NCBI GenBank assembly: GCA_041659785.1 | Contig: JBAZXO010000004.1 | Location: 13,270-77,269 of the forward strand | DNA: 64,000 bases | Reading direction: 5' to 3' | Origin: Minisyncoccota bacterium | Lineage (GTDB): Bacteria > Patescibacteriota > Minisyncoccia > Phycocordibacterales > UBA9973 | In this document: piece by piece, positions 1-64,000 of the stretch | Layout of the letters: each line of letters opens with the position of its first letter | Position numbering within the stretch: the stretch's first letter is position 1 | Notes under the pieces: model-generated | Database searches by the model: none | The model's input: only the letters and a program-made list of their open reading frames with translations | Told to the model about the DNA's origin: nothing | Made by a program: the position numbers and the translations under genes

Positions 1-323
1 CAGGAGATATATTCGTTTCTCCATCATTTGCAGAGCTAGAAGGTATGACGGTGCTCGAAGCTATGGCTTGTGGCAAGCCAATCATTGTTCCAAATGCAGA
101 GATGAATGCTGCAAGGTTTTTCGTAGATGGTAATGGTTTCCTATTTAAAACAGCAGACCATCTCGACCTGGCATCTAAAATTTTACAATTATTTACTAAC
201 CCAGAATTACGAAAGAAAATGGGAGAAGTTAGTTTTGAAAAGAGTAAACATTATGATATACATAAGAGCGTTGACCTATTAGAAGAAACTTATTATTCAG
301 CATTAAGAAGTAATAGAAAATGA
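1..323 (+). CDS. Glycosyltransferase family 1 (GT4-type), C-terminal portion; 5' end lies outside the window
   Basis: ORF 45..323 is open to the window edge. EAMACGKPII..NG motif is typical of GT1 C-terminal domains. Confidence 0.5.
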   Translation, partial: GDIFVSPSFAELEGMTVLEAMACGKPIIVPNAEMNAARFFVDGNGFLFKTADHLDLASKILQLFTNPELRKKMGEVSFEKSKHYDIHKSVDLLEETYYSALRSNRK

Positions 324-1129
324 CAGAATCATATTTAGAAGAGAAAGGTATTTATTATAGAACGAATGAATTCAAACCTGACAGACTAACTCTGGTCTTC
401 GTGCACGGGGTTTCTGGTTCTTCTTCTGCATGGTGGCCTTATGAAAAAATATTTGAAAATAAATATAATGTATTAAATTACGACATTCGTGGACATGGCA
501 TGTCTAAGAAATACCCCCATTATGAAGATTATGAAATTGAAAATTTTGCAGAGGATTTACATGATTTGATTTCTCATTTAAAAATTTCAAAATTTATTCT
601 AATAAGTAATTCATTCGCGGCCCTTGTTCATTTAGAATATTTAAAATTATGGAAAGATACTGTGAGTGCAAATGTATTTACTTCTCCAGAGGTATATTTG
701 AATAAAGGTGTGTTAGCAAAAATTTCTCTACCTATTCTCAAGTTATCAGAAGTAATACCATTCAGTCCTAAACCTCGCGGTCATGTTGATTATAGAAAAC
801 ATATCAATTCAACTGATTGGAACATAAAAAGAAATGTGGCAGATATGAGAAATACGACACTACGTGTGCATTTCTTTGCTTTAAGGCAATCTTTTGCCCA
901 TAAAGGAGATTACGAATTAGAGAAAATAAATGTACCCACTCTTGTCATGCACGGAGAGAAAGATACAATGATACCCATGAAAAATGCAATTATAATGCAT
1001 AAAGAAATAAAAAATTCTGAATTCGTAAGCATCCCCAATGTTGACCACAACACTGTTCACAATGGTGTAAAAATAATGTCCGAAGCCATAGAATCTTTTA
1101 TAGAAAAGAACAAGAAATCTTTACTCTAA
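320..1129 (+). CDS. Alpha/beta-fold hydrolase
   Basis: 269 aa with LVFVHG.SGSS..W and an HGMS-like nucleophile region. Overlaps the upstream gene by 4 nt. Confidence 0.5.
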   Translation: MTESYLEEKGIYYRTNEFKPDRLTLVFVHGVSGSSSAWWPYEKIFENKYNVLNYDIRGHGMSKKYPHYEDYEIENFAEDLHDLISHLKISKFILISNSFAALVHLEYLKLWKDTVSANVFTSPEVYLNKGVLAKISLPILKLSEVIPFSPKPRGHVDYRKHINSTDWNIKRNVADMRNTTLRVHFFALRQSFAHKGDYELEKINVPTLVMHGEKDTMIPMKNAIIMHKEIKNSEFVSIPNVDHNTVHNGVKIMSEAIESFIEKNKKSLL

Positions 1130-1155
1130 ATTATTTAATTTGGTATAATTAAAGT

Positions 1156-1794
1156 ATGCAATCTTATAAAACTCATTTTGCAGACAGGAGCTTTGTTTTG
1201 TCATTTCTAGGTGGCTTACTTTTATTAGCTACAAGCTTTGTCACTCAATTTTTTGTAAGCGACTATGTTGCTCGTTCATCTAGCGCACCTGTCACTGATA
1301 TAGTGCTGTCTAACACCAGAGTATATGAAGTAGGAGGAATTTTTGTATGGGGGGCGATCTTACAAGCTTGTATAGTTATTTTTATCGGACTTAGACATAT
1401 AAACTACGCACCGTTTATATTGAAAAGTGTTGCCCTTTTTACTTTGATAAGATCATTTTTTGTTAGCCTTACTCACATCGGCCCTTTTCCCACTCAAGCA
1501 ATAATAAATTCAGATTTTTTTACTAAGGAAGTTTTTAATGGTATTTTTACCGGTAATGACCTTTTCTTTTCTGGGCATACTGGTTTTCCATTTTTACTTG
1601 CTTTAATCTTTTGGGAAAATGAAACTCTCAGGATAATTTTCCTTTGTTTCTCTGCCCTATTCGGAATAGTGGTCCTTTTAGGCCATCTACATTATTCTAT
1701 AGATGTCTTATCTGCCTTTTTCATAACCTTCAGTATTTTCCATATTTGTAAATTCCTATTCAAAAAAGACTGGCAGCTATTTTTGAAAAAATAA
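1156..1794 (+). CDS. PAP2-like integral membrane protein
   Basis: Multi-TM protein with SGHT and H..D (HYSIDV) acid-phosphatase-type motifs. Confidence 0.4.
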   Translation: MQSYKTHFADRSFVLSFLGGLLLLATSFVTQFFVSDYVARSSSAPVTDIVLSNTRVYEVGGIFVWGAILQACIVIFIGLRHINYAPFILKSVALFTLIRSFFVSLTHIGPFPTQAIINSDFFTKEVFNGIFTGNDLFFSGHTGFPFLLALIFWENETLRIIFLCFSALFGIVVLLGHLHYSIDVLSAFFITFSIFHICKFLFKKDWQLFLKK

Positions 1795-1815
1795 ATTTTC
1801 TGCTATTATAGGGTA

Positions 1816-3030
1816 ATGAAATATTGTAAAGATTGTGAACCGGCGCAGGAAATACATGCAGTGGCGTATCTATCAGTAGTTATGGGTTGGCTAGACCAGC
1901 CATTTTTTGATTTAATGGAAATGCTGTTTAAGAGCACCGCGGAGGCTATTTCTGATAAAATTTCCCTTCCCTTCTTCAAATTAATGATTGCGCTAAAATT
2001 AGGATATTGGACAGACGAACCAGATGATAAAGATACTTGGCGTACAAAATGCTTTTGGGATGAAGCAAAAAGGCGCGGTATAAAAATGCGCGAATTTCAC
2101 TTGGGTCCCATCAGAGATGGCTTTATAGCAGAATACTCGCCCCGCCATGGCGGGGCGAGTGGGGCAAGCAAAACAATAATCTTCGATGGACTACCTCGTC
2201 CTGGATTTAAAGAATCTGAATCTCTCAAATGGATGGACAATAAAGGCACCATGAAAATAAAATTTCTAAAGGAAGGCTTGCCTGTCGCTCCTGGTGGAGT
2301 AGCTTTTACTAAAAAACATGCCCTTGAAATTTTCAACAGCATACAGAAACCAGTCATTACAAAACCAAACCTAGGTTCTAGAAGCAGGCATACGATGATA
2401 CACATAAACACAGGAGAGGGTTTAATAATTGGTTTCAAAAAAGCAAAGAAACTTTCTCCGCTTGTCATCATTGAAGAAGAACTTCGTGGGGACTTATTCC
2501 GAGGAACATTGATTGGCGGAAAATTAGCTGGCGTAGTGAAACGTGATCAACCCGCCGTAACAGGTGATGGAGTTCACATATTAAGTGAATTATTAGAAAA
2601 AGAAAACGAAAGACCAGAAAGAAATGGACCAATTTTCCATAAAATACCCGTCGACAAAGAAGCTGAAATAGAATTAAAAAGACAAAATATTACTATGAGC
2701 GATATCCCAGAAAAAGGTAAGCTTGTAACATTTTCACAAAAGACAAGTCGTGGTTGTGGTGGAACGACTACCGAGGTCACCGACATCGTTCATCCTGACA
2801 ATAAAGAGATGCTCGAACACGTCGGTACTTTTCTGAAAGATCCACTCGTGGGTGTAGATTTTATAATTGAAGACATCACAAAATCTTGGAAAGAGGAACA
2901 ACATTGCGGAATTATTGAATGTAACAGTCTCCCCTTCATAGACCTTCACCATTACGTAATGTTCGGCAAATCAAACAACGTCGCCGGCAAGCTCTGGGAT
3001 CTAGTCTGGCCAGAAACTAAAATAGATTAA
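1816..3030 (+). CDS. ATP-grasp family ligase (RimK/cyanophycin-synthetase-like); contains an in-frame family A palindrome insert
   Basis: KPNLGSRS and IIECNSLP ATP-grasp-like motifs. SPRHGGAS is encoded by the GC palindrome at 2136-2160. Confidence 0.45.
   Translation: MKYCKDCEPAQEIHAVAYLSVVMGWLDQPFFDLMEMLFKSTAEAISDKISLPFFKLMIALKLGYWTDEPDDKDTWRTKCFWDEAKRRGIKMREFHLGPIRDGFIAEYSPRHGGASGASKTIIFDGLPRPGFKESESLKWMDNKGTMKIKFLKEGLPVAPGGVAFTKKHALEIFNSIQKPVITKPNLGSRSRHTMIHINTGEGLIIGFKKAKKLSPLVIIEEELRGDLFRGTLIGGKLAGVVKRDQPAVTGDGVHILSELLEKENERPERNGPIFHKIPVDKEAEIELKRQNITMSDIPEKGKLVTFSQKTSRGCGGTTTEVTDIVHPDNKEMLEHVGTFLKDPLVGVDFIIEDITKSWKEEQHCGIIECNSLPFIDLHHYVMFGKSNNVAGKLWDLVWPETKID
2136..2160. repeat. Family A GC-rich palindrome (TCGCCCCGCCATGGCGGGGCGAGT) in frame inside a CDS
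   Basis: 20-nt perfect palindrome CGCCCCGCCATGGCGGGGCG read directly, encoding SPRHGGAS. Confidence 0.8.
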
Positions 3031-3521
3031 TTTTTATTTAAAGTAACTTCTGATTTCGGATCAAAAGCATCTGGATCCATTTTTAAGTGTGAAATATATT
3101 TTTCTTGAGTTACGAAATCTCCTAAAAATTTTAAGAAGTCTTCTGTTTTATCCACTTCCCCTTTTTCTTCCATATGTTCGAGTGGATGCGCTTCTGGTGT
3201 ATATTCAAAATGCCCACAAATTTCCCCATCATTATAAACTCGCAAATGGTATTGATCCTGAAAGTCTGTTAATTTTCTCCAACTCAATACTTGGTCTTCA
3301 TCTATCCAAGCAATGAAATGGTTTCCAAAACCCCATTTACTATGAAGATGGTTTTTTAATTCCTCTAGAGTTTTCCCCGCTGTGAGCCAGCCAATGTGGT
3401 ATTTTTGTCTACCCTTTTTGTGCCAGACAATACCCATCTTCAAAAGAAATTTTCTTGTAGGCAAAAAGAAACTGTAAATAAAGGTCCAGATTTTTTGTTT
3501 GATTTTATCGAAAAAAGTCAT
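3027..3521 (-). CDS. Hypothetical protein
   Basis: 164-aa ORF with no family recognised. Overlaps the upstream gene stop by 4 nt. Confidence 0.35.
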   Translation of the reverse strand: MTFFDKIKQKIWTFIYSFFLPTRKFLLKMGIVWHKKGRQKYHIGWLTAGKTLEELKNHLHSKWGFGNHFIAWIDEDQVLSWRKLTDFQDQYHLRVYNDGEICGHFEYTPEAHPLEHMEEKGEVDKTEDFLKFLGDFVTQEKYISHLKMDPDAFDPKSEVTLNKN

Positions 3522-3528
3522 AATTTCT

Positions 3529-3618
3529 TGGCGGAGAGAGAGGGATTCGAACCCTCGGTCCTTTTAAAGGGACGACAGTTTAGTAAACTGTTGGTTTAAG
3601 CCACTCACCCATCTCTCC
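3529..3618 (-). tRNA. tRNA-Ser-like (class II, long variable arm, G73, CCA encoded); anticodon loop UUACUAA gives an apparent anticodon ACU
   Basis: Folded by hand: acceptor GGAGAGA/TCTCTCC, 3-bp D-stem, anticodon stem ACAGT/ACTGT, variable arm GTCC..GGAC, T-arm GAGGG-TTCGAAT-CCCTC. Confidence 0.55.
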
Positions 3619-3739
3619 ATACATTTACCAATAATCTCTCCTAAACCTAAGGACAGCATAACAGAAAAAGTGTACCCTGTCACTCGCGAACAACGGGGTG
3701 GAAAAACAACAGTAATATGCTAGAGTAATTAAGTTCCAC

Positions 3740-3831
3740 GGAGCCGTGTCAGAGTGGTCTAACGTACCTCTTTGCTAAAGAGGCAAGGGCTTCAAAACCC
3801 TTCGACGGTTCGAATCCGTCCGGCTCCGCCA
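3740..3831 (+). tRNA. tRNA-Ser (anticodon GCU), CCA encoded
   Basis: Acceptor GGAGCCG/CGGCTCC, anticodon loop TTGCTAA, long variable arm, T-loop TTCGAAT. Confidence 0.8.
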
Positions 3832-3837
3832 ACAAAA

Positions 3838-3870
3838 AAGCTTACGAAGGTCTGTCCTTCGTAAGCTTTT
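3838..3870. terminator. Bidirectional intrinsic terminator
   Basis: AAGCTTACGAAGG-tctgt-CCTTCGTAAGCTT perfect 13-bp stem flanked by A/T runs. Lies between a + strand tRNA and a - strand gene end. Confidence 0.65.
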
Positions 3871-3882
3871 TAAAATCGTATT

Positions 3883-4233
3883 TTATTTCTTTAGTTTCTT
3901 AACAGTCTTTTTAACTACCTTGCCTGCTCCCCTCCACTCAGCCTTCATTTTCTTAGCAAGAGCATTTATATCTTTCTCGTGAAGTTTGTATTGCTTAGCG
4001 TAATTTTTTGACACAGTATCTACAGCCTTGTGATAAAGGGGCACAGTCACTGCTTTAGCTTTCTTAACTTCTTTAGTTACCTCTTTCTTCATCTTGGTCG
4101 CTAATGCTGAAACTTTCTTTTGATGAGCCTTCGCATTGGGTCCTAATAAATAAAAAGCTCCTGCCCCGACGGCTGCTAATCCTGCTCCTATTGCTACTTT
4201 CTTACCAACTGACATTTTTTTATTTTTTACCAT
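3883..4233 (-). CDS. Small lysine-rich hypothetical protein with an N-terminal Gly/Ala-rich hydrophobic segment
   Basis: 116-aa ORF. Confidence 0.4.
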   Translation of the reverse strand: MVKNKKMSVGKKVAIGAGLAAVGAGAFYLLGPNAKAHQKKVSALATKMKKEVTKEVKKAKAVTVPLYHKAVDTVSKNYAKQYKLHEKDINALAKKMKAEWRGAGKVVKKTVKKLKK

Positions 4234-4261
4234 AATTCTTTTTTGTTAAAACTTTTAATAA

Positions 4262-4531
4262 TTAATTTTTACGACTTTTCTTCTTTTTTCCAAAGATAAA
4301 ACGAAATATTGCACTATCACGCATATCCTCGAGAGCTTCTTTGGTAGTGTCTCCAATGTTATTTACATCTTTTTCTATTCGTTCAAGTATTCTAGAAAGG
4401 GTGTCCGTAGCGCGAATAAGATAAAATAAAAATACAGCGACCAGTATCCCCAAGACGATAAAGCCAACAGATGATATAAAAAAGAAAACTTGTGCTTGTA
4501 AAAGCGTATTCATAATTACATTATATGCCAT
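4262..4531 (-). CDS. Small membrane protein (N-terminal TM helix plus coiled coil; DUF948-like architecture)
   Basis: 89-aa ORF with one strong hydrophobic helix. Confidence 0.35.
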   Translation of the reverse strand: MAYNVIMNTLLQAQVFFFISSVGFIVLGILVAVFLFYLIRATDTLSRILERIEKDVNNIGDTTKEALEDMRDSAIFRFIFGKKKKSRKN

Positions 4532-4550
4532 TTAGTTATATAATTCAAAC

Positions 4551-6746
4551 ATGCAATTTAGTGACAGGCTAGAAACAAAATTTCGCCTAGACGTAAACCA
4601 GAAAAAAGCTTTAAATAAGCTAAATATTTTTTCTATAGCCGACCTGCTCTTCCACTTCCCTGTACGTTATAGCGACATAAGTGAAGTAAAGAAAATAACA
4701 GACCTGATTCCTGGAGACATGGCGACGGTTTATGGTAAAGTCTCAAAGCTTAAAACTAAAAAGTCTTTCCATTCAAAAATACCAATGGCCGAAGGTGAAA
4801 TAGAAGACCTATCTGGAAAAATAAAAATAACTTGGTTTAATCAAGCTTACCTCGCCAAGATGATAAAAAATGGTGAAAATGTAAAATTAACTGGAAAAGT
4901 TACAGAAGGAAAAAATGGCATTTATTTAGCCAATCCAGAATTTGAAAAAATGTCTAATATGCCAATAGATGCACACGACACACTCTTTAAAAAAGACGGT
5001 ATCTCAAATGCAGGTTTTTCATATCCGATCTATGCAGAGACTCGTGGTATAACTTCTAAGTGGTTTTATCATGCGATAGAAAAAATATTCAAAGAACACA
5101 CATTAGATAATATCGAGGACTATATTCCTGAAGAAATTTTAAAAAAATATCACCTACCTACTTTAAAAAGTGCTCTCATCTGGATCCATAAACCAAAAAA
5201 TAAAAATGATGCAGAGTCTGCACGTAAAAGATTCGCTTTTGAAGAAGTTTTCTGTATTCAGCTAGAACGCCAACATGATAAATTTGAATACAGGAAAAAC
5301 AAATCTTTCAAAATAGAAAAAAATATAAAAGAAACGGAAGAATTTTTAAAACGTTTTCCTTTCAAACCTACAAAATCACAGGAAAAATCAATTGAAACAA
5401 TCTTGAGTGATATGGGAAGAAATTTCCCAATGTCTAGACTCCTTGAAGGTGATGTCGGAAGTGGCAAGACTGCTGTCGCGGCGACAGCTTCTTATGTTGC
5501 AGTAAAACAACGCCCCCAAGACAAAAATGGAAAGGTGCAAACTTTCGGTAATTTACAAGTAGCCTATATGGCACCAACAGAAATCCTTGCTGCCCAACAC
5601 TTCGAGTCTTTTATAGAATATTTTTCACCCCGCCATGGCGGGGCAAGTCTCCCTCTAAACATCGGGCTTATAACAGGGTCAGGTTGTCGTAAATTCCCTT
5701 CTAAAGTAAACCCTAGTGGATGGACCACCATATCCCGCGCCCAACTCCTGAAATGGGTGGCAAATGGAGAAATACCAATTCTAATAGGCACCCATGCTCT
5801 CATCCAAAAAACTGTTAAATTTAAAAATCTTGCTTTGGTAGTGATAGATGAACAGCATCGCTTCGGCACAGCCCAGAGGAGAAAGCTTGTTCGTAAAGAT
5901 AACATTGCCCCGCATTTATTATCTATGACAGCCACTCCTATCCCCCGTACGCTCGCTTTAACTATCTACGGCGACTTAGATTTATCACTTCTCGACGAGA
6001 TGCCAATGGGGCGAAAACAAATAATTACCGAAATAATCACACCCAATAAACGTGAGCAAACTTATGAACAAATAAGGTTAGAACTTAAAGCTGGCAGACA
6101 GCTCTATGTTATCTGTCCTAGAATAAATGAGCCTGATCCAGAAAAAGAAATGGCTTTAAATGTAAAATCTGTAACAGCCGAAGCCAAACGTTTAAAAAAA
6201 GAAGTTTTCCAAGAATATGAAATAAGTGTACTGCATAGCAAAATGAGTAAAGAAAAGAAAGAAAAAGTTATGGAGGAATTTACAGAAGGTAAAATAAATA
6301 TTTTGTGTGCCACATCAGTGGTTGAAGTCGGTGTAAATGTCCCCAATGCCACAATCATAATTATCGAGGGGGCAGAGCGTTTCGGCCTGGCACAACTCCA
6401 CCAACTACGTGGACGTGTCATTCGAAGTTCACATCAAGCATATTGTTATATCTTTGCCGAAGCAAAAACTGAAAAAACAATTGAACGATTAAAAGCACTT
6501 AAAACTGCCAAGAATGGTTTCGAATTAGCTGAGCTCGACCTCGCATTGCGAGGAGCGGGAGAGCTCGGTGGTACTAAACAATGGGGCATCACCGACCTCG
6601 GCATGGAAGCAATAAAAAATATAAAAATGGTAGAAGCCGCCAGAACGGAAGCAATTACTTTAATAGAAAAAGATCCCGAGTTAACGGGATACCCTCTCTT
6701 AAAACAAAAAGTTCACGAAAAAGCTGGCGAATTTCATTTCGAATAA
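4551..6746 (+). CDS. recG: ATP-dependent DNA helicase RecG; contains an in-frame family A palindrome insert
   Basis: 731 aa with DVGSGKT Walker A, VIDEQHRFG and helicase C motifs plus an N-terminal wedge region. SPRHGGAS is encoded by the palindrome at 5625-5648. Confidence 0.85.
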   Translation: MQFSDRLETKFRLDVNQKKALNKLNIFSIADLLFHFPVRYSDISEVKKITDLIPGDMATVYGKVSKLKTKKSFHSKIPMAEGEIEDLSGKIKITWFNQAYLAKMIKNGENVKLTGKVTEGKNGIYLANPEFEKMSNMPIDAHDTLFKKDGISNAGFSYPIYAETRGITSKWFYHAIEKIFKEHTLDNIEDYIPEEILKKYHLPTLKSALIWIHKPKNKNDAESARKRFAFEEVFCIQLERQHDKFEYRKNKSFKIEKNIKETEEFLKRFPFKPTKSQEKSIETILSDMGRNFPMSRLLEGDVGSGKTAVAATASYVAVKQRPQDKNGKVQTFGNLQVAYMAPTEILAAQHFESFIEYFSPRHGGASLPLNIGLITGSGCRKFPSKVNPSGWTTISRAQLLKWVANGEIPILIGTHALIQKTVKFKNLALVVIDEQHRFGTAQRRKLVRKDNIAPHLLSMTATPIPRTLALTIYGDLDLSLLDEMPMGRKQIITEIITPNKREQTYEQIRLELKAGRQLYVICPRINEPDPEKEMALNVKSVTAEAKRLKKEVFQEYEISVLHSKMSKEKKEKVMEEFTEGKINILCATSVVEVGVNVPNATIIIIEGAERFGLAQLHQLRGRVIRSSHQAYCYIFAEAKTEKTIERLKALKTAKNGFELAELDLALRGAGELGGTKQWGITDLGMEAIKNIKMVEAARTEAITLIEKDPELTGYPLLKQKVHEKAGEFHFE
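5625..5648. repeat. Family A GC-rich palindrome (TCACCCCGCCATGGCGGGGCAAGT) in frame in recG
   Basis: 16-nt perfect palindrome CCCCGCCATGGCGGGG read directly. Confidence 0.8.
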
Positions 6747-7435
6747 AAGTCTGGATTTATTTTAACCCCGGCTTTTTCAAAAAAATCTAAATTGTACGTG
6801 ATAACCTCTACGACTTCTTCATAAGCTCTTTTTTGACCTTGATCTTTTAAAACTTTTAATAATTGTCTAGATACAGGAACAAAACTCCTGCCAATAATTT
6901 TATTAATCATCTCTCCGTTTTCAGGTAAATTATTTCCAAAAACAACAACAAAATGATTACCTTGAATCGTGTCAATAAACTTCGCGACCAAGGCTTCCAA
7001 TTTTTCTACATTTTCAAATCCATTTTCCATCTCGTCAAACCATTTAAGCATTTGATCTAAAATTTCTTTAGGTAAAGTTTCACCCATTTTTTCTATTTCT
7101 TTTCTCTCGACGATATGTTTGTCAGCTCCTTTACCTGCGACTTGAGCAAATTGAGAAATATCTCCTTCAAATGTCTCTCCTAAATCATGACCCCAAAGTC
7201 TTTCATAAATTTCTGTTGTATCTACCAGACCATCCAAAGAAGGACAAATACGTCTTAAGTAAAACCAAAATCCAATACAAGCCCACTGGTGGCCTAAAAT
7301 TGATTCGTGTTTACCTGCTTTTATATTCTCTTCTAGATAAGGAGTCTCACTCCAGCGATACTGCCAATTCCCATTATATGCATGAGACATAAACTTATAT
7401 ATACCATCAAGAGATTCATTAATATTATTTTTCAT
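6734..7435 (-). CDS. HD-domain phosphohydrolase (YfbR-like 5'-deoxynucleotidase family)
   Basis: H..H..D...D spacing (HESILGHQ...GHDLGE..EGD). The 3' end overlaps the recG 3' end convergently. Confidence 0.5.
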   Translation of the reverse strand: MKNNINESLDGIYKFMSHAYNGNWQYRWSETPYLEENIKAGKHESILGHQWACIGFWFYLRRICPSLDGLVDTTEIYERLWGHDLGETFEGDISQFAQVAGKGADKHIVERKEIEKMGETLPKEILDQMLKWFDEMENGFENVEKLEALVAKFIDTIQGNHFVVVFGNNLPENGEMINKIIGRSFVPVSRQLLKVLKDQGQKRAYEEVVEVITYNLDFFEKAGVKINPDFYSK

Positions 7436-7457
7436 AAAAATACGAACCTAAAAATAA

Positions 7458-8015
7458 TTATTTATAGTCTGGCTTAATCTCAGGGGCTCCTTCGATATGA
7501 CTAGAAATTCTTGCAAATGCATAAAGAAGACTAGAGAGCCTGTTTAAGTAAGACATCGTCTCTGCGCTCACATTTATTTTTCCTTCTTCTTTTGCAGCTA
7601 CTACTCTCCTCTCTGCTTTCCTAGACAAGGTGCGCGCAAAATCAAAAATTCCCCCTATCTCTGTCGCTCCACTGATAAAGAAATTTTTAATTGGCGGCAA
7701 AACTTTTTCAATTTCATCTACCATCGTTTCAATCTTGGTAATTTTTTCTGTTGTGATAGAGAGAGTAGCGCCAGCAACTTCTGCTTGAACAATAAATAAA
7801 TTCTGCTGAACCTCTAAAATAAGATCGGAAAATTTTACTTCACCGCTATTTATTTTAAAACTCATTCCTTTTGTTTTAGCGCGAGTAAGACCCAAAAAAG
7901 AATTTATCTCATCTAAAGTACCAAGGGCTTCTGCCACAGTCGAACTCTTGGAGATGCGTTGATCACATCCAAAAGTTTTTGTTGTGCCATTGTCCCCTTT
8001 TCTAGTGTAAAGCAT
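7458..8015 (-). CDS. PduO-type ATP:cob(I)alamin adenosyltransferase
   Basis: N-terminal LYTRKGDNGTT matches the PduO-type ATR signature (TGDKGxT); about 185 aa. Confidence 0.6.
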   Translation of the reverse strand: MLYTRKGDNGTTKTFGCDQRISKSSTVAEALGTLDEINSFLGLTRAKTKGMSFKINSGEVKFSDLILEVQQNLFIVQAEVAGATLSITTEKITKIETMVDEIEKVLPPIKNFFISGATEIGGIFDFARTLSRKAERRVVAAKEEGKINVSAETMSYLNRLSSLLYAFARISSHIEGAPEIKPDYK

Positions 8016-8153
8016 ATATTTATTTTATCACAAACTCGTCGCAGGCGTACTTTTTAGAATGCCTTGCGCAGGCGGACGCGCCGAGCAGTTCGCTGGGCTA
8101 GCAAGCCCAGATAGATTGCATTATAAAAAGTATGCCTAGAGAGAGTTTGTGAC

Positions 8154-10460
8154 TTATATTTCGCAAACTCCAGAAACACAAGCGAATTCTTTTGCTCCAG
8201 TAGTATTGTCTGCCATTTCGTATTGAGAAAGTTTAGAGAAATCAATAGTACCGATAGCCCTAGAACGCTTTTCGTATTCTTCTTTTGAGATTGCTTCATA
8301 AGGAGCAAGCTGATAGACGTGTTCTGATCGAGGAAGGAAAGAAAGTCCACCAATCCAATCCCAGTTTTCGTATACGAAATTTCCAACAGCAAGCCATTCA
8401 TCTGGGCCTACATAAATCGTCGCAGATGGATTGTGTTCTACGAAATGCTCCTTTAATCTTTTCCATTCTTTTATAAGATCTAATGCGGAAACTTCATCTT
8501 TAAAGACTGCTCCAGCTGGTGCCTTGACTGGGAATTCTAAGACGAAAGTAGTGGCTGACTCAACGGATTGCCCAACCTCTGGTAAGCAAGGTACTCCTTG
8601 ATCTCGAGCCATTTGAAGGAGGGTGTCGGTATGAGAAATACGTACTCGACGGATGAAATATGGAGCAAACCAAGGATGCATACCTGAACCGACGCCCAAG
8701 AGCTGTCCAGAGTTACCGTGAGGCTTCACGCAAGTAATAGCTGTGGAAGCATTAATACCGAAACGCTTTGCATACTTTTTGTTTGTTTCGATTGAATCAA
8801 GACGAAGAGTATCTAATACTTTATCATTTCGAATAACTGTATTGTCATAGTAACCAGTGAGCGATACACCGAGAAGCCTCTCTTCTTCGCAATTCTCTTT
8901 CCATTTTTTAGAAAGATAACCGAAGTTAGTCAAGGTGGATTGATATGTTCCGAGGAGTGTAGCTAATTCCATTTTTCTTTTTAATGTTTCTACTGTATCT
9001 TTCGGACGTATAACGATACTGGTTAAATTACAAAATTGTCTGGAGCGAAGATAAATTTCTCCACAAGGATTCATTCCTATCTGTCTTTCGTTTTTGATAG
9101 ATTCCCATCTGCGGGCGGGCAACTGTTTCTCTAATCCTCCGCGATTGAAAATTCCACGCTCACCTGACTTAGATTTTACTAAAGCTGTCCACTCATCTAG
9201 AAATTCTTCGGCTGATGGCTTTGCATTATAGACAGCTGAATTATTCGCCATTGCGCGCTGTTCTTCTGTTAAATAAAATTGTCCCTTCTTTGCATCTCGC
9301 ATTTCTGTATCTTCAAGTTCAGAAATAGAAATAAGTGCACTACGTCTGACACCTCCGGCTACGACGATCATCCCAATCTGACAAATGATGTCATGCATAT
9401 CTAAGTTTGAAAGACGGCGACCCTGTTTCGATAAAATTTTTCTTTTTGCAAATTCCATTAAATCCATAAGTGGTTGTGGTCCAGATGCTCTGCCTCCAGC
9501 AGTCTCTAGACGTGCTCCAGCTGGTCTAACCATAGAATAATCAAACTTAACATCTCTACCATCAAACCAAGCCTTAAGACCTAAGACGAAAGCATCTGCC
9601 CAGCCTTCCTTACTATCTACTACAACATGAGTGGAAGCCTTTTCTTTTGTTTGTTTTTTTATTTGAGGAAATTGTTGAACGTTCTCCCACTCGACAGCGA
9701 AGCCAAGCCCTGCACCACACATTGAAATATACATAATCTCACCCAAGTCTTGAGGACAAGTAGGAGCAATATAAGAGCAATTATAGGCCCAAACATTGGA
9801 CTGACGGCAAGCCTTGCCAGAAGACCACAAAAGACGCATAGAAGGACAAATATCTTGATTTAAAATGGCCTGGCGTACGTCTTCGTATTCCTTAGCAGAT
9901 AATTTATCTCCTAAATTCTCTTTCATATAAGCCATATAACGGTCAACAGTTTCTATCCAAGTCTCTCTGCGGCCTAATTCTGGAACCCACCTAGAATAAA
10001 ACTGATAGAAAATATATTCTGAATATGGGCTAGAGAAATATTTACTAGATTCTTCTACTGCAGCTCTGACAGATTCTGAAACCGGACCAAAACTCGCACG
10101 AAGTTCTGAACGCTTGTTACGATAAAGAATATATTTCTTGGCAGTATCAGCAAAACCATTTGCCATTAATTCTTTTTCTACGTAGTCCTGAATAATTTCA
10201 ACTGTTGGCAAAAATTTTGCTCCTTTGTGTGTGCTTGCGAGCTCGGTCTGAAGTTTTAGGAGACTTCTGAAAACACGATTAGCCACAGTGTGTGACTCTT
10301 CTTCTCCACCCTCTCCTGAAACTTCAAAAGCTTTAAAAATTGCCCGGGCGATTCTATCTAAGTCAAAAGGAACAACTTCACCAGTTCTCCTTCTGATTGA
10401 TTTTATTTTTGCCCTCTCACTTTTTAGAATTTTTTCGCTCGCTGTTTTTTTTGTTTTCAT
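8154..10460 (-). CDS. nrdJ: Adenosylcobalamin-dependent (class II) ribonucleotide reductase with N-terminal ATP-cone
   Basis: 768 aa with an ATP-cone (VVPFDLDRIARAI) and active-site NPCGEI typical of class II (class I has NLC.E). C-terminal CVSGVCEI thiol pair; no glycyl-radical motif. Confidence 0.7.
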   Translation of the reverse strand: MKTKKTASEKILKSERAKIKSIRRRTGEVVPFDLDRIARAIFKAFEVSGEGGEEESHTVANRVFRSLLKLQTELASTHKGAKFLPTVEIIQDYVEKELMANGFADTAKKYILYRNKRSELRASFGPVSESVRAAVEESSKYFSSPYSEYIFYQFYSRWVPELGRRETWIETVDRYMAYMKENLGDKLSAKEYEDVRQAILNQDICPSMRLLWSSGKACRQSNVWAYNCSYIAPTCPQDLGEIMYISMCGAGLGFAVEWENVQQFPQIKKQTKEKASTHVVVDSKEGWADAFVLGLKAWFDGRDVKFDYSMVRPAGARLETAGGRASGPQPLMDLMEFAKRKILSKQGRRLSNLDMHDIICQIGMIVVAGGVRRSALISISELEDTEMRDAKKGQFYLTEEQRAMANNSAVYNAKPSAEEFLDEWTALVKSKSGERGIFNRGGLEKQLPARRWESIKNERQIGMNPCGEIYLRSRQFCNLTSIVIRPKDTVETLKRKMELATLLGTYQSTLTNFGYLSKKWKENCEEERLLGVSLTGYYDNTVIRNDKVLDTLRLDSIETNKKYAKRFGINASTAITCVKPHGNSGQLLGVGSGMHPWFAPYFIRRVRISHTDTLLQMARDQGVPCLPEVGQSVESATTFVLEFPVKAPAGAVFKDEVSALDLIKEWKRLKEHFVEHNPSATIYVGPDEWLAVGNFVYENWDWIGGLSFLPRSEHVYQLAPYEAISKEEYEKRSRAIGTIDFSKLSQYEMADNTTGAKEFACVSGVCEI

Positions 10461-10464
10461 AAAG

Positions 10465-11034
10465 TTAAATTGTTTTAGGATTAAAGGTGTTGATAAATGA
10501 CGGCCCTTCTTTTTTCTTTTTCCTAATCAGCGAGTGATATATCGCGGGTGATAAAATCAAGGCAAAGGTTATGTTGCCAAGTAGATGAAGTGCGGTAAAT
10601 GGAATTTGTCCGACGAGAGATTGCATAAATGATTGATGGAAAAAAATTGGCCCAACAGTAAGGCCAGTTATTGCATCAAAAAATAAAGTTCCAATGATTG
10701 CAAAACGCACAAAGCTCCAAGAATTTGATTTTTGTTTTTTAAAATAATTGGCAGACCACAAACCAAGCACCCCATAAGCGAAAACAGTGAAGAAAGTTTG
10801 TACTCCGAGTGTGTGGGTGACTACATCGTAGAGTAAAATACTTAAGACAGCAAAAGAAAAACCTACGAGTGCTCCGTAAATACGAGAAAAAGGCATCATA
10901 GTCGCGAGAATTGGCTCAATATTCGGTGCACGCACTGGAATTAAACGTACAAATAAACACAAAAAAAGACCAACAAAAAACTTCAGAAAAAATTTGGGAG
11001 TAAGTTTAAAATAATTTTTTTTATCTGCGTTCAT
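10465..11034 (-). CDS. ECF-transporter S-component-like small integral membrane protein (candidate vitamin/cobalamin uptake component)
   Basis: 189 aa with about 5-6 TM helices. Lies 4 nt upstream of nrdJ in the same orientation. The family assignment is a guess from size and topology. Confidence 0.3.
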   Translation of the reverse strand: MNADKKNYFKLTPKFFLKFFVGLFLCLFVRLIPVRAPNIEPILATMMPFSRIYGALVGFSFAVLSILLYDVVTHTLGVQTFFTVFAYGVLGLWSANYFKKQKSNSWSFVRFAIIGTLFFDAITGLTVGPIFFHQSFMQSLVGQIPFTALHLLGNITFALILSPAIYHSLIRKKKKEGPSFINTFNPKTI

Positions 11035-11213
11035 ATTATCTTTTTTTATCTAAATTAATCTGGATTTGTCTTAAAAAACCTAAGTTGTATAATACTAATT
11101 GAAATTCTAGGCTTTCGCAACCGTTAGGCTATTATACACGAGACTAGTCCCCTTGTGTAAAGTGGATAACTCACTTTTTTTATCAATTTTAGGGGAAAAT
11201 AATTTTAAACAAC

Positions 11214-11708
11214 ATGGAAGAAAATAAGACAAGGTATGTTTGGGGATTTTTAAGGTTAGCAATGGGTTTGATCTTCTTGTGGGCCTATTTTGACAAGGTA
11301 TTTGGCCTTGGTTTTGCCACAAAACCAGAGCAAAGCTGGCTTGCTGGCGGGTCTCCTACCTCAGGATTCTTACAATTTGCTGTTCATGGGCCCTTTGCGA
11401 GCTTTTATCATAGCTTGGCAGGCATTCCTATGATTGATTGGCTATTTATGTTAGGTCTTCTATTTGTTGGAGTATCTTTAACCTTTGGCATTTTTGTTAA
11501 GTTAGGAAGTATCGCTGGAATAATGATGCTAGCCCTAATGTATACAGCTGTGGGTGTCCAACCGGCCAACAATCCATTTATAGATGATCATGTAGTCTAT
11601 ATAATAGTTATGGCGGGCTTAATGATGTCAGGTTCGGGTGATTATTTAGGCTTTGGAAAGGCTTGGTCTCGTACTCCCCTCGTTCAGAAATATAAAATAT
11701 TAAAATAA
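11214..11708 (+). CDS. DoxX-family membrane protein
   Basis: FLRLAMGLIFLWAYFDKVFG matches the DoxX-like N-terminus; 4 TM helices. Confidence 0.5.
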   Translation: MEENKTRYVWGFLRLAMGLIFLWAYFDKVFGLGFATKPEQSWLAGGSPTSGFLQFAVHGPFASFYHSLAGIPMIDWLFMLGLLFVGVSLTFGIFVKLGSIAGIMMLALMYTAVGVQPANNPFIDDHVVYIIVMAGLMMSGSGDYLGFGKAWSRTPLVQKYKILK

Positions 11709-11731
11709 TTCAGAAAATATAGGACAATTAT

Positions 11732-11759
11732 AAAAAAGCACCCATATGGGTGCTTTTTT
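11732..11759. terminator. Bidirectional intrinsic terminator
   Basis: AAAAAAGCACCCA-tat-GGGTGCTTTTTT. Confidence 0.6.
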
Positions 11760-11766
11760 ATAATTG

Positions 11767-11839
11767 TCCACCCTCAGGGACTCGAACCCCGGACCTGGCG
11801 CGTATAAGGCGCTCGCTCTACCAACTGAGCTAAGGGTGG
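11767..11839 (-). tRNA. tRNA-Ile (anticodon UAU); no encoded CCA (3' A73 followed by CAA)
   Basis: Acceptor CCACCCT/AGGGTGG, D-arm GCTCAGTTGGTAGAGC, anticodon loop CTTATAC, T-arm CGGGG-TTCGAGT-CCCTG. Confidence 0.6.
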
Positions 11840-12504
11840 TAATTTTTACTACTAATCTCAGAAATATATTTCATACCCATGATTATATATTCCCAGAGAT
11901 CTCTATTCTCAAACATAACACAGCAAGTTCCTTTCCCAAAACCATTTTTATAAGTTATCGATTTTAAACTTGTTTTTTTAATATATGATTTTCGAAATTG
12001 ACTTATAGGTATTCTAAGCTCTTTTGACCAAAAATCAAGACTCTGCTTAATATTCATATCAGAATATAAATGTAACTTAATTTTTAAATCTTTATTTTTT
12101 ATTCCAAATAATTTTAACCATTTTATAAAAAACTTAAGCATAGCTGGATTTGTATTTGTGAGAATCACAGAACAGTTACTAGCTTTTGTTCCCTCTCCCC
12201 AATATAAAAATAATCCTGCTAAAAATAAATCTCTTTTTGAAATATTTCCAATATCTTTTGAAACTTTCTTATATACTTCCTCTAAACGAGCTTCTTTTTT
12301 ATTTCGCATTGTATTTCTATAATGCTCAATACGAATAGGACTATTGTCTCTCAACTCTCGAATCCTTTTTTCATTAAGGGGAAAATCTCGAAGCCATCCA
12401 CTTAGAGTGCTTTTGCTAACATCAATCTTTTCTTTGATCTGACTATAGCTCATTCCTTTTTTGCGCATAGCTAAAGCCTTTTGTTTGTCCTTTTTTCTTG
12501 CCAT
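11830..12504 (-). CDS. HTH-containing LAGLIDADG-family homing-endonuclease-like protein
   Basis: N-terminal HTH (MSYSQIKEKIDVSKSTLSGWL) and a single LAGLIDADG motif (LFLAGLFLYWGEGTK). The last codons overlap the tRNA 5' end. Confidence 0.5.
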   Translation of the reverse strand: MARKKDKQKALAMRKKGMSYSQIKEKIDVSKSTLSGWLRDFPLNEKRIRELRDNSPIRIEHYRNTMRNKKEARLEEVYKKVSKDIGNISKRDLFLAGLFLYWGEGTKASNCSVILTNTNPAMLKFFIKWLKLFGIKNKDLKIKLHLYSDMNIKQSLDFWSKELRIPISQFRKSYIKKTSLKSITYKNGFGKGTCCVMFENRDLWEYIIMGMKYISEISSKNYHP

Positions 12505-12574
12505 AAATACGAACTAGCAAATACTAGTTATTAGTATAATATACCATGGTTCATGTATAAAATACAAAAAGAAA

Positions 12575-12595
12575 AACCGCCCTCCATACGGTTTC
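12575..12595 (-). terminator. Intrinsic terminator for the GC-rich cassette gene
   Basis: AAACCG-ccctccata-CGGTTT followed by a T-run on the minus strand. Confidence 0.5.
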
Positions 12596-12628
12596 CCTTT
12601 TGAAGTGCGGGTTGATGAAAAAACAAAG

Positions 12629-13282
12629 TTACTGTTGCGGAGCTACGAGGTGACGCCCGAGCCCGGCATTCCAGACGCGGTCGCGCGAGAACTCGAACAC
12701 GTAAGCCTCGAGCCGACCAATGCCGCCAAAGCCCGCGCTGGCAACGAAGACATTGGAAAAGTCATCGTTGATTGGCTCATCTCCCCTCGTGAGAAGGAAG
12801 AATGTGCCGTAGCCGTCCTTACGAAGTTTGTCGGGATGTTCCCTGCAGAACTTCAGAAACTGACTTCCGAGCAGGTGACGCTTTTTGAGATGGGAAACTG
12901 AGTTCCCGAAGAAATCTGGGAACTTACCATCCTCGATAAGCTCATTGACGTCAATGTCAATCTCAGATGCAACACCCGAGAAGATGATTCCCCAGTTTTT
13001 GAAGTCTGAGTCGAGCCATCCGTCGAAAACCTTCGTGGCTGTTTCGTAGGTGTCGGTACCGTCGGTGGCACCGATGGTGGCCGTGAAAAGCCGGCGAAGG
13101 TAGACTTTCGTCTCCTCCACGACAGTATATTTCCACTCTCTGACGAACTTCGCCAGATCAGCAAAAAAGTTTTCGCCATACACCGAACTTAATCGGTTGG
13201 CGATGTCGAGCAAAAGCCCGAGCGTTCTTGCTGGAACGCCGACGAGGGCACGAGTGAGTGGGCCGAGCATATCCTTGGACAT
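12629..13282 (-). CDS. Hypothetical protein encoded in a GC-rich, G/C-ending-codon cassette (probable horizontal acquisition)
   Basis: 217 aa. Strong SD (AAGGAG 9 nt upstream of the ATG). Codon third positions are overwhelmingly G/C, unlike every other gene here. No family recognised. Confidence 0.5.
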   Translation of the reverse strand: MSKDMLGPLTRALVGVPARTLGLLLDIANRLSSVYGENFFADLAKFVREWKYTVVEETKVYLRRLFTATIGATDGTDTYETATKVFDGWLDSDFKNWGIIFSGVASEIDIDVNELIEDGKFPDFFGNSVSHLKKRHLLGSQFLKFCREHPDKLRKDGYGTFFLLTRGDEPINDDFSNVFVASAGFGGIGRLEAYVFEFSRDRVWNAGLGRHLVAPQQ

Positions 13283-13327
13283 GATCTGTTTCTCCTTTCA
13301 GGAGCATGCATATGGTAACGGAATTGT

Positions 13328-13396
13328 CGCCATAGCTTTTAAGACACAATGTTGAACACTCAGTGTTTAACATTTCATGCTCTAAAAGCTATGGCG
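13328..13396. repeat. ~70-nt compound palindrome upstream of the cassette gene
   Basis: Outer IR CGCCATAGCTTTTA/TAAAAGCTATGGCG with nested AATGTTgAACACTcAGTGTTtAACATT, centred at 13361. Confidence 0.7.
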
Positions 13397-13472
13397 AATT
13401 TCGCAATTTTAAAGAACTTATAACCTACGTATTATAGCATACAAAATACCTATTTGTCAAATACAAAGAAAA

Positions 13473-15398
13473 TTAACGAACTAATTCAAGTGTTGCTTTT
13501 TCTTCTTTCTTTTTTAGAAGTATTCCATGAGCAGTAAGAATTTTTTCATATTCTTCTTGTTCCAAAGTTTCTACCTCAATCAATTTAAGTGCGATAGCAG
13601 TGAATGCTTTTTTATGTTCATCTAATACCTTTTCTGCAGTTTTTAATCCATCATTTATTATTCTTGAAACTTCTGCATCGACTTTCGTTGCTACTGCTTC
13701 TGAAAATTCTTTTTCTACTGACTCTCCGAATTGAGGTCGTCCACCAGAATCAACTAATGCAACTGGTCCGATAACATCAGACATTCCCCATCTCGTCACC
13801 ATCGCTCGTGCCAAATTTGTTGCCACTTGTAGATCACTCGATGGTCCGGTCGTGATATCTCCGAAAATTAATTTCTCAGCGACATATCCCCCGAGAGACA
13901 TTGCGATGTCGTCAATGAATTCTTTTTTAGATTGTAAGCGTCGCTCTTCGAGTGGAAGTTTCAAAGTATATCCACCGGCATTACCACGCGCGATGATAGA
14001 AACTTTGTGCACTGGATCTGCATGAGGAAGTACTGATGCCACGATAGCATGACCCGCTTCATGGTATGCAGTAATTTCTTTTTCTTTTTTAGAAAGCAGA
14101 TGACTTTTCCTTTCTGGACCCATCATCACTTTTTCAATAGCACGAATCAAATCAAATTGAAAAACTTTCTTGCGATTTTCTCTAGCGGCCAAGATTGCAC
14201 CCTCGTTCATTAAAGAATACAAATCCGCTCCAGAGAAACCAGGAGTACGCTCGGCAATTAATTTCAAATTAATATCTTCTGCAAGTGGCTTTTTAAGAGC
14301 ATGAATTTTAAGTATTTCTTCACGATCAGCACGATCTGGTAAATCAAGAATTACTTTTCTGTCAAAACGTCCTGGACGAACGAGAGCTGGGTCGAGCACA
14401 TCTGGCCTATTTGTCGCTGCCATTACGATAACTTTATCATTGGGTTCAAAGCCGTCCATCTCCACCAATATTTGGTTTAAAGTCTGCTCTCGCTCATCAT
14501 TCCCCCCGCCGAATCCTCCCCCACGAGTGCGTCCTATCGCATCTATTTCATCTACAAAGATTATTGCTGGGGCAGCCTTTTTAGCCATCTTAAATAAATC
14601 TCGTACTCGGCTAGCTCCTACTCCGACGAACATCTCCACGAATTCTGAACCTGACAAATGAAAAAATGGTACAGAAGCCTCTCCAGCTACTGCTCGTGCG
14701 AGCAATGTCTTACCCGTGCCGGGAGCACCAGTCAACATCACACCCTTTGGAATCCTTGCACCAATTTCTAAAAACTTTTTTGGACTTTTCAAAAAGTCTA
14801 CAATCTCTTTTAATTCTTCTTTCGCTTCCTTACATCCAGCGACATCTTTAAATGTTACGCGATTGTTTTTATCATTAGGATCTGTGATGCGGGCCTTGGA
14901 CTGACCGAAGGTAAATGCTTGCATGCCGGCACCTTTCACCTGCCTGGATAAATACCAGAAGAAAAGCAATATAAAAATTATTGGCAAGAGAAATGGTAAT
15001 AAATTTACCAGCCAATACATAAATCCACTTTCATTTTTTATTTCTATTTTTGTATTTGTAAGTGCTGCACTCGTAACTCCGTAATTAAAAAGTGTTTGCG
15101 AAAGAGCTCCACCAACTTCTTTCTTAGAAGTTTTAACTTCATCATTTTTATATGTGATAGTAAGCTTATCCCCTTCCACTAAAATATCTTTTACGTCTCC
15201 AGCTTGAACACTTTTCGCTAAATCAGAAATAGCAACTTCGGGAATAACTTTTCCATCTCCAGAAACCACTAAATAAAGTGCTGTGATGAGCATAAAGAAA
15301 AGCAAAGCCCCGGCAATATTTGCTCCAAAATTTGATTTCTTGGGAGCCTTTTTACCTTTGCCCTGTGGGTCTTTTTGTTTGAAAAAATTAAAATCCAT
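13473..15398 (-). CDS. ftsH: ATP-dependent zinc metalloprotease FtsH
   Basis: N-terminal TM helices, AAA domain [14 protein letters not shown] zinc motif; 641 aa. Confidence 0.9.
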
Positions 15399-15452
15399 AA
15401 GTAGAGATTAGCATAAAACATGCATAAAGAAAAGTTATGCTAAGATTAAGTT

Positions 15453-15899
15453 ATGGCTAATTATGCGGAAAACCGAAAAGCGCGGTTTGATTATGAAATT
15501 TTAGAAAAATACGAAAGTGGTATTGAGCTTTTGGGTACGGAAGTGAAGTCTGTGAGAGGTGGGCAAATGTCTCTAGAAGGAGCCTTTGTCATTGTTCGTG
15601 GAGGGGAAGCATTCTTAATTAATGCAAATATCCCTCCATTCCAACCTAAAAATGCTCCGCAGGACTATGATCCACTGCGCAATAGAAAACTTTTGCTTAC
15701 TAAAAAAGAAATAGCAGAATTAGCGGCAAGTGAGAAAAACAAGAGTTTGACAATAGTGCCACTTACAGTGTATAATAAAGCTAGGAAAATCAAGGTAAAT
15801 ATTGCTTTAGTTAAAGGCAAGAAAAAATTTGATAAACGTGAGACTCTAAAGAAACGCGACACTGACAGAGAGCTCCGAAGAGAGTATAAAGGACGTTGA
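15453..15899 (+). CDS. smpB: SsrA-binding protein SmpB
   Basis: 148 aa with the NRKARFDYEI..E.GI.L.G.EVKS signature. Confidence 0.85.
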   Translation: MANYAENRKARFDYEILEKYESGIELLGTEVKSVRGGQMSLEGAFVIVRGGEAFLINANIPPFQPKNAPQDYDPLRNRKLLLTKKEIAELAASEKNKSLTIVPLTVYNKARKIKVNIALVKGKKKFDKRETLKKRDTDRELRREYKGR

Positions 15900-15920
15900 C
15901 AATAGACCCCCTCTTTGATT

Positions 15921-15940
15921 CTCCCCCTTCGCAGGGGGAG
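15921..15940 (+). terminator. GC-rich hairpin after smpB
   Basis: CTCCCCC-ttcgca-GGGGGAG perfect 7-bp stem. Confidence 0.5.
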
Positions 15941-15981
15941 TTTGAGGGACAAAAGAAATAATAATTTCTTTTACAATAGTT

Positions 15982-16383
15982 GGGGATGCAAGGCATAGAC
16001 AGTTGGCTCAATTGTTATTGATGCATACCGAGTACGGACGTAATCTCGTTAAAATTCGTTCAAATGTTAATTGCAAAATTGACTGCTAAAGCAAAAGCTG
16101 TAGTCTCTCCATTCTTCGGAATGAATGATTTCGCTTTCGCTCCATCTTTCGCGTAAGCCTGGGGTGGTGTCTATCTTATAGACTTCCGATATATAAGATT
16201 AGGCATAATATTATCGGGATAGGAAAAAGCATGTCTCGACTCTATCCGAAACAAAGGGGCTCGATTAAAGAATATTTGGCTCGTTTAAGAATTTTTTAAT
16301 CTAAACAAAAAAAGCGCGCTAAGTATGTAGACTTCTTTACAATAACCTTCTGCACGGGGATTCAATTTCCCCCATCTCCACAA
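15982..16383 (+). ncRNA. ssrA: tmRNA (ssrA); tag ORF 16085-16156
   Basis: 5' GGGGAUG pairs with 3' CAUCUCC to give G3-U70 and A73. The 3' end CGGGGAUUCAAUUUCCCCCAUCUCCACAA closely parallels the E. coli tmRNA 3' end. A GG.AUAGAC D-analogue is present. Open tag frame is AKAKAVVSPFFGMNDFAFAPSFA-stop. Lies immediately downstream of smpB, and TACAAT sits 5 nt upstream. Confidence 0.75.
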
Positions 16384-16386
16384 ATG

Positions 16387-16415
16387 TTGACTTTAGGCCC
16401 CAATTAGGCTATTAT
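16387..16415 (+). promoter_or_regulatory. Sigma70-type promoter for infC (TTGACT - 17 nt - TATTAT)
   Basis: Read directly. Overlaps the conserved 12-mer TTAGGCTATTAT also present at 11124-11135. Confidence 0.5.
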
Positions 16416-16444
16416 CTTGTAGTCAAAGGTTTCTAAGGGTTTTC

Positions 16445-16969
16445 TTGGACACTTATTTACATAAATTGCGCGAACGAATAAACAACCAAATAAGAGCTAA
16501 AGAACTTAGAGTTTTAGACGGTGAAAATAAAAATCTCGGTGTTTTAAGCATAAAAGATGCTCTAGAATTAGCACAGAGTAAAGGCTTGGATTTAATTGAA
16601 ATATCGCCTAATAGTAATCCCCCAATCGCAAAGATAATGGATTTCGGGAAATACCAATATGAGGCGAACAAGAAATTAAAAAAGGCCAAAGCTGGTGCGA
16701 ACAAGACTGAGACCAAATCAATCCAGATAAAAATAGGCACCGGAGACCATGACTTGGAGTTAAAAGCGAAAACTGCTTCGAAATGGATCAAGGAAGGACA
16801 CAGAATCAAAGTAGAACTTTTCCTTGCTGGCCGTGCGAAGTATATGGATGAAAAGTTTTTAAAAGAGCGTTTAGATAGAGTTTTACATTTAATTACTGAA
16901 GATTATAAAATATCAGATAGTTATAAAAAAGGTCCAAAAGGTTTAACAACAACAATAGAGAAAAAATAA
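16445..16969 (+). CDS. infC: Translation initiation factor IF-3 (TTG start in the ORF track)
   Basis: RINNQIRAKELRVLDGENKNLGVLS..LDLIEISPNSNPPIAKIMDFGKYQYE is a classic IF-3 sequence. Confidence 0.85.
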   Translation: MDTYLHKLRERINNQIRAKELRVLDGENKNLGVLSIKDALELAQSKGLDLIEISPNSNPPIAKIMDFGKYQYEANKKLKKAKAGANKTETKSIQIKIGTGDHDLELKAKTASKWIKEGHRIKVELFLAGRAKYMDEKFLKERLDRVLHLITEDYKISDSYKKGPKGLTTTIEKK

Positions 16970-16995
16970 CTACAGGCTTAACGCCACACAAATTT

Positions 16996-17193
16996 ATGGG
17001 AAAAGGAATGAAGACAAATAAATCATACAGCAAGAGATTAAAACTTACCAAGAACGGAAAGATTCTTTCTCGTAAACCTGGTTTTAACCATTTCAATGCT
17101 AAACAATCACGAAATTCACAGCTCGCTGGTCGCAAGGGTATGAGTTTTACAATCAAGAACAAACCTAAGAGTCATTTACTGCCTTTTTCATAA
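16996..17193 (+). CDS. rpmI: 50S ribosomal protein L35
   Basis: 65-aa basic protein immediately after infC in the conserved infC-rpmI-rplT order. Confidence 0.75.
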   Translation: MGKGMKTNKSYSKRLKLTKNGKILSRKPGFNHFNAKQSRNSQLAGRKGMSFTIKNKPKSHLLPFS

Positions 17194-17195
17194 GA

Positions 17196-17238
17196 CTTTA
17201 AAACTTTAAGGACTTTATAACTTTATAACTAAAATAAA
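17196..17238 (+). repeat. Family D AT-rich iteron leader (CTTTATAA periodicity) upstream of rplT
   Basis: ctttaaaaCTTTAAGGACTTTATAACTTTATAACtaaaat read directly. Confidence 0.6.
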
Positions 17239-17583
17239 ATGACAAGAGTAAAAAAGGGAGTACATGCGTTGAAGAGAAGAAGAAGTGTCTTGAAACAGAC
17301 CAAAGGAATGCGTCATGGACGCAGTACGAAGGAGCGACAGGCAAAGGAAGCCTTACTCCATGCTGGAAATTATTCTTTTGCGCACAGAAAAGACAAGAAG
17401 TCACACAATCGTAAACTTTGGAATATAAAGATAAATGCAGGTGCACGTGAGCTCGGTATGTCTTATTCAAAATTAATCGGTGCTCTTCACAAGAAGAACA
17501 TAATGCTTGATAGAAAGATATTATCCGACTTCGCAGAACATCACCCAAAAACATTCGCCAAAATTCTCGCAGCAGTACAATAA
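17239..17583 (+). CDS. rplT: 50S ribosomal protein L20
   Basis: MTRVKKGV...INAGARE..SYSKLIG matches L20. Confidence 0.9.
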   Translation: MTRVKKGVHALKRRRSVLKQTKGMRHGRSTKERQAKEALLHAGNYSFAHRKDKKSHNRKLWNIKINAGARELGMSYSKLIGALHKKNIMLDRKILSDFAEHHPKTFAKILAAVQ

Positions 17584-17590
17584 AAAATTA

Positions 17591-17651
17591 AAAAACACTT
17601 TTTAGAATGGTCTCCTGATTTTTTCCGAGGACCTTATAAAAAGTGTTTTTT
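17591..17651. terminator. Long bidirectional terminator hairpin
   Basis: AAAAACACTTTTTA...TAAAAAGTGTTTTTT 14-bp stem enclosing a second hairpin. Confidence 0.55.
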
Positions 17652-17657
17652 AATTTT

Positions 17658-18281
17658 TTATTTAGAATCAGAAACGGTGGGTCCGGTTATTTTATACTCA
17701 GTTATTTTATCTTTCTTAATAAGCACGATTATATCTTCTAAAAGCTTTTTAGGGTCAAGGCCTGTAACAATCTTTGCATTTGGTCGGTGTCCTTTCACAA
17801 TAATCTCTTCAAGCTCTGCTCCCATTTCCCATGGACCTTCAAAAATACCAATGGGTTTAGCATCTTCAAAAGCGACAGTAAATTCATGAATCGTGCCAAT
17901 ACGCCCACAGCCCAAAATGACTGCATCAGAAGAACGAGTTAAAAGTATGTCCCGTCCTGCATAGCCAAAGCCAGTATAAATAATTAAATCCATGTAATCG
18001 ATAGGAAGCTTGTAGACCTCTACGTGTTCACGCTCTGAAGCCGCTGGAGATACACCAATAGAAATTCCTCCTGCTTCTTTAGCCCCCATAGCAGTCCAAA
18101 GTGGAAAACCAGTAGTGGCCCCTGTCACGAGGACAGCCCCCTGACGAGCTATCTCACGGCCTAGTTCTTTTGCTTTATCAAGAGCGCCTATTCCGCAACT
18201 CCCTGTCTCTGCTGCTCCAGAAACACAAATTTTTATTTGGTTATGTCCGTGTTTAACGGGAAAATCAATTTTAGAATCCAT
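17658..18281 (-). CDS. LOG/TIGR00725-like Rossmann-fold protein
   Basis: KICVSGAAETG...LVTGATTG glycine-rich nucleotide-binding patterns; 207 aa. Confidence 0.4.
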   Translation of the reverse strand: MDSKIDFPVKHGHNQIKICVSGAAETGSCGIGALDKAKELGREIARQGAVLVTGATTGFPLWTAMGAKEAGGISIGVSPAASEREHVEVYKLPIDYMDLIIYTGFGYAGRDILLTRSSDAVILGCGRIGTIHEFTVAFEDAKPIGIFEGPWEMGAELEEIIVKGHRPNAKIVTGLDPKKLLEDIIVLIKKDKITEYKITGPTVSDSK

Positions 18282-18370
18282 GAATTTAGTTCTTAAAGTT
18301 TATAATGTTATAAAGTTTATAAAGTATTTTCTTGATGACTTTATGAACTTGATTACTTTCAACTGTTTCA
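18282..18370. repeat. Family D 85-nt AT-rich repeat, copy 1, filling the intergenic spacer
   Basis: About 90% identical to 29420-29496. Contains the phased iterons AAGTTTATAA/TGTTATAAAG/TTTATAAAG. Confidence 0.8.
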
Positions 18371-18381
18371 TTATATATGAT

Positions 18382-19746
18382 TTAGCAAGATAATGAAACG
18401 GTGTCCCCTCTCTCTGGAGCATAAGCTTCAATACCTAAATTGTCTCTTAGCTTCTGAACCAGGAACATTGATGATTTTGGTTCACCCATAACTACAAAAA
18501 CTTTTTTAATCTTATCTTGGGTATCTTCCACAAAATTTAATAAATGATCTGAATCTTTATGTCCTGAATATCCTAAAATAGTAACCACATGCGCTCTGAC
18601 GACTACTTCTTCACCTGTAATACGAACCTTTTTTATTCCTTCTTGAATCAAGCGCCCTGGAGTACCTACTGATTGATACCCAGCCAGAAGAAGTGTATTG
18701 TTTGGGTCTGGTAGATAATGCCTTTCATGATGCACAATACGCCCACCAGTAGACATGCCACTCCCAGCAATGACTATTTTTGGATTTGGCACATTGCCAA
18801 TCATCTTAGACTCTTCTGATTTAAGAGTACTGTGAAGTCCTGGGAAATCAAACAAATATTTATCGTGAGACATCGCTTTTTGCGCATTTTCATTAAAATA
18901 ACTTCTGTATTGTTTAAAAACATCAGTCAAGCGAATAGCGAGTGGAGAATCAAGAAAAATAGGCATAACTGGTATCCTATCATTTTCCACCAAGGCATCG
19001 AGCTCAAATAGAAGCTCTTGCGAACGCTCAAGTGAGAAAGTGGGGATGATTAATGTTCCTTTCCTCTTATAATTATCTTCAATCGTTTCTTCTAAATATT
19101 TCCTTCGCTCATCTCTAGACTCGTGATTTCGGTCTCCATAAACAGATTCCATTATCAAATAATCTATATCGGTGATTTTATCTGTGTCTGGAAGAATCGG
19201 AGATGGACTATTTCCTAAATCCCCAGTAAAGAGAATTTTCTTGCCATTATAAAGAAATTCAACCATTGCCGAACCTAATATGTGCCCAGCATTCAATAGA
19301 TTAACTTGTAAATTTTCTGTAATTTTTATTGTCTGATGATAAGGAAAACCTTGCCACAAACTTAATACTAATTTAATATTTTCTTCAGAATAAATTTTAT
19401 CCAGCCCTAGGTCTGTATTTTTACCCAAGATACCTGCTGTATCTTCGAGCATGGGTCCTGCGAGTCCTCTAGTAGGTTCTGTAGAATAAATTTTCCCACG
19501 AAACCCTTCACTAATTAATTTGGGAATTCTCCCCAAATGATCGACGTGTGCATGAGTTACAAAAAGAATATCTATCCCCTTAGGGTCATATTTAAAAGGT
19601 TCCCAGTTTACATCATCAGCTAATTTTTCCCCTTGGGTAAGACCGCAATCAACTAAAATTTTCTTACCATCAATCTCTAAGAGAAAATTTGCACCTGTTA
19701 CAGTACCTGTCCCTCCATAAAATGTCACCTTGGCTGTTTTTTCCAT
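18382..19746 (-). CDS. Metallo-beta-lactamase-fold beta-CASP ribonuclease (RNase J/CPSF-like)
   Basis: HAHVDHLG (HxHxDH) motif; 454 aa, a length typical of beta-CASP RNases. Confidence 0.55.
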   Translation of the reverse strand: MEKTAKVTFYGGTGTVTGANFLLEIDGKKILVDCGLTQGEKLADDVNWEPFKYDPKGIDILFVTHAHVDHLGRIPKLISEGFRGKIYSTEPTRGLAGPMLEDTAGILGKNTDLGLDKIYSEENIKLVLSLWQGFPYHQTIKITENLQVNLLNAGHILGSAMVEFLYNGKKILFTGDLGNSPSPILPDTDKITDIDYLIMESVYGDRNHESRDERRKYLEETIEDNYKRKGTLIIPTFSLERSQELLFELDALVENDRIPVMPIFLDSPLAIRLTDVFKQYRSYFNENAQKAMSHDKYLFDFPGLHSTLKSEESKMIGNVPNPKIVIAGSGMSTGGRIVHHERHYLPDPNNTLLLAGYQSVGTPGRLIQEGIKKVRITGEEVVVRAHVVTILGYSGHKDSDHLLNFVEDTQDKIKKVFVVMGEPKSSMFLVQKLRDNLGIEAYAPERGDTVSLSC

Positions 19747-19753
19747 TAGTTAA

Positions 19754-20170
19754 TTATACAGTATTTTTTGTAATTAATATAATCCCATTTTTTAAATAAA
19801 AAAAATAAAATATTGCAAAAGTTCCCCCAGCAAGATCAAAGAAAATGTCTGAAATGGTGTCCAGGGTATTGAAAAGCATTTGAGCAATAATATTATTAAA
19901 TAAAATTTCAAAAATTTCCCAAGAAACTCCAATTATTAAAACACCAAGCAAAATTTTAAAAATTAATTTCAGAGAAAGTTCCAAGGATAAATCTTTATAA
20001 GATAAAATCCAGATCATAGACAACCCAAGGAAAAGTCCTCCCAAGAAATGCATCGGCATATCAAAATACCAAATAGAAACGTACCAATACAACTTCGTAG
20101 CGATGTAATTGAGTATAAAAATTAAAACAATAAGGCGTGCCAGGGTTTTAAAAAGTCTTTTTCTGTCCAT
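19754..20170 (-). CDS. Hypothetical integral membrane protein (start taken at the internal Met of ORF 19754..20299)
   Basis: Hydrophobic helices begin after MDRKRLF. The upstream part of the ORF lacks coding character. Confidence 0.3.
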   Translation of the reverse strand: MDRKRLFKTLARLIVLIFILNYIATKLYWYVSIWYFDMPMHFLGGLFLGLSMIWILSYKDLSLELSLKLIFKILLGVLIIGVSWEIFEILFNNIIAQMLFNTLDTISDIFFDLAGGTFAIFYFFYLKNGIILITKNTV

Positions 20171-20432
20171 ATTTAAACATTTTACCCTATTTACAAGAAA
20201 AAATCCGCAAGGGTGCGGAGTTCTTCTTAGGACTATTTCAGATGTATTACCATAGCTTATAGCTAAGTGGGTGTTAGACGTTTGAAGCCAAGGCGTCAAT
20301 CGATCGAAACTCCCATAAATTAGTGTTCTAGGTAATATTCGGAAATAACCCTACTGAAAGTATATCCCCTTTAAAACTTTCTGCAACAGCTTTTTTAAAG
20401 AAACACGAATCTAAGAAAAAAACAAGTTTGAC

Positions 20433-20963
20433 TTAAGAGCGTTTGTGGGCTTTAGTGGTTTGAGTAAATTTTTCATGAACGTTTTCATATTCAAAAAGTT
20501 CATTTTCAGAAAACCAGTGAGCAATCTCAGCTTTTGCTTCATTTGAATCACCAGAAGCGTGCAAAATATTAGGCAAACCAATTCCTTGCTCATCGGCATG
20601 CTTAAAACTCATGTGAGAATAATCTCCTCTAATGGTTCCAGGGACGGCACTTTTGGATTCCGTAGGTCCAACCATCTTTCGAACAATAGTAACTGCTTCA
20701 ATGCCCTCGAGAACAAAAGCAATCACTGGACCAGATTGCATCATTTCAACTGTAGTATCAAAAATCTTCTGTCCGTGACGAGAAATCATTGTACCAATCT
20801 TTTCATAATGGTGAAAAAAGAAATCTGTATCTGGTTGCAGCATTTTTGCTCCGATAATTTTGAGTCCAACTTTTTCAAATCTAGACAATATTTCACCCAC
20901 TATCCCTCTCTGTACTGAATCGGGTTTAAAAACGATAAGAGTTCTTTCTTGTATCATAAACAT
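20433..20963 (-). CDS. ndk: Nucleoside diphosphate kinase
   Basis: ERTLIVFKPD..GEI..RFE, NILHASGD and catalytic His context. Confidence 0.85.
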   Translation of the reverse strand: MFMIQERTLIVFKPDSVQRGIVGEILSRFEKVGLKIIGAKMLQPDTDFFFHHYEKIGTMISRHGQKIFDTTVEMMQSGPVIAFVLEGIEAVTIVRKMVGPTESKSAVPGTIRGDYSHMSFKHADEQGIGLPNILHASGDSNEAKAEIAHWFSENELFEYENVHEKFTQTTKAHKRS

Positions 20964-21017
20964 TTAAATTAAAATTGTAATAAACGCATCTTAGCAGATT
21001 TAAGACAATTACTCAAA

Positions 21018-23783
21018 CTATTCCATAGAGGAATACCTCGCCATGATTTCAGCCTCTACTTCTTCCCTATTGCGGCCGTATTTTATATACGAAAGTTCTT
21101 TCAAACTATCTACAATATCAGGATTTCCTTTCTCTGCATCTAAGGTTCTTAAGTTAAATGGTTTTACTGGCTGTCCGTTCACAAGCATGTTTACATAAGC
21201 ATTACGATTATCAAGCTTAGTAATATCAGCAGCGGTAAATTGAGGTTTAAATTTTGGCTCCAAAAATGTCGCATCTTCAGTACCGACACGAAATACAGCC
21301 ATCGAGCCGACGTTTCCGAAAACTGCATTTTTTATTTTTTCATCAAGCTGACTTATATATTGATGTGCAATGTTAAGAGAAAGTCTATATTTTCGAGCTT
21401 CAGACAATATAGAAGAGATGGATTCAGTCGTAACATTTTGAAACTCATCGATATATAGATAAAAATCATTCATTGGCTTACCGAACATATCTACTCGAGA
21501 AAGTGCAGCCATTTGAATCTTCCCCACGAGCACCAGACCAATCAAATTTGCATTTATATCACCGAGCCTACCTTTAGAAAGATTCACTAACAAAATTTTC
21601 TTCTCATCCATTATTTTTCTAAAATTAAAAACAGAATTCTGCTGGAGGACGACTGGGCGCATGATGTCGTTGCTGATAAAGTTGTCAAACTTTGATGAAA
21701 TATAAGGAACGAAGTTCGCTAAAGATTGATCCCCAGATGTTTGCTCTGCAGAAACCCAGAATTGTTTGATGATTGGATTCTTACACTTAGCAAGTTTCAT
21801 ATCACGAAATTCTTTGTCCGCCAAAACACGTGTAATCTCAAGTAGGGTCGAGCCGGATTCTGGATCTTCCATCACTAAAAATGCACTATTTCTAAAATAT
21901 TGCTCAAACATTGCTCCTCCACCTACTTTCATATCAAAAAGTTTATTAAAGATACCCATCATTTCGTTTACCACAAATGTCTTCTGTTCTGGATATTTAG
22001 GATCATACTCAAGCATATTTAGACCCATAGGGCGTGCAGTATATGCAGGGTCAAAATATATGACATCATCAATACGCTCCTTGGGAATACGAGACAAAAT
22101 AGTCTGGATGTCGGTGCCGTGTGGATCAATATAACAGCACCCATCTCCATTTCGGATGTCTTGGGTTATCATATTGAGCATAATATTCGTCTTTCCTGTA
22201 CCTGTCTGACCTATGACATAGAAATGCCTCATACGATCTTCACGGGACATATGTATCTCTGTATCTTTACCTCTGTAACTATTTACTCCAAGCACTATAC
22301 CCTCCTGCCCCATTTCTATTGGTGCTGGAGCAATGCCGGCTTTTGCTTCTTTTAATTGTGGCTGACCACTGAGACCAACTGGGAAATGAAAGACTGAAGC
22401 GAGTTCTTTTAAATTCATTGGTAGTACATTGTCGGAAGAAAAAGTACGATAAGAAAAATCATGAAAAAGCTTTTTCAATTCACTCCCGTGAACTTCTTCA
22501 AAGACAAAAGAATTACTTGCGGCTTCAGAAAATTGATTAAATGAGGATTCTATTTCTTTTAATATACCCTCTGCTCGTTCTCTACTTTCCCCTGAAGCAA
22601 TCACGCGAATATTTGCTTTCATGATGCTGCTTTTTATTTTGTTACCAATTTTTTCAACGGCACCTTCATCTACTGCACGTCTGCCTTTCATATATTTCTC
22701 CTTTTTTTCTTCTTCTTTTTCTTTTTTACCAAACAATAACTCCTTGGACGCTTTAAAAAAGGCATGATTAAATTTGTAATAATTGTCAGCAGCATGCTTA
22801 ACAGAAATGCCATCCTTAACATCATCTAGGACGGTGTGAAATTCATTTATAAACTTATCCCCAGCGGGGGCAATGACAATCTGTATGGCTGCACCTTCTC
22901 CTGCTGTATTTAATTTAGAGAAAACATTTAAGATCGTATTCATAGGGTCGTGGTCAATGTTGTCATATGTCTTAATCGGCATTACAATCCTCTCCGTAAA
23001 AGAAGCATAAGCACCGACTGAGCCACCGTTTTCATTAAATACATTATAGTCATCTGATACTTCACGAATTTTTGCATTATGATAAAAAGCTAAAATTTGT
23101 TTTTCAAAAAGTGAAAGGTGCTTATTCGGTATTGCTGCATAAACTACGACTTCATCGCTCTGATTTCCGAGAGCTATTTCTAATGTGAAATAATTTTCTT
23201 TTTCATTATTTTTTCCTATAGATATAGACTGCATCCCTGCATAAAATTGCTCCATCGCTCCAATGAATTCTTTGAAATTTTTTGTTTTATCTGCTTCTTC
23301 TGTTGGTGGAGGAAGAGTAATTTCAAAAAGCGTCATATTGAGGGCTTTATAAATAGGTGAATCTTCTTTGAAGTCCAACCTTACTTGTCCTGTCTTTAAA
23401 TACTGTATGAGGATTCTATGAAAATCATCATCCACGTGCGGATTGTCCATCGCCTCTACGATAGATAAAGCATTCCTAACTCCTTTAGTAATGACAATAC
23501 CCAGGAGCTCTTCCATGATACTGTCATGAGGTTCTGGTTTGAGTTTAAGGATTATACCTTCTGTCTCTCTTCTGCTCATAATATTATCCTTATGAACAAA
23601 TTGCTCTGTTGGTAGTTTCTTGTATTCACCAATCACCTCTCCTATCGCACTTTCTTGTGCATGTTCCACATGTCCGATATTTATGAGTTGCTCCTCTCGA
23701 GCCTTCACGTGAGCACGCAAATAATCAAGCTCCTCTTCTGGAGACTTGAACTTAGGCATTTCTTTAAAAAATGATCCTTCCAT
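21018..23783 (-). CDS. Large soluble P-loop ATPase with a VirD4/TraG/TrwB-like (type IV coupling protein family) C-terminal domain and an unassigned ~500-aa N-terminal region
   Basis: GQTGTGKT Walker A, YIDPHGT (DPKG-like), YIDEFQN Walker B and RKYRLSLNIAHQYISQL. No TM helices. Confidence 0.45.
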   Translation of the reverse strand: MEGSFFKEMPKFKSPEEELDYLRAHVKAREEQLINIGHVEHAQESAIGEVIGEYKKLPTEQFVHKDNIMSRRETEGIILKLKPEPHDSIMEELLGIVITKGVRNALSIVEAMDNPHVDDDFHRILIQYLKTGQVRLDFKEDSPIYKALNMTLFEITLPPPTEEADKTKNFKEFIGAMEQFYAGMQSISIGKNNEKENYFTLEIALGNQSDEVVVYAAIPNKHLSLFEKQILAFYHNAKIREVSDDYNVFNENGGSVGAYASFTERIVMPIKTYDNIDHDPMNTILNVFSKLNTAGEGAAIQIVIAPAGDKFINEFHTVLDDVKDGISVKHAADNYYKFNHAFFKASKELLFGKKEKEEEKKEKYMKGRRAVDEGAVEKIGNKIKSSIMKANIRVIASGESRERAEGILKEIESSFNQFSEAASNSFVFEEVHGSELKKLFHDFSYRTFSSDNVLPMNLKELASVFHFPVGLSGQPQLKEAKAGIAPAPIEMGQEGIVLGVNSYRGKDTEIHMSREDRMRHFYVIGQTGTGKTNIMLNMITQDIRNGDGCCYIDPHGTDIQTILSRIPKERIDDVIYFDPAYTARPMGLNMLEYDPKYPEQKTFVVNEMMGIFNKLFDMKVGGGAMFEQYFRNSAFLVMEDPESGSTLLEITRVLADKEFRDMKLAKCKNPIIKQFWVSAEQTSGDQSLANFVPYISSKFDNFISNDIMRPVVLQQNSVFNFRKIMDEKKILLVNLSKGRLGDINANLIGLVLVGKIQMAALSRVDMFGKPMNDFYLYIDEFQNVTTESISSILSEARKYRLSLNIAHQYISQLDEKIKNAVFGNVGSMAVFRVGTEDATFLEPKFKPQFTAADITKLDNRNAYVNMLVNGQPVKPFNLRTLDAEKGNPDIVDSLKELSYIKYGRNREEVEAEIMARYSSME

Positions 23784-23811
23784 TAGACTAATTATACAAT
23801 AAATAGAACAA

Positions 23812-23893
23812 TTTAGGAAAATACTTTTTCTCAGGTCCTCGGTTCTCCGGGTCCCTATCCCGGCCAGACCATTCTAAAAAGTATTTTCCTAAA
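23812..23893. repeat. Structured element: 18-bp AT stem enclosing GC-rich nested hairpins
   Basis: TTTAGGAAAATACTTTTT...AAAAAGTATTTTCCTAAA with an inner CCGGG/CCCGG and GGTC/GACC. Confidence 0.65.
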
Positions 23894-23907
23894 TTTGTTT
23901 TAAATTT

Positions 23908-24903
23908 TTACAAACAAGTGTAAGCAATAGTATCTGTAGCATTTCCAGTTATAGTAAGAGTCGTTCCAGAAACAACAGCCCTCGTAGCAAATATACCTGT
24001 AGTGTCTGTGGCAGTACAAATAGCACCTGTAGCAACGGTAATCGATGCACAGCTAGTACCAAGTACGCAGGTACCTTTATTTAAGGCACTACCAACACTT
24101 AAGCTTCCCTCAAGGGTGTTTTTAGAAGTTGCTCCAGCTGAATAAATATTCCATTTATTTGTTCCTTTATTTTGATCTTGAATATATAATCCATATGCAT
24201 TAGTGATATTATTAGTATTAACTCCATTACCATCATTGCTTGGAGATTCAACAAAAATACCATATGCATTTGTTGCATTACCAGAACCAAGGTTAGCATA
24301 AACAAATTCACCTCCTTTTAAGTTCGTAACTATTCCTACTCCTGAGTTGTGGGCTGATCCCACTATACTTTTTAAACTAGTGATAGTTCCACTCCCCAAG
24401 TGATCAGTACCACTTGCAACACCGTTTATTTGATTCAAATTCCCAACATAAGCAGAATCCGTTGCAGAATATAAGTCTATACCATTAAATGCCATTGAAG
24501 GCTGACTAACGGTAAAATTAGCAAATGCCACAATTCCCAAATTATCATAATAAGAACCGTCCCCTAGTGGTGCTGTAACAGTATCTATCAATTGATTACG
24601 TACATTATAAACAGAGTGATTTAAGTCTTTGCCGTTCCCTAACAATAAAGCGTTTCCCTGAATGTCACCCGCAACATGAAGCTTACTCGTTGGTGTAATT
24701 CCAACACCTACGTTTCCACTTCCAGTAATGATATTTCCATTATTTGTAGTCTGTAATGATAAAGCATTCCCTGCACCTACATCTATGGTAGACGCAGCTG
24801 TACCTGTGATAGCGGTAGAACTAAATGTTAATGATGCTAAAGCTTTTGTTGCACCCAATATAACTAAACTAAACACAAGAATACTTAATATTTTTTTATT
24901 CAT
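23908..24903 (-). CDS. Secreted Gly/Thr/Asn-rich beta-helical repeat protein (tail-fibre/adhesin-like)
   Basis: Signal peptide, then repeated GN.G.G.T motifs and a KLHVAGD motif common in fibre-like proteins. Confidence 0.4.
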   Translation of the reverse strand: MNKKILSILVFSLVILGATKALASLTFSSTAITGTAASTIDVGAGNALSLQTTNNGNIITGSGNVGVGITPTSKLHVAGDIQGNALLLGNGKDLNHSVYNVRNQLIDTVTAPLGDGSYYDNLGIVAFANFTVSQPSMAFNGIDLYSATDSAYVGNLNQINGVASGTDHLGSGTITSLKSIVGSAHNSGVGIVTNLKGGEFVYANLGSGNATNAYGIFVESPSNDGNGVNTNNITNAYGLYIQDQNKGTNKWNIYSAGATSKNTLEGSLSVGSALNKGTCVLGTSCASITVATGAICTATDTTGIFATRAVVSGTTLTITGNATDTIAYTCL

Positions 24904-24982
24904 GATATAAAAATTAAATTAATAAATTGATCTTTTAATTATAACCCCTCTCTGAAATCTTCGGAAATGTAAGGTGGATAAC

Positions 24983-25756
24983 TTAAACTTTAGTTAAAAT
25001 TTCTGGCTCATCCTCAGTAATCAGGATAGTATGTTCGAAATGTGCGCTATTTTTATGGTCAGCGGTGCGTATAGTATAACCATCTTCATCTATCGTCACA
25101 TTTTTTGTTCCCATATTTAACATTGGCTCTAAGGCAACAATCATTCCAGGTACGAGCTTCGCCCCTGTACCCTTTTTACCAAAGTTCGGTATATATGGGT
25201 CCTCGTGAATTTCTTTTCCCACCCCGTGTCCAGAGAGAACTTCCACAATGCCGTATTTAACATTCTGAGCACGCACGAAACTTTCTATTGCATGACCAAT
25301 GTCCCCTATCCTGTTTCCATTGCGAGCTGCATCGATACCTACTTGCAGAGACTCCTCAGTAATCTTCATAAGTTTCAAATTTGCATCACTTACTTTCCCC
25401 ACAGGCACAGTGAGAGCCATATCAGAAAAAAGTCCACGGTGCTTCACCCCTAAATCAATCGAGACGATGTCTCCTTCTTTTAAAATTCTTTTCTTACTCG
25501 GAATACCGTGTACAACTTCATCATTTACAGAAACACACAAAGAAGCTGGAAAAGGTTTACTTGCTCCATCCGGACGATAATTTAAAAATGCCGGAGTATC
25601 CCCCATCTCACGGATTAATTTCTCAGCATATAAATCTAAATCTTTCGTAGAAATACCAGGCTTTATTATATCCCTAACCTTATAAAGAACGGTCGCCAAA
25701 TGCTGGCAACTTTCTCGAATTATTTCTATTTCTTCTTTTGTTTTAATTATTATCAT
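24983..25756 (-). CDS. map: Methionine aminopeptidase type I
   Basis: 257 aa with the pita-bread fold metal ligand pattern (D..D..H..E..E context) and HGIP. Confidence 0.85.
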   Translation of the reverse strand: MIIIKTKEEIEIIRESCQHLATVLYKVRDIIKPGISTKDLDLYAEKLIREMGDTPAFLNYRPDGASKPFPASLCVSVNDEVVHGIPSKKRILKEGDIVSIDLGVKHRGLFSDMALTVPVGKVSDANLKLMKITEESLQVGIDAARNGNRIGDIGHAIESFVRAQNVKYGIVEVLSGHGVGKEIHEDPYIPNFGKKGTGAKLVPGMIVALEPMLNMGTKNVTIDEDGYTIRTADHKNSAHFEHTILITEDEPEILTKV

Positions 25757-25765
25757 AATTTAAGA

Positions 25766-25834
25766 CCTCACCCCGTCTGCCGTTGCATCCACCCCTCTCC
25801 ATAATTTAATTATGGAGAGGGGAAAGGGGTGAGG
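25766..25834. repeat. Family B GC-rich compound palindrome, copy 1
   Basis: CCTCACCCC...CCCCTCTCCATAATTtAATTATGGAGAGGGG...GGGGTGAGG. Confidence 0.8.
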
Positions 25835-25840
25835 TAAACC

Positions 25841-26521
25841 TCAGCTAATAGTCGTCCCCATAAACTTCTCCCCATTCAAACACTTGTCTAAGTTATCAAT
25901 CGACTTACCATTCATGATAAACACCGTCATCCCCTCTTCTTGCGCCATTTTAGAGGCAATAGGGTCAAATGGTGAGTTCAATCCAGGATTCCATTCTTTG
26001 GGTATAATAGCACGATAATTATCCCATGAAATTTGCTCAATCTTTTTAGCATTAGAATTTATATTGGGATCAGAATCATACACGTAGTCAGTATTTGATA
26101 AATTTATTATCTTTTTAGCACCTAATTGTTTACCCAATACCACAGCAACATAGTCTGTGCTCCATCCAGGCTTCCATCCTCCCCCAACGATTATAGGTCT
26201 CTCTACTTTAATGGGTGACGTAGGGTCAATGATTATTTCTCTTTCTGCTTTGTCTCCAAATAAAATTTTCACAAATTCTGCGTTGAACCGTGTTGAAAAA
26301 ATTCCAAGCCAATCTAAATCTTCAGAAGTAGGTTTTTCTATTTTTCTAAGAACGTCCTGATATCTTCTACAAATTTTCCCTCCCCCTGTGATAATTACAA
26401 ATTTTTTACCTCTTTTTACATTAGCTAAAATTAAATTTTTGAATTCTTCTAAGAAATTAACGTCAATTTCATCAGGAATAATCAATGAACCACCCAATGA
26501 GATAACGATTGTTTCTTCCAT
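25841..26521 (-). CDS. Amino-acid-kinase-family protein, probable UMP kinase (archaeal-type, short)
   Basis: IVISLGGSLI ... VIITGGG; 226 aa. Adjacent to adk and cmk. Confidence 0.5.
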   Translation of the reverse strand: MEETIVISLGGSLIIPDEIDVNFLEEFKNLILANVKRGKKFVIITGGGKICRRYQDVLRKIEKPTSEDLDWLGIFSTRFNAEFVKILFGDKAEREIIIDPTSPIKVERPIIVGGGWKPGWSTDYVAVVLGKQLGAKKIINLSNTDYVYDSDPNINSNAKKIEQISWDNYRAIIPKEWNPGLNSPFDPIASKMAQEEGMTVFIMNGKSIDNLDKCLNGEKFMGTTIS

Positions 26522-26525
26522 AATA

Positions 26526-27113
26526 TTAGTATCCTAAGGCTTTAACAATGTCTTTAAAAACATCTTCTCTGCTTTGTTCCCCATTTATTTTATAAATTTT
26601 ATAACCCTCTTTATCTTTAAAATAATCCATCGAAGGAATAACTTTATTTATATATTCATCAAATCTTTTTTCTATACCTTCTTTTGTATCATCTACCCTT
26701 CCCCTCAATAAATTGCGCTTCATAGCTTCTTCTTTACTGATTTCAATATAAATAATCTTAACTTCATCACGTTTAAAGAAATTTACCATGTCACTAAGAA
26801 CTTGTGACTGGGCTAGGGTTCTAGGATATCCATCAGTAATTAAATGTTTATCTGGTGTTAAAGAAGATGTCAGAATGTTTGTGACAATTGAATCCGTCAA
26901 AAAGTCTGGCTGAAGATGCCCGAGAGAGACAGATTCTTTTACTAAAGAACCAGTATAGCTTCCAGCTTCTATAAGCTTTCTGTATTCGTTACCTGGGTAA
27001 GCATAAACGCACTCTTTGCCATCCTTATCTTTAAGAAAGTCCCGCAGAAACTGTATTTGTGTACCCTTTCCAGAGCCCACTATTCCAAAAAATACAAAAG
27101 TTTCAGATTGCAT
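26526..27113 (-). CDS. adk: Adenylate kinase (short form)
   Basis: GIVGSGKGTQ P-loop, DGYPRT, RGRVDD. Confidence 0.75.
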   Translation of the reverse strand: MQSETFVFFGIVGSGKGTQIQFLRDFLKDKDGKECVYAYPGNEYRKLIEAGSYTGSLVKESVSLGHLQPDFLTDSIVTNILTSSLTPDKHLITDGYPRTLAQSQVLSDMVNFFKRDEVKIIYIEISKEEAMKRNLLRGRVDDTKEGIEKRFDEYINKVIPSMDYFKDKEGYKIYKINGEQSREDVFKDIVKALGY

Positions 27114-27145
27114 ATATACACAATATAGAATTTTAGACTAAAAAT

Positions 27146-27217
27146 CAACCTCACCCCTTCCCCTCTCCATAATTTAATTATGGAGAGGGGTGGCTGCTTT
27201 GACAGACGGGGTGAGGT
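27146..27217. repeat. Family B GC-rich compound palindrome, copy 2 (inverted relative to copy 1)
   Basis: CCTCACCCCttcCCCTCTCCATAATTTAATTATGGAGAGGGG...GGGGTGAGGTG. Confidence 0.8.
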
Positions 27218-27256
27218 GAATTTTTATGTAAAATATGTTCTAATAGGATCATAACA

Positions 27257-27823
27257 ATGAAAAAAGAAATCATCACAATAACAGGAACTCTAGGAAGCGG
27301 AAAATCAAGCACTTCTGACCTTGTGGCAAAAAGACTTGGCTTTAGTCGTTTTTCTTCTGGGGATTTTATGCGCAAAATTGCTCTAGATATGGGTATTTCG
27401 CTTAATGAACTAAGCATAAAAGCTCAAAATGACAACAGTATAGACGAGAAAATAGATGAAGAGGTAAAAAAAGCTGGACAATTAGAAAAAATTGTCATCG
27501 ATTCACGTTTAGCTTTCCATTGGATACCAGAATCTTTTAGAGTTTATCTAGATCTACCTCCCGAGATAGCTCAGCAAAGGATTCTAAATAATTTAAAAGA
27601 CAACAAGCTCCGCAGGCAAAGCGAAGACTCCCTAACAACAGAAGAAATTTATAAGAAAATAATTTTCCGTAGAGAAAGTGAACGAATGAGGTATCAAAAA
27701 TTATACGGCATAGACCATACAGATAAAAAGAATTTTATTCTAGTAATAGACACAAACAAAAACAACCTGGAGCAGGTTGTTGATATAATCGTCTCAGAAT
27801 ATAAAAAGTGGATAGCTAGCTAG
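27257..27823 (+). CDS. cmk: Cytidylate kinase-like NMP kinase
   Basis: ITITGTLGSGKSST P-loop; 188 aa. Confidence 0.6.
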   Translation: MKKEIITITGTLGSGKSSTSDLVAKRLGFSRFSSGDFMRKIALDMGISLNELSIKAQNDNSIDEKIDEEVKKAGQLEKIVIDSRLAFHWIPESFRVYLDLPPEIAQQRILNNLKDNKLRRQSEDSLTTEEIYKKIIFRRESERMRYQKLYGIDHTDKKNFILVIDTNKNNLEQVVDIIVSEYKKWIAS

Positions 27824-29091
27824 TACTCTCTCATTGAGACTTGTGCATCTACTTTCTTTATCAAATCAAGCACTACAGACACCACGATGAGTACTGATGT
27901 ACCACCAAGAGCAAGAGATGTATCTCCTGTTATAAATTGCATGATGAGAGGCAATACTGCAACGAAACCAAGAAATACTGCTCCAAGTAAAGTAATGCGG
28001 CTTAATACTTTTGAAATATATTCAGAGGTAGATAGTCCTGGACGAATTCCTGGAATAAATGCACCATTTTTCTGTAAGTTTGTAGATAATGCTTCAGGAT
28101 CAAAGGTGACAGCTGTATAAAAGTAAGTAAATAGAAATACTAAAATAAAATATAATATTGCGTATAAAACTGAAGTCTGTGTGAAGGAAACAAGCACATG
28201 AGAAATCTTGGAAATAACTACATTGGAATATCTAGATAAAAAAGTTCCAATCATTTGAGGGAAAAGTAAAATTGAAAGGGCAAAAATTATTGGAATAACT
28301 CCAGCCTGGTTTACACGAAGAGGTAAATAAGTAGAACCTCCACCGTACATCTTCATGCCTCGAACACGTTTAGCGTAAGTGACCGGAATAGGTCTTTCTG
28401 CTTCAGTAACGATAACAATACCTGCCAAAATAATAAGACCAACAACAAAGAACACAAGATACAAAGGTATTTGTGATACATCGAAAGTAAAAATATGCTG
28501 ACTAACCCAAGATGGAAGTCTAGAAACAATACCCGCAAAGATTATGAGTGATACTCCGTTTCCAATACCAAACTCAGTGACAAGCTCACCGATCCACATA
28601 AGTAGAACAGAGCCAGCAATAACGATGAGTAAATTTGTAACACGGTCGAAAGCAGTCAAATTAACTAAAATATTTTGTTTCTCGAGAATATACAAAAGAC
28701 TGAACCCTTGGATAGCTGCAAGCGGTACAGTAAGCAATCTAGAATATTGAGCAAATCTTTTTCTGCCTGCTTCACCTTCATCATGATAAATTCTTTTTAA
28801 TGAAGGAACCATGATAGTGAGGAGCTGCATAATGATCGAACCTGTGATGTATGGACCTACTCCGAGCATGATAACAGATAAGTTGGAAAGTCCGCCACCA
28901 GAGAAAATATTTAAAATACCGAAGAATTGGTTGTTGGAAAGAAATCTAGAAAGTTCTAAGGTATCTATTCCTGGAATAGGAATAGCAGAAAGTAATCTGA
29001 ACACGATCAACGCAAAAAAAACAAAGATTACTCTTTTGCGTAAAGTTGTATCTGTCCAAATTAACTTTATTTTATTCCAGAAATTTTGCAT
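27820..29091 (-). CDS. secY: Preprotein translocase subunit SecY
   Basis: 10-TM protein of 423 aa with the SAIPIPGID start, in the spc operon position. Confidence 0.9.
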   Translation of the reverse strand: MQNFWNKIKLIWTDTTLRKRVIFVFFALIVFRLLSAIPIPGIDTLELSRFLSNNQFFGILNIFSGGGLSNLSVIMLGVGPYITGSIIMQLLTIMVPSLKRIYHDEGEAGRKRFAQYSRLLTVPLAAIQGFSLLYILEKQNILVNLTAFDRVTNLLIVIAGSVLLMWIGELVTEFGIGNGVSLIIFAGIVSRLPSWVSQHIFTFDVSQIPLYLVFFVVGLIILAGIVIVTEAERPIPVTYAKRVRGMKMYGGGSTYLPLRVNQAGVIPIIFALSILLFPQMIGTFLSRYSNVVISKISHVLVSFTQTSVLYAILYFILVFLFTYFYTAVTFDPEALSTNLQKNGAFIPGIRPGLSTSEYISKVLSRITLLGAVFLGFVAVLPLIMQFITGDTSLALGGTSVLIVVSVVLDLIKKVDAQVSMREY

Positions 29092-29092
29092 T

Positions 29093-29419
29093 TTATTTAA
29101 TCCTTATCTTTTTACCTTTGATCCCTAAGCGCTTTCTGATATCAGAGAATTTTTCTTGTTCTGTACCTTTTTTAATATCTCTTATGGAGACGAGCTTATC
29201 TTTTCCTAAAATTAAAACTTTTTGAATAGACTTAAATTGATAACCACGATTTTTAGGTAACTTCTTAATGATATCACGAAGTTCTGGACGGCGTTTGTTT
29301 CCGGCACGAGCTGTCTGACCCTTACCTCCACGGCCAGACGTCTTCGCATGCTTACCTCCTCGGCCTACGAGTCTGTCTTTTTTATTCTTATGGGTTCTTT
29401 TTAAATTATGTATTTGCAT
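29093..29419 (-). CDS. rplO: 50S ribosomal protein L15 (short)
   Basis: GRGGK..GRGGKGQ..R glycine-rich L15 motif, located between rpsE and secY. Confidence 0.7.
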   Translation of the reverse strand: MQIHNLKRTHKNKKDRLVGRGGKHAKTSGRGGKGQTARAGNKRRPELRDIIKKLPKNRGYQFKSIQKVLILGKDKLVSIRDIKKGTEQEKFSDIRKRLGIKGKKIRIK

Positions 29420-29496
29420 TTGTTTAGTTCTTAAAGTTTATAATGTTATAAAGTTTGTAAAGTATTTCCTTTATAACTTTATGAACTTGATTACTT
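29420..29496. repeat. Family D 85-nt AT-rich repeat, copy 2, filling the rpsE-rplO spacer
   Basis: Near-identical to 18282-18370. Confidence 0.8.
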
Positions 29497-30084
29497 TTAA
29501 CTTGTTTTGCCTTCTTCTGGCAAAACGACTTCTTTATTTGCAATGACTACAGTCTCAGGAACTATTTTTGTATATTTTGAAGAAATTTGAGAAAGTGCTG
29601 ACATCACTGCTTTCGCATTATTTAATTTATTTTTACTATTAGATAAAATTTTTCCAGTGACATCTTTGATTCCAGAAAGTTTTATAATGTCACGAACAAC
29701 TGAGCCAGCTACGAGACCGCGGCCTTTGTTGGGCTTTAGCATGATGTATGAACTTGAGAATTTTGCAGAAAGGTCATGAGGAATAGACATGGTCTTAGTG
29801 AGGTTTAGTCTGATCATGTTTTTCTTGGCATTTCGGAGAGCTTTATTGATTGCAAGAGCTGTGTCTCCAGCTTTTCCTAAACCTAAACCGACAGATCCTT
29901 TCTTATCCCCTGCTACCAATGCAACACTGAAAGAAAATCTGCGTCCACCGGCTACCACACGAGTAACACGTCGAATATTTAAGATCTTTTGATCAAACTC
30001 AGGCTTGACTCTGTTGAAAGAACTGGATCTACGACCCGTATTCTTCTTTTCTCTTATATTTTCTTTTGCTTTATCTTTATCCAT
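29497..30084 (-). CDS. rpsE: 30S ribosomal protein S5
   Basis: S5 dsRBD and C-terminal domain motifs. Confidence 0.85.
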   Translation of the reverse strand: MDKDKAKENIREKKNTGRRSSSFNRVKPEFDQKILNIRRVTRVVAGGRRFSFSVALVAGDKKGSVGLGLGKAGDTALAINKALRNAKKNMIRLNLTKTMSIPHDLSAKFSSSYIMLKPNKGRGLVAGSVVRDIIKLSGIKDVTGKILSNSKNKLNNAKAVMSALSQISSKYTKIVPETVVIANKEVVLPEEGKTS

Positions 30085-30102
30085 ACAAATAATTAATAAG
30101 TT

Positions 30103-30444
30103 TTAAAATTCTAATCCTCCGGCTCGGGCTTCATCAGCTACTAATTTTATTCGTCCGGTATATTTAAATCCATTACGATCGAAAACAACTTTTTTAATTT
30201 TTATTTTTAAACAAGCTACTCCAATAGCCTTACCTACTTCCTTGGCTCTTTCACTCTTTGTGCCTTTTTTTATTTTAACATCACTTGCCTGTGCGAGTGT
30301 TTTACCAGTTAAGTCATTGATGACTTGCGCATAGATAAATTTATTTGATCGAAATACAGTAAGACGTGGGCGCTCTGAAGTACCTTGGATTTTTACCCTT
30401 ATCTTCTTCTTTAGTCTTATTCTTTTATCAGTTTTATTAATCAT
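30103..30444 (-). CDS. rplR: 50S ribosomal protein L18
   Basis: [16 protein letters not shown]. Confidence 0.85.
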
Positions 30445-30449
30445 ATGTT

Positions 30450-30998
30450 TTATACAGTCTTTTTACCTTGTTTTCGTCTTATAACTTCACCTTCATAACG
30501 CATACCTTTACCTTTATAAGGTTCTGGCTTCTTCAATGCACGTACAGCTGCAGTAAAACTTCCAACAAGTTCTTTATCTATACCAGTAATCGTAATATTA
30601 TTTTTCTCAGCTGTGGCAGTAATGCCTTCTGGAATAGGGACAATAACAGGATGAGAAAATCCTAAAGCAAAATGAAGCTCTTTGCCTTTTACTTCAGATT
30701 TAAATCCAACTCCTTCTAAAATTAATTTCTTTTGGTAAGGGGTAACTACTCCAGCAATCATATTTTTTATGTGTGAAGCATATGTACCCCAAAGAGATTT
30801 AGAAAATTTGTCGTTTCTCTTTATGTTTAAAGTAATGATCTTGTCAGTAATAGTAATGGCAATATCGTCTCTGAAAATTTTATTGAGTGTTCCCTTGGGA
30901 CCAGTAACAGTAAAAGTGTTGCCAACGTTTGTGACTTTCACTCCTTCCGGTATTAATATTTCTTGTTTTCCTATTCTACTCATATATTTTTTTACCAA
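30450..30998 (-). CDS. rplF: 50S ribosomal protein L6
   Basis: [17 protein letters not shown]. Confidence 0.85.
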
Positions 30999-31402
30999 AC
31001 TCTAAACAAAGCTTCTCCACCGACTTGCTCATGCCTTGCTTCTTTACCTGATAAGATTCCTTTTGGTGTTGAAAGTACAAGTAAACCAGAACCGTTTCGA
31101 ACTGAATGGATATCTTTCATACCGAAATAAACACGTCGTGATTGTTTGGAAATTCTTTCAACTTCTGCAATCTTTGGCTTTTTGTCTACATAAATAAGTC
31201 CAACTTCCAACATGGGTTGGCCTTTTTTTACTTTTTTAGAAATCTCAGAGATGTATCCTGCCTTTTTTAAACATTCACCAATAGCATTCTTCATCTTGGA
31301 ATATGGAACAAGAACAGACTCCTTGCCTGCAAGTGAACCGTTCTTCATTATTATTATCATGTTTGAAATTGAATCCATAATTTTATTTAAATTTTTTACC
31401 AA
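30992..31402 (-). CDS. rpsH: 30S ribosomal protein S8
   Basis: [10 protein letters not shown]. Confidence 0.85.
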
Positions 31403-31581
31403 GAAGACTTCCTAACTCCTGGAAGCATACCTTCATTTGCTAATTCTCTAAAACAAATACGGCAAATACCGAAATCTCTCATGAAAGCATTTCCACGGCC
31501 ACAACGAAAACATCGATTTTTTGCTCGAGTGGAAAATTTTGGTGTTTTTTTGCTTCTTGCTATTACTGATGTTTTTGCCAT
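31396..31581 (-). CDS. rpsN: 30S ribosomal protein S14 (Zn-ribbon type Z)
   Basis: 61 aa with a CFRCGR...CRIC motif. Confidence 0.85.
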
Positions 31582-31748
31582 AAATAATTAATAGGGAGCT
31601 TGCCTCGCCTAAAGGCGGGGTGAACTTCGTTAATATCTCACTTTTTTTCTTTAAACCTCTAAGGTAGAGAGTTAAAGGAGAAAAGTGGATTAATCAAAGC
31701 TATATTCCCTTGTTTTTATACTATCAAATTTAACATAATTAGTCAATC

Positions 31749-32315
31749 TTACTTTTTCTTACTATCTTCCTCTTTTTTAAAAGGAATACCTAAAATTTCA
31801 AAAAATGCTGTACCTTCTTTTTTATTGTGAGCAGTTGAAACCATGGTGATAGACATACCGAAAACATCGCGGATATCTTCATCAGCTGTCTCTGGGAAAA
31901 TTGTGTGTTCTTTAATACCGATAGTTAAGTTACCGATGTCATCTACAGCTTTGCGATTGATACCACGGAAGTCTTTCGTACGAGGAAGAGCTACATTGAT
32001 AAGCTTTTCCAAGAAAGCGTACATTCTCTTACCACGCAATGTAACGACAACTCCGACAGGGTCACCCTGACGAATTTTGAAAGTTGAGATTGATTGTTTT
32101 GCTCCACGAAGAGCAGTCTTCTGGCCAGTAATTTTTGCCAAACGATCACCAATAGCTTCATTTTTATTCTTGTCTTTCTTTACCATAGTTCCAGTACCGA
32201 CGTTGATAACAACTTTCGTCATCTTTGGTGCTGCCATGATATTTTTAAAATGAAAAACAGTTTTCATTTTTGCAAAGGCTTCTATTTCTTTTTCTTTTAC
32301 AGTTAAATGTTTCAT
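31749..32315 (-). CDS. rplE: 50S ribosomal protein L5
   Basis: 188 aa, L5 family. Confidence 0.85.
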   Translation of the reverse strand: MKHLTVKEKEIEAFAKMKTVFHFKNIMAAPKMTKVVINVGTGTMVKKDKNKNEAIGDRLAKITGQKTALRGAKQSISTFKIRQGDPVGVVVTLRGKRMYAFLEKLINVALPRTKDFRGINRKAVDDIGNLTIGIKEHTIFPETADEDIRDVFGMSITMVSTAHNKKEGTAFFEILGIPFKKEEDSKKK

Positions 32316-32330
32316 ATCTTATATTTATTA

Positions 32331-32636
32331 CTAAACTTCTTGATCGCTTTTCTTGGTAATTCTGACCATTTTTTCACCAATTTTCTTTTTTCCGAGGCGT
32401 GTTGCCTTTCCAGTCTTTGGATCAATCATCATAACGTTAGAAGCACTCATCGCCATCTCGATGTCTTTCATGGTTCCCTTCTCTCCAGACTTTCTAGGGC
32501 GCTGATGTTTCTTCATCATATTTAAACCATCTACAATAACTTTATTTTTCTTAACTAAAACATGGATAATCTTTCCGGATTTTCCTTTATCTTTACCTGC
32601 GATTATTATTACGTTGTCTCCCTTTTTTAATTTCAT
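32331..32636 (-). CDS. rplX: 50S ribosomal protein L24
   Basis: KKGDNVIIIAGKDKGK KOW motif. Confidence 0.85.
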   Translation of the reverse strand: MKLKKGDNVIIIAGKDKGKSGKIIHVLVKKNKVIVDGLNMMKKHQRPRKSGEKGTMKDIEMAMSASNVMMIDPKTGKATRLGKKKIGEKMVRITKKSDQEV

Positions 32637-32653
32637 ATACTTATTATTTACAG

Positions 32654-32720
32654 TGTTTTGTTTTTTGTAATTTTTGAAGACCGTAGTAGGGCTAAAAAAT
32701 TATAAAAAACAAAACACTAC
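32654..32720. repeat. Family C hairpin, copy 1 (rplN-rplX spacer)
   Basis: AGTGTTTTGTTTTTTGTAATTTTT-GAAGACCGTAGTAGGGCT-AAAAAATTATAAAAAACAAAACACT. Confidence 0.75.
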
Positions 32721-32726
32721 TATCTA

Positions 32727-33098
32727 CTAAATGACTTCTTGGGCTAAAGAAATTATCTTTTGGAATCCTTTTTCTGCTAATTCTCTTGGGATTGGTCCGA
32801 AAATACGTCCAGCTTTGGGATCTTTTTTACCTTTTTCTAAAATAACCACAGCATTATCATCAAAACGAATGTATGAACCATCCTTTCGTCTAAATGCACC
32901 TCTTGTGCGAACAACGACAGCCTGATGAACATCTTTCTTTTTTACGGCTTTTCTGGGACTAGCAACCTTGACTGAGATGATAACTAGCTCACCTAAGGTG
33001 GCATATCTCTTTTTTGAAGAGCCTAAAATTTTGAACACCTTTCCTACGGTGCCTCCGGCGTTATCTGTTATTTTTACTAAAGTTTCATTTTGAATCAT
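32727..33098 (-). CDS. rplN: 50S ribosomal protein L14
   Basis: MIQNETLVKITDNAGG. Confidence 0.9.
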   Translation of the reverse strand: MIQNETLVKITDNAGGTVGKVFKILGSSKKRYATLGELVIISVKVASPRKAVKKKDVHQAVVVRTRGAFRRKDGSYIRFDDNAVVILEKGKKDPKAGRIFGPIPRELAEKGFQKIISLAQEVI

Positions 33099-33113
33099 AA
33101 AATTGAATTAAAA

Positions 33114-33374
33114 TTATTGCACTACCTTAAATTTCTTGTCTTTTGAGATAGGTCTGGTTTCGACGATTTCTACATTATCCCCTGTTTTGAATTTATTCTC
33201 TTCATCGTGTGCCTTATATTTCTTGCTGACTTTGTAAAACTTTCCATAAAGTGGATGTTTGATGAATCTGGAAACAGAAACAACGACGGTCTTATCCATC
33301 TTGTCTCCTACAACAACTCCCTTTAGGAATTTACCTTTATTATCTGATATTTCTTTTTTTTCTTTATTTGCCAT
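33114..33374 (-). CDS. rpsQ: 30S ribosomal protein S17
   Basis: [14 protein letters not shown]. Confidence 0.85.
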
Positions 33375-33386
33375 ATATTCTTTTTA

Positions 33387-33590
33387 TTACTTCTTTTTAT
33401 TTATCTCGGTCAATATTTTAGCTATTTGTTTCTTTAAAGTTGCTTGTTCTTTTACGTTCTTTGACTTTGAACCTTCAGCTTTAAATCTTATAACTCTGAC
33501 TTCTTCTCTCAAGAGAGCAAGCTTCTTTACAAGCTCCGACCCTTTTAACTCTTTTAAATTTTCTCTTAAGTTTTTACTTGTCTTTGCCAT
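33387..33590 (-). CDS. rpmC: 50S ribosomal protein L29
   Basis: 67 aa, L29-like. Confidence 0.8.
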   Translation of the reverse strand: MAKTSKNLRENLKELKGSELVKKLALLREEVRVIRFKAEGSKSKNVKEQATLKKQIAKILTEINKKK

Positions 33591-33593
33591 ATA

Positions 33594-34022
33594 TTATTGT
33601 TTGTGGGCTCTAGAAATGATTCTAGTCTTAAGTGGTAATTTAGAGCCAGCTTTTCTTAAAGCTTCATGCGCTATCTTTTCATCGACACCATCAACTTCGA
33701 AAATAATACGTCCAGGTAAAACATCAAAACAGTATCCCTGTGGATCTCCTTTACCTTTTCCCATGCCCACTTCAGCAGCCTTAGAAGTAAAAGGTCTGTC
33801 AGGGAAAATACGAATCCAGTATTTACCAGTCTTGGTTAAAGTACGAGAAATGACTTTTCGGGCAGATTCAATTTGTGTTGATTTTACACGTGCTTGAGTC
33901 TCAGACTTTAATCCGAAAGAACCGAAAGCAAGCTTGATGCCACGTGTATCTGCAGTTCGCGTTTTAGGATTTGAACGCTGAGTTTGCCATTTTCTAAATT
34001 TTACTTTTTTCGGTAATAACAT
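33594..34022 (-). CDS. rplP: 50S ribosomal protein L16
   Basis: MLLPKKVKFRK. Confidence 0.9.
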   Translation of the reverse strand: MLLPKKVKFRKWQTQRSNPKTRTADTRGIKLAFGSFGLKSETQARVKSTQIESARKVISRTLTKTGKYWIRIFPDRPFTSKAAEVGMGKGKGDPQGYCFDVLPGRIIFEVDGVDEKIAHEALRKAGSKLPLKTRIISRAHKQ

Positions 34023-34051
34023 AATATTTTATGGTTAATTTCTACTGAATA

Positions 34052-34777
34052 TTAATCAGTTTTTAAATTATTCTCTTTATCATCTTCTTTGGTATTTACA
34101 AAAGCGTTACGGGCATTTTTCTTATCAGCAAAAATCTTACCACGATAAATCCAAACTTTAATACCGACAACACCATATGAAAGGGTTGCTCGTTCACGTT
34201 TGAAATCTATGTCCGCACGGAAAGTCTGAAGCGGAATACTCCCACGCTTAAGCTCTTCCGTTCGAGCAATTTCAGCTCCACCAAGGCGGCCAGAGAGAAC
34301 GACTCTCGCACCTTCTACTCCATGAGCTTGCATAACTTTTTCGATAATTTGTTTTATTACTCGGCGATAAGGCATTCTCTTTTCGAGTCCTTCGGCGATC
34401 ATATAAGCAACGATTGCAGCGTCAGCTTCTGGATTTGTAACTTCCATAATTTCAAGCTTAAAATCTTCTGGTCGAGGAAGCTTGAGGTTATCCATCTTCT
34501 TTAATATGTCTTCTTTGAGCTTTGTTGCACCTTCTCCACTTCTACCAATGATGAGACCTGGGCGAGAAGTTTTAATGATAAAACGAGTAGCTTTTCGGCT
34601 TCTCTCTATTTCAATACTAGAAATGTACATACCACGTAATTTCTTTTCCAAATATTGGCGTATCAAAACATCACCCTTTAAATAAGCGACATACTTCTTA
34701 GGATCAGCAAACCAACGGGACTTCCAGTCTCGGAGGATGATCAATCTATGTGCATATGGGTGAACTATTTTACTCAT
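34052..34777 (-). CDS. rpsC: 30S ribosomal protein S3
   Basis: KH and S3-C domains; 241 aa. Confidence 0.9.
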   Translation of the reverse strand: MSKIVHPYAHRLIILRDWKSRWFADPKKYVAYLKGDVLIRQYLEKKLRGMYISSIEIERSRKATRFIIKTSRPGLIIGRSGEGATKLKEDILKKMDNLKLPRPEDFKLEIMEVTNPEADAAIVAYMIAEGLEKRMPYRRVIKQIIEKVMQAHGVEGARVVLSGRLGGAEIARTEELKRGSIPLQTFRADIDFKRERATLSYGVVGIKVWIYRGKIFADKKNARNAFVNTKEDDKENNLKTD

Positions 34778-34793
34778 GATATTTTGTTTAAAA

Positions 34794-35189
34794 TTATTTA
34801 ACTTTTTTAACCTTAGGGGTAATTTTCTTTGCTGTCTTTTCTACTTTTGATTTTTTAAGTGGAATAACTTTTTCTGCTAAAAGAATAAAAAGATGGCTGG
34901 TGCGTTTGTTTATTCTATGCCCAGTACCCATCGCAGCAGGCATCATTCTCTTCATGGTAATACCCTTATCTACTCGTAATTCCTTTATATATAAATTATC
35001 TACCTCTACACCCATTTGTTTCGCATTTGAAACAGCAGAAAGTAAAAGTTTCTTGACTGGAAGTCCTGCACGTTTAGCTAAAAAATCAAGCTCAGCAATT
35101 GCTTCTGATACTTTCTTACCTCGGATAAGCCCTGCAACTAAGCGAACTTTTCTTGGTGACTGCCTGTAATTTTTTAAAAATGCTTTCAT
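34794..35189 (-). CDS. rplV: 50S ribosomal protein L22
   Basis: L22 family; 131 aa. Confidence 0.85.
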   Translation of the reverse strand: MKAFLKNYRQSPRKVRLVAGLIRGKKVSEAIAELDFLAKRAGLPVKKLLLSAVSNAKQMGVEVDNLYIKELRVDKGITMKRMMPAAMGTGHRINKRTSHLFILLAEKVIPLKKSKVEKTAKKITPKVKKVK

Positions 35190-35208
35190 AATAGTTTATT
35201 ATTTAGGA

Positions 35209-35571
35209 TTATTTCTTTTTGGCATCATCAGCAGCAGCTGTAGCGGACTTAGCTTGAGCTATTTCAGACTCTTTCTTCTTTTGTTCGAGCTCTTTCTGCA
35301 TCTTTCCTCCGTGTTTCATGAATTTCTTAGTTGGGGAAAATTCTCCTAATCTGTGCCCAACCATGTCTTCGGTAACGAGGACCTCTACGTGTGTCTTGCC
35401 GTTATAGACGCCAAAAGTAAAACCGAGCATTTCGGGAGATATCATACAAGCTCTCTTCCAGGTCTTCACCATAGGTGTCTGGAGCGGGTTTTTACCGGCA
35501 ATCTTTGATAAGAGCCTTTCGTCGATATTTAGTCCTTTTTTAATTGATCTTGTCATAAATTTAGCAAACAA
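35209..35571 (-). CDS. rpsS: 30S ribosomal protein S19 with a charged C-terminal extension
   Basis: S19 core plus an ~30-aa Lys/Glu/Ala-rich tail. Confidence 0.85.
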   Translation of the reverse strand: MFAKFMTRSIKKGLNIDERLLSKIAGKNPLQTPMVKTWKRACMISPEMLGFTFGVYNGKTHVEVLVTEDMVGHRLGEFSPTKKFMKHGGKMQKELEQKKKESEIAQAKSATAAADDAKKK

Positions 35572-35686
35572 AAAGCTCCTAACGAGCTTGGTTTCATAAT
35601 AGCAAATTTAATCTTAATGTCAACTAGATTCTAAAAGACCATTATAATAAAAAGCTCAAATTAAAAAATGTCAATTTTTGAAAAAC

Positions 35687-35710
35687 AAAATCCCCTTTCG
35701 GGGATTTTTT
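35687..35710. terminator. Intrinsic terminator inside the S10 cluster (after rplB, before rpsS)
   Basis: AAAATCCCC-tttc-GGGGATTTTTT. A TTGACA-16-TATTAT promoter follows on the minus strand. Confidence 0.55.
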
Positions 35711-35711
35711 A

Positions 35712-36551
35712 TTATTTATTCTTTCCAGTCTTACGTCGTGAGACAATAAAGATATTTGAATATTTCTTTGGTCGGCGAGATTTTTTTCCTCCGGTAACCT
35801 TACCCCATCTGGTCTTAGGTCGTTTAGTTCCACGTCCTTGTCTGCCTTCTCCTCCTCCGTATGGATGGTCTACTGGGTTCATCGCAGTACCACGAACTTT
35901 TGGTCTAATACCTTTCCAGCGACTTCTTCCAGCTTTACCGAAATTTTCTAAGTGATGTTCTTCATTTGAAACAGTACCGATAGAAGCCCAACAATTTTCA
36001 TTTATTTTTCTTATTTCCGTTGAAGGCATTTTCAAGTTTGTATACCCATCAGCATTTGCTACAACTTGAGCGAATATTCCAGCACTGCGGCCGATCTTCG
36101 CACCACCATTGTGCTTGATTTCAATGTTATAAACAAAGGTTCCCACAGGAATAGCTTTAAGAGGAAGTCTGTTTCCTGGCTTGAGTTCTGCTTTTTCAGA
36201 TACGATAAAAGTATCACCAGGCTTTACAGATTTGGGTAATACTACATATCTTTTCTCTCCATCTTTGTAAACAGCAAGACCGATAAATGCTGAACGGTTT
36301 GGATCGTATTCAATAGTTTTTATTTTTGCAGGAATTTCTTTTTTGTTATACAAAAAATCAACATCTCGATAAAGTCTTTTATGTCCGCCACCTTTGTGCA
36401 TCATGGTAATGCGTCCAGCACTGTTTCGTCCTACATTACGCTTGAAACCATGTGTGAGGGATTTAGTAGGTGTCGAAGTCGTCAACACTCCCCTGTAATT
36501 CACATTGGTCATTTGTCTTCTTGATTTTGTTGTTGGCTTGTATGTTTTCAT
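35712..36551 (-). CDS. rplB: 50S ribosomal protein L2
   Basis: 279 aa, L2 family. Confidence 0.9.
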   Translation of the reverse strand: MKTYKPTTKSRRQMTNVNYRGVLTTSTPTKSLTHGFKRNVGRNSAGRITMMHKGGGHKRLYRDVDFLYNKKEIPAKIKTIEYDPNRSAFIGLAVYKDGEKRYVVLPKSVKPGDTFIVSEKAELKPGNRLPLKAIPVGTFVYNIEIKHNGGAKIGRSAGIFAQVVANADGYTNLKMPSTEIRKINENCWASIGTVSNEEHHLENFGKAGRSRWKGIRPKVRGTAMNPVDHPYGGGEGRQGRGTKRPKTRWGKVTGGKKSRRPKKYSNIFIVSRRKTGKNK

Positions 36552-36586
36552 TTTCTTTATAACTTTATAAACTTTTTACTTTATAA
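36552..36586. repeat. Family D-type AT-rich iteron leader upstream of rplB
   Basis: ctttataactttataaactttttactttataacta (TTTATAA units at roughly 10-nt phase). Confidence 0.6.
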
Positions 36587-36856
36587 CTAGACGAAGTCAA
36601 TCTTGTCTCCCTTTTTTAAATAAACAAAAGCTTTTCTGCCTCCACCACGTACTCCAGCTTTACCTTTAGACATAATGCTTTTCTTTGGCACAGGTAAAAC
36701 ATTTACTTTTACTGGATGAACTTTATAAAGGGCAAAAATAGCTTTCTTAATTTCTGTCTTGTTAGCAGACTGAGTAATATCAAAAGTATAAACATTATGC
36801 TCGAAAGCATTTGACGCTTTTTCTGTAACTCTTGGATTTTTAATAATTGTTGTCAT
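36587..36856 (-). CDS. rplW: 50S ribosomal protein L23
   Basis: 89 aa, L23 family. Confidence 0.85.
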   Translation of the reverse strand: MTTIIKNPRVTEKASNAFEHNVYTFDITQSANKTEIKKAIFALYKVHPVKVNVLPVPKKSIMSKGKAGVRGGGRKAFVYLKKGDKIDFV

Positions 36857-36884
36857 GTTATTTTTTTAGTTTTTTGTTCTTTGT

Positions 36885-36925
36885 AATTTTTGAAGACCGT
36901 CGTAGGGCTAAAAAATTATAAAGAA
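36885..36925. repeat. Family C hairpin, copy 2 (rplD-rplW spacer)
   Basis: TTTGTAATTTTT-GAAGACCGTCGTAGGGCT-AAAAAATTATAAA. Confidence 0.75.
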
Positions 36926-36932
36926 TTAAAAA

Positions 36933-37592
36933 CTACCCTCTACTTTCTAAAAACTTTACAGCCTCTTCCGGATTTTCTATTAAAAGATATTTATGATTTA
37001 AAACATCTAACGGATTTAAATTTTTCAAAAATACCAATTCTAATTGTGGTAAATTTCTAAAACTCTTTTCCATCTTTTCATCACGTCCAGAAAGTGCAGT
37101 TAATACTCTTGGTTTCTTTGAATCTGCAAGTGCCTTAAAGCCTGAAGCTTTCGCTAAATTCTTCATTGTCTCGACAGCAGTCTTTGTCTTTATTGAAGAC
37201 ATTGCCAAGCTATCAACAAAAACAATCTCTCCATCTTTAAACTTCTTTGAAAGTACAGAGAATAAAGCTTGTGCACGCATACTCTTTGAAATTTTTCTTT
37301 TGTAGTTTTTTTCAGCGAGTGGACCATGAGTAACTCCTCCACCAACCCAAATAGGACTTCTGGAAGATCCATGACGAGCACGGCCAGTTCCCTTTTGCTT
37401 CCAAGGCTTTTTACCACCTCCGCGAACTTCTCCGCGATCTTTTGTGTCAGCAGTACCTGAACGCTTATTGCTGCGCATGCCTTCTACTACTTGGTGCACT
37501 AAGTCTGCACGCCATTTAGCAGCAAAAACTTTTGCAGGAAGTTTTATAACTCCAGCTTCAGCACCTTTTTGGTTGTATATTTTGGCTTCCAT
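36933..37592 (-). CDS. rplD: 50S ribosomal protein L4
   Basis: 219 aa, L4 family. Confidence 0.85.
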   Translation of the reverse strand: MEAKIYNQKGAEAGVIKLPAKVFAAKWRADLVHQVVEGMRSNKRSGTADTKDRGEVRGGGKKPWKQKGTGRARHGSSRSPIWVGGGVTHGPLAEKNYKRKISKSMRAQALFSVLSKKFKDGEIVFVDSLAMSSIKTKTAVETMKNLAKASGFKALADSKKPRVLTALSGRDEKMEKSFRNLPQLELVFLKNLNPLDVLNHKYLLIENPEEAVKFLESRG

Positions 37593-37596
37593 ATAA

Positions 37597-38211
37597 TTAT
37601 CTCTGTACTATTTCAACTAATGTTCCCTTTCGGCCAGCAACTGCTCCTTTTATAAGAAGTAAATTGTTTTCTTTATCAACAAAAACAACCTTAAGGTTTT
37701 TCTGCATGATACGGTCAGAACCCATTCTTCCTGCCATTCTCATTCCTTTTGGCACGTGAGTACGAAGTCCTCCACCGATACTTCCAGGTTCTCGCTCAGA
37801 ATGCTTTTGACCGTGTGTTCGTGGACCACCATGGAAACCATGACGCTTCACAACACCTTGGAAACCTTTACCCTTAGAGACACTCGTTACTTCTATCTTA
37901 TCTCCTGGGTTAAAAATAGAAACATCAATTACATCTCCTTCTTTTGCAGAGCTTTCATCTGTAGGTTTTAATCTGAATTCTTTAAGAGTTTTATAGAATG
38001 CGCCTTTCATTGCTCCAGCACTAGACTTGGAGACTCTTTCTTTTTTCTGTACGCCGAAACCAACTTGAACAGAATTGTATCCATCCTTAGCCTTTTCGAA
38101 GATTCTGGTAACAGTGATAGGTCCAGCATTTACAATAGTAACTGGAACAACCATTCCGTCTTCGGAAAAGTATTCTGCCATATTCTCTTTTGTTCCAAGG
38201 ATAAATTTCAT
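37597..38211 (-). CDS. rplC: 50S ribosomal protein L3
   Basis: 204 aa, L3 family. Confidence 0.9.
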   Translation of the reverse strand: MKFILGTKENMAEYFSEDGMVVPVTIVNAGPITVTRIFEKAKDGYNSVQVGFGVQKKERVSKSSAGAMKGAFYKTLKEFRLKPTDESSAKEGDVIDVSIFNPGDKIEVTSVSKGKGFQGVVKRHGFHGGPRTHGQKHSEREPGSIGGGLRTHVPKGMRMAGRMGSDRIMQKNLKVVFVDKENNLLLIKGAVAGRKGTLVEIVQR

Positions 38212-38226
38212 AAATTAAATTTTTTG

Positions 38227-38652
38227 TTACATCATTTTAACGTCAATATCAACTCCGGAAGGTAACGTTAAATTAGTAAGGGCCTCAACGGTCTTTGGGT
38301 TTGGGTTTATGATATCAATTAATCTTTTGTGTACTCTTATTTCAAATTGTTCTCGTGTATTTTTGTAAATAAAAGCAGAACGATTAACTGTATATTTTTT
38401 GATTTCAGTTGGTAGTGGAACGGGACCTACTATTTGAGCATCATAACGGGTAGCAGTATCCATAATTTGTTTAACAGATGCATCTAAGATCTTGCTCTCG
38501 TAAGCACGAACTCGGATACGAAGTACAACCTTACCATCTCCTTTCTCTTTCTTGAGAGCAGCTTTTGGTATTTTTATTGTTGCAGCTTTGGCAACTTGTC
38601 CCGCTTTGGCGGTGGCTTTCGGCTTTTTTATTTTTGTATCTGTTGTTGTCAT
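38227..38652 (-). CDS. rpsJ: 30S ribosomal protein S10 with an ~35-aa Lys-rich N-terminal extension
   Basis: S10 core (RIRVRAYESKILD...) preceded by a K/A-rich tail. Confidence 0.85.
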   Translation of the reverse strand: MTTTDTKIKKPKATAKAGQVAKAATIKIPKAALKKEKGDGKVVLRIRVRAYESKILDASVKQIMDTATRYDAQIVGPVPLPTEIKKYTVNRSAFIYKNTREQFEIRVHKRLIDIINPNPKTVEALTNLTLPSGVDIDVKMM

Positions 38653-38680
38653 GAATTTATTTTAAAGAACGCTCAAACTA

Positions 38681-39874
38681 TTAACCAAGAATTTTTGTAA
38701 CAACTCCTGCACCCACTGTCTTGCCTCCTTCTCGGATAGCGAAACGCATTGATTCTTCGAGGGCAACTGGAGTAACTAATTTAACTGTAATCTTTACTGT
38801 GTCTCCAGGCATAACCATTTCTGTACCTTCTGCGAGAGCAACATCACCAGTCACATCCGTAGTTCGGATATAGAACTGAGGTTTGTAACCCTTGAAGAAT
38901 GGAGTGTGACGTCCACCTTCTTCTTTCTTTAATACGTAAATTTCAGCAGTAAAATTATCATGTGGAGTAACTGTTCCTGGTTTTGCAAGAACTTGTCCAC
39001 GAGTAATATCTTCTTTCTTTAAACCTCGGAGAAGAATACCAGCGTTGTCGCCAGCCATACCTTCTTGAAGATTTTTGTTGAACATTTCAATTCCAGTAAC
39101 AGTTGTTTTCTGAGTAGGTTTGATTCCAACGATTTCTACTTCTTCACCAACTTTTACTACTCCTCTTTCGATTTTACCAGTTACAACTGTACCTCGGCCT
39201 TCAATTGAGAAGATGTCTTCTACAGGCATAAGGAAAGGCTTTGAAACATCACGCTCAGGAACAGGAATGTAAGTATCAAGAGCATTTGTTAATTCAAGGA
39301 TCTTTTGTGCCCAAGGATCATCTACAGATTTTGCTTCAAGACCCTTAAGAGCTGAACCACGGATGACAGGAGCATTTGCACCATCAAAACCTTGTTTAGT
39401 TAGAAGGTCGCGAATTTCTTCTTCAACCATGTCGATCATGTCTTTATCGTCAACCATGTCGCATTTGTTTAAGAAAACAATGATTCGAGGGACACCAACT
39501 TGTTTTGCAAGGAGAACGTGTTCACGTGTCTGAGGCATAGCACCATCAGTCGCTGCAACCACAAGAATAGCACCGTCCATTTGAGCGGCACCAGTAATCA
39601 TGTTTTTAATGTAGTCAGCGTGTCCTGGGGCATCGATGTGCGCATAGTGACGTGCATCTGTAGCGTACTCGTTGTGAGAAATGTTAATAGTGATTCCTCT
39701 AGCTTTTTCTTCAGGAGCATTGTCGATTTGATCAACACCACGAAGACGAACTGTCTTACCAGCTAAGTTAAGAACGTTCAAAATTGCCGCTGTTAAAGTG
39801 GTCTTTCCGTGGTCAACGTGACCGATTGTTCCCACGTTTACGTGTGGCTTATCTCTTTTAAATTCTTCTGCCAT
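38681..39874 (-). CDS. tuf: Elongation factor Tu
   Basis: [19 protein letters not shown]; 397 aa. Confidence 0.95.
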
Positions 39875-40034
39875 AATATTTTTTGAGCTAACAATTAAAA
39901 CTTAACGTACGAGAACCAGTCGCTAAGGCCTAATTACTAACCTAATTAACTAATAATTTTAAAAAGCAAAACAAAAACTGCAGAAAGTGCAGTTATTTAG
40001 ATAATAGCAGATTAGAAAATAAAGTCAAATCAAA

Positions 40035-40074
40035 CAAAGGGCGGTCCTTCGTGTATACGAAGGACCGCCCTTTT
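40035..40074. terminator. Strong intrinsic terminator between fusA and tuf
   Basis: AAAGGGCGGTCCTTCG-tgtata-CGAAGGACCGCCCTTTTT. Confidence 0.65.
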
Positions 40075-40096
40075 TAAAAATTTCTTTAAAATTATT

Positions 40097-42247
40097 CTAT
40101 TTTCTTGCAGCAATAATGGTTTCAGCGACGTTGTTTGGCACTATGTCATAACGGAAGAATTCCATTGTGAAAGACGCACGGCCTTCAGTCATTGAGCGAA
40201 GTCCTGTCATGTAACCGAACATTTCAGAAAGAGGAACGACTGCTTTTATAACTTTATTCATTCCACGATCTTCCATACCTTCGATGAGTCCACGTTTTGA
40301 AGAAAGATTTCCTGTAACGTCTCCCATGAATTTATCTGGAGTAACGACTTCTACTTTCATCATCGGTTCTAGAATAACAGGATTTGCACGTCGGCATGCG
40401 TCTTGGATAGCCATAGAGGAAGCAATTTTGAAAGCCATTTCGTTTGAGTCCACTTCGTGGTAACTTCCATCCCAAAGTTCAACTGAAACATTTACCATTT
40501 TGAACCCAGCTAAAATTCCACGATCGAGTCCTTCCTTGAATCCCTTTTCACAAGGAGCAATGTATTCTTGTGGAATAACACCTCCTTTAATAGTGTTAAC
40601 GAATTCGAAACCTTCAGATCTCTTGGTATTCTTAGGTAGATCTTCCATTTCTTCTTTAGTAAGCATTTCCATTGGCTTCACTTTAATCTTTACGTGTCCG
40701 TAGTTTCCACGTCCGCCTGATTGCTTGATGTATTTACCTTCTGCATCAGATTTACCAGTAATGGTCTCTCTGTAGGCTACTTGAGGCTTACCGACATTAG
40801 CTTCCACGGTAAACTCACGCTTCATACGATCAACGATAATTTCAAGGTGAAGCTCTCCCATTCCGGCGATAATAGTCTCCCCTGTTTCTTGGTCGGTTGT
40901 AACTTTAAAGGTTGGGTCTTCTTGAGCAAGTCGATTAAGCGCCATTCCCATTTTTTCTTGATCTGCTTTTGTCTTTGGTTCAATGCGAAGCTGAATAACT
41001 GGTTCAGGGAAAACAATTCTATTTAATTCGATAGGATTATTTTCATCACAAATAGTATCTGAAGTGATGGTGTCTTTGAGTCCGACAGCGGCAGCAATTT
41101 CTCCGGCGAAAACTTGTTTCACTTCTTCTCGATCGTTTGCATGCATACGCAAGATTCGGCCGATGCGTTCTTTATTTCGTGTACGTGGATTATATATATA
41201 ACTTCCAGCCATCAAGCTTCCTGAGTAAACACGGAAGAAAATAATTTGTCCGACGAATGGATCAGTCGCAACCTTGAAAGCAAGAGCAGCGAAAGGTTCC
41301 TTGTCATCTGCATGACGGACCATAGGCTCTTCAGTCTCTGGGTTAATTCCAGGGATTGGAGGAATATCTGTAGGAGCTGGTAAGTAATCTACAACAGCGT
41401 CGAGTACGAGCTGAACGCCTTTGTTTTTCAAAGCAGAACCAGCATATACTGGGAAAATCTCGTTTGCAATTACAGCTTTACGTAGAGTTTTCTTTAAGAC
41501 ATCGATATTTGGAATTACTCCTTCTAAATATTCAGTCATCATGACTTCATCTGTCTCAACTATTTTTTCAATCAATTCACCGTGGAATTTTTCTGCTTCA
41601 GCTTTCATGTCATCAGGAATTTCTTTTTCGATAACTTTATTACCCATTTCACCTTCGAAGTAATAAGCCTTCATGCGAAGCAAATCGATAACACCTTCGT
41701 GTTTTTCTTCGAGTCCGATAGGGATCTGCATGCGAACAGCTTTCTTGGTAAGTCTGTCTAAAATAGTCGCAAACGAATGTTCAAAGGATGCACCAGTTCT
41801 GTCTAGTTTGTTTATGAAACAAACACGAGGAACTTTCGCTTCGTCAGCATAACGCCAGTTTGTTTCTGATTGAGGCTCTACTCCAGCCACACCATCGAAG
41901 ACGACGACTGCTCCGTCGAGCACGCGAAGAGAACGCTTCACCTCAACAGTGAAATCGATGTGTCCAGGTGTATCAATAATATTAAAACGATGTTTTTTAG
42001 TCTTATCTTTTATGTCCGCATAAGTAGGAGTCCAGAAACATGTGACAGCCGCGGAGGTAATGGTGATACCACGTTCTCGCTCTTGTTCCATCCAATCAGT
42101 GGTGGTTTCTCCATCGTGAACTTCACCGATTTTGTGAGATACTCCAGTATAAAAAAGCACACGTTCTGTCGTGGTCGTCTTTCCAGCATCGATATGCGCA
42201 ATAATTCCAATATTCCTAACTTTTTCTAGCGGATAATCTCGTTCCAT
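40097..42247 (-). CDS. fusA: Elongation factor G
   Basis: [14 protein letters not shown]; 716 aa. Confidence 0.95.
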
Positions 42248-42256
42248 ATATTTAAA

Positions 42257-42727
42257 TTACCAAGCAAAGTGAGCGAAGGCTTTGTTTGCCTCTGCCATTT
42301 TGTGAGTATCTTCTTTCTTTTTAATAGCTGCGCCTTCGTTCTTTGAAGCTGCAATTAATTCATCAGCAAGTTTTATGTGCATTGGGGAACCTTTTTTACT
42401 TCGAGCAGCATCACGAATCCATCTCATAGCAAGCGCGAGTCTTCTTTCAGGACGGACTTCTCTAGGAACTTGGTAGTTCGCACCTCCGATACGCTTTGAG
42501 CGAACTTCAGTAAGAGGACCAGCGTTCTTCATAGCGAGGTCGAAAATTTCTAGAGGATTTGGGTTGCCTGTTTTTTCTTTAATGATATCAAAAGCTTTGT
42601 ACATGATTTTTCGAGAAGTCTCCTTCTTTCCAGACCACATGACATAGTTAATAAACTTCTCTAATTTTTGAGAGTTATAAACAAAGTCAGGCTCTACGAT
42701 ATTTCTATTTTTTACTTTTCTTCGCAT
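42257..42727 (-). CDS. rpsG: 30S ribosomal protein S7
   Basis: 156 aa, S7 family. Confidence 0.9.
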   Translation of the reverse strand: MRRKVKNRNIVEPDFVYNSQKLEKFINYVMWSGKKETSRKIMYKAFDIIKEKTGNPNPLEIFDLAMKNAGPLTEVRSKRIGGANYQVPREVRPERRLALAMRWIRDAARSKKGSPMHIKLADELIAASKNEGAAIKKKEDTHKMAEANKAFAHFAW

Positions 42728-42739
42728 AATATTTAAAAA

Positions 42740-43162
42740 TTATTTCTTTTCTTTCTTAGGTCTCTTGTTTCCGTATAGTGATCGAGATTGTCTTCTCTTC
42801 TCTACGCCTTGAGTATCGAGAACTCCACGAACGATGTGATATCTTACTCCAATCAAGTCTTTCACACGTCCACCTCGGAGCATGACGACTGAGTGTTCTT
42901 GTAAGTTGTGTCCTTCTCCTGGGATGTAGGCTGTTACTTCCATACCGTTTGTAAGACGAACTCTCGCAATCTTTCGAAGAGCGGAGTTAGGCTTTTTAGG
43001 AGTTGTGGTAGAAACCTTGGTGCAGACTCCACGCTTGAATGGTGAAGGGAAAAATACTGGTCTGTTCTTAAGAACGTTAAAACCACGAGCAAGAGCCACG
43101 GTCTTGTGCTTGGCGTGCATTTTAGTTCTATTTTTCTTTATTAATTGGTTTATTGTTGGCAT
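42740..43162 (-). CDS. rpsL: 30S ribosomal protein S12 (start at MPTINQL; the longer ORF-track N-terminus is not coding)
   Basis: [10 protein letters not shown]...[10 protein letters not shown]. Confidence 0.9.
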
Positions 43163-43242
43163 ACAAAAGAGACTAATGAAAACAAAAGAGTCCGAAGACT
43201 CGGTTAAAAATATACTATATAAGTATAAAAATTGCAAATATT

Positions 43243-43311
43243 CACCTCACCCGACCTTCGGCCACCCTCTCCATAATTTTAGAATTATGGAGAGGGGCTG
43301 GGGGTGAGGTG
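43243..43311. repeat. Family B GC-rich compound palindrome, copy 3
   Basis: CACCTCACCC...CCTCTCCATAATTttagAATTATGGAGAGG...GGGGTGAGGTG. Confidence 0.8.
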
Positions 43312-43314
43312 AAT

Positions 43315-43956
43315 TTAAAATGTAAGCCCAGTAATAAAATTAAAAAAGAAAGATAATATTGGATATAAATAATTGGAAAAGAAAATTATAAATATAAGCA
43401 ACAAAAAGAAAGAATATCGCTCATAGGCTGAAATAAACAAAAAAGCTGATTCTGGTAAAAAGGAAAAGAATATTTTGGAACCATCAAGGGGTGGAATAGG
43501 GATGAGGTTAAATACCGCTAATGCTAAGTTTATCAAAACAATAATAGATGTGATTTTATAAAATGAAATTTGAGCAAGTGGGTTAAAAATAGAAAAACCA
43601 AGAGATGGTGCAAGACGAATCAGAAGTCCGAACACGATTGCAATCATTAAGTTTGCTAAAATTCCAGCCGCAGCTACAGCAATGGTCCCCCATTTTCTAT
43701 TACTTAAATTATTTGGATTATAAGGCACAGGCTTTGCCCAACCAAAAAGGAAACCAGCATGCGACAATATCAAAACTGCCGGTAAGATTATTGAACCAAA
43801 TAAATCTAGGTGCTTAATTGGGTTTAAGGTTAGGCGTCCAGCGTTTCTAGCTGTGTCATCACCGAAATATTCCGCCATGAAACCATGCGAAACTTCGTGA
43901 ATCACCACAGACATAATAAGTATAGCTATATAAAAAATCGCGTCAGTCCCTTGCAT
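43315..43956 (-). CDS. Site-2-protease-family (M50) membrane zinc metalloprotease
   Basis: HEVSHG HExxH in a TM helix; multi-TM; 213 aa. Confidence 0.55.
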   Translation of the reverse strand: MQGTDAIFYIAILIMSVVIHEVSHGFMAEYFGDDTARNAGRLTLNPIKHLDLFGSIILPAVLILSHAGFLFGWAKPVPYNPNNLSNRKWGTIAVAAAGILANLMIAIVFGLLIRLAPSLGFSIFNPLAQISFYKITSIIVLINLALAVFNLIPIPPLDGSKIFFSFLPESAFLFISAYERYSFFLLLIFIIFFSNYLYPILSFFFNFITGLTF

Positions 43957-43988
43957 AATGATGTTTCTAATGATAGCATAGAAAAGTT

Positions 43989-44234
43989 ATGAAAAAAACG
44001 TGTGCAATAACTAAAAAAGGTTCAATTGTCGGAGGCGGATACTCTAATAGAACCCGTGCCACCAAATTCAACCCAACCGGCAAAAAGAGAAAATACCCAA
44101 ATCTTCAAAAGAAGAGGATCTTTGTCCCTGAAATAAATAAAACAGTAAACATAGAAATTTCAGCCCGAGGCATGCGTACAATGACTAAAAACGGAACCTA
44201 CGCTACCCTCCTCAAAGCCGGACTCATCAAATAA
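43989..44234 (+). CDS. rpmB: 50S ribosomal protein L28
   Basis: 81-aa basic protein. C.TKKG...ARGMRT resembles L28. Confidence 0.7.
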   Translation: MKKTCAITKKGSIVGGGYSNRTRATKFNPTGKKRKYPNLQKKRIFVPEINKTVNIEISARGMRTMTKNGTYATLLKAGLIK

Positions 44235-44240
44235 ACAAAT

Positions 44241-44269
44241 AAAAAACCTCACTTATGGTGAGGTTTTTT
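44241..44269. terminator. Bidirectional intrinsic terminator
   Basis: AAAAAACCTCAC-ttat-GGTGAGGTTTTTT. Confidence 0.65.
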
Positions 44270-44281
44270 ATTTGTAAATTT

Positions 44282-45595
44282 TTAGGCTGGCACAAAGGTT
44301 AGGGCATTCCCCTTTTTGCCTGCGCGGCCGGTTCGGCCGATGCGGTGCACATAAGTATCGTAGGTTTGTGGTACGTCAAAGTTTATGACATGAGTAACAT
44401 CTGGAATATCAAGTCCACGGGCTGCCACATCTGTCGCAATCAAGATATTGATTTGATCTTTTTTAAACATATCGAGAGTTCGGATACGCTCACGGCTTCT
44501 TTTGTCGCCATGAATACACCCAACCTTGAACCCCATATGAGCAAGCTCTTTTGTGAGTGTGTCCACGCTGTGTTTCATTTCTCGGAAAATAAGGACCTTG
44601 TCAGAACCATCTTTTTTCAAGACTTCGTGAAGTTTTTCTAATTGTTCATCTTTGCCTCTGTATCTGATAACGTCTTGTTCAATATTTTTTGCTGTCTCAC
44701 CGGAAATTACTGAAATAAAAACAGGATTTACTAAATAAAGTTCTGTTAATTTCTTAATATCAGCAGATAGTGTAGCAGAGAAGAAAAGCGTCTGACGGCC
44801 TTCCTTTGGTGTTTTACCTATAATGTAGACCATATCGTCTCTGAAGCCCATGTCGAGCATTCTGTCTGCCTCGTCGAGCACAACAGAGTGACAAGTAGAA
44901 AGGTCGAGAACTTTTTTATCAATTAAATCTCTTATTCTACCTGGAGTACCAATGACAAATGAAACTCCCATTTTTATTTCTCGAATTTGCTTCATGATTG
45001 GTAGGCCTCCTACACAAGCAACAGAAAACATCCCGAAGCCAAAAGCGAGATTTTTAAAATCAGATTCTATCTGAAGTGCGAGTTCTCTGGTCGGAGCCAT
45101 TATCAAAACTGTTTCTCTTTTATTCATTCCTTTAGTCTTTGAAATCTTTTCAATCAAAGGAAGCAAAAAGGCAGCAGTCTTACCTGTACCAGTATTTGCC
45201 ATACCGAAAACGTCCTTTCCTTGCATCACAGAAGGAATAGCTTGGTCCTGAATAGGCCTTGGGTTTGTATATCCAGCTCTTTCAATATTTTTATAAAGTT
45301 GAGAATTAAAAGGAAAATCTGCAAAAGTATGTTTTGCAACATAAGGCTTTTCTTCCACGTGAGTAGCTTTCTTTATGAAACGAGAAAAATCTATACGTTC
45401 ACCACGTGATCTTTTACTTGCCCCGCCTTGGCGGTGGTTACTTGATGGTCTACTCCCCCTAAAGCTAGGACGAGAACTACCAAATCTTTTAGCCCCGCCG
45501 AAGCGAGAACTTGAATGCGGTCTAGCCGAAGCTGGACGCGCAAAACTGCGTTTGTTAATCATATATTTCTTTGTGTCATGGTAACCAATCTTCAC
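44282..45595 (-). CDS. DEAD-box ATP-dependent RNA helicase with an N-terminal Arg/Ser/Gly-rich extension
   Basis: Q-motif F.DF....L...I...GY..P.PIQ, ANTGTGKT, VLDEADRM, SAT, HRIGRTGR. The extension includes a family A-like HRQGGAS segment. Confidence 0.8.
   Translation of the reverse strand: MKIGYHDTKKYMINKRSFARPASARPHSSSRFGGAKRFGSSRPSFRGSRPSSNHRQGGASKRSRGERIDFSRFIKKATHVEEKPYVAKHTFADFPFNSQLYKNIERAGYTNPRPIQDQAIPSVMQGKDVFGMANTGTGKTAAFLLPLIEKISKTKGMNKRETVLIMAPTRELALQIESDFKNLAFGFGMFSVACVGGLPIMKQIREIKMGVSFVIGTPGRIRDLIDKKVLDLSTCHSVVLDEADRMLDMGFRDDMVYIIGKTPKEGRQTLFFSATLSADIKKLTELYLVNPVFISVISGETAKNIEQDVIRYRGKDEQLEKLHEVLKKDGSDKVLIFREMKHSVDTLTKELAHMGFKVGCIHGDKRSRERIRTLDMFKKDQINILIATDVAARGLDIPDVTHVINFDVPQTYDTYVHRIGRTGRAGKKGNALTFVPA
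45416..45441. repeat. Degenerate family A element inside the DEAD-box helicase gene
   Basis: Minus-strand CACCGCCAAGGCGGGGCAAGT versus the canonical CCCCGCCATGGCGGGGCAAGT. Confidence 0.6.
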
Positions 45596-45780
45596 GACTC
45601 AAAGTCATAATTGATTTCCATCACGTGCCCGCCCTAACTTTAGTGTTGGCGGGAGCTCAGTCTCGTTATATTAAGCTCGTCCGCCTATGGCGTGAGATGA
45701 GAATGATGTATAAAGAATAGCATTTCTATCTATATTTGTCAATGATTTCTTAATCTAGAGAAAAAAGATATACTAAAAAT

Positions 45781-47136
45781 ATGCCAAATAAAAATCTTGA
45801 TGAACTCAAGCATTATGAAACTCAAATACAGGGTGGCGGTATTGTTATTGTTCTTGATACAGGCTCAGTCATAGGGCCAGAGTCTTCTGCTATGCTACAA
45901 GCTCTTCACTCTAGGTCTACTGGAGGACTCAAGAGTCATCTGAAAATGCTTTCAGAAAAAGGATCAGACAATTTTATGAAAAATTTTTATGTTGGCTACG
46001 GACATAAATCCATCGGTGATTGTGGCAGTACTTCTATTTTTATAGAAGGTATCTCGATGTTGGCCGCAAAAGCAATTCAAGATTGGCCTCTTTATTCTGG
46101 ACAAGAATCTTCTACTCGCTACGTCGACTTCAAAACTCAACCATTTAAAAACCCATTTCAAACAAAAGAAGGAGAAGAAATATTAGAATCCTGGAGAAGC
46201 TTTTATATCGAAATGTTAGAAATAATGAAAGTAGATCTTAAGAAACAATTTCCAATTAATGAAGGTGAACCTGTAAATATCTATGACAAAGCAATCAATG
46301 CGCGAGCATTCGATATATTAAGAGGATTTCTCCCCGCTGGATCTACGACAAACATAGCTTGGCATACAAATTTAAGACAAGCAGCTGATAAATTAATGCT
46401 TCTTCGTCATCATCCCCTTCTCGAGGTACGAAATGTTGCAGAAGCAATACACCAGACATTGGTTGCATCTTTCCCAAATTCTTTTGGACATAAATTTTAT
46501 GATGAAACAGAAAACTACAACGACTTCTGGATGAAAAATGATTATTATTATCATGACAAAAATTGCCCAGACTTTAAAGTCGTAAATAATTCTATAAATA
46601 CAAAACTTTTATCAAAAGAAGTTTTAGAAAAAAGACCACCAAAAACAGAAGTACCTAAACATGTAGCCGAAGCTGGAACTTTGCAATTAGAATTCATTCT
46701 TGATTTTGGTTCTTTCCGTGATTTACAGAGACATCGAGCAGTTACTCAAAGAATGCCACTAATTACAACTGAGATAGGATTCGAAAAATGGTATATAAAT
46801 GAACTTCCCAAGGAACACAGAGCAAAAGCAGAATCTTTTATTAAAGAACAAGAAGAAAAAATAAGTAAATTAAATATTTCCAAGGAAGAGAAACAGTACT
46901 ATTTAGCAATGGGATACAATACCTCAAATAGACTAACGGGAAACATTCCGGCCTTAGTTTACTTGGCAGAATTAAGAGCTACACGTTTTGTACATCCAAC
47001 ACTCCGAAGAAAGGCGAAAATGCTGGCTGAAACACTCTCAGAACTTTTTGGTAAATTTGGCTTAGTAATGCACCTAGACAGTGAGATAGATAGGTTTGAT
47101 ATCAAGCGCGGAGAGCATGATATTGTGATGAAATAA
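45781..47136 (+). CDS. ThyX-family (flavin-dependent thymidylate synthase-like) protein, long form
   Basis: RHR motif (LQRHRAVTQR) and the LP.GSTTNIAWHTNLR..ADKLMLLR pattern parallel ThyX. 451 aa. The canonical Ser after RHR is not evident. Confidence 0.45.
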   Translation: MPNKNLDELKHYETQIQGGGIVIVLDTGSVIGPESSAMLQALHSRSTGGLKSHLKMLSEKGSDNFMKNFYVGYGHKSIGDCGSTSIFIEGISMLAAKAIQDWPLYSGQESSTRYVDFKTQPFKNPFQTKEGEEILESWRSFYIEMLEIMKVDLKKQFPINEGEPVNIYDKAINARAFDILRGFLPAGSTTNIAWHTNLRQAADKLMLLRHHPLLEVRNVAEAIHQTLVASFPNSFGHKFYDETENYNDFWMKNDYYYHDKNCPDFKVVNNSINTKLLSKEVLEKRPPKTEVPKHVAEAGTLQLEFILDFGSFRDLQRHRAVTQRMPLITTEIGFEKWYINELPKEHRAKAESFIKEQEEKISKLNISKEEKQYYLAMGYNTSNRLTGNIPALVYLAELRATRFVHPTLRRKAKMLAETLSELFGKFGLVMHLDSEIDRFDIKRGEHDIVMK

Positions 47137-47153
47137 AACACAACTAAATTTCT

Positions 47154-47948
47154 ATGGCAGGAATTGAAGAATTTATCAAAGGAAAAAAAGAATTCAAGGA
47201 ATCTTATGAAGGATTAAAAAATGAGCCCAATCTCATAACTGTTGATGGTCCTGATGGAGTTGGAAAAACAACTATTTCAAGAAAGGTAGTTGAAAAATTA
47301 AAAGAAAAGCTTAAAAACGAAGGTAAAGACCCTAATAATGTAGTTTACTTTAAATATATTAATTTAATTGATACAAAAAGTCAGGAAACCATTGATAGAG
47401 AAATAAGAAGTTGTAAAGATAAAACAACTGGTCTATGGGATAAAAGCAAAATTGAACATCTAATAAAACTCTTCTCTGCAAAGCTAAATAGGTCTTACCA
47501 TGACCACGTTGTCCCCTTAATAAAAGCCAATAAGATTGTTGTCGTTGATCGATCAGAAGTAGATATGTTTCGTGCTTGCCTAGAATGGGGTAATGAGGAA
47601 TTATTAAACACAGTTATCCAATATATGAAATCTGGAACACTAACTAATGGAATTTCTGCGGGAAACAGAATATTTGTATATTCAAACGCAACTGATATAC
47701 ATAAAAATCTAAGCAAAAGAAAAGAAAATCTAAGCCCTAATGATCCAAGGTCCCTAGCAGATGTGGATGCCAGAATAAAAAAAGAAGCAGAGGCAGAAAA
47801 TTTAATTGCAAAAATAAATGAAGCTGAAGAAACTAATATTATAAAGATAGAACATAAGCGGATTGAAAATGAGGAAGGGTTAGATATAAAATTTGAAAAA
47901 ATTGCAGAAGAAATTATAAATAAACTAAAATTAAAAGAACATGAATGA
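47154..47948 (+). CDS. Thymidylate-kinase-like P-loop kinase
   Basis: ITVDGPDGVGKTT P-loop and DRSEVDMF (DRY-like); 264 aa. Confidence 0.5.
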   Translation: MAGIEEFIKGKKEFKESYEGLKNEPNLITVDGPDGVGKTTISRKVVEKLKEKLKNEGKDPNNVVYFKYINLIDTKSQETIDREIRSCKDKTTGLWDKSKIEHLIKLFSAKLNRSYHDHVVPLIKANKIVVVDRSEVDMFRACLEWGNEELLNTVIQYMKSGTLTNGISAGNRIFVYSNATDIHKNLSKRKENLSPNDPRSLADVDARIKKEAEAENLIAKINEAEETNIIKIEHKRIENEEGLDIKFEKIAEEIINKLKLKEHE

Positions 47949-48498
47949 AATTGAAGTAAAAGCAAAATTAAAAAATAAAGAAAAAGTTATCGAATCCTTG
48001 AAAAATATGGGGGCGGAATTTTTGAATACAAAATATCAAAAAGATGTAGCTTTTTGGCCAAATGAATTAAAGGCTAACGAAAAGCATCATCCCCTAGGTA
48101 CAAATTTTATGAGAATTCGAGAGCAGGAATCAAATGGAGCAAAGAAAGTCCTCTTCACATTGAAGCAACCACAGACTAATCAAACAGACTGCAAAGAATA
48201 TGAATTAGAAATAAATGAAAAGGGTATTCCTGAATTAAAATCCTTAATCTTAGCACTTGGATATTATGAATATGTAACTATTGAAAAGAATCGCACAATA
48301 GCAAAGATCAAAGACATCGAAGTGTGCATTGATGATGTAACAGACCTGGGCTCATATATAGAATTGGAGAAATTTGGACCAGCAGATCAAGCTAAAAAGA
48401 TACAAAATGAACTTTATTCTATTCTAGAATCATTAGGAGTTACGAAAGAAGACTTCGTTTACGATGGATATGATATTCTTGTTCACAATGTAAAATAA
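47941..48498 (+). CDS. CYTH-domain protein (CyaB/thiamine-triphosphatase-like triphosphate tunnel metalloenzyme)
   Basis: N-terminal EIEVKAKL, typical of the CYTH E.E.K start; 185 aa. Confidence 0.5.
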   Translation: MNEIEVKAKLKNKEKVIESLKNMGAEFLNTKYQKDVAFWPNELKANEKHHPLGTNFMRIREQESNGAKKVLFTLKQPQTNQTDCKEYELEINEKGIPELKSLILALGYYEYVTIEKNRTIAKIKDIEVCIDDVTDLGSYIELEKFGPADQAKKIQNELYSILESLGVTKEDFVYDGYDILVHNVK

Positions 48499-48499
48499 T

Positions 48500-48829
48500 T
48501 TAAGGGTCCTCGTCTGTTTTTATCCTTATAAAAACATCGTTTCCTTCTGGGGATTTTTCTTTTTTGTATTTTCTATTTTTATTTATTTCAATTTTTCGAA
48601 TTAATTCTTTTTCCAAATCAAAACCTAATTTTTCACACATACCAAGAACAAAAATCATAACATCAGCAAACTCTTCAGCCACACCCGATTGTCCTTTATT
48701 GTATTTTGAGAATGCCTCAGAAAGCTCTTCGTGTGCACGACAAAAATCTTCCGCAGTATTAATAACGTTAAATCCCTTCTCTAACTTATTCCTCATCACC
48801 TCTTTTTGTAATTCTTTTAGATCAACCAT
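48500..48829 (-). CDS. MazG-like nucleotide pyrophosphohydrolase
   Basis: EEFADVMIFVLGMCEKLGFDLE matches the MazG EE..D core; 109 aa. Confidence 0.55.
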   Translation of the reverse strand: MVDLKELQKEVMRNKLEKGFNVINTAEDFCRAHEELSEAFSKYNKGQSGVAEEFADVMIFVLGMCEKLGFDLEKELIRKIEINKNRKYKKEKSPEGNDVFIRIKTDEDP

Positions 48830-48837
48830 AAAAATAT

Positions 48838-49317
48838 TTAATTTATAATTTCTAGCTTAATTCCTGCTTTTTTAAAAATTTCTTTACTTCTTTTTGAAGC
48901 GTGATAATCATTTTTAGCTACAAATCTTTTTATACCTGCGTTGATTAAAATCTTGGCGCAAGCATAACAAGGCATATGGGTACAATACATAGTGGCTTCA
49001 GCAATAGGCACACCGAAACGTGCCGCATTTGCAATAGCATTTGTCTCTGCATGTGTAGTGCGAATACAGTGTTCAGAAGTTGTGCCATCTTCATTTACGA
49101 TTGTATGTATCTCATGACCAACTTCACTACAGTGCGGAAGTCCAACAGGCGCACCGTTATAACCAGTCGCAAGCAAGCGCTTATCTTTTACGATAACTGC
49201 GCCCACATAGGCTCTGTCGCATGTACCCCTCGAACTAACAAGTGTTGCCATTTCAATAAAATACTCGTCCCAGGATGGTCTTTTGTGTTTAACAACTTTT
49301 TTTTCAGCTTTTTTCAC
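48838..49317 (-). CDS. dCMP deaminase (CDA-fold, zinc-binding)
   Basis: HAE...PC..C zinc motif (HAETNAI...HMPCYACA). Confidence 0.75.
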   Translation of the reverse strand: MKKAEKKVVKHKRPSWDEYFIEMATLVSSRGTCDRAYVGAVIVKDKRLLATGYNGAPVGLPHCSEVGHEIHTIVNEDGTTSEHCIRTTHAETNAIANAARFGVPIAEATMYCTHMPCYACAKILINAGIKRFVAKNDYHASKRSKEIFKKAGIKLEIIN

Positions 49318-49409
49318 CTCTTAAATATACTCCTTAAAGGTAAAAAAGTAAAAAACCGACATCGCGCAAGGCAACATCGGTTTTCTGATCGTTTTCTTCT
49401 TCCTCTATG

Positions 49410-50420
49410 TTAATGTTCCATATGTTTGAGAACTTGAAGATACAAATCCTCGACAACCTTCTCCTGTGCCTTGCCCATTTTTGCGTAGTGGTCTAGGCCT
49501 GGTGCAGAATTGATTTCAAGAACCCAGTATACCTTAGGTTTCTGACTGATATCACCATCAATCATGAAATCCACACCGCAAAGACGTAACCCCATGTCTC
49601 GAGTCAATTTAACTGCGAGTTTTTTAAACAAAGGATGCACCTTAGCGGTCACATCAACAGAATCACCCCCCGTAGATAAATTGGCATTATCTAAAAGGTA
49701 AACTTTTTGTCCTTTCGCTGGGATAGACTTGAAGCTCAGCCCCTGATGCTTCAACTTTACTGAGATTCGTGGATCATCTGTCTTAATCTGAGTATCGCGA
49801 CTTGATGCGACAAATTGTTTTTGTTTAACTTTCAAGAGCTGCGTGATTGTGGACTTTCCGTTACCCACGACATTGAGTGGGATCCGCTCGTAAGTTGAGA
49901 TTACTTTTTTGTCGAGAACGACAATACGATAATCCTTACCATGGACGGGTTGTTGAACGAGAACGACACGATCATTTTTTAATATAGCCCGCACGGCCCT
50001 ATAAAATTCATGTTTATTGTAAACAAGAGATACGCCTGTTCCCTGGCTACCACTATTTGGTTTAACGATAACTGGAAATCCAATCTTTCTAGCATGCCGA
50101 TATGAGGCATCTATGTTTCTATCAGGCAAGCCAATTGCTCGAGCCCACTGATTCGAAAAAAATACTTTACTCTCCGGTATGATTGGATAGCCCATTTCCC
50201 TCATAAAGAAATTGGCATAATCCTTATCTTTAGCAACCTCTGAACTACCCATAGGGTTGAGATCAAGTGTGTTGTACCTGAAATAGGACTTAGCTCCACT
50301 CTTGAAGGTTATCTGCCCAACGATACCCCACTTAGGCTCTACAAGGACAGAGGCTCCAATAGTAGGAGCAATCTTCTGTAAAATATTTCCAAGGATTAAT
50401 GATTCTTTTTTGTTTTTCAT
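49410..50420 (-). CDS. ATP-grasp family ligase (RimK/CofF-like)
   Basis: VIVKPNSGSQGTGV and LEINSAPG ATP-grasp motifs; 336 aa. Confidence 0.5.
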   Translation of the reverse strand: MKNKKESLILGNILQKIAPTIGASVLVEPKWGIVGQITFKSGAKSYFRYNTLDLNPMGSSEVAKDKDYANFFMREMGYPIIPESKVFFSNQWARAIGLPDRNIDASYRHARKIGFPVIVKPNSGSQGTGVSLVYNKHEFYRAVRAILKNDRVVLVQQPVHGKDYRIVVLDKKVISTYERIPLNVVGNGKSTITQLLKVKQKQFVASSRDTQIKTDDPRISVKLKHQGLSFKSIPAKGQKVYLLDNANLSTGGDSVDVTAKVHPLFKKLAVKLTRDMGLRLCGVDFMIDGDISQKPKVYWVLEINSAPGLDHYAKMGKAQEKVVEDLYLQVLKHMEH

Positions 50421-50558
50421 GAGATTCTCCTGTGGTTGTTGTCAAGGAAGGATAAAGCCAAATCCTAGACTTTTCTAATTTCTACCATACGATGTCTAAA
50501 GAACTTTGTCAATTTTTAAAAACTCTATTATAAAACAAAATATTATATTGTAATAATT

Positions 50559-51287
50559 TTATTTTTTAAATTTTATTTTTTTTATTTTTTCAAAAAGAGG
50601 TTGATATAAGTCTTCTCGTGGATCAATGTAAAGCTCATTTTTATTTATTTTTTCTGTAAACACAACTGGTGCATCAGTGATTAATGCTAGGGGTTGTTGT
50701 TCTCTCCCTTCTCCCATACACAATACCGCAGAAGTTGCCAAACTGTCTGCCACGTCCGTACGAGATAATTTTAAAATCCTTCCAAAAATATCTGGTGTTC
50801 CACGATAGTCTCGAACACCCTTGAGGCCTGCATAACCTATGGCCGCCCCAACAACCCCTGCCCGCAAAGGAAACAACCTACTATCCGTAATTAAAATACC
50901 TAAATTTTTTATTTTATATTTTTTACATAACCCCTTACGAATTAAATTGGCAGTTTTAAAAGAATTTTTTGGTAACAGAACTATTTTCCCATCTGCATTT
51001 GATTCATCAATACCAGCAGAAGACATAACCATGCCGTCCTTGATGGTAAGCCATGTGTATTTTGTACGAAGCATGTATTCACTTTCAGATTTAATAATTT
51101 TTTCACGCATTTTTTCATGAGAAATAGATAAATCGATCTTTGTAGTGCGTCCTTCAGACAAAGCAACTATCTTTGAAGTAATAACTAAAATAGATTTCTC
51201 GGGAATTTTTTTTACATATTTAAAAATAAATGAAAATAAATCTTCATTTTCCTTGAAAATACGAGTTTTGATAGCCTTAATTTGCAT
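50559..51287 (-). CDS. CofE-like gamma-glutamyl ligase family protein
   Basis: ILVITSKIVALSEGR..., ITDS..FPLR.G..G.AIG and MGEG patterns resemble the F420-0:glutamate ligase family. Confidence 0.45.
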   Translation of the reverse strand: MQIKAIKTRIFKENEDLFSFIFKYVKKIPEKSILVITSKIVALSEGRTTKIDLSISHEKMREKIIKSESEYMLRTKYTWLTIKDGMVMSSAGIDESNADGKIVLLPKNSFKTANLIRKGLCKKYKIKNLGILITDSRLFPLRAGVVGAAIGYAGLKGVRDYRGTPDIFGRILKLSRTDVADSLATSAVLCMGEGREQQPLALITDAPVVFTEKINKNELYIDPREDLYQPLFEKIKKIKFKK

Positions 51288-51801
51288 ATCTGTATTTTAA
51301 CAGAATTGTCCCTTTTTTGTTTAGTTTTTTTACTGATTCTAAGATAAAATTATGTTTCTTAAATTTATCCCCATTAAACATAGATATTCCGTTTGTGAAA
51401 ACATAGGGTTCAATTGTCACAAAAAGCTCATCAAGCATTCTATTTTGTAAACAAAAATTATAAACTTTTGGTCCGCCAAGTATAGCAATTTTTTTATATT
51501 TCTTTTTATTCAAAAAATCTAAAATAGTTGAACGTTTTGGGTTCAAAAAATTCACTGAGCTGAATGATTTTAATTTATTTGCTTTTGATGTTAAAACAAT
51601 CGTATTTCTTTTGTCGAGACGCTTCTGTACAATTTTGTAGGTATTGTGTCCCACAATAACAGCGTCCATTTTACTTAAAGATTTTTGAAAAAAATTCCAA
51701 TCTTCTTTACTTGTCCAATCTGTGCCAGAATTATTACTTTTGGCTATTATTCCATCAATACTCACAGCCACAAAAGCTACAAATTTAGTTCGTGTTTTCA
51801 T
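51277..51801 (-). CDS. Dihydrofolate-reductase-like (RibD C-terminal/DHFR family) protein
   Basis: FVAVSIDGIIA...DAVIVGHNTY and ILGG..VY patterns; 174 aa. Confidence 0.5.
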   Translation of the reverse strand: MKTRTKFVAFVAVSIDGIIAKSNNSGTDWTSKEDWNFFQKSLSKMDAVIVGHNTYKIVQKRLDKRNTIVLTSKANKLKSFSSVNFLNPKRSTILDFLNKKKYKKIAILGGPKVYNFCLQNRMLDELFVTIEPYVFTNGISMFNGDKFKKHNFILESVKKLNKKGTILLKYRYAN

Positions 51802-52435
51802 TTTTACCTTTTAAAAGATAAATACCAAAATAAGAAAGTGGAGTATAAACAAAACCCATTACAATCTTAAAGAGCCACCAAGGAATGATAATAAGTATTA
51901 TGGTTTTTATTGGATAAACGCCAATGAATGCAATAGACATGAAAATAACAGTATCTAAAAATTGTGACCAGACATTTGAAAGATTAGATCGTAGCCAAAA
52001 ATTCTTTTCTCCAGTATATTTTTTTAAAAAAAAGAAAGAAATAACATCTTGATATTCTGCAATCACAAAAGCTAAAAGCGAAGCAATAGAAAAACGTGCT
52101 GAAAGCCCGAAAATTTCATTATACCCACCCTTAACCCAAAGACTAGATTGTGCCCAAGGGGTTATTGTTGAAAGGAAAGAATAAAGTAAAAAAAGTAATA
52201 TAGATATAACCCCCGCCAAGACAAAATTCTTTGCCATTTTCTTTCCATAAACTTCCCCAATTACATCAGTCATAATAAAAACAATTGGAAAAGAAAAAAC
52301 AGCCACAGAAAGATGCGTCCCAAAAATAAAAGGCATTAATTTTATTCCTAATGTATTCGCAGCAAAAAGAGAGGTAATATAAAGAGTTAAACAAATAAGA
52401 ATTTTCTTATAATCCTTTTCTGTGAGTGTTTGCAT
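51785..52435 (-). CDS. YhhQ/VUT-family (queuosine-precursor-type) transporter
   Basis: MTDVIGEVYG signature plus 6 TM helices. Confidence 0.55.
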   Translation of the reverse strand: MQTLTEKDYKKILICLTLYITSLFAANTLGIKLMPFIFGTHLSVAVFSFPIVFIMTDVIGEVYGKKMAKNFVLAGVISILLFLLYSFLSTITPWAQSSLWVKGGYNEIFGLSARFSIASLLAFVIAEYQDVISFFFLKKYTGEKNFWLRSNLSNVWSQFLDTVIFMSIAFIGVYPIKTIILIIIPWWLFKIVMGFVYTPLSYFGIYLLKGKNENTN

Positions 52436-52447
52436 GATTTATTTTAT

Positions 52448-52870
52448 TTATATTACTTCTACCCCCATGCTTCGAGCGGAGCCGGCGACGATGTTGATAG
52501 CGCCTTGGTCATCCTTGGCATTCAAGTCTGCACGTTTCTTGTTAGCAATTTCTAAAGCCTGAGCTTTAGTTATTTTACCAACTTTTGTAGAAACGTTTTT
52601 ACCTGAACCTTTCTCTATGCCAGCTGCTTTAAGGATAAGTCCTGTGACAGGAGGGGTCTTGATAACGAAATCATAACTTCGGTCTTCATAAACAGTGATA
52701 GAAACTCCAACTTTGTCTCCAGCCATTTTAGCTGTTGCGGCATTGAACTTGGTTACGAAGTCTCCAATGTTAATACCAGCCTGACCGAGTGCGGGTCCTA
52801 AAGGAGGCGCAGGGGTTGCCTTTGCGGCCTGGATTTGTAATTTAATTTTTTTGGTTATTTTTTTTGCCAT
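52448..52870 (-). CDS. rplK: 50S ribosomal protein L11
   Basis: [12 protein letters not shown]. Confidence 0.9.
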
Positions 52871-52888
52871 AACAATCTATACATTAAC

Positions 52889-53434
52889 TTATATTTTCTT
52901 TACTTGCAAGAAATCGAGTTCGACTGGAGTTTCACGACCGAACATTGAAACCAGAACTTTAACCTTGCCACGATCTTGATCCACAGAATTTACCTTACCC
53001 TCAAGGTCCTTAAATGGACCGTCATTGATACGAACGGTCTCACCCACGGTCATATCGATATTGTGTTTGAGTGTACCAGAATCCATTTTCTTGAAGAGGA
53101 AGTCTACTTCTTCTTTTTTAAGTGGAACAGGATTTACTCCAGCACCGACGAATCCAGTAACACGTGGAGTATTGCGAACAACATACCAAGAATCATCCGT
53201 CACAATCATATCTACTAATACATAACCTGGATAAATCTTTTCTTCTACTTCTGCGCGTTTACCACCTTTGATTTTTATCTTTTTCTCAACAGGAACAATA
53301 ACATTAAAAATTTTATCATTCATTCCAAGAGAGTCTATACGCTGCTTCAAATTACGAAGAACAACGTTCTCGTATCCAGCATAAGTGTGTATCGCATACC
53401 AATTTCTAACTCCTTGTGTTTCTTGTTTTGACAT
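52889..53434 (-). CDS. nusG: Transcription antitermination factor NusG
   Basis: WY.IHT..G.E NGN domain and C-terminal KOW (GETVRINDGPFKDLEGKV). Confidence 0.85.
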   Translation of the reverse strand: MSKQETQGVRNWYAIHTYAGYENVVLRNLKQRIDSLGMNDKIFNVIVPVEKKIKIKGGKRAEVEEKIYPGYVLVDMIVTDDSWYVVRNTPRVTGFVGAGVNPVPLKKEEVDFLFKKMDSGTLKHNIDMTVGETVRINDGPFKDLEGKVNSVDQDRGKVKVLVSMFGRETPVELDFLQVKKI

Positions 53435-53449
53435 AAATTTTAAAAAACT

Positions 53450-53635
53450 TTAGATATGAATTATTTTCTGCAAGATTTGTGAAAAAATAAAATCAAAAAC
53501 ACCTAAATAATATGAAATTATAACAGACAAAAGTATGACTATGACAGTGTAATACAAAGTTTGATTTCTGGATGGCCAGATCACATGCTTCAATTCTGTC
53601 TTTGTTTCTTCAAAATACTGAGTAATTTTTGACAT
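53450..53635 (-). CDS. secE: Preprotein translocase subunit SecE
   Basis: 61 aa with a single TM, in the conserved position before nusG. Confidence 0.6.
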   Translation of the reverse strand: MSKITQYFEETKTELKHVIWPSRNQTLYYTVIVILLSVIISYYLGVFDFIFSQILQKIIHI

Positions 53636-53660
53636 AAATCTTAAAATTTATTAAACCTTT

Positions 53661-53688
53661 TAAAAAAGCCCCCTTTCAAGGGCTCTTT
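53661..53688. terminator. Intrinsic terminator
   Basis: AAAAAAGCCCC-ctttcaa-GGGCTCTTTT. Confidence 0.55.
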
Positions 53689-53738
53689 TAATAGTACTCT
53701 TTTTTTCTAAAAAGTCAATTCACCAAAGGCGAACAGGT

Positions 53739-54554
53739 TTACCTTATTTCGTAAGTAATTGTGACATCAGAAGTAATTGTATTTTGTCCTTTTGGAATAA
53801 CAGCTGGAGCTGGAGCAGAAGCACCTACAGAATCCATCATGGCAGTCTTAGCGTACATCATAGGATAATTACCAGACTCGTTAAAGCTTGTAATTTTACC
53901 AAGTCTTACTCCTAAGTCTTTCGCCAAAACTTCTGCTTTTTGTTTTGCTTCATCGATAGCCAATTTTCTTGCTTGGGCTTTTAATGCATCTTCTTTATCT
54001 ATAGCAAAGTTTGGACCATTTAAATCAGAAGCGCCAGTAGTGCCAAGACCTTGCATGATATCACCAACGTTGTCTGTGTTTCTAATTTTTACAGTGATAC
54101 TTTCGCTAGCTGTATAACCGAGGAGTACTTGTTTACCACCCGGACAATAATAAGAAGGAGCGCTGACTGAACCAGCACCCATAGGGATAGGAGGACAAAC
54201 AGATTGCCTGTATTCATACTTTGGGTTGAAGGACGCATTTTCAGTTTTAATATCTTTATCATCTACACCTTTAGCTTTCAAAACATCTAATGCTTTCTTC
54301 TCTATGACGGCCACAGCATCCTGTGCTTCTTTAACAGTTTTTCCGTCTTTACTAATAGTAAAATAAACATTCGCAATATCTGGGACAGCTTGAACTTCTC
54401 CATGTCCAGAGAAAGATATTGTATCCGGTGTTTTATTTTCGTCTCGATATCCCTTTTCGAATAAAGCATTGGCAGCTATAACAGCCAAGAAAACAATTAA
54501 CGCAATCCTCAACCCACGATATAATCTAACTTTTTGTTCTGGTAACATTTCCAT
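53739..54554 (-). CDS. SIMPL-domain (DUF541) periplasmic protein
   Basis: N-terminal TM then GHGEV..PD.A.V.F..S pattern; 271 aa. Confidence 0.45.
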   Translation of the reverse strand: MEMLPEQKVRLYRGLRIALIVFLAVIAANALFEKGYRDENKTPDTISFSGHGEVQAVPDIANVYFTISKDGKTVKEAQDAVAVIEKKALDVLKAKGVDDKDIKTENASFNPKYEYRQSVCPPIPMGAGSVSAPSYYCPGGKQVLLGYTASESITVKIRNTDNVGDIMQGLGTTGASDLNGPNFAIDKEDALKAQARKLAIDEAKQKAEVLAKDLGVRLGKITSFNESGNYPMMYAKTAMMDSVGASAPAPAVIPKGQNTITSDVTITYEIR

Positions 54555-54584
54555 ATATTTTATTCCACGCCTAAGCGGGACAAG

Positions 54585-55091
54585 TTATTTCTTAATTGCT
54601 AATAATTCGACGTCAAAGATTAATGTAGCATTAGGTGGTATTACTCCTCCTGCACCGGCAGTTCCATATCCATCAGCAGGTAATATGGTAAGAGTCTTTT
54701 TTTCTCCTACTTTCATTCCGACAATTCCTTTATCCCAACCAGCGATAACCTGGCCAGCACCTAGGGTAAAGATAAAAGGCTGCACGTGATTAAATTTTGG
54801 ATCTACGTTTGAATCAAAAACTGTTCCGTTTTCCAATCGGCCAGTATAATTCATCGCTACGGTGTCTCCCTTTTTTGCTACTTGTGCGGTAGGTGCAGGA
54901 GCTTTATCGTCTTTTCCTGTTGTATTCCCAGCGGGAACTGTATTATTCGGTACATTATTTGCTATGTTGTTTACATCATTATTTGAAGGCATATTTACTT
55001 TATTTTTTATACTGATAAAAACCAAAACCCCTATTAATGCTAAAACTATTACGACTGCTAGTACAATATTCATACTTTTTTTATTTTCCAT
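54585..55091 (-). CDS. FKBP-type peptidyl-prolyl cis-trans isomerase with an N-terminal TM/Asn-rich linker
   Basis: GDTVAMNYTGRLENGTVFDS...LGAGQVIAGWD...DVELL. Confidence 0.7.
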   Translation of the reverse strand: MENKKSMNIVLAVVIVLALIGVLVFISIKNKVNMPSNNDVNNIANNVPNNTVPAGNTTGKDDKAPAPTAQVAKKGDTVAMNYTGRLENGTVFDSNVDPKFNHVQPFIFTLGAGQVIAGWDKGIVGMKVGEKKTLTILPADGYGTAGAGGVIPPNATLIFDVELLAIKK

Positions 55092-55143
55092 AACTTAAAA
55101 ATTAAAATACTTCTAATAAATCTATTATAGACCTTATGATTTT

Positions 55144-56166
55144 TTACACAATATTGACTTCGGGCACCAAATCAAGGCCGAATTTTTCTTTTACGGATGC
55201 AATAATATTGTTTGCTAATTCGACAATCTCAGGACCAGTAGCCCCGCCATAATTTACTAAAACTAATGCTTGTTTATCATGAACTCCAACATTTCCTATT
55301 CTTTTTCCCTTCCAACCAGATTGCTCAATGAGCCATCCAGCTGGAACTTTAATTATCCCCTCTTCTTCAAAAGAAGGAATAATAGGGTAAGTAGAAAGTA
55401 GCCTAGTCAATTGTTCTTTTTTTACAAAAACATTTTTAAAAAAGCTACCGGCATTACCTAAAATCTTAGGATCTGGTAATTTACTATTTCTTATAGACAC
55501 CACAGCATCACTTATGTCTTTTGAGTTTTTAATTTCTCCGCCAGCTGGCGGATTATTTTCTAAAAAATCTTTCAAGATTCTGTAAGAAATGTTAGGGGCA
55601 GGTTTTTTACTTAATTTTAAAGTTAAAGCAGAAATAAAATATTTTCCTTTTAATTTATTTTTAAAAACACTATCTCGATAACCCAATTCACATTCTTCTT
55701 TACTAAAAATTCTTTTCATCCCTGTCTCAATTTCAAAAGCTTCGACATTTAAAAGTGTATCTTTAAGCTCTGCCCCATAAGCTCCAATGTTTTGCATAGG
55801 AGCTGCACCAACCGTTCCTGGAATAAGCGATAAATTCTCAATACCCCAATACCCCTTATTTACTGAAAAAAGTACGAGATCGTGCCACGATTCACCACCA
55901 AGAGAACGGACAAGCACATCTTCGGAATTTTCATTTATGGTTTCTATCCCTTTTAATTTATTTAATACGACAAAACCATCAAAATCTTTAACAAAAAGAA
56001 CATTGCTTCCTCCACCAAGAAATATTTTATTGTTCTCTTTAAATTCTGGAAGACTAAAAAGTTCTGATAAATCTGCTTCAGATTTTACTTCAACAAAAAA
56101 TTTAGCCTTAGCATTTATGCCAAAGGTATTCAGTTTAGATAAATTGTAATTTTTCTCTATCTGCAT
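55144..56166 (-). CDS. murB: UDP-N-acetylenolpyruvoylglucosamine reductase
   Basis: FLGGGSNVL FAD-binding and IPGTVGAAPMQNIGAYG motifs. Start taken at MQIEKNY. Confidence 0.75.
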   Translation of the reverse strand: MQIEKNYNLSKLNTFGINAKAKFFVEVKSEADLSELFSLPEFKENNKIFLGGGSNVLFVKDFDGFVVLNKLKGIETINENSEDVLVRSLGGESWHDLVLFSVNKGYWGIENLSLIPGTVGAAPMQNIGAYGAELKDTLLNVEAFEIETGMKRIFSKEECELGYRDSVFKNKLKGKYFISALTLKLSKKPAPNISYRILKDFLENNPPAGGEIKNSKDISDAVVSIRNSKLPDPKILGNAGSFFKNVFVKKEQLTRLLSTYPIIPSFEEEGIIKVPAGWLIEQSGWKGKRIGNVGVHDKQALVLVNYGGATGPEIVELANNIIASVKEKFGLDLVPEVNIV

Positions 56167-56168
56167 TT

Positions 56169-57539
56169 TTATATAAATATAGAAATAATCGCTCCAATAC
56201 CAACCAAAGAAATTAATACGAAAGTAATCCACCCAAAAATATTAGTACTTTTTTTATTTTTGAAATTACCCATAATGCTCTCATCTCCGCTTAAGTGAAC
56301 AATGAAGAAGATCATAAATGGAGAAATGATTCCATTCAAAACAGCGGAATAAATGAGCGCTTTGATCGGATCAAGACCGACAAAATTCAAAATTATTCCG
56401 AGGACCATCGCAATAATAATAATTCCATAAAAAGAAGTGCCTTGTTTTAATTTTCGATAAAGCCCCGTCTTCCAGCCGAAAGATTCTGAGATTGCATAAG
56501 ATGCCGAACCAGCGAGAACAGGTATAGCGAGGAGTCCCGTGCCTAAAATCCCTAAAGCAAAAAGGATGAAAGCGAAATTCCCAGCAAAGGGCCGCAAGGC
56601 TATCGCCGCATCAGAAGCTGTAGCAATATTTGTAATTCCATTCGCATAGAGTGTCGCTGCGCAAGCTGCGATGATAAAGAACATTATCATATTTGAAACT
56701 AGCATCCCTGACCATACATCGATACGCATATTTTTTATATCTAGAGGCGTAGTGCTAGCACGACGTATTGCTTCAGTTTTTTCTCCATGTAAAATCTGTT
56801 CTTCGACTTCTTGGGAAGATTGCCAGAAAAATAAATAAGGGCTGATGGTCGTGCCGAGAGCTGCTGTGATAAGGATAATCATATCTTTAGAAAAATGAAA
56901 ACTTGGTATTACTGTATTTCGTAATACTTCTCCCCAATTCATTTTTACAGAAAAAGCCGAAACAACATAAGCAAAGAGTATAAAGGTGAGATATTTTAAA
57001 TATTTAGCATATTTCTTATAAGAAATAAAAATTTGTAAAAATAAAGAAGCTATAGCAAAAAGAAAAATTAAAAAAATAAAATTTAAAAAAGGAAACATCA
57101 ACTGCGTTCCTTTCGCCATCGCCCCCAAGTCTGCCCCAATATTAAAAACATTAGCAAAAAGTAAAAGTGCTGTACATAAATAAAGAAGTTTCTTTGAGTA
57201 ATATTTTCTAATGTTCGCAGCGAGGCCGACTCCGGTAGCAAGCCCGATGCGTGCGCACATTTCTTGTATCGTCGCCATAAGTGGAAAAGAAAAAAGTGAC
57301 AACCAAATAAGACCGAAGCCTTGCGATGCACCCATTTGTGAATATGTAGCAATTCCAGAAGGATCATCATCTGCAGCACCTGTGATGAGCCCAGGACCTA
57401 ACTTTTTCCAATATTCTATAGCAGCTTTTACTGGCTTTTCGGCAACGATACCTTCTTCTAATTCGTGCCCGACTTCTACGCTCTTTTCCAAAATTTCTGC
57501 CGGTGCGCTAAAAAGTTTTTCCCAAATGCTCTTTCTCAT
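56169..57539 (-). CDS. mntH: NRAMP-family divalent metal transporter
   Basis: GPG.ITGAADDDPSGIATYS and MATIQE motifs; 11-12 TM. Confidence 0.8.
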   Translation of the reverse strand: MRKSIWEKLFSAPAEILEKSVEVGHELEEGIVAEKPVKAAIEYWKKLGPGLITGAADDDPSGIATYSQMGASQGFGLIWLSLFSFPLMATIQEMCARIGLATGVGLAANIRKYYSKKLLYLCTALLLFANVFNIGADLGAMAKGTQLMFPFLNFIFLIFLFAIASLFLQIFISYKKYAKYLKYLTFILFAYVVSAFSVKMNWGEVLRNTVIPSFHFSKDMIILITAALGTTISPYLFFWQSSQEVEEQILHGEKTEAIRRASTTPLDIKNMRIDVWSGMLVSNMIMFFIIAACAATLYANGITNIATASDAAIALRPFAGNFAFILFALGILGTGLLAIPVLAGSASYAISESFGWKTGLYRKLKQGTSFYGIIIIAMVLGIILNFVGLDPIKALIYSAVLNGIISPFMIFFIVHLSGDESIMGNFKNKKSTNIFGWITFVLISLVGIGAIISIFI

Positions 57540-57714
57540 GTTGTTTATTATGGCATATTTTTAAAAATTAAAATATGCTAAAAAAAATAACCTCTTAACA
57601 TATCATATATGATAGATTAAGAAATTAGGAAAGTTTTTTATATAAAAAGAAAAACCCACCCGATGAAGAATGAGCTTTCCTCAACCCGGACGGGTTTAAA
57701 TGATAATGGGATTT

Positions 57715-58110
57715 TCATCCCGTTTTGAGATCCTCTAATTTTTGGGCCTCGTAATGAACGTAAATCTCGGCACCACCCTTTAGAAGCAAATTGACCACTG
57801 CGGTTTTCTGCGAAAGGCCGAAACCTTTCAAAGGCCTGGTCTTTTTTGTGTCAAAGAAGACCATAAACACTTTCCCTTCTTTCTCTGTGACCAACTTCAG
57901 TCTTTCATCACGTAGGATGAGCATAGTAACTGCTTCATCATATGACATCCCCTCTCCTTTAAAATCAGGGGCCTTGGGGTAGAAGGCGTAAAACTTGCCT
58001 TCTCTTTGTATAACGACAATGTCCTTATTTCCGTAAGGCTGCTTCCCCTCTTTCCAGGCCCTAAAAGATTTTACCTCTTCACCACAAACTTTAAATTTGA
58101 AGGTATTCAT
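57715..58110 (-). CDS. Hypothetical protein
   Basis: 131-aa ORF with no family recognised. Confidence 0.3.
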   Translation of the reverse strand: MNTFKFKVCGEEVKSFRAWKEGKQPYGNKDIVVIQREGKFYAFYPKAPDFKGEGMSYDEAVTMLILRDERLKLVTEKEGKVFMVFFDTKKTRPLKGFGLSQKTAVVNLLLKGGAEIYVHYEAQKLEDLKTG

Positions 58111-58230
58111 GTAAAAATCTCCTTCGTGGCCTTAAGGCCTAGGGGCGACGAGTGTCGCCAAGGTTTTGAAGAACTAACTTAAACTTTATACTTGCATATT
58201 ATACACCCTAACGAGGCTTCTGTCAATCTC

Positions 58231-58809
58231 TTATATCCTAAGAATAGCCTCGGAACTGTCAGGATATAATCTAATAAGCCTAGAAGCCTTGCCGGTGATG
58301 ATTCCCCCATCCACATATAGGTCAACCTTATCTCCAAAATAGTCTTGTGCTTCAAAAATATCTTCTGCGGGAGGCAGTCCTTCAATATTTGCCGAAGGAG
58401 CAAGAAGTGGTCCGACATTTAATAAAAATTCTCGGAGTGGTTTAAAAGAAGGCACCCGAAATGCTAAGGTCTTCGTGCCACGATGCAGATAAGTAAATTT
58501 ATCATCAAGACAATCTAGAACGATAGATATGGGCTCAGGTTTATCTTGAGTAAAATTAAAAGACCAATATTTTTCTAAAACTTTTTTTTGCTCTCTATCA
58601 GGGTTAATAGAAAATTTTGCAAGCTCAGAAATATCACCAATTAATATTATGCAAGGCTTAAGAGACGTTCTTTTTTTAAGATTATAAATACGATCAACGA
58701 CAGAAGCTTCTTGCGCTCGTCCGACGATGCCATACAAAGTATCTGTCGGCATAACGACAACACCATTTTCTTCAAGAACTCTAATAAGATTCGGGTCATT
58801 CCATAGCAT
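58231..58809 (-). CDS. tsaC: L-threonylcarbamoyladenylate synthase (YrdC/TsaC-like)
   Basis: VVMPTDTLYGIVG motif; 192 aa. Confidence 0.7.
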   Translation of the reverse strand: MLWNDPNLIRVLEENGVVVMPTDTLYGIVGRAQEASVVDRIYNLKKRTSLKPCIILIGDISELAKFSINPDREQKKVLEKYWSFNFTQDKPEPISIVLDCLDDKFTYLHRGTKTLAFRVPSFKPLREFLLNVGPLLAPSANIEGLPPAEDIFEAQDYFGDKVDLYVDGGIITGKASRLIRLYPDSSEAILRI

Positions 58810-58862
58810 GGAAATAATTGTACTATTAGTGTATTATTAAGCAATAAGCTAATAAAAATATT

Positions 58863-59258
58863 ATGAACTTTTTAGATAAATTAGAAAGAAAGGTACGAGG
58901 AAAATTGAGCCACTATCCCATTTTCTATGCATTTGTGGGTGGTATCGGTGTTGTGCTTTTTTGGCGTGGAGTCTGGCACACAGCAGACGATTTGAATTTA
59001 GGCTCACTTATTTCAATAATTATCGGAGTCGTAATCCTTATACTCACGGGGGTATTCGTTTCTTCTTTTATCGGAAATCAGCTTATCATTTCTGGACTCG
59101 TTGGTGAGAAAAAAATAGCAGAAAAAGAAGAAGGTGAACTTCAGACAGAAGAAATGCGACTTAAAAGTCTCCAAAGTACTCTGAACAGATTAGAAAAAAA
59201 GCTAGACCACATAGACCAAGAAGTGGAAGAAAGGAAAATAGATAACAATCTTCAATAG
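58863..59258 (+). CDS. Small membrane protein with a C-terminal coiled coil
   Basis: Two TM helices then a charged heptad region. Confidence 0.3.
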   Translation: MNFLDKLERKVRGKLSHYPIFYAFVGGIGVVLFWRGVWHTADDLNLGSLISIIIGVVILILTGVFVSSFIGNQLIISGLVGEKKIAEKEEGELQTEEMRLKSLQSTLNRLEKKLDHIDQEVEERKIDNNLQ

Positions 59259-59287
59259 AATATTTTACGAGTTTATTTTTTTTAATA

Positions 59288-59363
59288 TGGGGTGCCTACA
59301 GGGATTCGAACCCTGACTAAGAGCTCCACAAGCTCTAGTGCTAACCATTACACCATAGGCACC
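59288..59363 (-). tRNA. tRNA-His (anticodon GUG) with encoded G-1 and CCA
   Basis: G-1 plus GTGCCTA/TAGGCAC, C73, anticodon loop TTGTGGA, T-arm CAGGG-TTCGAAT-CCCTG. Confidence 0.8.
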
Positions 59364-59427
59364 ATGTATGAATAGTTATAACAAAAAAAGCATAAAAATG
59401 CTAATTGATTGGTCGCAAATATTTTTG

Positions 59428-59509
59428 TGCCCAGGGGGGGACTCGAACCCCCATGCCTTTCGGCGCTACCACCTCAAGGTAGTAAGTCTACCAGTTTCTC
59501 CACCTGGGC
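59428..59509 (-). tRNA. tRNA-Leu (anticodon GAG), class II; no encoded CCA (A73 then CAA)
   Basis: Acceptor GCCCAGG/CCTGGGC, anticodon stem CTACC/GGTAG with loop TTGAGGT, variable arm GCC-gaaa-GGC, T-arm GGGGG-TTCGAGT-CCCCC. Confidence 0.75.
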
Positions 59510-59524
59510 ATGGTCAAACTCTAA

Positions 59525-59559
59525 CAAAAAAATCCACTTTTGTGAAATGGATTTTTTTG
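59525..59559. terminator. Intrinsic terminator downstream of rplS
   Basis: AAAAAAATCCAC-ttttgtgaa-ATGGATTTTTTT. Confidence 0.5.
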
Positions 59560-59570
59560 TTAATTAATTT

Positions 59571-59984
59571 TTATTCTGCAACTTTTTCTACTACTTCATC
59601 CTCTCCTTCTGCCTGGTTTGTGACAGAACGCATTTTTCGGCGAACATCTTTCACGGCCTTGGTACGAATATAGTAAAGTTTACTTCTGCGAGCACGAGCT
59701 CTTTTTGTTATTTTGATTTCTCCTATCATTGGAGAATATAAAGGGAAGATTCTTTCAACTCCGACACCGGAAGCAACTTTTCTAACAGTAAAAGTAGCAC
59801 CTGCCTCCGCTCCATGCTTTCTTGCAAGGACAATGCCTTCGAAAACCTGGAAACGAGACTTACCTTTTTCATCTATGATTTTTGATGAAACGGAAACTGT
59901 GTCTCCAGCCTTGAAATCAAGCTTCTTTCGCTCTTCAATGTCTACTGGACTGAATTTAATTGTGTTGATTTTATTTCCTGCCAT
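59571..59984 (-). CDS. rplS: 50S ribosomal protein L19
   Basis: 137 aa, L19 family. Confidence 0.9.
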   Translation of the reverse strand: MAGNKINTIKFSPVDIEERKKLDFKAGDTVSVSSKIIDEKGKSRFQVFEGIVLARKHGAEAGATFTVRKVASGVGVERIFPLYSPMIGEIKITKRARARRSKLYYIRTKAVKDVRRKMRSVTNQAEGEDEVVEKVAE

Positions 59985-60032
59985 AGTAAAAGCACTTTAA
60001 CATAAAAGATTTTTAAAGGCAATCAGATGCTT

Positions 60033-60074
60033 CCAGACGTTGGACGTCTGTAGCTACAGACGTCCAACGTCTGG
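60033..60074. repeat. 42-bp perfect GC-rich palindrome spanning the rluD-like stop codon
   Basis: CCAGACGTTGGACGTCTGTAG|CTACAGACGTCCAACGTCTGG. The right half encodes the C-terminal PDVGRL-stop. Confidence 0.85.
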
Positions 60075-60833
60075 ATTAGCTATTTTTCTAAACATTAAAG
60101 GTAAGGGCGATTCTACTTTTATTGTTTTACCTTTTAAGTCTTTAAATTCTATAGATTTAGCATGCAGAGCCATACGTTTTATATCTTTCGGGTGTGGTGC
60201 ACCAGGATTATAGAGCTCATCACAGACTACAGGATGATTTAAATATTTCATGTGCACACGAATCTGATGTGTACGACCAGTTTTCGGATATACTTCCAAA
60301 TATGTAAATTTAGAAGGCGCTTCGAACCTTTTTAAGACTTTATATTGAGTGATTGCTTCTCTAATTTCTCCTCGAACTCCTCTGCCAGAGAGATATCGAC
60401 GAAAGTCTGCGGGACTTCGGCCAATGGGTTTGTTGATTACTCCCCTATCGTCTTTAACCCAACCATTAACTATCGCAACGTATGTCTTGTTGATTCTATT
60501 TTGCCTGTCCGCCAATCCGCTACCAGTTTTTAATCCAAAAGCGGGGGCGGAAAACTGACTCTTTAAAAATTCATAAGCTTTTTTATTTTTTGCTAAAAGC
60601 AAAACACCGGAAGTGTCGCGGTCTAGTCTGTGAACAATGCCGGGGCGCACAATATCCCCCATTGGCTCACCTACGTTTTTCATTTTTGGATAATTTTCTA
60701 AAACCCAGTCCGCAATTGTTTTCTCCCCGCTAGCGTGGGGAGGTTTTGTTTTACCATCTCCATGCACCGAAATACCAGACGGTTTGTCTATGGCTAAAAT
60801 ATTAGAATCCTCATATAAGATTTTTATTTTCAT
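60054..60833 (-). CDS. RluA-family pseudouridine synthase (RluD-like)
   Basis: HRLDRDTSGVLLLAKN catalytic Asp motif; 259 aa. Confidence 0.75.
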   Translation of the reverse strand: MKIKILYEDSNILAIDKPSGISVHGDGKTKPPHASGEKTIADWVLENYPKMKNVGEPMGDIVRPGIVHRLDRDTSGVLLLAKNKKAYEFLKSQFSAPAFGLKTGSGLADRQNRINKTYVAIVNGWVKDDRGVINKPIGRSPADFRRYLSGRGVRGEIREAITQYKVLKRFEAPSKFTYLEVYPKTGRTHQIRVHMKYLNHPVVCDELYNPGAPHPKDIKRMALHAKSIEFKDLKGKTIKVESPLPLMFRKIANPDVGRL

Positions 60834-60836
60834 TTG

Positions 60837-60908
60837 TGCCCTTGGTAGGAATCGAACCTACATCAAAGCCTTAGAAGAGCTTCGTTCTATCCATTGAACT
60901 ACAAGGGC
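60837..60908 (-). tRNA. tRNA-Arg (anticodon UCU); no encoded CCA (A73 then CAA)
   Basis: Acceptor GCCCTTG/CAAGGGC, anticodon loop CTTCTAA, T-arm GTAGG-TTCGATT-CCTAC. Confidence 0.75.
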
Positions 60909-60922
60909 AAATTGAGAACATG

Positions 60923-60995
60923 TGCGCGGTGAGGGACTTGAACCCCCGACCTTCTCAGTGTAAATGAGTTGCTCTACCAACTGAGCTAACCGCGC
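60923..60995 (-). tRNA. tRNA-Val (anticodon UAC); no encoded CCA (A73 then CAU)
   Basis: Acceptor GCGCGGT/ACCGCGC, D-arm GCTCAGTTGGTAGAGC, anticodon loop TTTACAC, T-arm GGGGG-TTCAAGT-CCCTC. Confidence 0.75.
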
Positions 60996-61055
60996 ATTCA
61001 CTTTAATTGAAACAAAGAACTATATTCGTAATGCAAGTTAACGACATACCAAAAC

Positions 61056-61075
61056 AGCTAACCGCGCATTCACTT
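61056..61075. repeat. 20-nt direct repeat duplicating the tRNA-Val 5' end plus its 5' flank (copy of 60984-61003)
   Basis: AGCTAACCGCGCATTCACTT occurs twice, 72 nt apart. Confidence 0.8.
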
Positions 61076-61087
61076 CTAACGACCTAC

Positions 61088-61112
61088 TTCATCCCGCCAT
61101 GGCGGGACAAGA
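61088..61112. repeat. Family A GC-rich palindrome, intergenic copy (TCCCGCCATGGCGGGA)
   Basis: Read directly, 13 nt after the duplicated tRNA fragment. Confidence 0.75.
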
Positions 61113-61146
61113 AACATCTAACATCTACAATTTCAAATTAGCATTT

Positions 61147-61455
61147 TTACAAAGAAGGGTCAACAACAGCAGCCGGAGATTTTAATACATCAGCTGATTT
61201 TTGTTCTTTATCGGTAAAATAAAAAAGTACACTTTTTATACGATCTTCTTTTATCATTGGAATTTGTCCGCTAATATTAACAGCTGATGCGTTAGACTCT
61301 CCTTCTATTTGGTCAAAAAGCTGATAACCAAAAATACAAGAAAAAACAATACTAATAAATACAAAAATAACAGCGATTTTCCAATAAAAATTTGGGTTAA
61401 GATTAAAATCTTTTTTCTTAAAATTATTTTCTTTTTTAAAAAATTTTATTTTCAT
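61147..61455 (-). CDS. Small N-terminally anchored protein, last gene of the pilM-N-O-like operon (PilP-like position)
   Basis: 102 aa with a single TM. Confidence 0.3.
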   Translation of the reverse strand: MKIKFFKKENNFKKKDFNLNPNFYWKIAVIFVFISIVFSCIFGYQLFDQIEGESNASAVNISGQIPMIKEDRIKSVLFYFTDKEQKSADVLKSPAAVVDPSL

Positions 61456-61456
61456 T

Positions 61457-61996
61457 TTATGGAATAAAGCTTATAAGTTGTATCTTGAAAATTACCTCCC
61501 ATTCTGACGGGGGCATATTTTTACCGACTACTACTGGAGAAAATAATTTATGCATATCCATCGAGACAAAATCAATCTCATATGGAGCATTTTCTAAAAG
61601 TACTAAAAATTTATAAATTGCTTCAAATTTACCTGACGCTTTTAACCCAATCGTTAATTCAGGATTATTTGTTTTTGTATTAATTGAATCAATTTGAACA
61701 GAAACAACAGCTCTTTTAGCTAATGTTTCAATTGTGTTTAGAAAAGGAACAATATCAGAACTTTTAACAAAATGATCTTCCAACAAAACCCTATCAGAAG
61801 TATTTTTTTGTAATGCTCTATTGAGAGAAGAGACGTCTTCACGTCGACGTGCCTCTGTTTGTAGAGTTATTGTATTTTGTTGTATTTTTTGATTATTATC
61901 ATTTACTTTTCTATATAAAAATATAAGGGCAAAACAGAAAAACAACAAAAGTGTTGCGGAGATAAATAATAATATTTTTTGAAGGTTATTTTTCAT
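61457..61996 (-). CDS. PilO-like type IV pilus assembly protein
   Basis: Single N-terminal TM plus a coiled-coil periplasmic region, after a PilN-like gene. Confidence 0.4.
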   Translation of the reverse strand: MKNNLQKILLFISATLLLFFCFALIFLYRKVNDNNQKIQQNTITLQTEARRREDVSSLNRALQKNTSDRVLLEDHFVKSSDIVPFLNTIETLAKRAVVSVQIDSINTKTNNPELTIGLKASGKFEAIYKFLVLLENAPYEIDFVSMDMHKLFSPVVVGKNMPPSEWEVIFKIQLISFIP

Positions 61997-62000
61997 ATTT

Positions 62001-62543
62001 TTATAAAGGTATTAAACTCAAAGAAAAATTAATGTTACTTCCTTTTACAAAATTTGAAATCGGTAAATCAATATTTTTAAAATTTGGACTATCTTCTAAT
62101 GCTTGACGGAATAAAAGCAAAACCTCACGAGATGGTGCAGTACCAGTAATATTAATTTTTTTACCATTTATTATATTATTTTCATACGTTATTTGAGTAA
62201 TTTTAATATCAGATCTTTTTTTTAAAAGAATGGCATTTATAACTTTTACAGAAAGAAGAAACTTGTTTTTTTCAAATTTTTCAACCAAGGCAAGTTTATC
62301 ATTTACGTCTTTAACTATTGCAAGTGATTGTTCCCCAAGCGGAGGTAGTGGCTCCATTTTTTGATTTTCAAGTTTTGTGTTAATTAAAGAATATTTTACA
62401 GAAGAAATAAAATAAGATGGTAGCAAAGAGAAAAAAGCAATAAGAATAGAAAAATTAAGCATGAAAAAAAACAAAATAGCGATCCTATAGTAAAAATCTA
62501 TGGTCATCTTTTTCTTTTCTTCTTTTGGAATTAAATTGATCAT
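62001..62543 (-). CDS. PilN-like type IV pilus assembly protein
   Basis: Short cytoplasmic N-terminus, TM, then a periplasmic domain; follows the PilM-like gene. Confidence 0.45.
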   Translation of the reverse strand: MINLIPKEEKKKMTIDFYYRIAILFFFMLNFSILIAFFSLLPSYFISSVKYSLINTKLENQKMEPLPPLGEQSLAIVKDVNDKLALVEKFEKNKFLLSVKVINAILLKKRSDIKITQITYENNIINGKKINITGTAPSREVLLLFRQALEDSPNFKNIDLPISNFVKGSNINFSLSLIPL

Positions 62544-62553
62544 TTTAATTTAA

Positions 62554-63648
62554 CTAACTTTTACTTAAATCTCCTAAAGCAAGTCCTAATGCTGTCGCAA
62601 AAGCTAGAGATTGTTTAAAGCTCATTTCTGGAATATCATTTCTTGTATTGGGTATATTAATCCAAACATTTCCCATCTCCACAGTACTTTTCATACTAAC
62701 AGAAATATAGTCAGCGAGCCCTATTAAATTTGAATCGCCACCACAAAAAATTATCTTTTTTATTGGTGGATTATTTCTACCTTCTTCATCTTTGTGCGTA
62801 TGCCAATACATAAAATGTTTCACAAGCTCATCACGCAAAACAGAAACACTATTTAAAAGTACTGCAAATATTTCTTTATTATCAGTATTCCTCTCTAATC
62901 CATATTTTTCCTTCATTTTTTCTGCCTCTTCAAAACTTATATTAAAGTTTTTTTGAATCATGTTAGTCAACATCACTCCTCCCACATCAAGAGTAAAGGT
63001 AAAAACCACAATTCCTTTAGAAACAATAAAAATTCCGGTTCTTTTTTTACCAAAATCTACAATCATATAAGTATCTAAATCATCTTTTTTTATCAGTGCT
63101 CTAGAAATCGCTTGTGCTTCAAGCTCAAATGATTTAACTGATATATTAGAATGTTGAAAAATTAAAAGATAATTTTCAATTATATTTTTAGGGATAGCAG
63201 TAACCTGCACTTCAAGATTTTGAGCATTTTCACTAACTAGATCATAGTCAAAAATTGTGTCCTGGGCCATAATCGGAATGTGGTCTTCGAGAGCTAGTTC
63301 TATTCCTTCTCGAACATTTTTCAAACCTGCTTTTTCTAGCTTAAGAGCGAAGAGGTACACTTGCTCTTCTGGCAAGGAAACACGCACAGCTTTTACTCCC
63401 TCTTCTTTTCTTAAAGCTGAGAGAATTTCTTCCATTTTTTGGGAATCTATAATTTTCCCAGACTCAATGACGCCAGGAGGGATACTTCGTTCTCCGTATT
63501 TACCAACCTTTATACCATTTTTAGTAGTGACAAGTTCTACAAACTTTAATGATTCATCTGAAATATCCAGACCAAAAAATGGTTCTGATAGAAATTTAGG
63601 CGGAGGAAAAAATTTAAGGAAAAAATTATTAAATGAATTGCCAAACAT
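62554..63648 (-). CDS. pilM: PilM-like actin-fold type IV pilus assembly ATPase
   Basis: FFGLDISDESLKFVEL...MIVDFGKKRTGIFIV...FCGGDSNLIGL matches the actin-like ATPase fold of the PilM family; 364 aa. Confidence 0.6.
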   Translation of the reverse strand: MFGNSFNNFFLKFFPPPKFLSEPFFGLDISDESLKFVELVTTKNGIKVGKYGERSIPPGVIESGKIIDSQKMEEILSALRKEEGVKAVRVSLPEEQVYLFALKLEKAGLKNVREGIELALEDHIPIMAQDTIFDYDLVSENAQNLEVQVTAIPKNIIENYLLIFQHSNISVKSFELEAQAISRALIKKDDLDTYMIVDFGKKRTGIFIVSKGIVVFTFTLDVGGVMLTNMIQKNFNISFEEAEKMKEKYGLERNTDNKEIFAVLLNSVSVLRDELVKHFMYWHTHKDEEGRNNPPIKKIIFCGGDSNLIGLADYISVSMKSTVEMGNVWINIPNTRNDIPEMSFKQSLAFATALGLALGDLSKS

Positions 63649-63664
63649 AGTAATAGTATACTAT

Positions 63665-64000
63665 TTATCTAGCTCTCGTACCAGCTGGAATCTCATTATT
63701 TGGTTCCAATAGGGAAAATTTTCCATCTTCTGTAGAAACAGCCAATATCATCCCTTGGCTTTCAAAGCCTCGAATCATCCTTGGCTCTAAATTTGCAACA
63801 AACATGCATTTTTTACCAACCAAAACGGAACAATCTGGAAAATATAAAGAAATCCCTGAAACTATTTGCCTGGGTGTTGCTTCCCCCAAATCAACAGACA
63901 ACTTCAATAGTTTATCCGTATCAGGAACTTTTTCTGCAGATAATATTTTCCCGACAACAATATCAATTTTTTTAAAATCTTCTATGTTAATCATATTACT
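63665..64000 (-). CDS. tRNA-binding (Myf/EMAP-type OB-fold) domain protein; may be the C-terminal domain of a longer gene starting beyond the window
   Basis: F.KIDIVVGKILSAEKVPDTDKLLKLSVDLGE..RQIVSGI matches the tRNA-binding domain of MetRS-C/CsaA. The ORF reaches the window edge. Confidence 0.5.
   Translation of the reverse strand, partial: SNMINIEDFKKIDIVVGKILSAEKVPDTDKLLKLSVDLGEATPRQIVSGISLYFPDCSVLVGKKCMFVANLEPRMIRGFESQGMILAVSTEDGKFSLLEPNNEIPAGTRAR

Follow-up and report, generated by a model that had tools for sequence, protein, structure and literature searches.

An in-frame palindrome in recG of a Minisyncoccota bacterium and its possible origin from a miniature mobile element linked to GIY-YIG nuclease cassettes

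Introduction

The recG ORF (4551-6746, plus strand) of the Minisyncoccota bacterium studied here contains a short, GC-rich palindrome which is translated as part of the protein, although the surrounding DNA has a GC content of only 33-40%. How did such a sequence come to lie in frame in this gene, and what kind of element is it? In the following "the window" is the whole stretch of 64,000 nucleotides that was analysed (contig JBAZXO010000004.1), and all positions refer to it. A first-pass annotation had regarded the palindrome as an insertion which recalls the Rickettsia palindromic elements (RPEs).

Results

Copies of the palindrome in the window

The 16-nt perfect palindrome CCCCGCCATGGCGGGG is found at 5628-5643 of recG. 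It lies within the canonical 24-nt element TTCACCCCGCCATGGCGGGGCAAG (5624-5647, plus strand), and codons 5625-5648 are read as SPRHGGAS, as annotated before. The predicted folding energy of the hairpin is -7.6 kcal/mol for DNA and -12.5 kcal/mol for RNA. The same core and the same peptide had been described for an ATP-grasp gene, and both are present in an ATP-grasp-like (cyanophycin-synthetase-like) ORF (1816-3030, plus strand). There the core is part of the symmetric variant ACTCGCCCCGCCATGGCGGGGCGAGT, a 26-nt perfect palindrome (2135-2160, plus strand), which is directly followed by the partial arm repeat GGGGCAAGC (2161-2169, plus strand, reading GAS). The complete insert (2135-2169) is translated as SPRHGGAS-GAS.

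A decayed copy, AACCACCGCCAAGGCGGGGCAAGT in coding sense, is located on the minus strand at 45417-45440 and reads NHRQGGAS. It lies in the Arg/Gly/Ser-rich N-terminal tail of a DEAD-box helicase ORF (44282-45595, minus strand), matches the consensus at 21 of 24 positions when compared by eye, and has retained the CAAGT flank. Two further copies are intergenic. In TTCACCCCGCC-TTTA-GGCGAGGCAAG (31599-31624, minus strand) the stem has one mismatch and the loop has four nucleotides; the flanking ORFs (30992-31402 and 31749-32315) are both encoded on the minus strand. Part of this copy (31603-31620) had been listed as a possible relative, and it is indeed a member of the family. The second, TTCATCCCGCCATGGCGGGACAAG (61088-61111, plus strand), carries a C-to-T and a G-to-A change, a compensatory replacement of a C-G by a T-A pair that leaves the stem paired. 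It lies about 95 nt upstream of, and antisense to, tRNA-Val (60922-60995, minus strand), and its TCCCGCC/GGCGGGA variant recurs upstream of a GIY-YIG ORF in another genome (locus L032). The leader of tRNA-Val together with the first 11 nt of the gene (AAGTGAATGCGCGGTTAGCT, original at 60984-61003) is duplicated at 61056-61075 on the minus strand. This duplication looks like the remnant of a cassette of tRNA 5' fragment and hairpin, without a nuclease ORF. The sequences at 45625-45694, which had also been proposed as relatives, are missing the TTCA and CAAG flanks, and their membership in the family cannot be established.

The window thus contains five copies in 64 kb, two of which fit the 23-mer pattern of our database scan exactly. 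A 12-mer with at most two mismatches gave 6 matches against 0.36 expected, and the 24-mer with at most three mismatches gave 4 matches at three loci against 0.00 expected (100 shuffles), the copy at 2136 being scored on both strands. A chance or low-complexity match is ruled out by these shuffle statistics and by the fact that about 70 sites share the same GC-rich choice among synonymous codons.

Two other palindromes of the window had not been noted before. A second type, TCCGCCAGCTGGCGGA (55537-55552, minus strand), is located in frame in murB (55144-56232, minus strand) and reads N-PPAGGE. This block is not present in the MurB orthologue of locus L015, and the peptide NPPAGG also occupies recG site 1 in P0078. 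A weaker palindrome is found at 60723-60742 in an rluA-like gene.

Filled and empty sites in orthologues

About 105 of 120 close RecG orthologues show KH at the site of SPRHGGAS. Fourteen of the 120 (82-100% identity) contain SPRHGGAS, SPRQGGAS, SPRPEAGGAS or decayed forms, and all but one of the orthologues without such forms have K/R-H at this site. On the DNA level the empty site reads TATTTT-AAACAT-CTACCC and the filled site TATTTT-TCACCCCGCCATGGCGGGGCAAGT-CTCCCT, the element standing in place of the two codons AAACAT. In the ATP-grasp family 75 of 120 orthologues are short (KG) and 45 are long; 15 of the long forms are recognisable copies, and the remainder are K/N/D-rich decay products. 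An example of an empty site is the orthologue in locus L003 (AEY-KG-KTI). Presence and absence of the block vary between orthologues which are 85-98% identical. The number of bases replaced is six at both sites for which the empty allele could be read (24 nt for 6 nt), and in the D-loops of tRNA fragments it is TGG which is replaced. Older copies decay to AT-rich codons. The loop occurs as AT, AA, TTTA or CCGAAGCG, and arm-swapped variants exist, for example SPRHGGVK (TTCA...TGAA) in a 96%-identical strain.

As judged from these alignments, the palindrome entered recG and the ATP-grasp gene secondarily, and the earlier view of an insertion, not of ancestral sequence, holds. The filled RecG forms belong to at least eight separate clades of a neighbour-joining tree. 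This could mean repeated insertion, but recombinational exchange of alleles could give the same pattern. The placement of the block between the wedge and helicase domains of RecG has to be corrected. The Pfam DEAD domain covers residues 274-468, and together with an alignment to the Thermotoga maritima RecG structure 1GM5 this places the block within helicase lobe 1, where motif Ia precedes and motif Ib follows it.

Dispersal, boundaries and reading frame

The consensus of the element is T-TCA-CCCCGCC-AW-GGCGGGG-CAAG, a stem of 6-7 bp between asymmetric flanks. The exact 24-mer occurs in about 70 distinct flanking contexts on more than 100 contigs of Patescibacteria. Our scan with the 23/24-mer comprised 56 loci from GTDB species-representative genomes, about 48 of them from Patescibacteria with 30-49% GC as judged by record title and GC content, and 76 metagenome loci. 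Many loci stem from the groundwater series of Hainich or Rifle. Among the scan matches there are only one to three exact copies per genome. The boundary of similarity is sharp: position -1, just before the unit, is a T at 53 of the 56 sites, and the flanks TTCA and CAAG are found at all sites, which gives a unit of 24 nt or 8 aa.

Between 47 and 50 copies lie within long open frames, all of them on the coding strand and in the SPR[HQ]GGAS frame. By our count they represent at least 13 independent coding sites, namely two in recG and further ones in ATP-grasp, rsmA, murB, tgt, uvrD-like, rplF, pgm, holB, mnmA, rnr-like and DEAD-box genes; neither these host genes nor the positions within the proteins are related. 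The in-frame spread with one peptide, inferred before from few copies, is thus seen in all copies of bona fide genes. Two findings had been named beforehand that would speak against a spreading element: the same residues with non-palindromic DNA in orthologues of distant relatives, or a restriction to the known copies without bias in strand or frame. Neither was met; most relatives are without the block, and the roughly 70 contexts go along with a single strand and frame. Five of the six frames of the element are open, and no known mechanism on the DNA level accounts for the use of only one. We assume that selection on the encoded peptide is the reason, which is an inference and has not been demonstrated.

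Outside protein genes the element is found in 23S rRNA and in rRNA spacers, at the tips of other hairpins and in duplicated 5' fragments of tRNAs, where it occupies the D-loop. Copies linked to rRNA lie 160-215 nt from the genes, downstream of 16S in four loci and upstream of 23S in L044, and one is found inside the 23S 3' region. Others recur right after the rpsP stop codon. At ten of 56 sites the element caps a flanking stem of at least 5 bp, against 2.6 such sites expected; none of 1000 permutations reached ten, and nested copies are present in four loci (L002, L015, L033 and L037). Apart from this, target preference is limited to a weak R-C at positions -3 and -2; no other target consensus was found for solitary copies. 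Target-site duplications were not detected at solitary copies either, and the comparison of empty and filled sites shows 2-6 nt replaced instead.

Several other candidates were dropped. An orientation locked to transcription is excluded by antisense copies, which were seen downstream of rpsP, within tRNA fragments and in 23S rRNA. A CRISPR-like array in L024 is excluded as well: its spacers measure no more than 5-7 nt, and mnmA is translated through the entire block. As to a known RNA family, Rfam at gathering thresholds (window and 37 loci) returned only tRNA, rRNA and tmRNA. A serine-recombinase site (12+2+12) and P-nucleotide or hairpin-end repair were weighed on paper only; a gene that would support them is lacking, and the sequence stays constant irrespective of what flanks it. 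As for a phage vector, the 24-mer had no match in IMG/VR, and no relatives of the GIY-YIG protein were found there.

Association with GIY-YIG genes and tRNA fragments

We also looked at 867 ORFs located at most 1.5 kb from the elements. Only one family, the GIY-YIG nucleases, turns up repeatedly in contexts that are not orthologous, and in at least 14 loci an ORF of this kind (80-100 aa) is no more than about 150 nt away from the element. The order of the cassette is a tRNA 5' part (nucleotides 1 to ca. 27, the D-loop replaced by the hairpin), the GIY-YIG ORF and an intact tRNA; in the commonest form an intact hairpin stands beside the ORF, upstream of it. Hairpins on both sides of the ORF are found in L098 and L116. 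In L113 the canonical hairpin is split around the ORF and a tRNA-Gln, and in L029 and L135 inverted repeats of 15-17 nt, those of L029 being CCCCGC-type, flank the ORF. Seven of seven GIY-YIG loci that were retrieved independently of the hairpin, including ones from Roizmanbacteria, Omnitrophota and Bacteroidota, have a CCCCGCC/GGCGGGG-type hairpin in the adjacent tRNA fragment. The hairpin is conserved along with the gene across phyla.

The 64-kb window does not contain a GIY-YIG gene, and therefore its presence in the source genome is unproven. The link to the cassettes is our main mechanistic lead and could not have been seen from the window alone. Many GIY-YIG homologues are located on contigs of less than 2 kb. 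Functional tRNAs with an intron-like insert can be dismissed as a general explanation: after excision of the hairpin ARAGORN restored a full tRNA only in L098 (tRNA-Ser), and the other hairpin-bearing tRNAs are 5' fragments adjoining an intact tRNA.

Discussion

A probable selfish mini-element and possible modes of movement

Due to its in-frame spread and to GIY-YIG as the sole recurring neighbour, the palindrome looks like an undescribed miniature mobile element. With a probability of roughly 0.55 we take the recG palindrome as one copy of a selfish, non-autonomous 24-nt mini-element of Patescibacteria that is tied to GIY-YIG cassettes. It enters DNA secondarily, few target bases being replaced, and coding copies persist as an added Ser-Pro-Arg-His/Gln-Gly-Gly-Ala-Ser loop, presumably at the protein surface. 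With a length divisible by three and no stop in the frame used, it can survive in coding genes; inserted copies later decay under AT mutation pressure. The data show directly that presence varies among relatives, that the repeat is dispersed over many sites and genomes, that coding copies use one frame, that older copies decay, that GIY-YIG cassettes lie close by and that stem-loop tips are preferred. That the nuclease is the mobilising enzyme is inferred, and so is its mode of action. It may recognise and cut the palindrome or the extruded hairpin at or near the centre, and repair of the break would copy or ligate the hairpin to new places, preferably tips of existing stem-loops. The loop variants and the arm-swapped variants speak for activity at the centre. 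However, an intact hairpin beside the ORF in the commonest cassette would be odd if the nuclease cleaves it, and solitary copies show neither a target-site duplication nor a target consensus. The association could also be passive: in genomes as compact as these, a duplicated tRNA fragment is neutral DNA and may simply be a safe place to land. We know of no transposition chemistry that uses a GIY-YIG nuclease alone.

Only tentatively can a step further be taken, to a new class of mobile DNA in which the 24-nt hairpin is moved by a nuclease consisting of the catalytic domain only, via a structure-directed "hairpin swap". The hairpin would replace the loop or arm of a stem-loop, be it a tRNA D-loop, an anticodon arm, the tip of an rRNA helix or an older copy. 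The same system would build the cassettes of tRNA fragment, nuclease and tRNA from Patescibacteria to Omnitrophota and Bacteroidota, and as a by-product the essential proteins of bacteria with reduced genomes would acquire new Gly/Ser/Pro loops.

It appears rather unlikely that the palindrome is immobile and merely serves a homodimeric GIY-YIG homing endonuclease as its homing or recognition site, or is a scar of templated repair connected with this enzyme, the solitary copies being off-target breaks that were patched with the hairpin of a cassette. The ORFs between inverted half-sites in L113, L029 and L135 have the arrangement expected when a homing-endonuclease gene occupies the middle of its palindromic target, and the variable centre of the palindrome and the target bases, which are replaced and not duplicated, would also be in line with it. 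Most cassettes, however, have intact palindromes directly adjoining intact nuclease ORFs, identical 24-nt boundaries at about 70 sites would need very reproducible patching, and no microhomology of the targets with the element ends is evident. The Seg proteins of T4 are free-standing GIY-YIG homing endonucleases, of which SegB is encoded in a tRNA gene cluster. Common to both systems are small selfish nuclease genes which lie beside or inside tRNA genes and whose target, either disrupted or duplicated, adjoins the ORF. In the Seg and I-Tev enzymes, with about 200-250 aa in total, DNA is bound by a domain of its own, and they are not known to be accompanied by a portable palindrome, whereas the patescibacterial protein is only a catalytic domain of 80-100 aa and a conserved GC hairpin travels along with it.

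Even more doubtful is a REP-like element that is moved by a tyrosine HUH transposase (RAYT or IS200/IS605 TnpA) acting on the single-stranded hairpin, the GIY-YIG neighbourhood being incidental and the tRNA fragments merely permissive. REPs lie outside genes, reach hundreds of copies and are associated with a Y1 transposase. Like REPs and BIMEs, which are dispersed, non-autonomous imperfect palindromes of 20-40 nt with an asymmetric short tag, our element is a short imperfect palindrome (24 nt, 6-7 bp stem) with asymmetric 4-nt flanks, and the preference for stem-loop tips as single-stranded targets, the nested copies and the window copies without a nearby nuclease would suit such an enzyme. 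But it is often intragenic (at least 13 sites) and low in copy number (5 copies in 64 kb), and its hairpin is conserved along with the GIY-YIG gene across phyla. Among the 867 neighbouring ORFs, which do not cover complete genomes, transposases (Y1, TnpB or others) do not recur as a family, and no cognate Y1 (RAYT) transposase flanked by repeats was found. The REP superfamilies are tagged GTAG or CGTC (PMC3733652); the sites described here have TTCA and CAAG throughout.

That the motif is selected by the host, convergent or conserved, as a peptide, a DNA site of the parS or uptake-signal type or an RNA stabiliser or terminator hairpin, is very improbable, for although the 24-mer is strictly conserved across distant Patescibacteria, recurs just past the rpsP stop codon and in rRNA spacers and shows the compensatory stem change at 61088-61111, it comes and goes between orthologues of 85-98% identity, decays freely, lies in unrelated genes and protein positions, is far below the copy number of uptake signals, has no T-run for termination (recG and 61088-61111 copies) and, by its identical synonymous GC-rich codons in AT-rich genomes, points to common descent of the DNA.

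Comparison with known palindromic repeats

A mini-element tied to GIY-YIG cassettes remains our preferred reading, and by analogy it is best described as working like the RPEs or the GC clusters of yeast mitochondria while belonging to neither. RPEs, reportedly described by Ogata et al. in 2000, are about 100-150 bp long, insert 30-50 aa and are known only from Rickettsia. Both are palindromic repeats of reduced, AT-rich bacterial genomes which lie in frame in unrelated protein genes and also in RNA genes, add a tolerated surface peptide, prefer one frame and carry no transposase of their own. No nuclease partner of RPEs has been reported to our knowledge. The likeness seen in the first-pass annotation therefore stands for the behaviour, including insertions in unrelated ORFs that are polymorphic among relatives, but not for size and host: the element is about five times shorter (24 nt, 8 aa), is found phylum-wide in another phylum, is tied to GIY-YIG genes and tRNA fragments and replaces a few target bases.

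The mitochondrial GC clusters are organellar and 30-60 bp long, and some classes have TAG or AG target duplications. The byp elements of Magnusiomyces are bypassed during translation, and their lengths are not divisible by three. In common with the patescibacterial element both are short, GC-rich palindromes dispersed in a very AT-rich, compact genome, sometimes in frame in coding sequence (var1) and often beside free-standing endonuclease ORFs. The hosts studied here are, however, bacteria and not fungal mitochondria, coding copies are all in frame and presumably translated, and flanking duplications specific for a class are missing. In fungal mitochondrial genomes, too, partial gene duplications are found adjoining GIY-YIG homing-endonuclease genes (for example PMC4162613). 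For a MITE, target-site duplications are lacking; shared terminal inverted repeats could be claimed for L113, where the hairpin arms flank the ORF, and for the similar repeats of L029, but in most cassettes the hairpin is intact. Our literature search found no description of the element, no match for the peptides, nothing connecting Patescibacteria, palindromes and in-frame insertions, and no paper tying GIY-YIG to tRNA cassettes; the 16-mer core appeared only in one unrelated herpesvirus study.

Implications for Patescibacteria

For practical work the element is usable as a strain-typing marker and may contribute to contig breaks. It also causes annotation errors, namely spurious N-terminal extensions (MPRHGGVK) of nuclease ORFs and tRNA genes which are missed through inserts in the D-loop. 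The association with partial tRNA duplications and with a nuclease that consists of no more than a GIY-YIG catalytic domain possibly points to a movement of DNA outside the known transposase chemistries; to test this, a single small protein and a single oligonucleotide would suffice. For its hosts the element is a ready source of variation in protein loops among near-identical strains. The genomes of Patescibacteria are among the smallest and most compact of all bacteria, and a selfish repeat in their essential genes (recG, murB, tgt, rplF, mnmA, holB), rRNA and tRNA loci would mean that streamlining is compatible with mobile DNA.

Copies of the element in the window

Five copies of the element could be identified in the window, which is AT-rich with a GC content of 33-40%. 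The copy in recG (4551-6746) contains a 16-nt perfect palindrome, CCCCGCCATGGCGGGG, at 5628-5643 on the plus strand, and its reading as SPRHGGAS, already proposed in the first-pass annotation, was confirmed. The ATP-grasp-like ORF (1816-3030) carries a 26-nt perfect palindrome around the same core (2135-2160) and then a partial arm repeat; together they encode SPRHGGAS-GAS. A decayed copy on the minus strand (45417-45440) encodes NHRQGGAS within the N-terminal tail of the DEAD-box helicase. Two copies are intergenic. One at 61088-61111, upstream of tRNA-Val, shows a compensatory exchange of C-G for T-A in the stem, and the other at 31599-31624 on the minus strand reads TTCACCCCGCC-TTTA-GGCGAGGCAAG. 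The latter is clearly a family member, so that the suspected relative at 31603-31620 could be retained. The relatives suspected at 45625-45694 lack the family flanks and stay unassigned. Allowing up to two mismatches the 12-mer matches six times in the window against 0.36 expected, and the 24-mer with up to three mismatches four times against 0.00 expected, which excludes a chance origin. The family hairpins fold well, with -15.3 kcal/mol as DNA and -27.4 kcal/mol as RNA for the symmetric copy.

Two further in-frame GC palindromes were noticed. That in murB (55537-55552, TCCGCCAGCTGGCGGA) reads NPPAGGE, is missing from the MurB orthologue of locus L015 and encodes a peptide identical to that at recG site 1 in P0078. 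That in an rluA-like gene (60723-60742, CTCCCCGCTAGCGTGGGGAG) reads PPHASGE on the coding strand. Both suggest several sub-families. The window also encodes a tmRNA (15982-16383, 119.5 bits against Rfam), preceded by a GC hairpin downstream of smpB (CTCCCCC-TTCGCA-GGGGGAG, 15921-15940) which is unrelated in sequence to the element.

Insertion into recG and the ATP-grasp-like gene

In alignments of 120 orthologues each of RecG (82-100% identity; homologues named Candidatus Paceibacterota, Nomurabacteria and Parcubacteria) and of the ATP-grasp-like protein, the block is mostly missing. The names of the RecG homologues place the source of the window among the Patescibacteria, in the candidate phyla radiation (CPR). 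The empty reading YF-(K/R)H-LP is found in about 105 of the 120 RecG sequences, and 75 of the 120 ATP-grasp orthologues are short, which supports the earlier proposal of an in-frame insertion in substance. Fourteen RecG orthologues are filled with SPRHGGAS, SPRQGGAS, SPRPEAGGAS, SPRLETGGAS or decayed versions, among them STPAEGRAG, NPPAGG and SAKDGSASGEK. Twelve other orthologues have similar blocks, for example GPASPRQGGASGVNW, at a second site some 25 residues further downstream. On the DNA level the empty site reads TATTTT-AAACAT-CTACCC in L001 (91%-identical orthologue) and the filled site of the window TATTTT-TCACCCCGCCATGGCGGGGCAAGT-CTCCCT. A variant with an 8-nt loop is present in recG of L003, and at site 2 of L002 one copy is nested within the loop of an older hairpin. 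In a neighbour-joining tree of RecG the filled site-1 alleles fall into at least eight separate clades, each beside empty alleles, which leaves two options, a hot spot of insertion or exchange of the site by recombination.

The segment had been placed between the wedge and helicase domains. The Pfam DEAD domain (residues 274-468), together with an alignment to the RecG structure of T. maritima (1GM5), instead puts it inside lobe 1 of the helicase, where it follows motif Ia, precedes the next strand and lengthens a short connection. In L003/L004, the relative with the 8-nt-loop variant, a free-standing GIY-YIG ORF is located beside a LAGLIDADG ORF (7652-9163), about 1-2 kb upstream of recG.

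The ATP-grasp-like gene is cyanophycin-synthetase-like. Its site is empty in L003 (AEY-KG-KTI, GAATAT-AAGGGT-AAGACT) and filled in L036 and the window. Fifteen of the 45 long forms are recognisable; the rest are rich in K, N and D, the composition that AT-driven decay should produce. In P0242, a strain of 96% identity, the site encodes SPRHGGVK, which corresponds to an arm-swapped symmetric form (TTCA...TGAA) and indicates that the element is still changing between near-identical strains.

Distribution and host sites

In GTDB, scanned with a single genome for each species, 56 loci match TCRCCCCGCCAWGGCGGGGCRAG. Judged by record title and GC content, about 48 of these belong to Patescibacteria with 30-49% GC, namely Nomurabacteria, Paceibacteria, Minisyncoccia, Magasanik-, Falkow- and Komeilibacteria as well as MAGs labelled Saccharibacteria; the few others are from GC-rich genomes, for which a chance match is plausible. 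A metagenome scan revealed 76 further loci with the exact 24-mer, flank clustering gave about 70 distinct contexts, and no copy was found in the viral contigs of IMG/VR. Position -1 is T in 53 of the 56 sites and there is little similarity past CAAG, a sharp boundary which defines the unit as the 24-nt sequence TTCACCCCGCCAWGGCGGGGCAAG. Full-text searches did not find SPRHGGAS-type peptides, and they turned up the 16-mer core only in one unrelated herpesvirus study. No publication was found that connects in-frame palindromes or GIY-YIG/tRNA-fragment cassettes with Patescibacteria, and a 2025 preprint on tRNA introns of Patescibacteria mentions neither. The element is real and widespread, and apparently undescribed so far.

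All 47-50 copies in long open frames are on the coding strand and in the frame giving SPR[HQ]GGAS, as the first-pass annotation had anticipated from fewer copies. They represent at least 13 independent coding sites, with RsmA/KsgA, MurB, Tgt, ribosomal protein L6, PGM/PMM, HolB and MnmA as Pfam-confirmed hosts, besides RecG (two sites), the ATP-grasp gene, a UvrD-like helicase, an RNase R-like protein and the DEAD-box helicase. Only one of the six frames across the element is closed, so that the use of a single frame at all 13 sites is far from what random choice would give. Since copies outside of genes occur in both orientations, we infer that selection on the encoded peptide best accounts for the uniform strand and frame within genes; of all features this one is the least well explained.

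The three mnmA hosts (L024, L080, L101; about 7640-7790 in L024) contain three tandem or nested copies, each preceded by GCAGAT and one with a further hairpin in its loop, which together add about 45 residues to MnmA; in this genome the unit seems to be longer (GCGCAGAT...AAGCGC). The UvrD/PcrA-like helicase of L031 (3280-6312), itself host to a copy, has an apparent intein-like insertion of about 400 residues ending in THNC; part of its sequence is masked and appears as a run of X.

Copies in sense orientation are found 160-215 nt downstream of 16S rRNA (L017, L034, L035, L054) and 160-215 nt upstream of 23S rRNA (L044), and an antisense copy (L086, 142-165) lies in the 3' region of 23S rRNA at about model positions 2810-2830, where it resembles a small expansion segment. 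At about 15 loci an antisense copy directly follows the stop codon of rpsP (ribosomal protein S16). This commonest single site (L007, L013, L038, L060 and about 11 more; 5102-5124 in L007) is upstream of a KH-domain gene and trmD, and on the gene strand the element is situated between TTGAAA and TATAAT/TATACT hexamers 37 nt apart. Copies at stem-loop tips include nested copies and terminator-like stems (GGATTTTTT/AAAAAATCC), among others. A flanking stem of at least 5 bp is present at 10 of the 56 sites against 2.6 expected, and none of 1000 permutations reached 10.

tRNA fragments and GIY-YIG nuclease cassettes

Duplicated 5' fragments of tRNA genes at no fewer than 25 loci have the element in place of the D-loop TGG, always antisense to the tRNA. 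The window copy at 61.1 kb, which adjoins a duplicate of the tRNA-Val leader and the first 11 nt of tRNA-Val, fits this pattern. In silico excision of the hairpin restores a full tRNA only in L098; all others are fragments beside an intact tRNA. The complete tRNA-Ser(gct) of L098 is predicted only if the 24-nt hairpin (638-661) is removed from the D-loop, and thus escapes standard tRNA finders. Either this gene copy is disabled or its tRNA has an expanded D-loop.

Nearly every copy in a tRNA fragment precedes an ORF of 80-100 aa with a GIY-YIG catalytic domain (PF01541, E = 3.7e-15). In tRNA sense, the standard cassette consists of tRNA positions 1 to about 27 with the D-loop hairpin, the nuclease ORF from ATG to stop, and the intact tRNA, and was found at tRNA-Tyr, Ser(gct), Ser(tga) and Gln. 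Hairpins flank the ORF on both sides in L098 and L116, and in L066 and L103 the hairpin is at the fragment end in the other orientation. In L113 a canonical hairpin is split (CTTGCCCCGCC-AAATTT-[ORF + tRNA-Gln]-AAATTT-GGCGGGGTGAAG), and inverted repeats of 17 nt and 15 nt surround the ORF in L029 and L135. The anticodon arm is replaced by the hairpin in tRNA-Gly cassettes. No description of such a cassette was found in the searched literature.

Reciprocally, seven loci were picked from a nuclease homologue search by protein identity only, ignoring the hairpin, and included one each of Roizmanbacteria, Omnitrophota and Bacteroidota. All seven contain a CCCCGCC/GGCGGGG- or TCCCGCC/GGCGGGA-type hairpin within a partial tRNA copy beside the ORF. 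After all-against-all clustering of the 867 ORFs located up to 1.5 kb from the elements, GIY-YIG alone among the families recurred in non-orthologous contexts (16 loci, minimum identity 29%).

The order of fragment, ORF and intact tRNA, the latter starting right after the nuclease stop codon, is seen at tRNA-Tyr, Ser, Gln, Gly, Ala and Glu as a recurrent selfish cassette, with members from Patescibacteria, Omnitrophota and Bacteroidota (L021, 2960-3361; L052, L058, L055, L100, L116, L108, L098, L028, L072, L140, L147). In L156, L160 (tRNA-Gly) and L163 (Bacteroidota) CCCCGCC-AC(C)-GGCGGGG stands in place of the whole anticodon arm of a partial tRNA copy, so that tRNA-like repeats without an anticodon border the ORF at either end. 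Several GIY-YIG ORF calls (P0121, P0128, P0138, P0139, P0147 and others) extend upstream through the hairpin, and the resulting N-termini, MPRHGGVKS and LAPPRRGE among them, look spurious. Contigs below 2 kb hold many of the homologues, as expected of repeats that break assemblies.

Comparison with known systems and possible mechanism

The suggested likeness to Rickettsia RPEs holds for the behaviour, since both are in-frame palindromic inserts within a reduced genome, but not for size and lineage, the defining features of RPEs. A similar behaviour is known from the GC clusters in AT-rich mitochondria of fungi; these clusters adjoin free-standing endonuclease ORFs and partial gene duplications. 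In contrast to REP elements it has no GTAG/CGTC tag, and it matches neither their extragenic location nor their copy number; classical MITEs differ in target-site duplication and size.

The element inserts secondarily, replacing few bases without target duplication, varies at its centre by loop length and arm swaps, favours stem-loop tips, decays once inserted, and co-occurs with GIY-YIG nuclease genes across phyla. We infer that the nuclease would recognise the palindrome or hairpin and cut at or near its centre, and that break repair or ligation would then place the hairpin at new sites. Coding copies may be kept because 24 nt preserve the frame and yield a flexible Ser/Pro/Gly-rich loop. 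Among GIY-YIG enzymes, small restriction endonucleases recognise short palindromes rich in GC, for example CCGCGG, as dimers, and those of the Slx1 type cleave branched DNA. We know of no precedent for transposition by GIY-YIG alone. An hmmsearch (E up to 10) found no GIY-YIG ORF in the window, so that all five copies there are solitary, and intact hairpins lie beside intact nuclease ORFs; both are weak points of the model, as are the missing precedent and the poorly explained single frame. There is a genuine possibility, with a probability of roughly 0.3, that nuclease and hairpin form a new mobilisation mechanism.

Alternatively the palindrome may not itself be mobile and represent a homing site or a repair scar. 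It could also be a REP-like element moved by an unseen HUH transposase, but no Y1 or TnpB family, nor any DDE or recombinase family, recurs among the 867 neighbouring ORFs within 1.5 kb. A host-selected motif is disfavoured by the presence/absence polymorphism of the copies and by their decay. The link of the hairpin to the GIY-YIG nuclease provides a concrete, testable mechanistic lead.

What the first reader, a model, noticed from the sequence alone, without database searches (positions are those of the whole stretch)
12575..13396. Self-contained GC-rich gene cassette with foreign codon usage, flanked by a terminator and a 70-nt compound palindrome
- **Composition.** Roughly 12590-13400 is conspicuously GC-rich against the AT-rich surroundings.
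- **The gene.** The single gene (12629..13282, minus strand) uses almost only G/C-ending codons. It has a textbook SD (AAGGAG 9 nt upstream of the ATG) and its own hairpin terminator (12575-12595).
- **Upstream palindrome.** A nested palindrome lies at 13328-13396: CGCCATAGCTTTTA...TAAAAGCTATGGCG enclosing AATGTTGAACACT-C-AGTGTTTAACATT.
- **Inference.** The protein (217 aa) matches nothing I recognise. This looks like a recent horizontal acquisition from a high-GC donor, placed between ftsH and an HTH-LAGLIDADG gene or tRNA locus.
- **What it might be.** It is a candidate for a novel accessory function; defence, immunity or toxin are guesses only.
Basis: partly seen in the sequence, partly recalled or inferred. 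Interest (0 to 1): 0.65.

Follow-up and report, generated by a model that had tools for sequence, protein, structure and literature searches.

The report
Orphan DGR target gene cassette
The GC-rich island is a real, self-contained gene from a large unnamed protein family of ultra-small (CPR/Patescibacteria) bacteria whose C-terminal tip is normally rewritten by a neighbouring mutagenic reverse transcriptase (a diversity-generating retroelement), but here that machinery is missing, and the odd GC-richness and the upstream palindrome are traits of the whole family, not signs of a recent import.

Summary
ORF 12629-13282(-) has GC3 0.64, against 0.28 +/- 0.045 for 56 other ORFs (z = 8).

The gene is not unmatched. 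It belongs to a CPR-restricted family (2,386 clusters at 50% identity, no Pfam). In at least nine sister loci the family member is the target of a diversity-generating retroelement (DGR):
- target, then template repeat (TR), then antisense Avd, then reverse transcriptase (RT);
- variable region (VR) versus TR mismatches fall only at TR adenines (22/22, 27/27, 23/23, 20/20).

The window protein keeps the VR scaffold. Its variable codons sit at the TRs' AAY positions. No TR, Avd or RT occurs anywhere in the 64 kb, so this is an orphan (or possibly remote) DGR target.

GC-richness is a family trait. Seventeen of 18 homologous genes measured are GC-rich in AT-rich hosts, while their own RT and Avd genes are AT-rich. 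Recent import from a high-GC donor is therefore not supported.

The palindrome is a conserved 5'-UTR RNA hairpin (8 loci, compensatory changes, sense-strand G.U pairs, no Rfam match).

The predicted fold (pLDDT 96-97 over residues 61-217) has no Foldseek match in PDB or BFVD.

Verdict: new member of a known kind, with three unexplained family-level oddities.

The parts
13431..13460 (-). Sigma-70 consensus promoter of the cassette: TTGACA, 18 nt, TG-n-TATAAT. It begins 12 nt after the ftsH stop codon.
   Evidence: 12 of 12 hexamer matches with an extended -10. Equivalent TTGAC(A/T)...TGTATAAT promoters lie upstream of all homologs.
13407..13419 (-). Conserved leader motif AAGTTCTTTAAAA, just downstream of the predicted transcription start.
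   Evidence: Present in the window, L011, L014, L020, L023, L024, L022 and L033.
13327..13397 (-). The 'compound palindrome': a conserved 5'-UTR hairpin. The 16-bp basal stem is UCGCCAUAGCUUUUAG / UUAAAAGCUAUGGCGA. The apical stem is variable.
   Evidence: arms 100% complementary; 8 distinct loci fold into a 52-118-nt hairpin, dG -22 to -40 kcal/mol; 97.7% of cells paired, 5 of 16 pairs with compensatory changes, 0 of 500 shuffles as good, slid controls 37-48% paired. U.G and G.U pairs work only on the sense strand. No Rfam match.
13292..13304 (-). Mini-hairpin CUCCU-GAA-AGGAG that pairs the Shine-Dalgarno sequence (AAGGAG 13292-13297, 9 nt before the ATG).
   Evidence: MFE and centroid structures. 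The same CUCC...GGAG arrangement occurs in L002 and L014, and in weaker form in L017.
12629..13282 (-). 217-aa ORF (NCBI MFA5932325.1, WC793_03035), member of a CPR-specific DGR variable-protein family. GC 0.535, GC3 0.642.
   Evidence: AF2 model: pLDDT 89 overall.
13118..13282 (-). N-terminal module of about 55 aa, predicted as three helices. It is shared with proteins that carry unrelated C-terminal variable domains.
   Evidence: P0033 73%, P0037 60%, P0045 59% identical over this part only. P0037 is itself DGR-linked (16 of 16 mismatches at TR adenines). pLDDT 63-77.
12749..13102 (-). Conserved alpha/beta core domain (aa 61-178).
   Evidence: pLDDT 96-97. Conserved columns Y61, L62, G75, F86, E114, F121, Q141, L153, F161. 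No Foldseek match in PDB or BFVD.
12634..12748 (-). Variable-region (VR) homolog, aa 179-217, TTCGTTGCC...CCGCAAC. Conserved scaffold residues alternate with hypervariable codons.
   Evidence: positions 182, 184, 186, 188, 190, 192, 194, 196, 200, 202, 205 and 208 have 2.9-3.6 bits of entropy in 158 family members. Eleven of these align with AAY/AAG codons of the L002 TR. Scaffold F179, V180, A181, L191, W204 and P215 are kept. The 3' end CCGCAAC is shared with all VRs.
12567..12601 (-). Terminator-like hairpin with a T tail downstream of the VR. It is the local version of a hairpin conserved after the VR in sister loci (AAACCGyyyCUCC...GGAGGGACGGUUUUU).
   Evidence: 12-pair consensus, 4 pairs with compensatory change. 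The window copy breaks several of those pairs and uses a shifted stem.
11830..12566 (-). Where sister loci carry TR (480-540 nt after the VR start), Avd and RT, the window has only a short spacer and a conserved HTH-protein gene. Homology to DGR loci stops at about 12562.
   Evidence: no second VR-like copy; no RT or Avd by tblastn or phmmer in 64 kb; extent of homology.

Best explanation
The island is a complete expression cassette: consensus promoter, structured 5' leader, SD, ORF and terminator. It encodes a variable protein of the kind diversified by diversity-generating retroelements (DGRs) in CPR bacteria.

In sister genomes the last ~115-120 nt of the gene (the VR) is overwritten by adenine-mutagenised cDNA. 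The cDNA is copied from a template repeat (TR) about 0.5 kb downstream, by an RT with its Avd partner. This randomises about 12 codons that alternate along two predicted beta-strands and a loop. The result is a variable binding face on a constant alpha/beta scaffold.

In this window the TR-Avd-RT module is absent. The gene is a detached (orphan) target that most likely expresses one fixed variant. I put 'frozen' versus 'still diversified in trans by a DGR outside the window' at roughly 2:1.

The GC-rich, A-poor coding sequence and the upstream palindrome (a 5'-UTR RNA hairpin, probably a regulatory or stabilising element for expression) are inherited family traits.

Shown: the anatomy, family membership, DGR linkage and adenine-specific VR/TR differences in sister loci, natural VR variation in a sister cluster, and the absence of TR/Avd/RT in 64 kb.

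Inferred: the binding function, the frozen state, and the role of the hairpin.
For: (1) Family. There are 51 homologs, all from CPR or metagenomes. A profile search finds 2,386 clusters at E <= 1e-3.

(2) DGR linkage in sister loci, with VR/TR mismatches falling only at TR adenines:
- L002/L009 22 of 22; L011 27 of 27; L029 23 of 23; L031 20 of 20.
- L019 19 of 20; L027 17 of 18.
- L033 16 of 16 (a different C-terminal domain with the same N-terminal module).
- L006 joined to L035 across an assembly break.

(3) The adjacent genes are a genuine DGR RT and Avd. The RT is 30% identical to BPP-1 Brt (E = 5e-44) and carries LGNLTSQ aligned to Brt's IGSLTSQ. The Avd matches Pfam bAvd and BPP-1 Avd at E = 7e-5.

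(4) Hypervariable columns in 158 family members coincide with TR AAY codons, and the window sequence fits this scaffold/variable pattern. Eight of its 12 variable codons are NNC and 2 are NNT, as expected from AAC/AAT templates.

(5) Natural variants of the DGR-linked P0005 (six sequences at >= 90% identity) differ mainly (about 13 of 19 varying columns) within VR positions 195-223.

(6) Nothing in the 64 kb resembles a TR, an RT or an Avd. There is no second family member.

(7) Other orphan copies exist: L012, L024/L032 and L017. Decaying DGRs also exist: L015 has lost its RT and shows non-A mismatches, and L014 has an indel in its VR.

(8) The promoter, leader hairpin, CCGCAAC end and post-VR hairpin are shared with DGR-linked loci.
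Against: - No TR is available to show that this particular VR was ever rewritten. The assignment rests on homology and on position-specific variability.
- Only 64 kb of an 81-kb contig of an incomplete MAG could be read, so a DGR elsewhere in the genome cannot be excluded.
- My attempt to find a cognate TR in public metagenomes was uninformative, because it did not recover the window itself.
- The window protein's 90%-identity cluster has a single member, so population variation is unknown.
- All solved DGR variable proteins use a C-type lectin fold. This family shows no sequence or Foldseek similarity to it.
- The biological ligand is unknown.
Confidence: 0.8

Rival explanations
1. Remote (trans) DGR target. 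The gene is still actively diversified by a TR-Avd-RT module located outside the 64-kb window, either on the remaining 17 kb of the contig or elsewhere in the genome.
For: - The ORF is intact and the scaffold residues are kept.
- The IMH-like end CCGCAAC and a post-VR hairpin are retained.
- Variable codons still show the NNC/NNT footprint.
- Non-adjacent and remote targets are documented for other DGRs (Wu et al. 2018, PMC5758913, read).
Against: - In every DGR-linked family member the TR lies 480-540 nt from the VR start.
- The conserved post-VR hairpin is partly disrupted in the window.
- Orphan copies have somewhat lower GC than linked ones (small n).
Confidence: 0.25
2. One reading: a recent horizontal acquisition from a high-GC donor, carrying a novel accessory function.
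For: - Strong compositional outlier (GC3 z = 8.1).
- Arg- and GARP-shifted amino-acid use.
- Cassette-like structure.
- Family members occupy different contexts, and one syntenic empty site is known.
Against: - The same GC-richness is seen in 17 of 18 homologous genes in AT-rich hosts, at only 31-57% protein identity.
- The RT and Avd of the same cassettes are AT-rich.
- No high-GC host was found.
- The best DNA similarity is 64-78%.
- No integrase or transposase, and no convincing flanking repeats, occur in the window.
- The family is absent from viral contigs.
Confidence: 0.1
3. A toxin, immunity or anti-phage defence gene unrelated to DGRs.
For: It is a small, isolated accessory gene of unknown function next to a tRNA gene.
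Against: - No PADLOC, Pfam, PHROG or NCBIfam match.
- No partner gene.
- The family is repeatedly and specifically coupled to TR-Avd-RT.
Confidence: 0.03
4. Assembly chimera, or a non-coding GC-rich fragment.
For: Abrupt composition change. GC-rich DNA yields spurious ORFs in several frames.
Against: - An independent assembly contig spans both junctions at 100% identity.
- The 217-aa frame has hundreds of homologs and a confident fold.
- Flanking promoter, leader and terminator are conserved with homologous loci.
Confidence: 0.01

Closest known systems
Bordetella phage BPP-1 DGR (mtd VR, avd, TR, brt), the prototype diversity-generating retroelement
   Same: Sister loci have a homologous RT (30% identity, E = 5e-44, IGxxxSQ-type motif) and Avd. 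They carry a ~115-120-nt C-terminal VR, a TR rich in AAC codons, strictly adenine-specific VR/TR differences, and an inverted repeat after the VR.
   Different: - The window has only the target gene.
- Gene order in this clade is target-TR-Avd(antisense)-RT, not target-avd-TR-rt.
- The element is cellular and CPR-restricted, not phage-borne.
- The target shows no similarity to Mtd (hhalign probability 0.1%).
CPR-restricted DGR clade 2 and its unannotated targets (Roux et al. 2021, PMC8144416); 'UVR1-6' VR classes of unknown fold in CPR DGRs (Wu et al. 2018, PMC5758913)
   Same: Same phylum. Small single targets without a transmembrane segment or any recognisable domain, with the VR at the C-terminus. 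This family is very probably one of those catalogued clusters.
   Different: I could not map it to a named cluster, because the supplements are not held. Those surveys start from RTs, so detached copies like this one are not covered. I did not find family-wide GC-richness or the 5'-UTR hairpin mentioned in the text I read.
Non-adjacent or remote DGR targets (for example Treponema and Legionella-type DGRs; Wu et al. 2018) and degenerate DGRs
   Same: A VR-bearing gene located away from any RT.
   Different: For true remote targets a matching TR exists in the same genome. Here none is known. In this clade the linked copies are always in cis.
C-type lectin-fold variable proteins (Mtd, TvpA, AvpA, TaqVP)
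   Same: A constant scaffold presents a C-terminal, solvent-exposed set of AAY-encoded variable residues.
   Different: - No Pfam hit (FGE-sulfatase, DUF1566 and the like) in any of 23 members.
- No PDB sequence-profile hit.
- No Foldseek hit in PDB (best E = 0.45, TM < 0.2) despite pLDDT 96-97.
SD-sequestering leaders and 5'-UTR stem-loops that stabilise mRNA or bind regulators
   Same: A long stable hairpin in the leader, plus a small hairpin that pairs AGGAG with CUCCU.
   Different: No Rfam family matches. The conserved part is the basal stem sequence, while the apex is free to vary in sequence and length. That pattern suggests protein or RNase recognition rather than a ligand-binding aptamer. 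One apparently active DGR target (L002) lacks the 5' arm.

Membership tests
Diversity-generating retroelement (complete system) in this window | Reverse transcriptase of the DGR clade (IGxxxSQ motif) near the target | tested here: not met
   tblastn and phmmer (--max) of a sister-locus RT against all six frames of the 64 kb gave nothing better than E ~ 1. Sister loci do carry it.
Diversity-generating retroelement (complete system) in this window | TR/VR repeat pair whose differences fall at TR adenines | tested here: not met
   blastn (word size 7) of the cassette against the window found only the self-match and the palindrome. A degenerate 'X-or-A' pattern matches only the VR itself in the window. 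The public metagenome scan was uninformative.
Diversity-generating retroelement (complete system) in this window | Accessory Avd gene | tested here: not met
   No Avd-like ORF.
DGR target (variable protein) gene family | Homology to proteins that are demonstrably DGR targets | tested here: met
   53% identity to P0003 (L002: 22 of 22 mismatches at TR adenines). Also 39-51% identity to P0005, P0029, P0019 and the L011 protein, and 40% to P0022 (alignment A2), all with TR and/or Avd/RT in cis.
DGR target (variable protein) gene family | C-terminal VR in which hypervariable codons correspond to AAY codons of TRs, separated by a conserved scaffold | tested here: met
   Entropy profile of 158 members compared with TR codons. 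Natural variants of P0005 differ mainly (about 13 of 19 varying columns) in the VR.
DGR target (variable protein) gene family | IMH-like 3' boundary and an inverted repeat downstream of the VR | tested here: inconclusive
   CCGCAAC(AG)TAACTTKG is conserved, including in the window. The consensus 12-bp hairpin is conserved in 7 of 8 loci, but several of its pairs are broken in the window, which uses a shifted stem. A role in retrohoming is not established for this clade.
C-type lectin-fold DGR variable proteins | CLec fold or CLec-type sequence signature around the VR | tested here: inconclusive
Recently acquired genomic island from a high-GC donor | Atypical composition relative to the host | tested here: met
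   GC3 z = 8.1.
Recently acquired genomic island from a high-GC donor | Composition explained by the donor: close relatives in high-GC genomes, with linked genes sharing the composition | tested here: not met
   All homolog hosts are AT-rich. The linked RT and Avd genes are AT-rich. Homologs are distant yet equally GC-rich.
Recently acquired genomic island from a high-GC donor | Mobility genes or flanking direct repeats; absence from sister genomes at the same site | tested here: inconclusive
   No integrase or transposase is present, and only weak AT-rich repeats flank the window cassette. A related DGR cassette (L002) does have 50-nt flanking repeats and an empty site in L017.
Known RNA family (Rfam) for the upstream palindrome | Match to a curated covariance model | tested here: not met
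   No hit at E <= 10 over 11500-14000, apart from the tRNA and noise. None in four sister loci either.
Structured RNA element (generic) | Conserved pairing with compensatory changes in independent sequences | tested here: met
   16-pair basal stem: 97.7% of cells paired, 5 pairs changed on both sides, 0 of 500 shuffles as good, slid controls 37-48% paired. There are only 8 sequences, and the arms were chosen by motif.
   LAGLIDADG_3 scores E = 0.16, 12.7 bits against a cutoff of 22.5. HTH_23 is significant. There are 2,530 homologs, and the top 120 listed are 72-96% identical, which is the pattern of a conserved CPR gene.

The most novel reading that the evidence does not exclude
This family may be a non-C-type-lectin scaffold for DGR hypervariation, which would be the first alternative fold. 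It comes with its own conserved 5'-UTR RNA hairpin. Its GC-rich, adenine-poor coding sequence persists at 31-57% protein identity inside AT-rich genomes, next to AT-rich RT and Avd genes. That composition could reflect an undescribed DGR-linked force, for example selection against sense-strand adenines or biased conversion, which relaxes once a copy is orphaned as in this window.
Probability: 0.2. Interest if true: 0.75.

Novelty: new member of a known kind. Interest (0 to 1): 0.45.

Why it matters
CPR bacteria are among the organisms richest in DGRs, yet their variable proteins have no known fold, ligand or regulation.

- The locus shows that a striking compositional island in a CPR genome can be a detached DGR target rather than foreign DNA. 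This matters for HGT screens and for DGR surveys that start from the RT and so miss orphan targets.
- It also exposes three family-level features that can be tested directly: a confidently predicted scaffold with no Foldseek match in PDB or BFVD, a conserved leader hairpin absent from Rfam, and a sharp GC split between the target and the RT/Avd genes of one 2.7-kb element.
- If the GC or adenine bias is tied to DGR activity, it would be a new constraint on how these elements evolve.

Tried and rejected
- Curated libraries (Pfam, PHROGs, PADLOC, NCBIfam) gave nothing for the ORF. Pfam on 23 family members gave only noise.
- The cognate-TR search in JGI metagenomes used a pattern allowing 'VR base or A' at each variable position. 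It returned 0 hits and did not recover the window's own VR, so it is uninformative.
- The family search in species-representative genomes returned only 3 loci, and the source MAG is not among them.
- Viral contigs contain neither a family member nor the leader hairpin. A phage origin is therefore not supported.
- I tried to find the RT of the source MAG through locus-tag names in an RT homolog search. The clade is too large (>7,900 hits at E <= 1e-60) and no WC793 entry appeared among the 120 listed.
- hhalign against Mtd gave probability 0.1%.
- Flanking direct repeats around the window cassette are only short AT-rich matches of 14-21 nt at 76-86% identity, which I judged to be chance or promoter similarity.
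- An integron attC, an IS200/IS605 end or a DNA operator was considered for the palindrome. I rejected these as the main reading because the arm spacing varies from about 30 to 95 nt, because the G.U wobbles work only on the sense strand, and because the element lies inside the 5' UTR.
- Homing-endonuclease hitch-hiking with the neighbouring gene was rejected. The neighbour is a conserved HTH gene and is unrelated to the LAGLIDADG gene of L014.
- Paul et al. 2017 (PMC5436926) and the supplements of Wu et al. 2018 are not held.
Full report
**Observation**

The window is an AT-rich (36.6% GC) contig of a CPR/Patescibacteria MAG. NCBI names the protein MFA5932325.1, WC793_03035, Candidatus Paceibacterota.

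ORF 12629..13282(-) is 53.5% GC with GC3 0.642. The 56 other ORFs of at least 150 aa have GC3 0.276 +/- 0.045 (max 0.395), so z = 8.1. Third positions are C-rich and A-poor (A .13, C .41, G .23, T .23, against A .34, C .14, G .14, T .38 elsewhere). Amino-acid use is also shifted: R/(R+K) is 0.54 against 0.33. The 12501-13350 stretch is the only extended GC island in the 64 kb.

- SD. AAGGAG lies 9 nt before the ATG.
- Terminator. The terminator-like hairpin is slightly larger than stated, at 12567-12601.
- Palindrome. Arms 13327-13341 and 13383-13397 are 15 of 15 complementary.
- Codon claim. 'Almost only G/C-ending codons' is an overstatement (64%).
- Assembly. An independently assembled Logan contig (L001) is 100% identical to 11807-13514 and crosses both junctions. 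This answers the misassembly worry.

The neighbours are FtsH (Peptidase_M41 plus AAA), an HTH-protein gene and tRNA-Ile(UAU).

**What the gene is**

Curated libraries give nothing. A search of public proteins finds 51 homologs, all from CPR bacteria or metagenomes, the best at 57% identity. A profile of 23 members finds 2,386 clusters at 50% identity with E <= 1e-3. The family is large and simply unnamed.

Genomic context gave the decisive result. The 53%-identical homolog P0003 is followed by a 117-126-nt direct repeat of its own 3' end, an antisense Avd gene (Pfam bAvd) and an RVT_1 reverse transcriptase. All 22 differences between the two repeat copies fall at adenines of the downstream copy, mostly in AAC/AAT codons. 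This is the signature of a diversity-generating retroelement.

The same architecture and adenine-only pattern recur in independent loci:

| Locus | VR/TR mismatches at TR adenines |
|---|---|
| L002/L009 | 22 of 22 |
| L011 | 27 of 27 |
| L029 | 23 of 23 |
| L031 | 20 of 20 |
| L019 | 19 of 20 |
| L027 | 17 of 18 |
| L033 (different C-terminal domain, same N-terminal module) | 16 of 16 |

L006 also belongs here. Its gene looked isolated only because the assembly broke at the VR/TR repeat, and the overlapping contig L035 carries the TR and RT.

The RT is 30% identical to BPP-1 Brt (E = 5e-44), with LGNLTSQ aligned to IGSLTSQ. The Avd matches BPP-1 Avd at E = 7e-5.

In an alignment of 158 family members, positions 182, 184, 186, 188, 190, 192, 194, 196, 200, 202, 205 and 208 (window numbering) carry 2.9-3.6 bits of entropy. 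Between them lie near-invariant scaffold residues (F179, V180, A181, L191, W204, P215). Eleven of the 12 variable positions are AAY/AAG codons in the L002 TR. Six natural variants of the DGR-linked P0005 differ mainly (about 13 of 19 varying columns) in this segment.

The window protein fits the pattern exactly. Eight of its 12 variable codons are NNC and two are NNT, the footprint expected from AAC/AAT templates.

**What is missing here**

In linked loci the TR starts 480-540 nt after the VR start. In the window that position lies inside the HTH-protein gene. Nothing in the 64 kb (12.6 kb downstream, 50.7 kb upstream) resembles a TR, an RT or an Avd, and there is no second family member. Homology to DGR loci stops just after the terminator, at about 12562.

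Other detached copies exist: L012 next to a Y1 transposase gene, L024/L032 and L017. Decaying DGRs also exist: L015 has lost the RT and shows non-adenine mismatches, and L014 has an indel in its VR.

I therefore read the window gene as an orphan DGR target. Whether a DGR elsewhere in the genome still rewrites it could not be tested. My degenerate-pattern scan of public metagenomes failed to recover even the window itself. The literature says that CPR DGRs usually have one target in cis and that remote targets belong to another lineage (Wu et al. 2018). That makes 'frozen' the more likely state, at roughly 2:1.

**The GC-richness**

Across 18 homologous genes, the gene GC is 0.48-0.62 (GC3 0.53-0.85) in 17. 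Flanking DNA is 0.31-0.47 GC. The RT and Avd genes of the same cassettes are 0.34-0.40 GC. The homologs are only 31-57% identical in protein and 64-78% in DNA. No high-GC host or viral copy was found.

This contradicts a recent import from a high-GC donor. Something maintains the bias in this gene family, including in a second target family that shares only the N-terminal module (L017 0.61, L033 0.56). Orphan copies are slightly lower (window 0.535, L012 0.48, L024/L032 0.52), but the sample is small. I cannot explain the bias, and it is the most curious thing about the locus.

**The palindrome**

It lies between a perfect sigma-70 promoter (TTGACA, 18 nt, TG-n-TATAAT; 13460-13431) and the SD, so it is in the 5' UTR.

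The same element occurs upstream of eight distinct family genes, including the differently-tailed L033. It has a basal stem of conserved sequence and an apical part that varies in sequence and length but always pairs. The hairpins are 52-118 nt with dG -22 to -40 kcal/mol.

On the 16 basal pairs, 97.7% of cells pair and five pairs show compensatory changes. No shuffle of 500 does as well, and slid registers pair at 37-48%. The U.G and G.U pairs work only on the sense strand. That favours an RNA hairpin rather than a protein operator or a cruciform.

The whole leader folds with z = -4.8, and a small hairpin pairs AGGAG with CUCCU. No Rfam family matches. The motif is unique in the window and is specific to the upstream side of family genes. 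L002, an apparently active DGR target, lacks the 5' arm, so the hairpin is not needed for retrohoming.

My best guess is an expression-control or mRNA-stabilising element recognised through its basal stem. Confidence in that is low.

**The protein**

AlphaFold2 with the family alignment gives pLDDT 89 overall and 96-97 for residues 61-217. The model has a three-helix N-terminal module of lower confidence and an alpha/beta domain. In that domain the VR forms two beta-strands (178-185 and 191-197) with alternating variable residues, then a loop and a last strand. This is the geometry of a variable binding face.

No similarity to C-type lectin-fold variable proteins or to anything else was found:
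- Foldseek finds nothing in PDB (best E = 0.45, TM < 0.2) or BFVD.
- A PDB sequence-profile search finds nothing.
- hhalign against Mtd gives probability 0.1%.

**Verdict**

This is a new, detached member of a known kind of system. I score interest as moderate. The orphan target itself is ordinary for DGR biology. The target-versus-RT composition split, the conserved leader hairpin and the unmatched fold are family-level leads worth following.

Noticed in passing
L002:5823-5872 and 8500-8549 (same in L009); compare L017:14418-16542: A 50-nt direct repeat (84% identical) brackets the whole target-TR-Avd-RT cassette. It is the 3' end of the ABC-F gene, and its downstream copy now forms the last 13 codons of the RT ORF (..QIRIDEVLDLEK). 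In the syntenic genome L017 the ABC-F gene abuts the pseudouridine-synthase gene with no DGR, giving an empty site. This suggests the DGR cassette inserts as a unit with a long target duplication.
   Followed up: partly
L002:7148-7549(-) and 7548-8549(+); also L011, L014, L031, L033: In this CPR DGR clade Avd is encoded antisense, between the TR and the RT, and the Avd and RT start codons are back to back. A TR-RT transcript would therefore run antisense through avd.
   Followed up: partly
window 13118-13282(-); P0033 (L017), P0037 (L033), P0045, P0047: The N-terminal ~55 aa (MSKDMLGPLTRALVGVP...), together with the SD region, is 59-74% identical in proteins whose C-terminal variable domains are unrelated. 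It looks like a shared module, suggesting domain shuffling among DGR targets or a common docking partner.
   Followed up: partly
L002, L011, L014 and others: target gene versus RT/Avd: There is a sharp composition split inside one 2.7-kb element: target GC 0.55-0.62, Avd 0.40, RT 0.34-0.38, host 0.36-0.47. I have no explanation.
   Followed up: partly
window 11830-12504(-): The neighbour labelled 'HTH-LAGLIDADG' has a solid HTH_23 domain but only a sub-threshold LAGLIDADG_3 match (E = 0.16). It has 2,530 homologs, and the top 120 listed are 72-96% identical. It is an unusually conserved CPR protein of unknown role rather than an obvious mobile endonuclease.
   Followed up: partly
window 11722-11769 and 11766-11839(-): A perfect 24+24-nt palindrome (GGACAATTATAAAAAAGCACCCAT/ATGGGTGC...) forms a bidirectional terminator-like hairpin that abuts the 3' end of a tRNA-Ile with anticodon UAU. 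The HTH gene's stop overlaps the tRNA by 10 nt.
   Followed up: no
L006 (end of contig) and L035/L036 (start of contig): Two public contigs of one Nomurabacteria genome overlap by 298 nt, and the break is at the VR/TR repeat. Assemblies fragment at DGRs, so 'orphan' calls on short contigs are unreliable. This does not affect the window, which is contiguous on both sides.
   Followed up: yes
L012:8733-9419(-): Another orphan family member (P0024) sits directly next to a Y1 (IS200/IS605-type) transposase gene. L014 also has one 6.5 kb upstream.
   Followed up: no
P0052 (476 aa), P0053 (560 aa), P0057, P0059, P0164: Some family representatives carry two or three tandem copies of the ~160-aa domain.
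   Followed up: no
L012 and L019, upstream of the family gene: These two loci share a second leader type, a series of short hairpins ending in ACCYGTGAGTAACGGGTG, in place of the long hairpin. L015 and L017 have yet other leaders.
   Followed up: no
P0010, P0041: Source annotations 'urease gamma subunit' and 'AlpA transcriptional regulator' on two family members look spurious, since no Pfam support was found.
   Followed up: no
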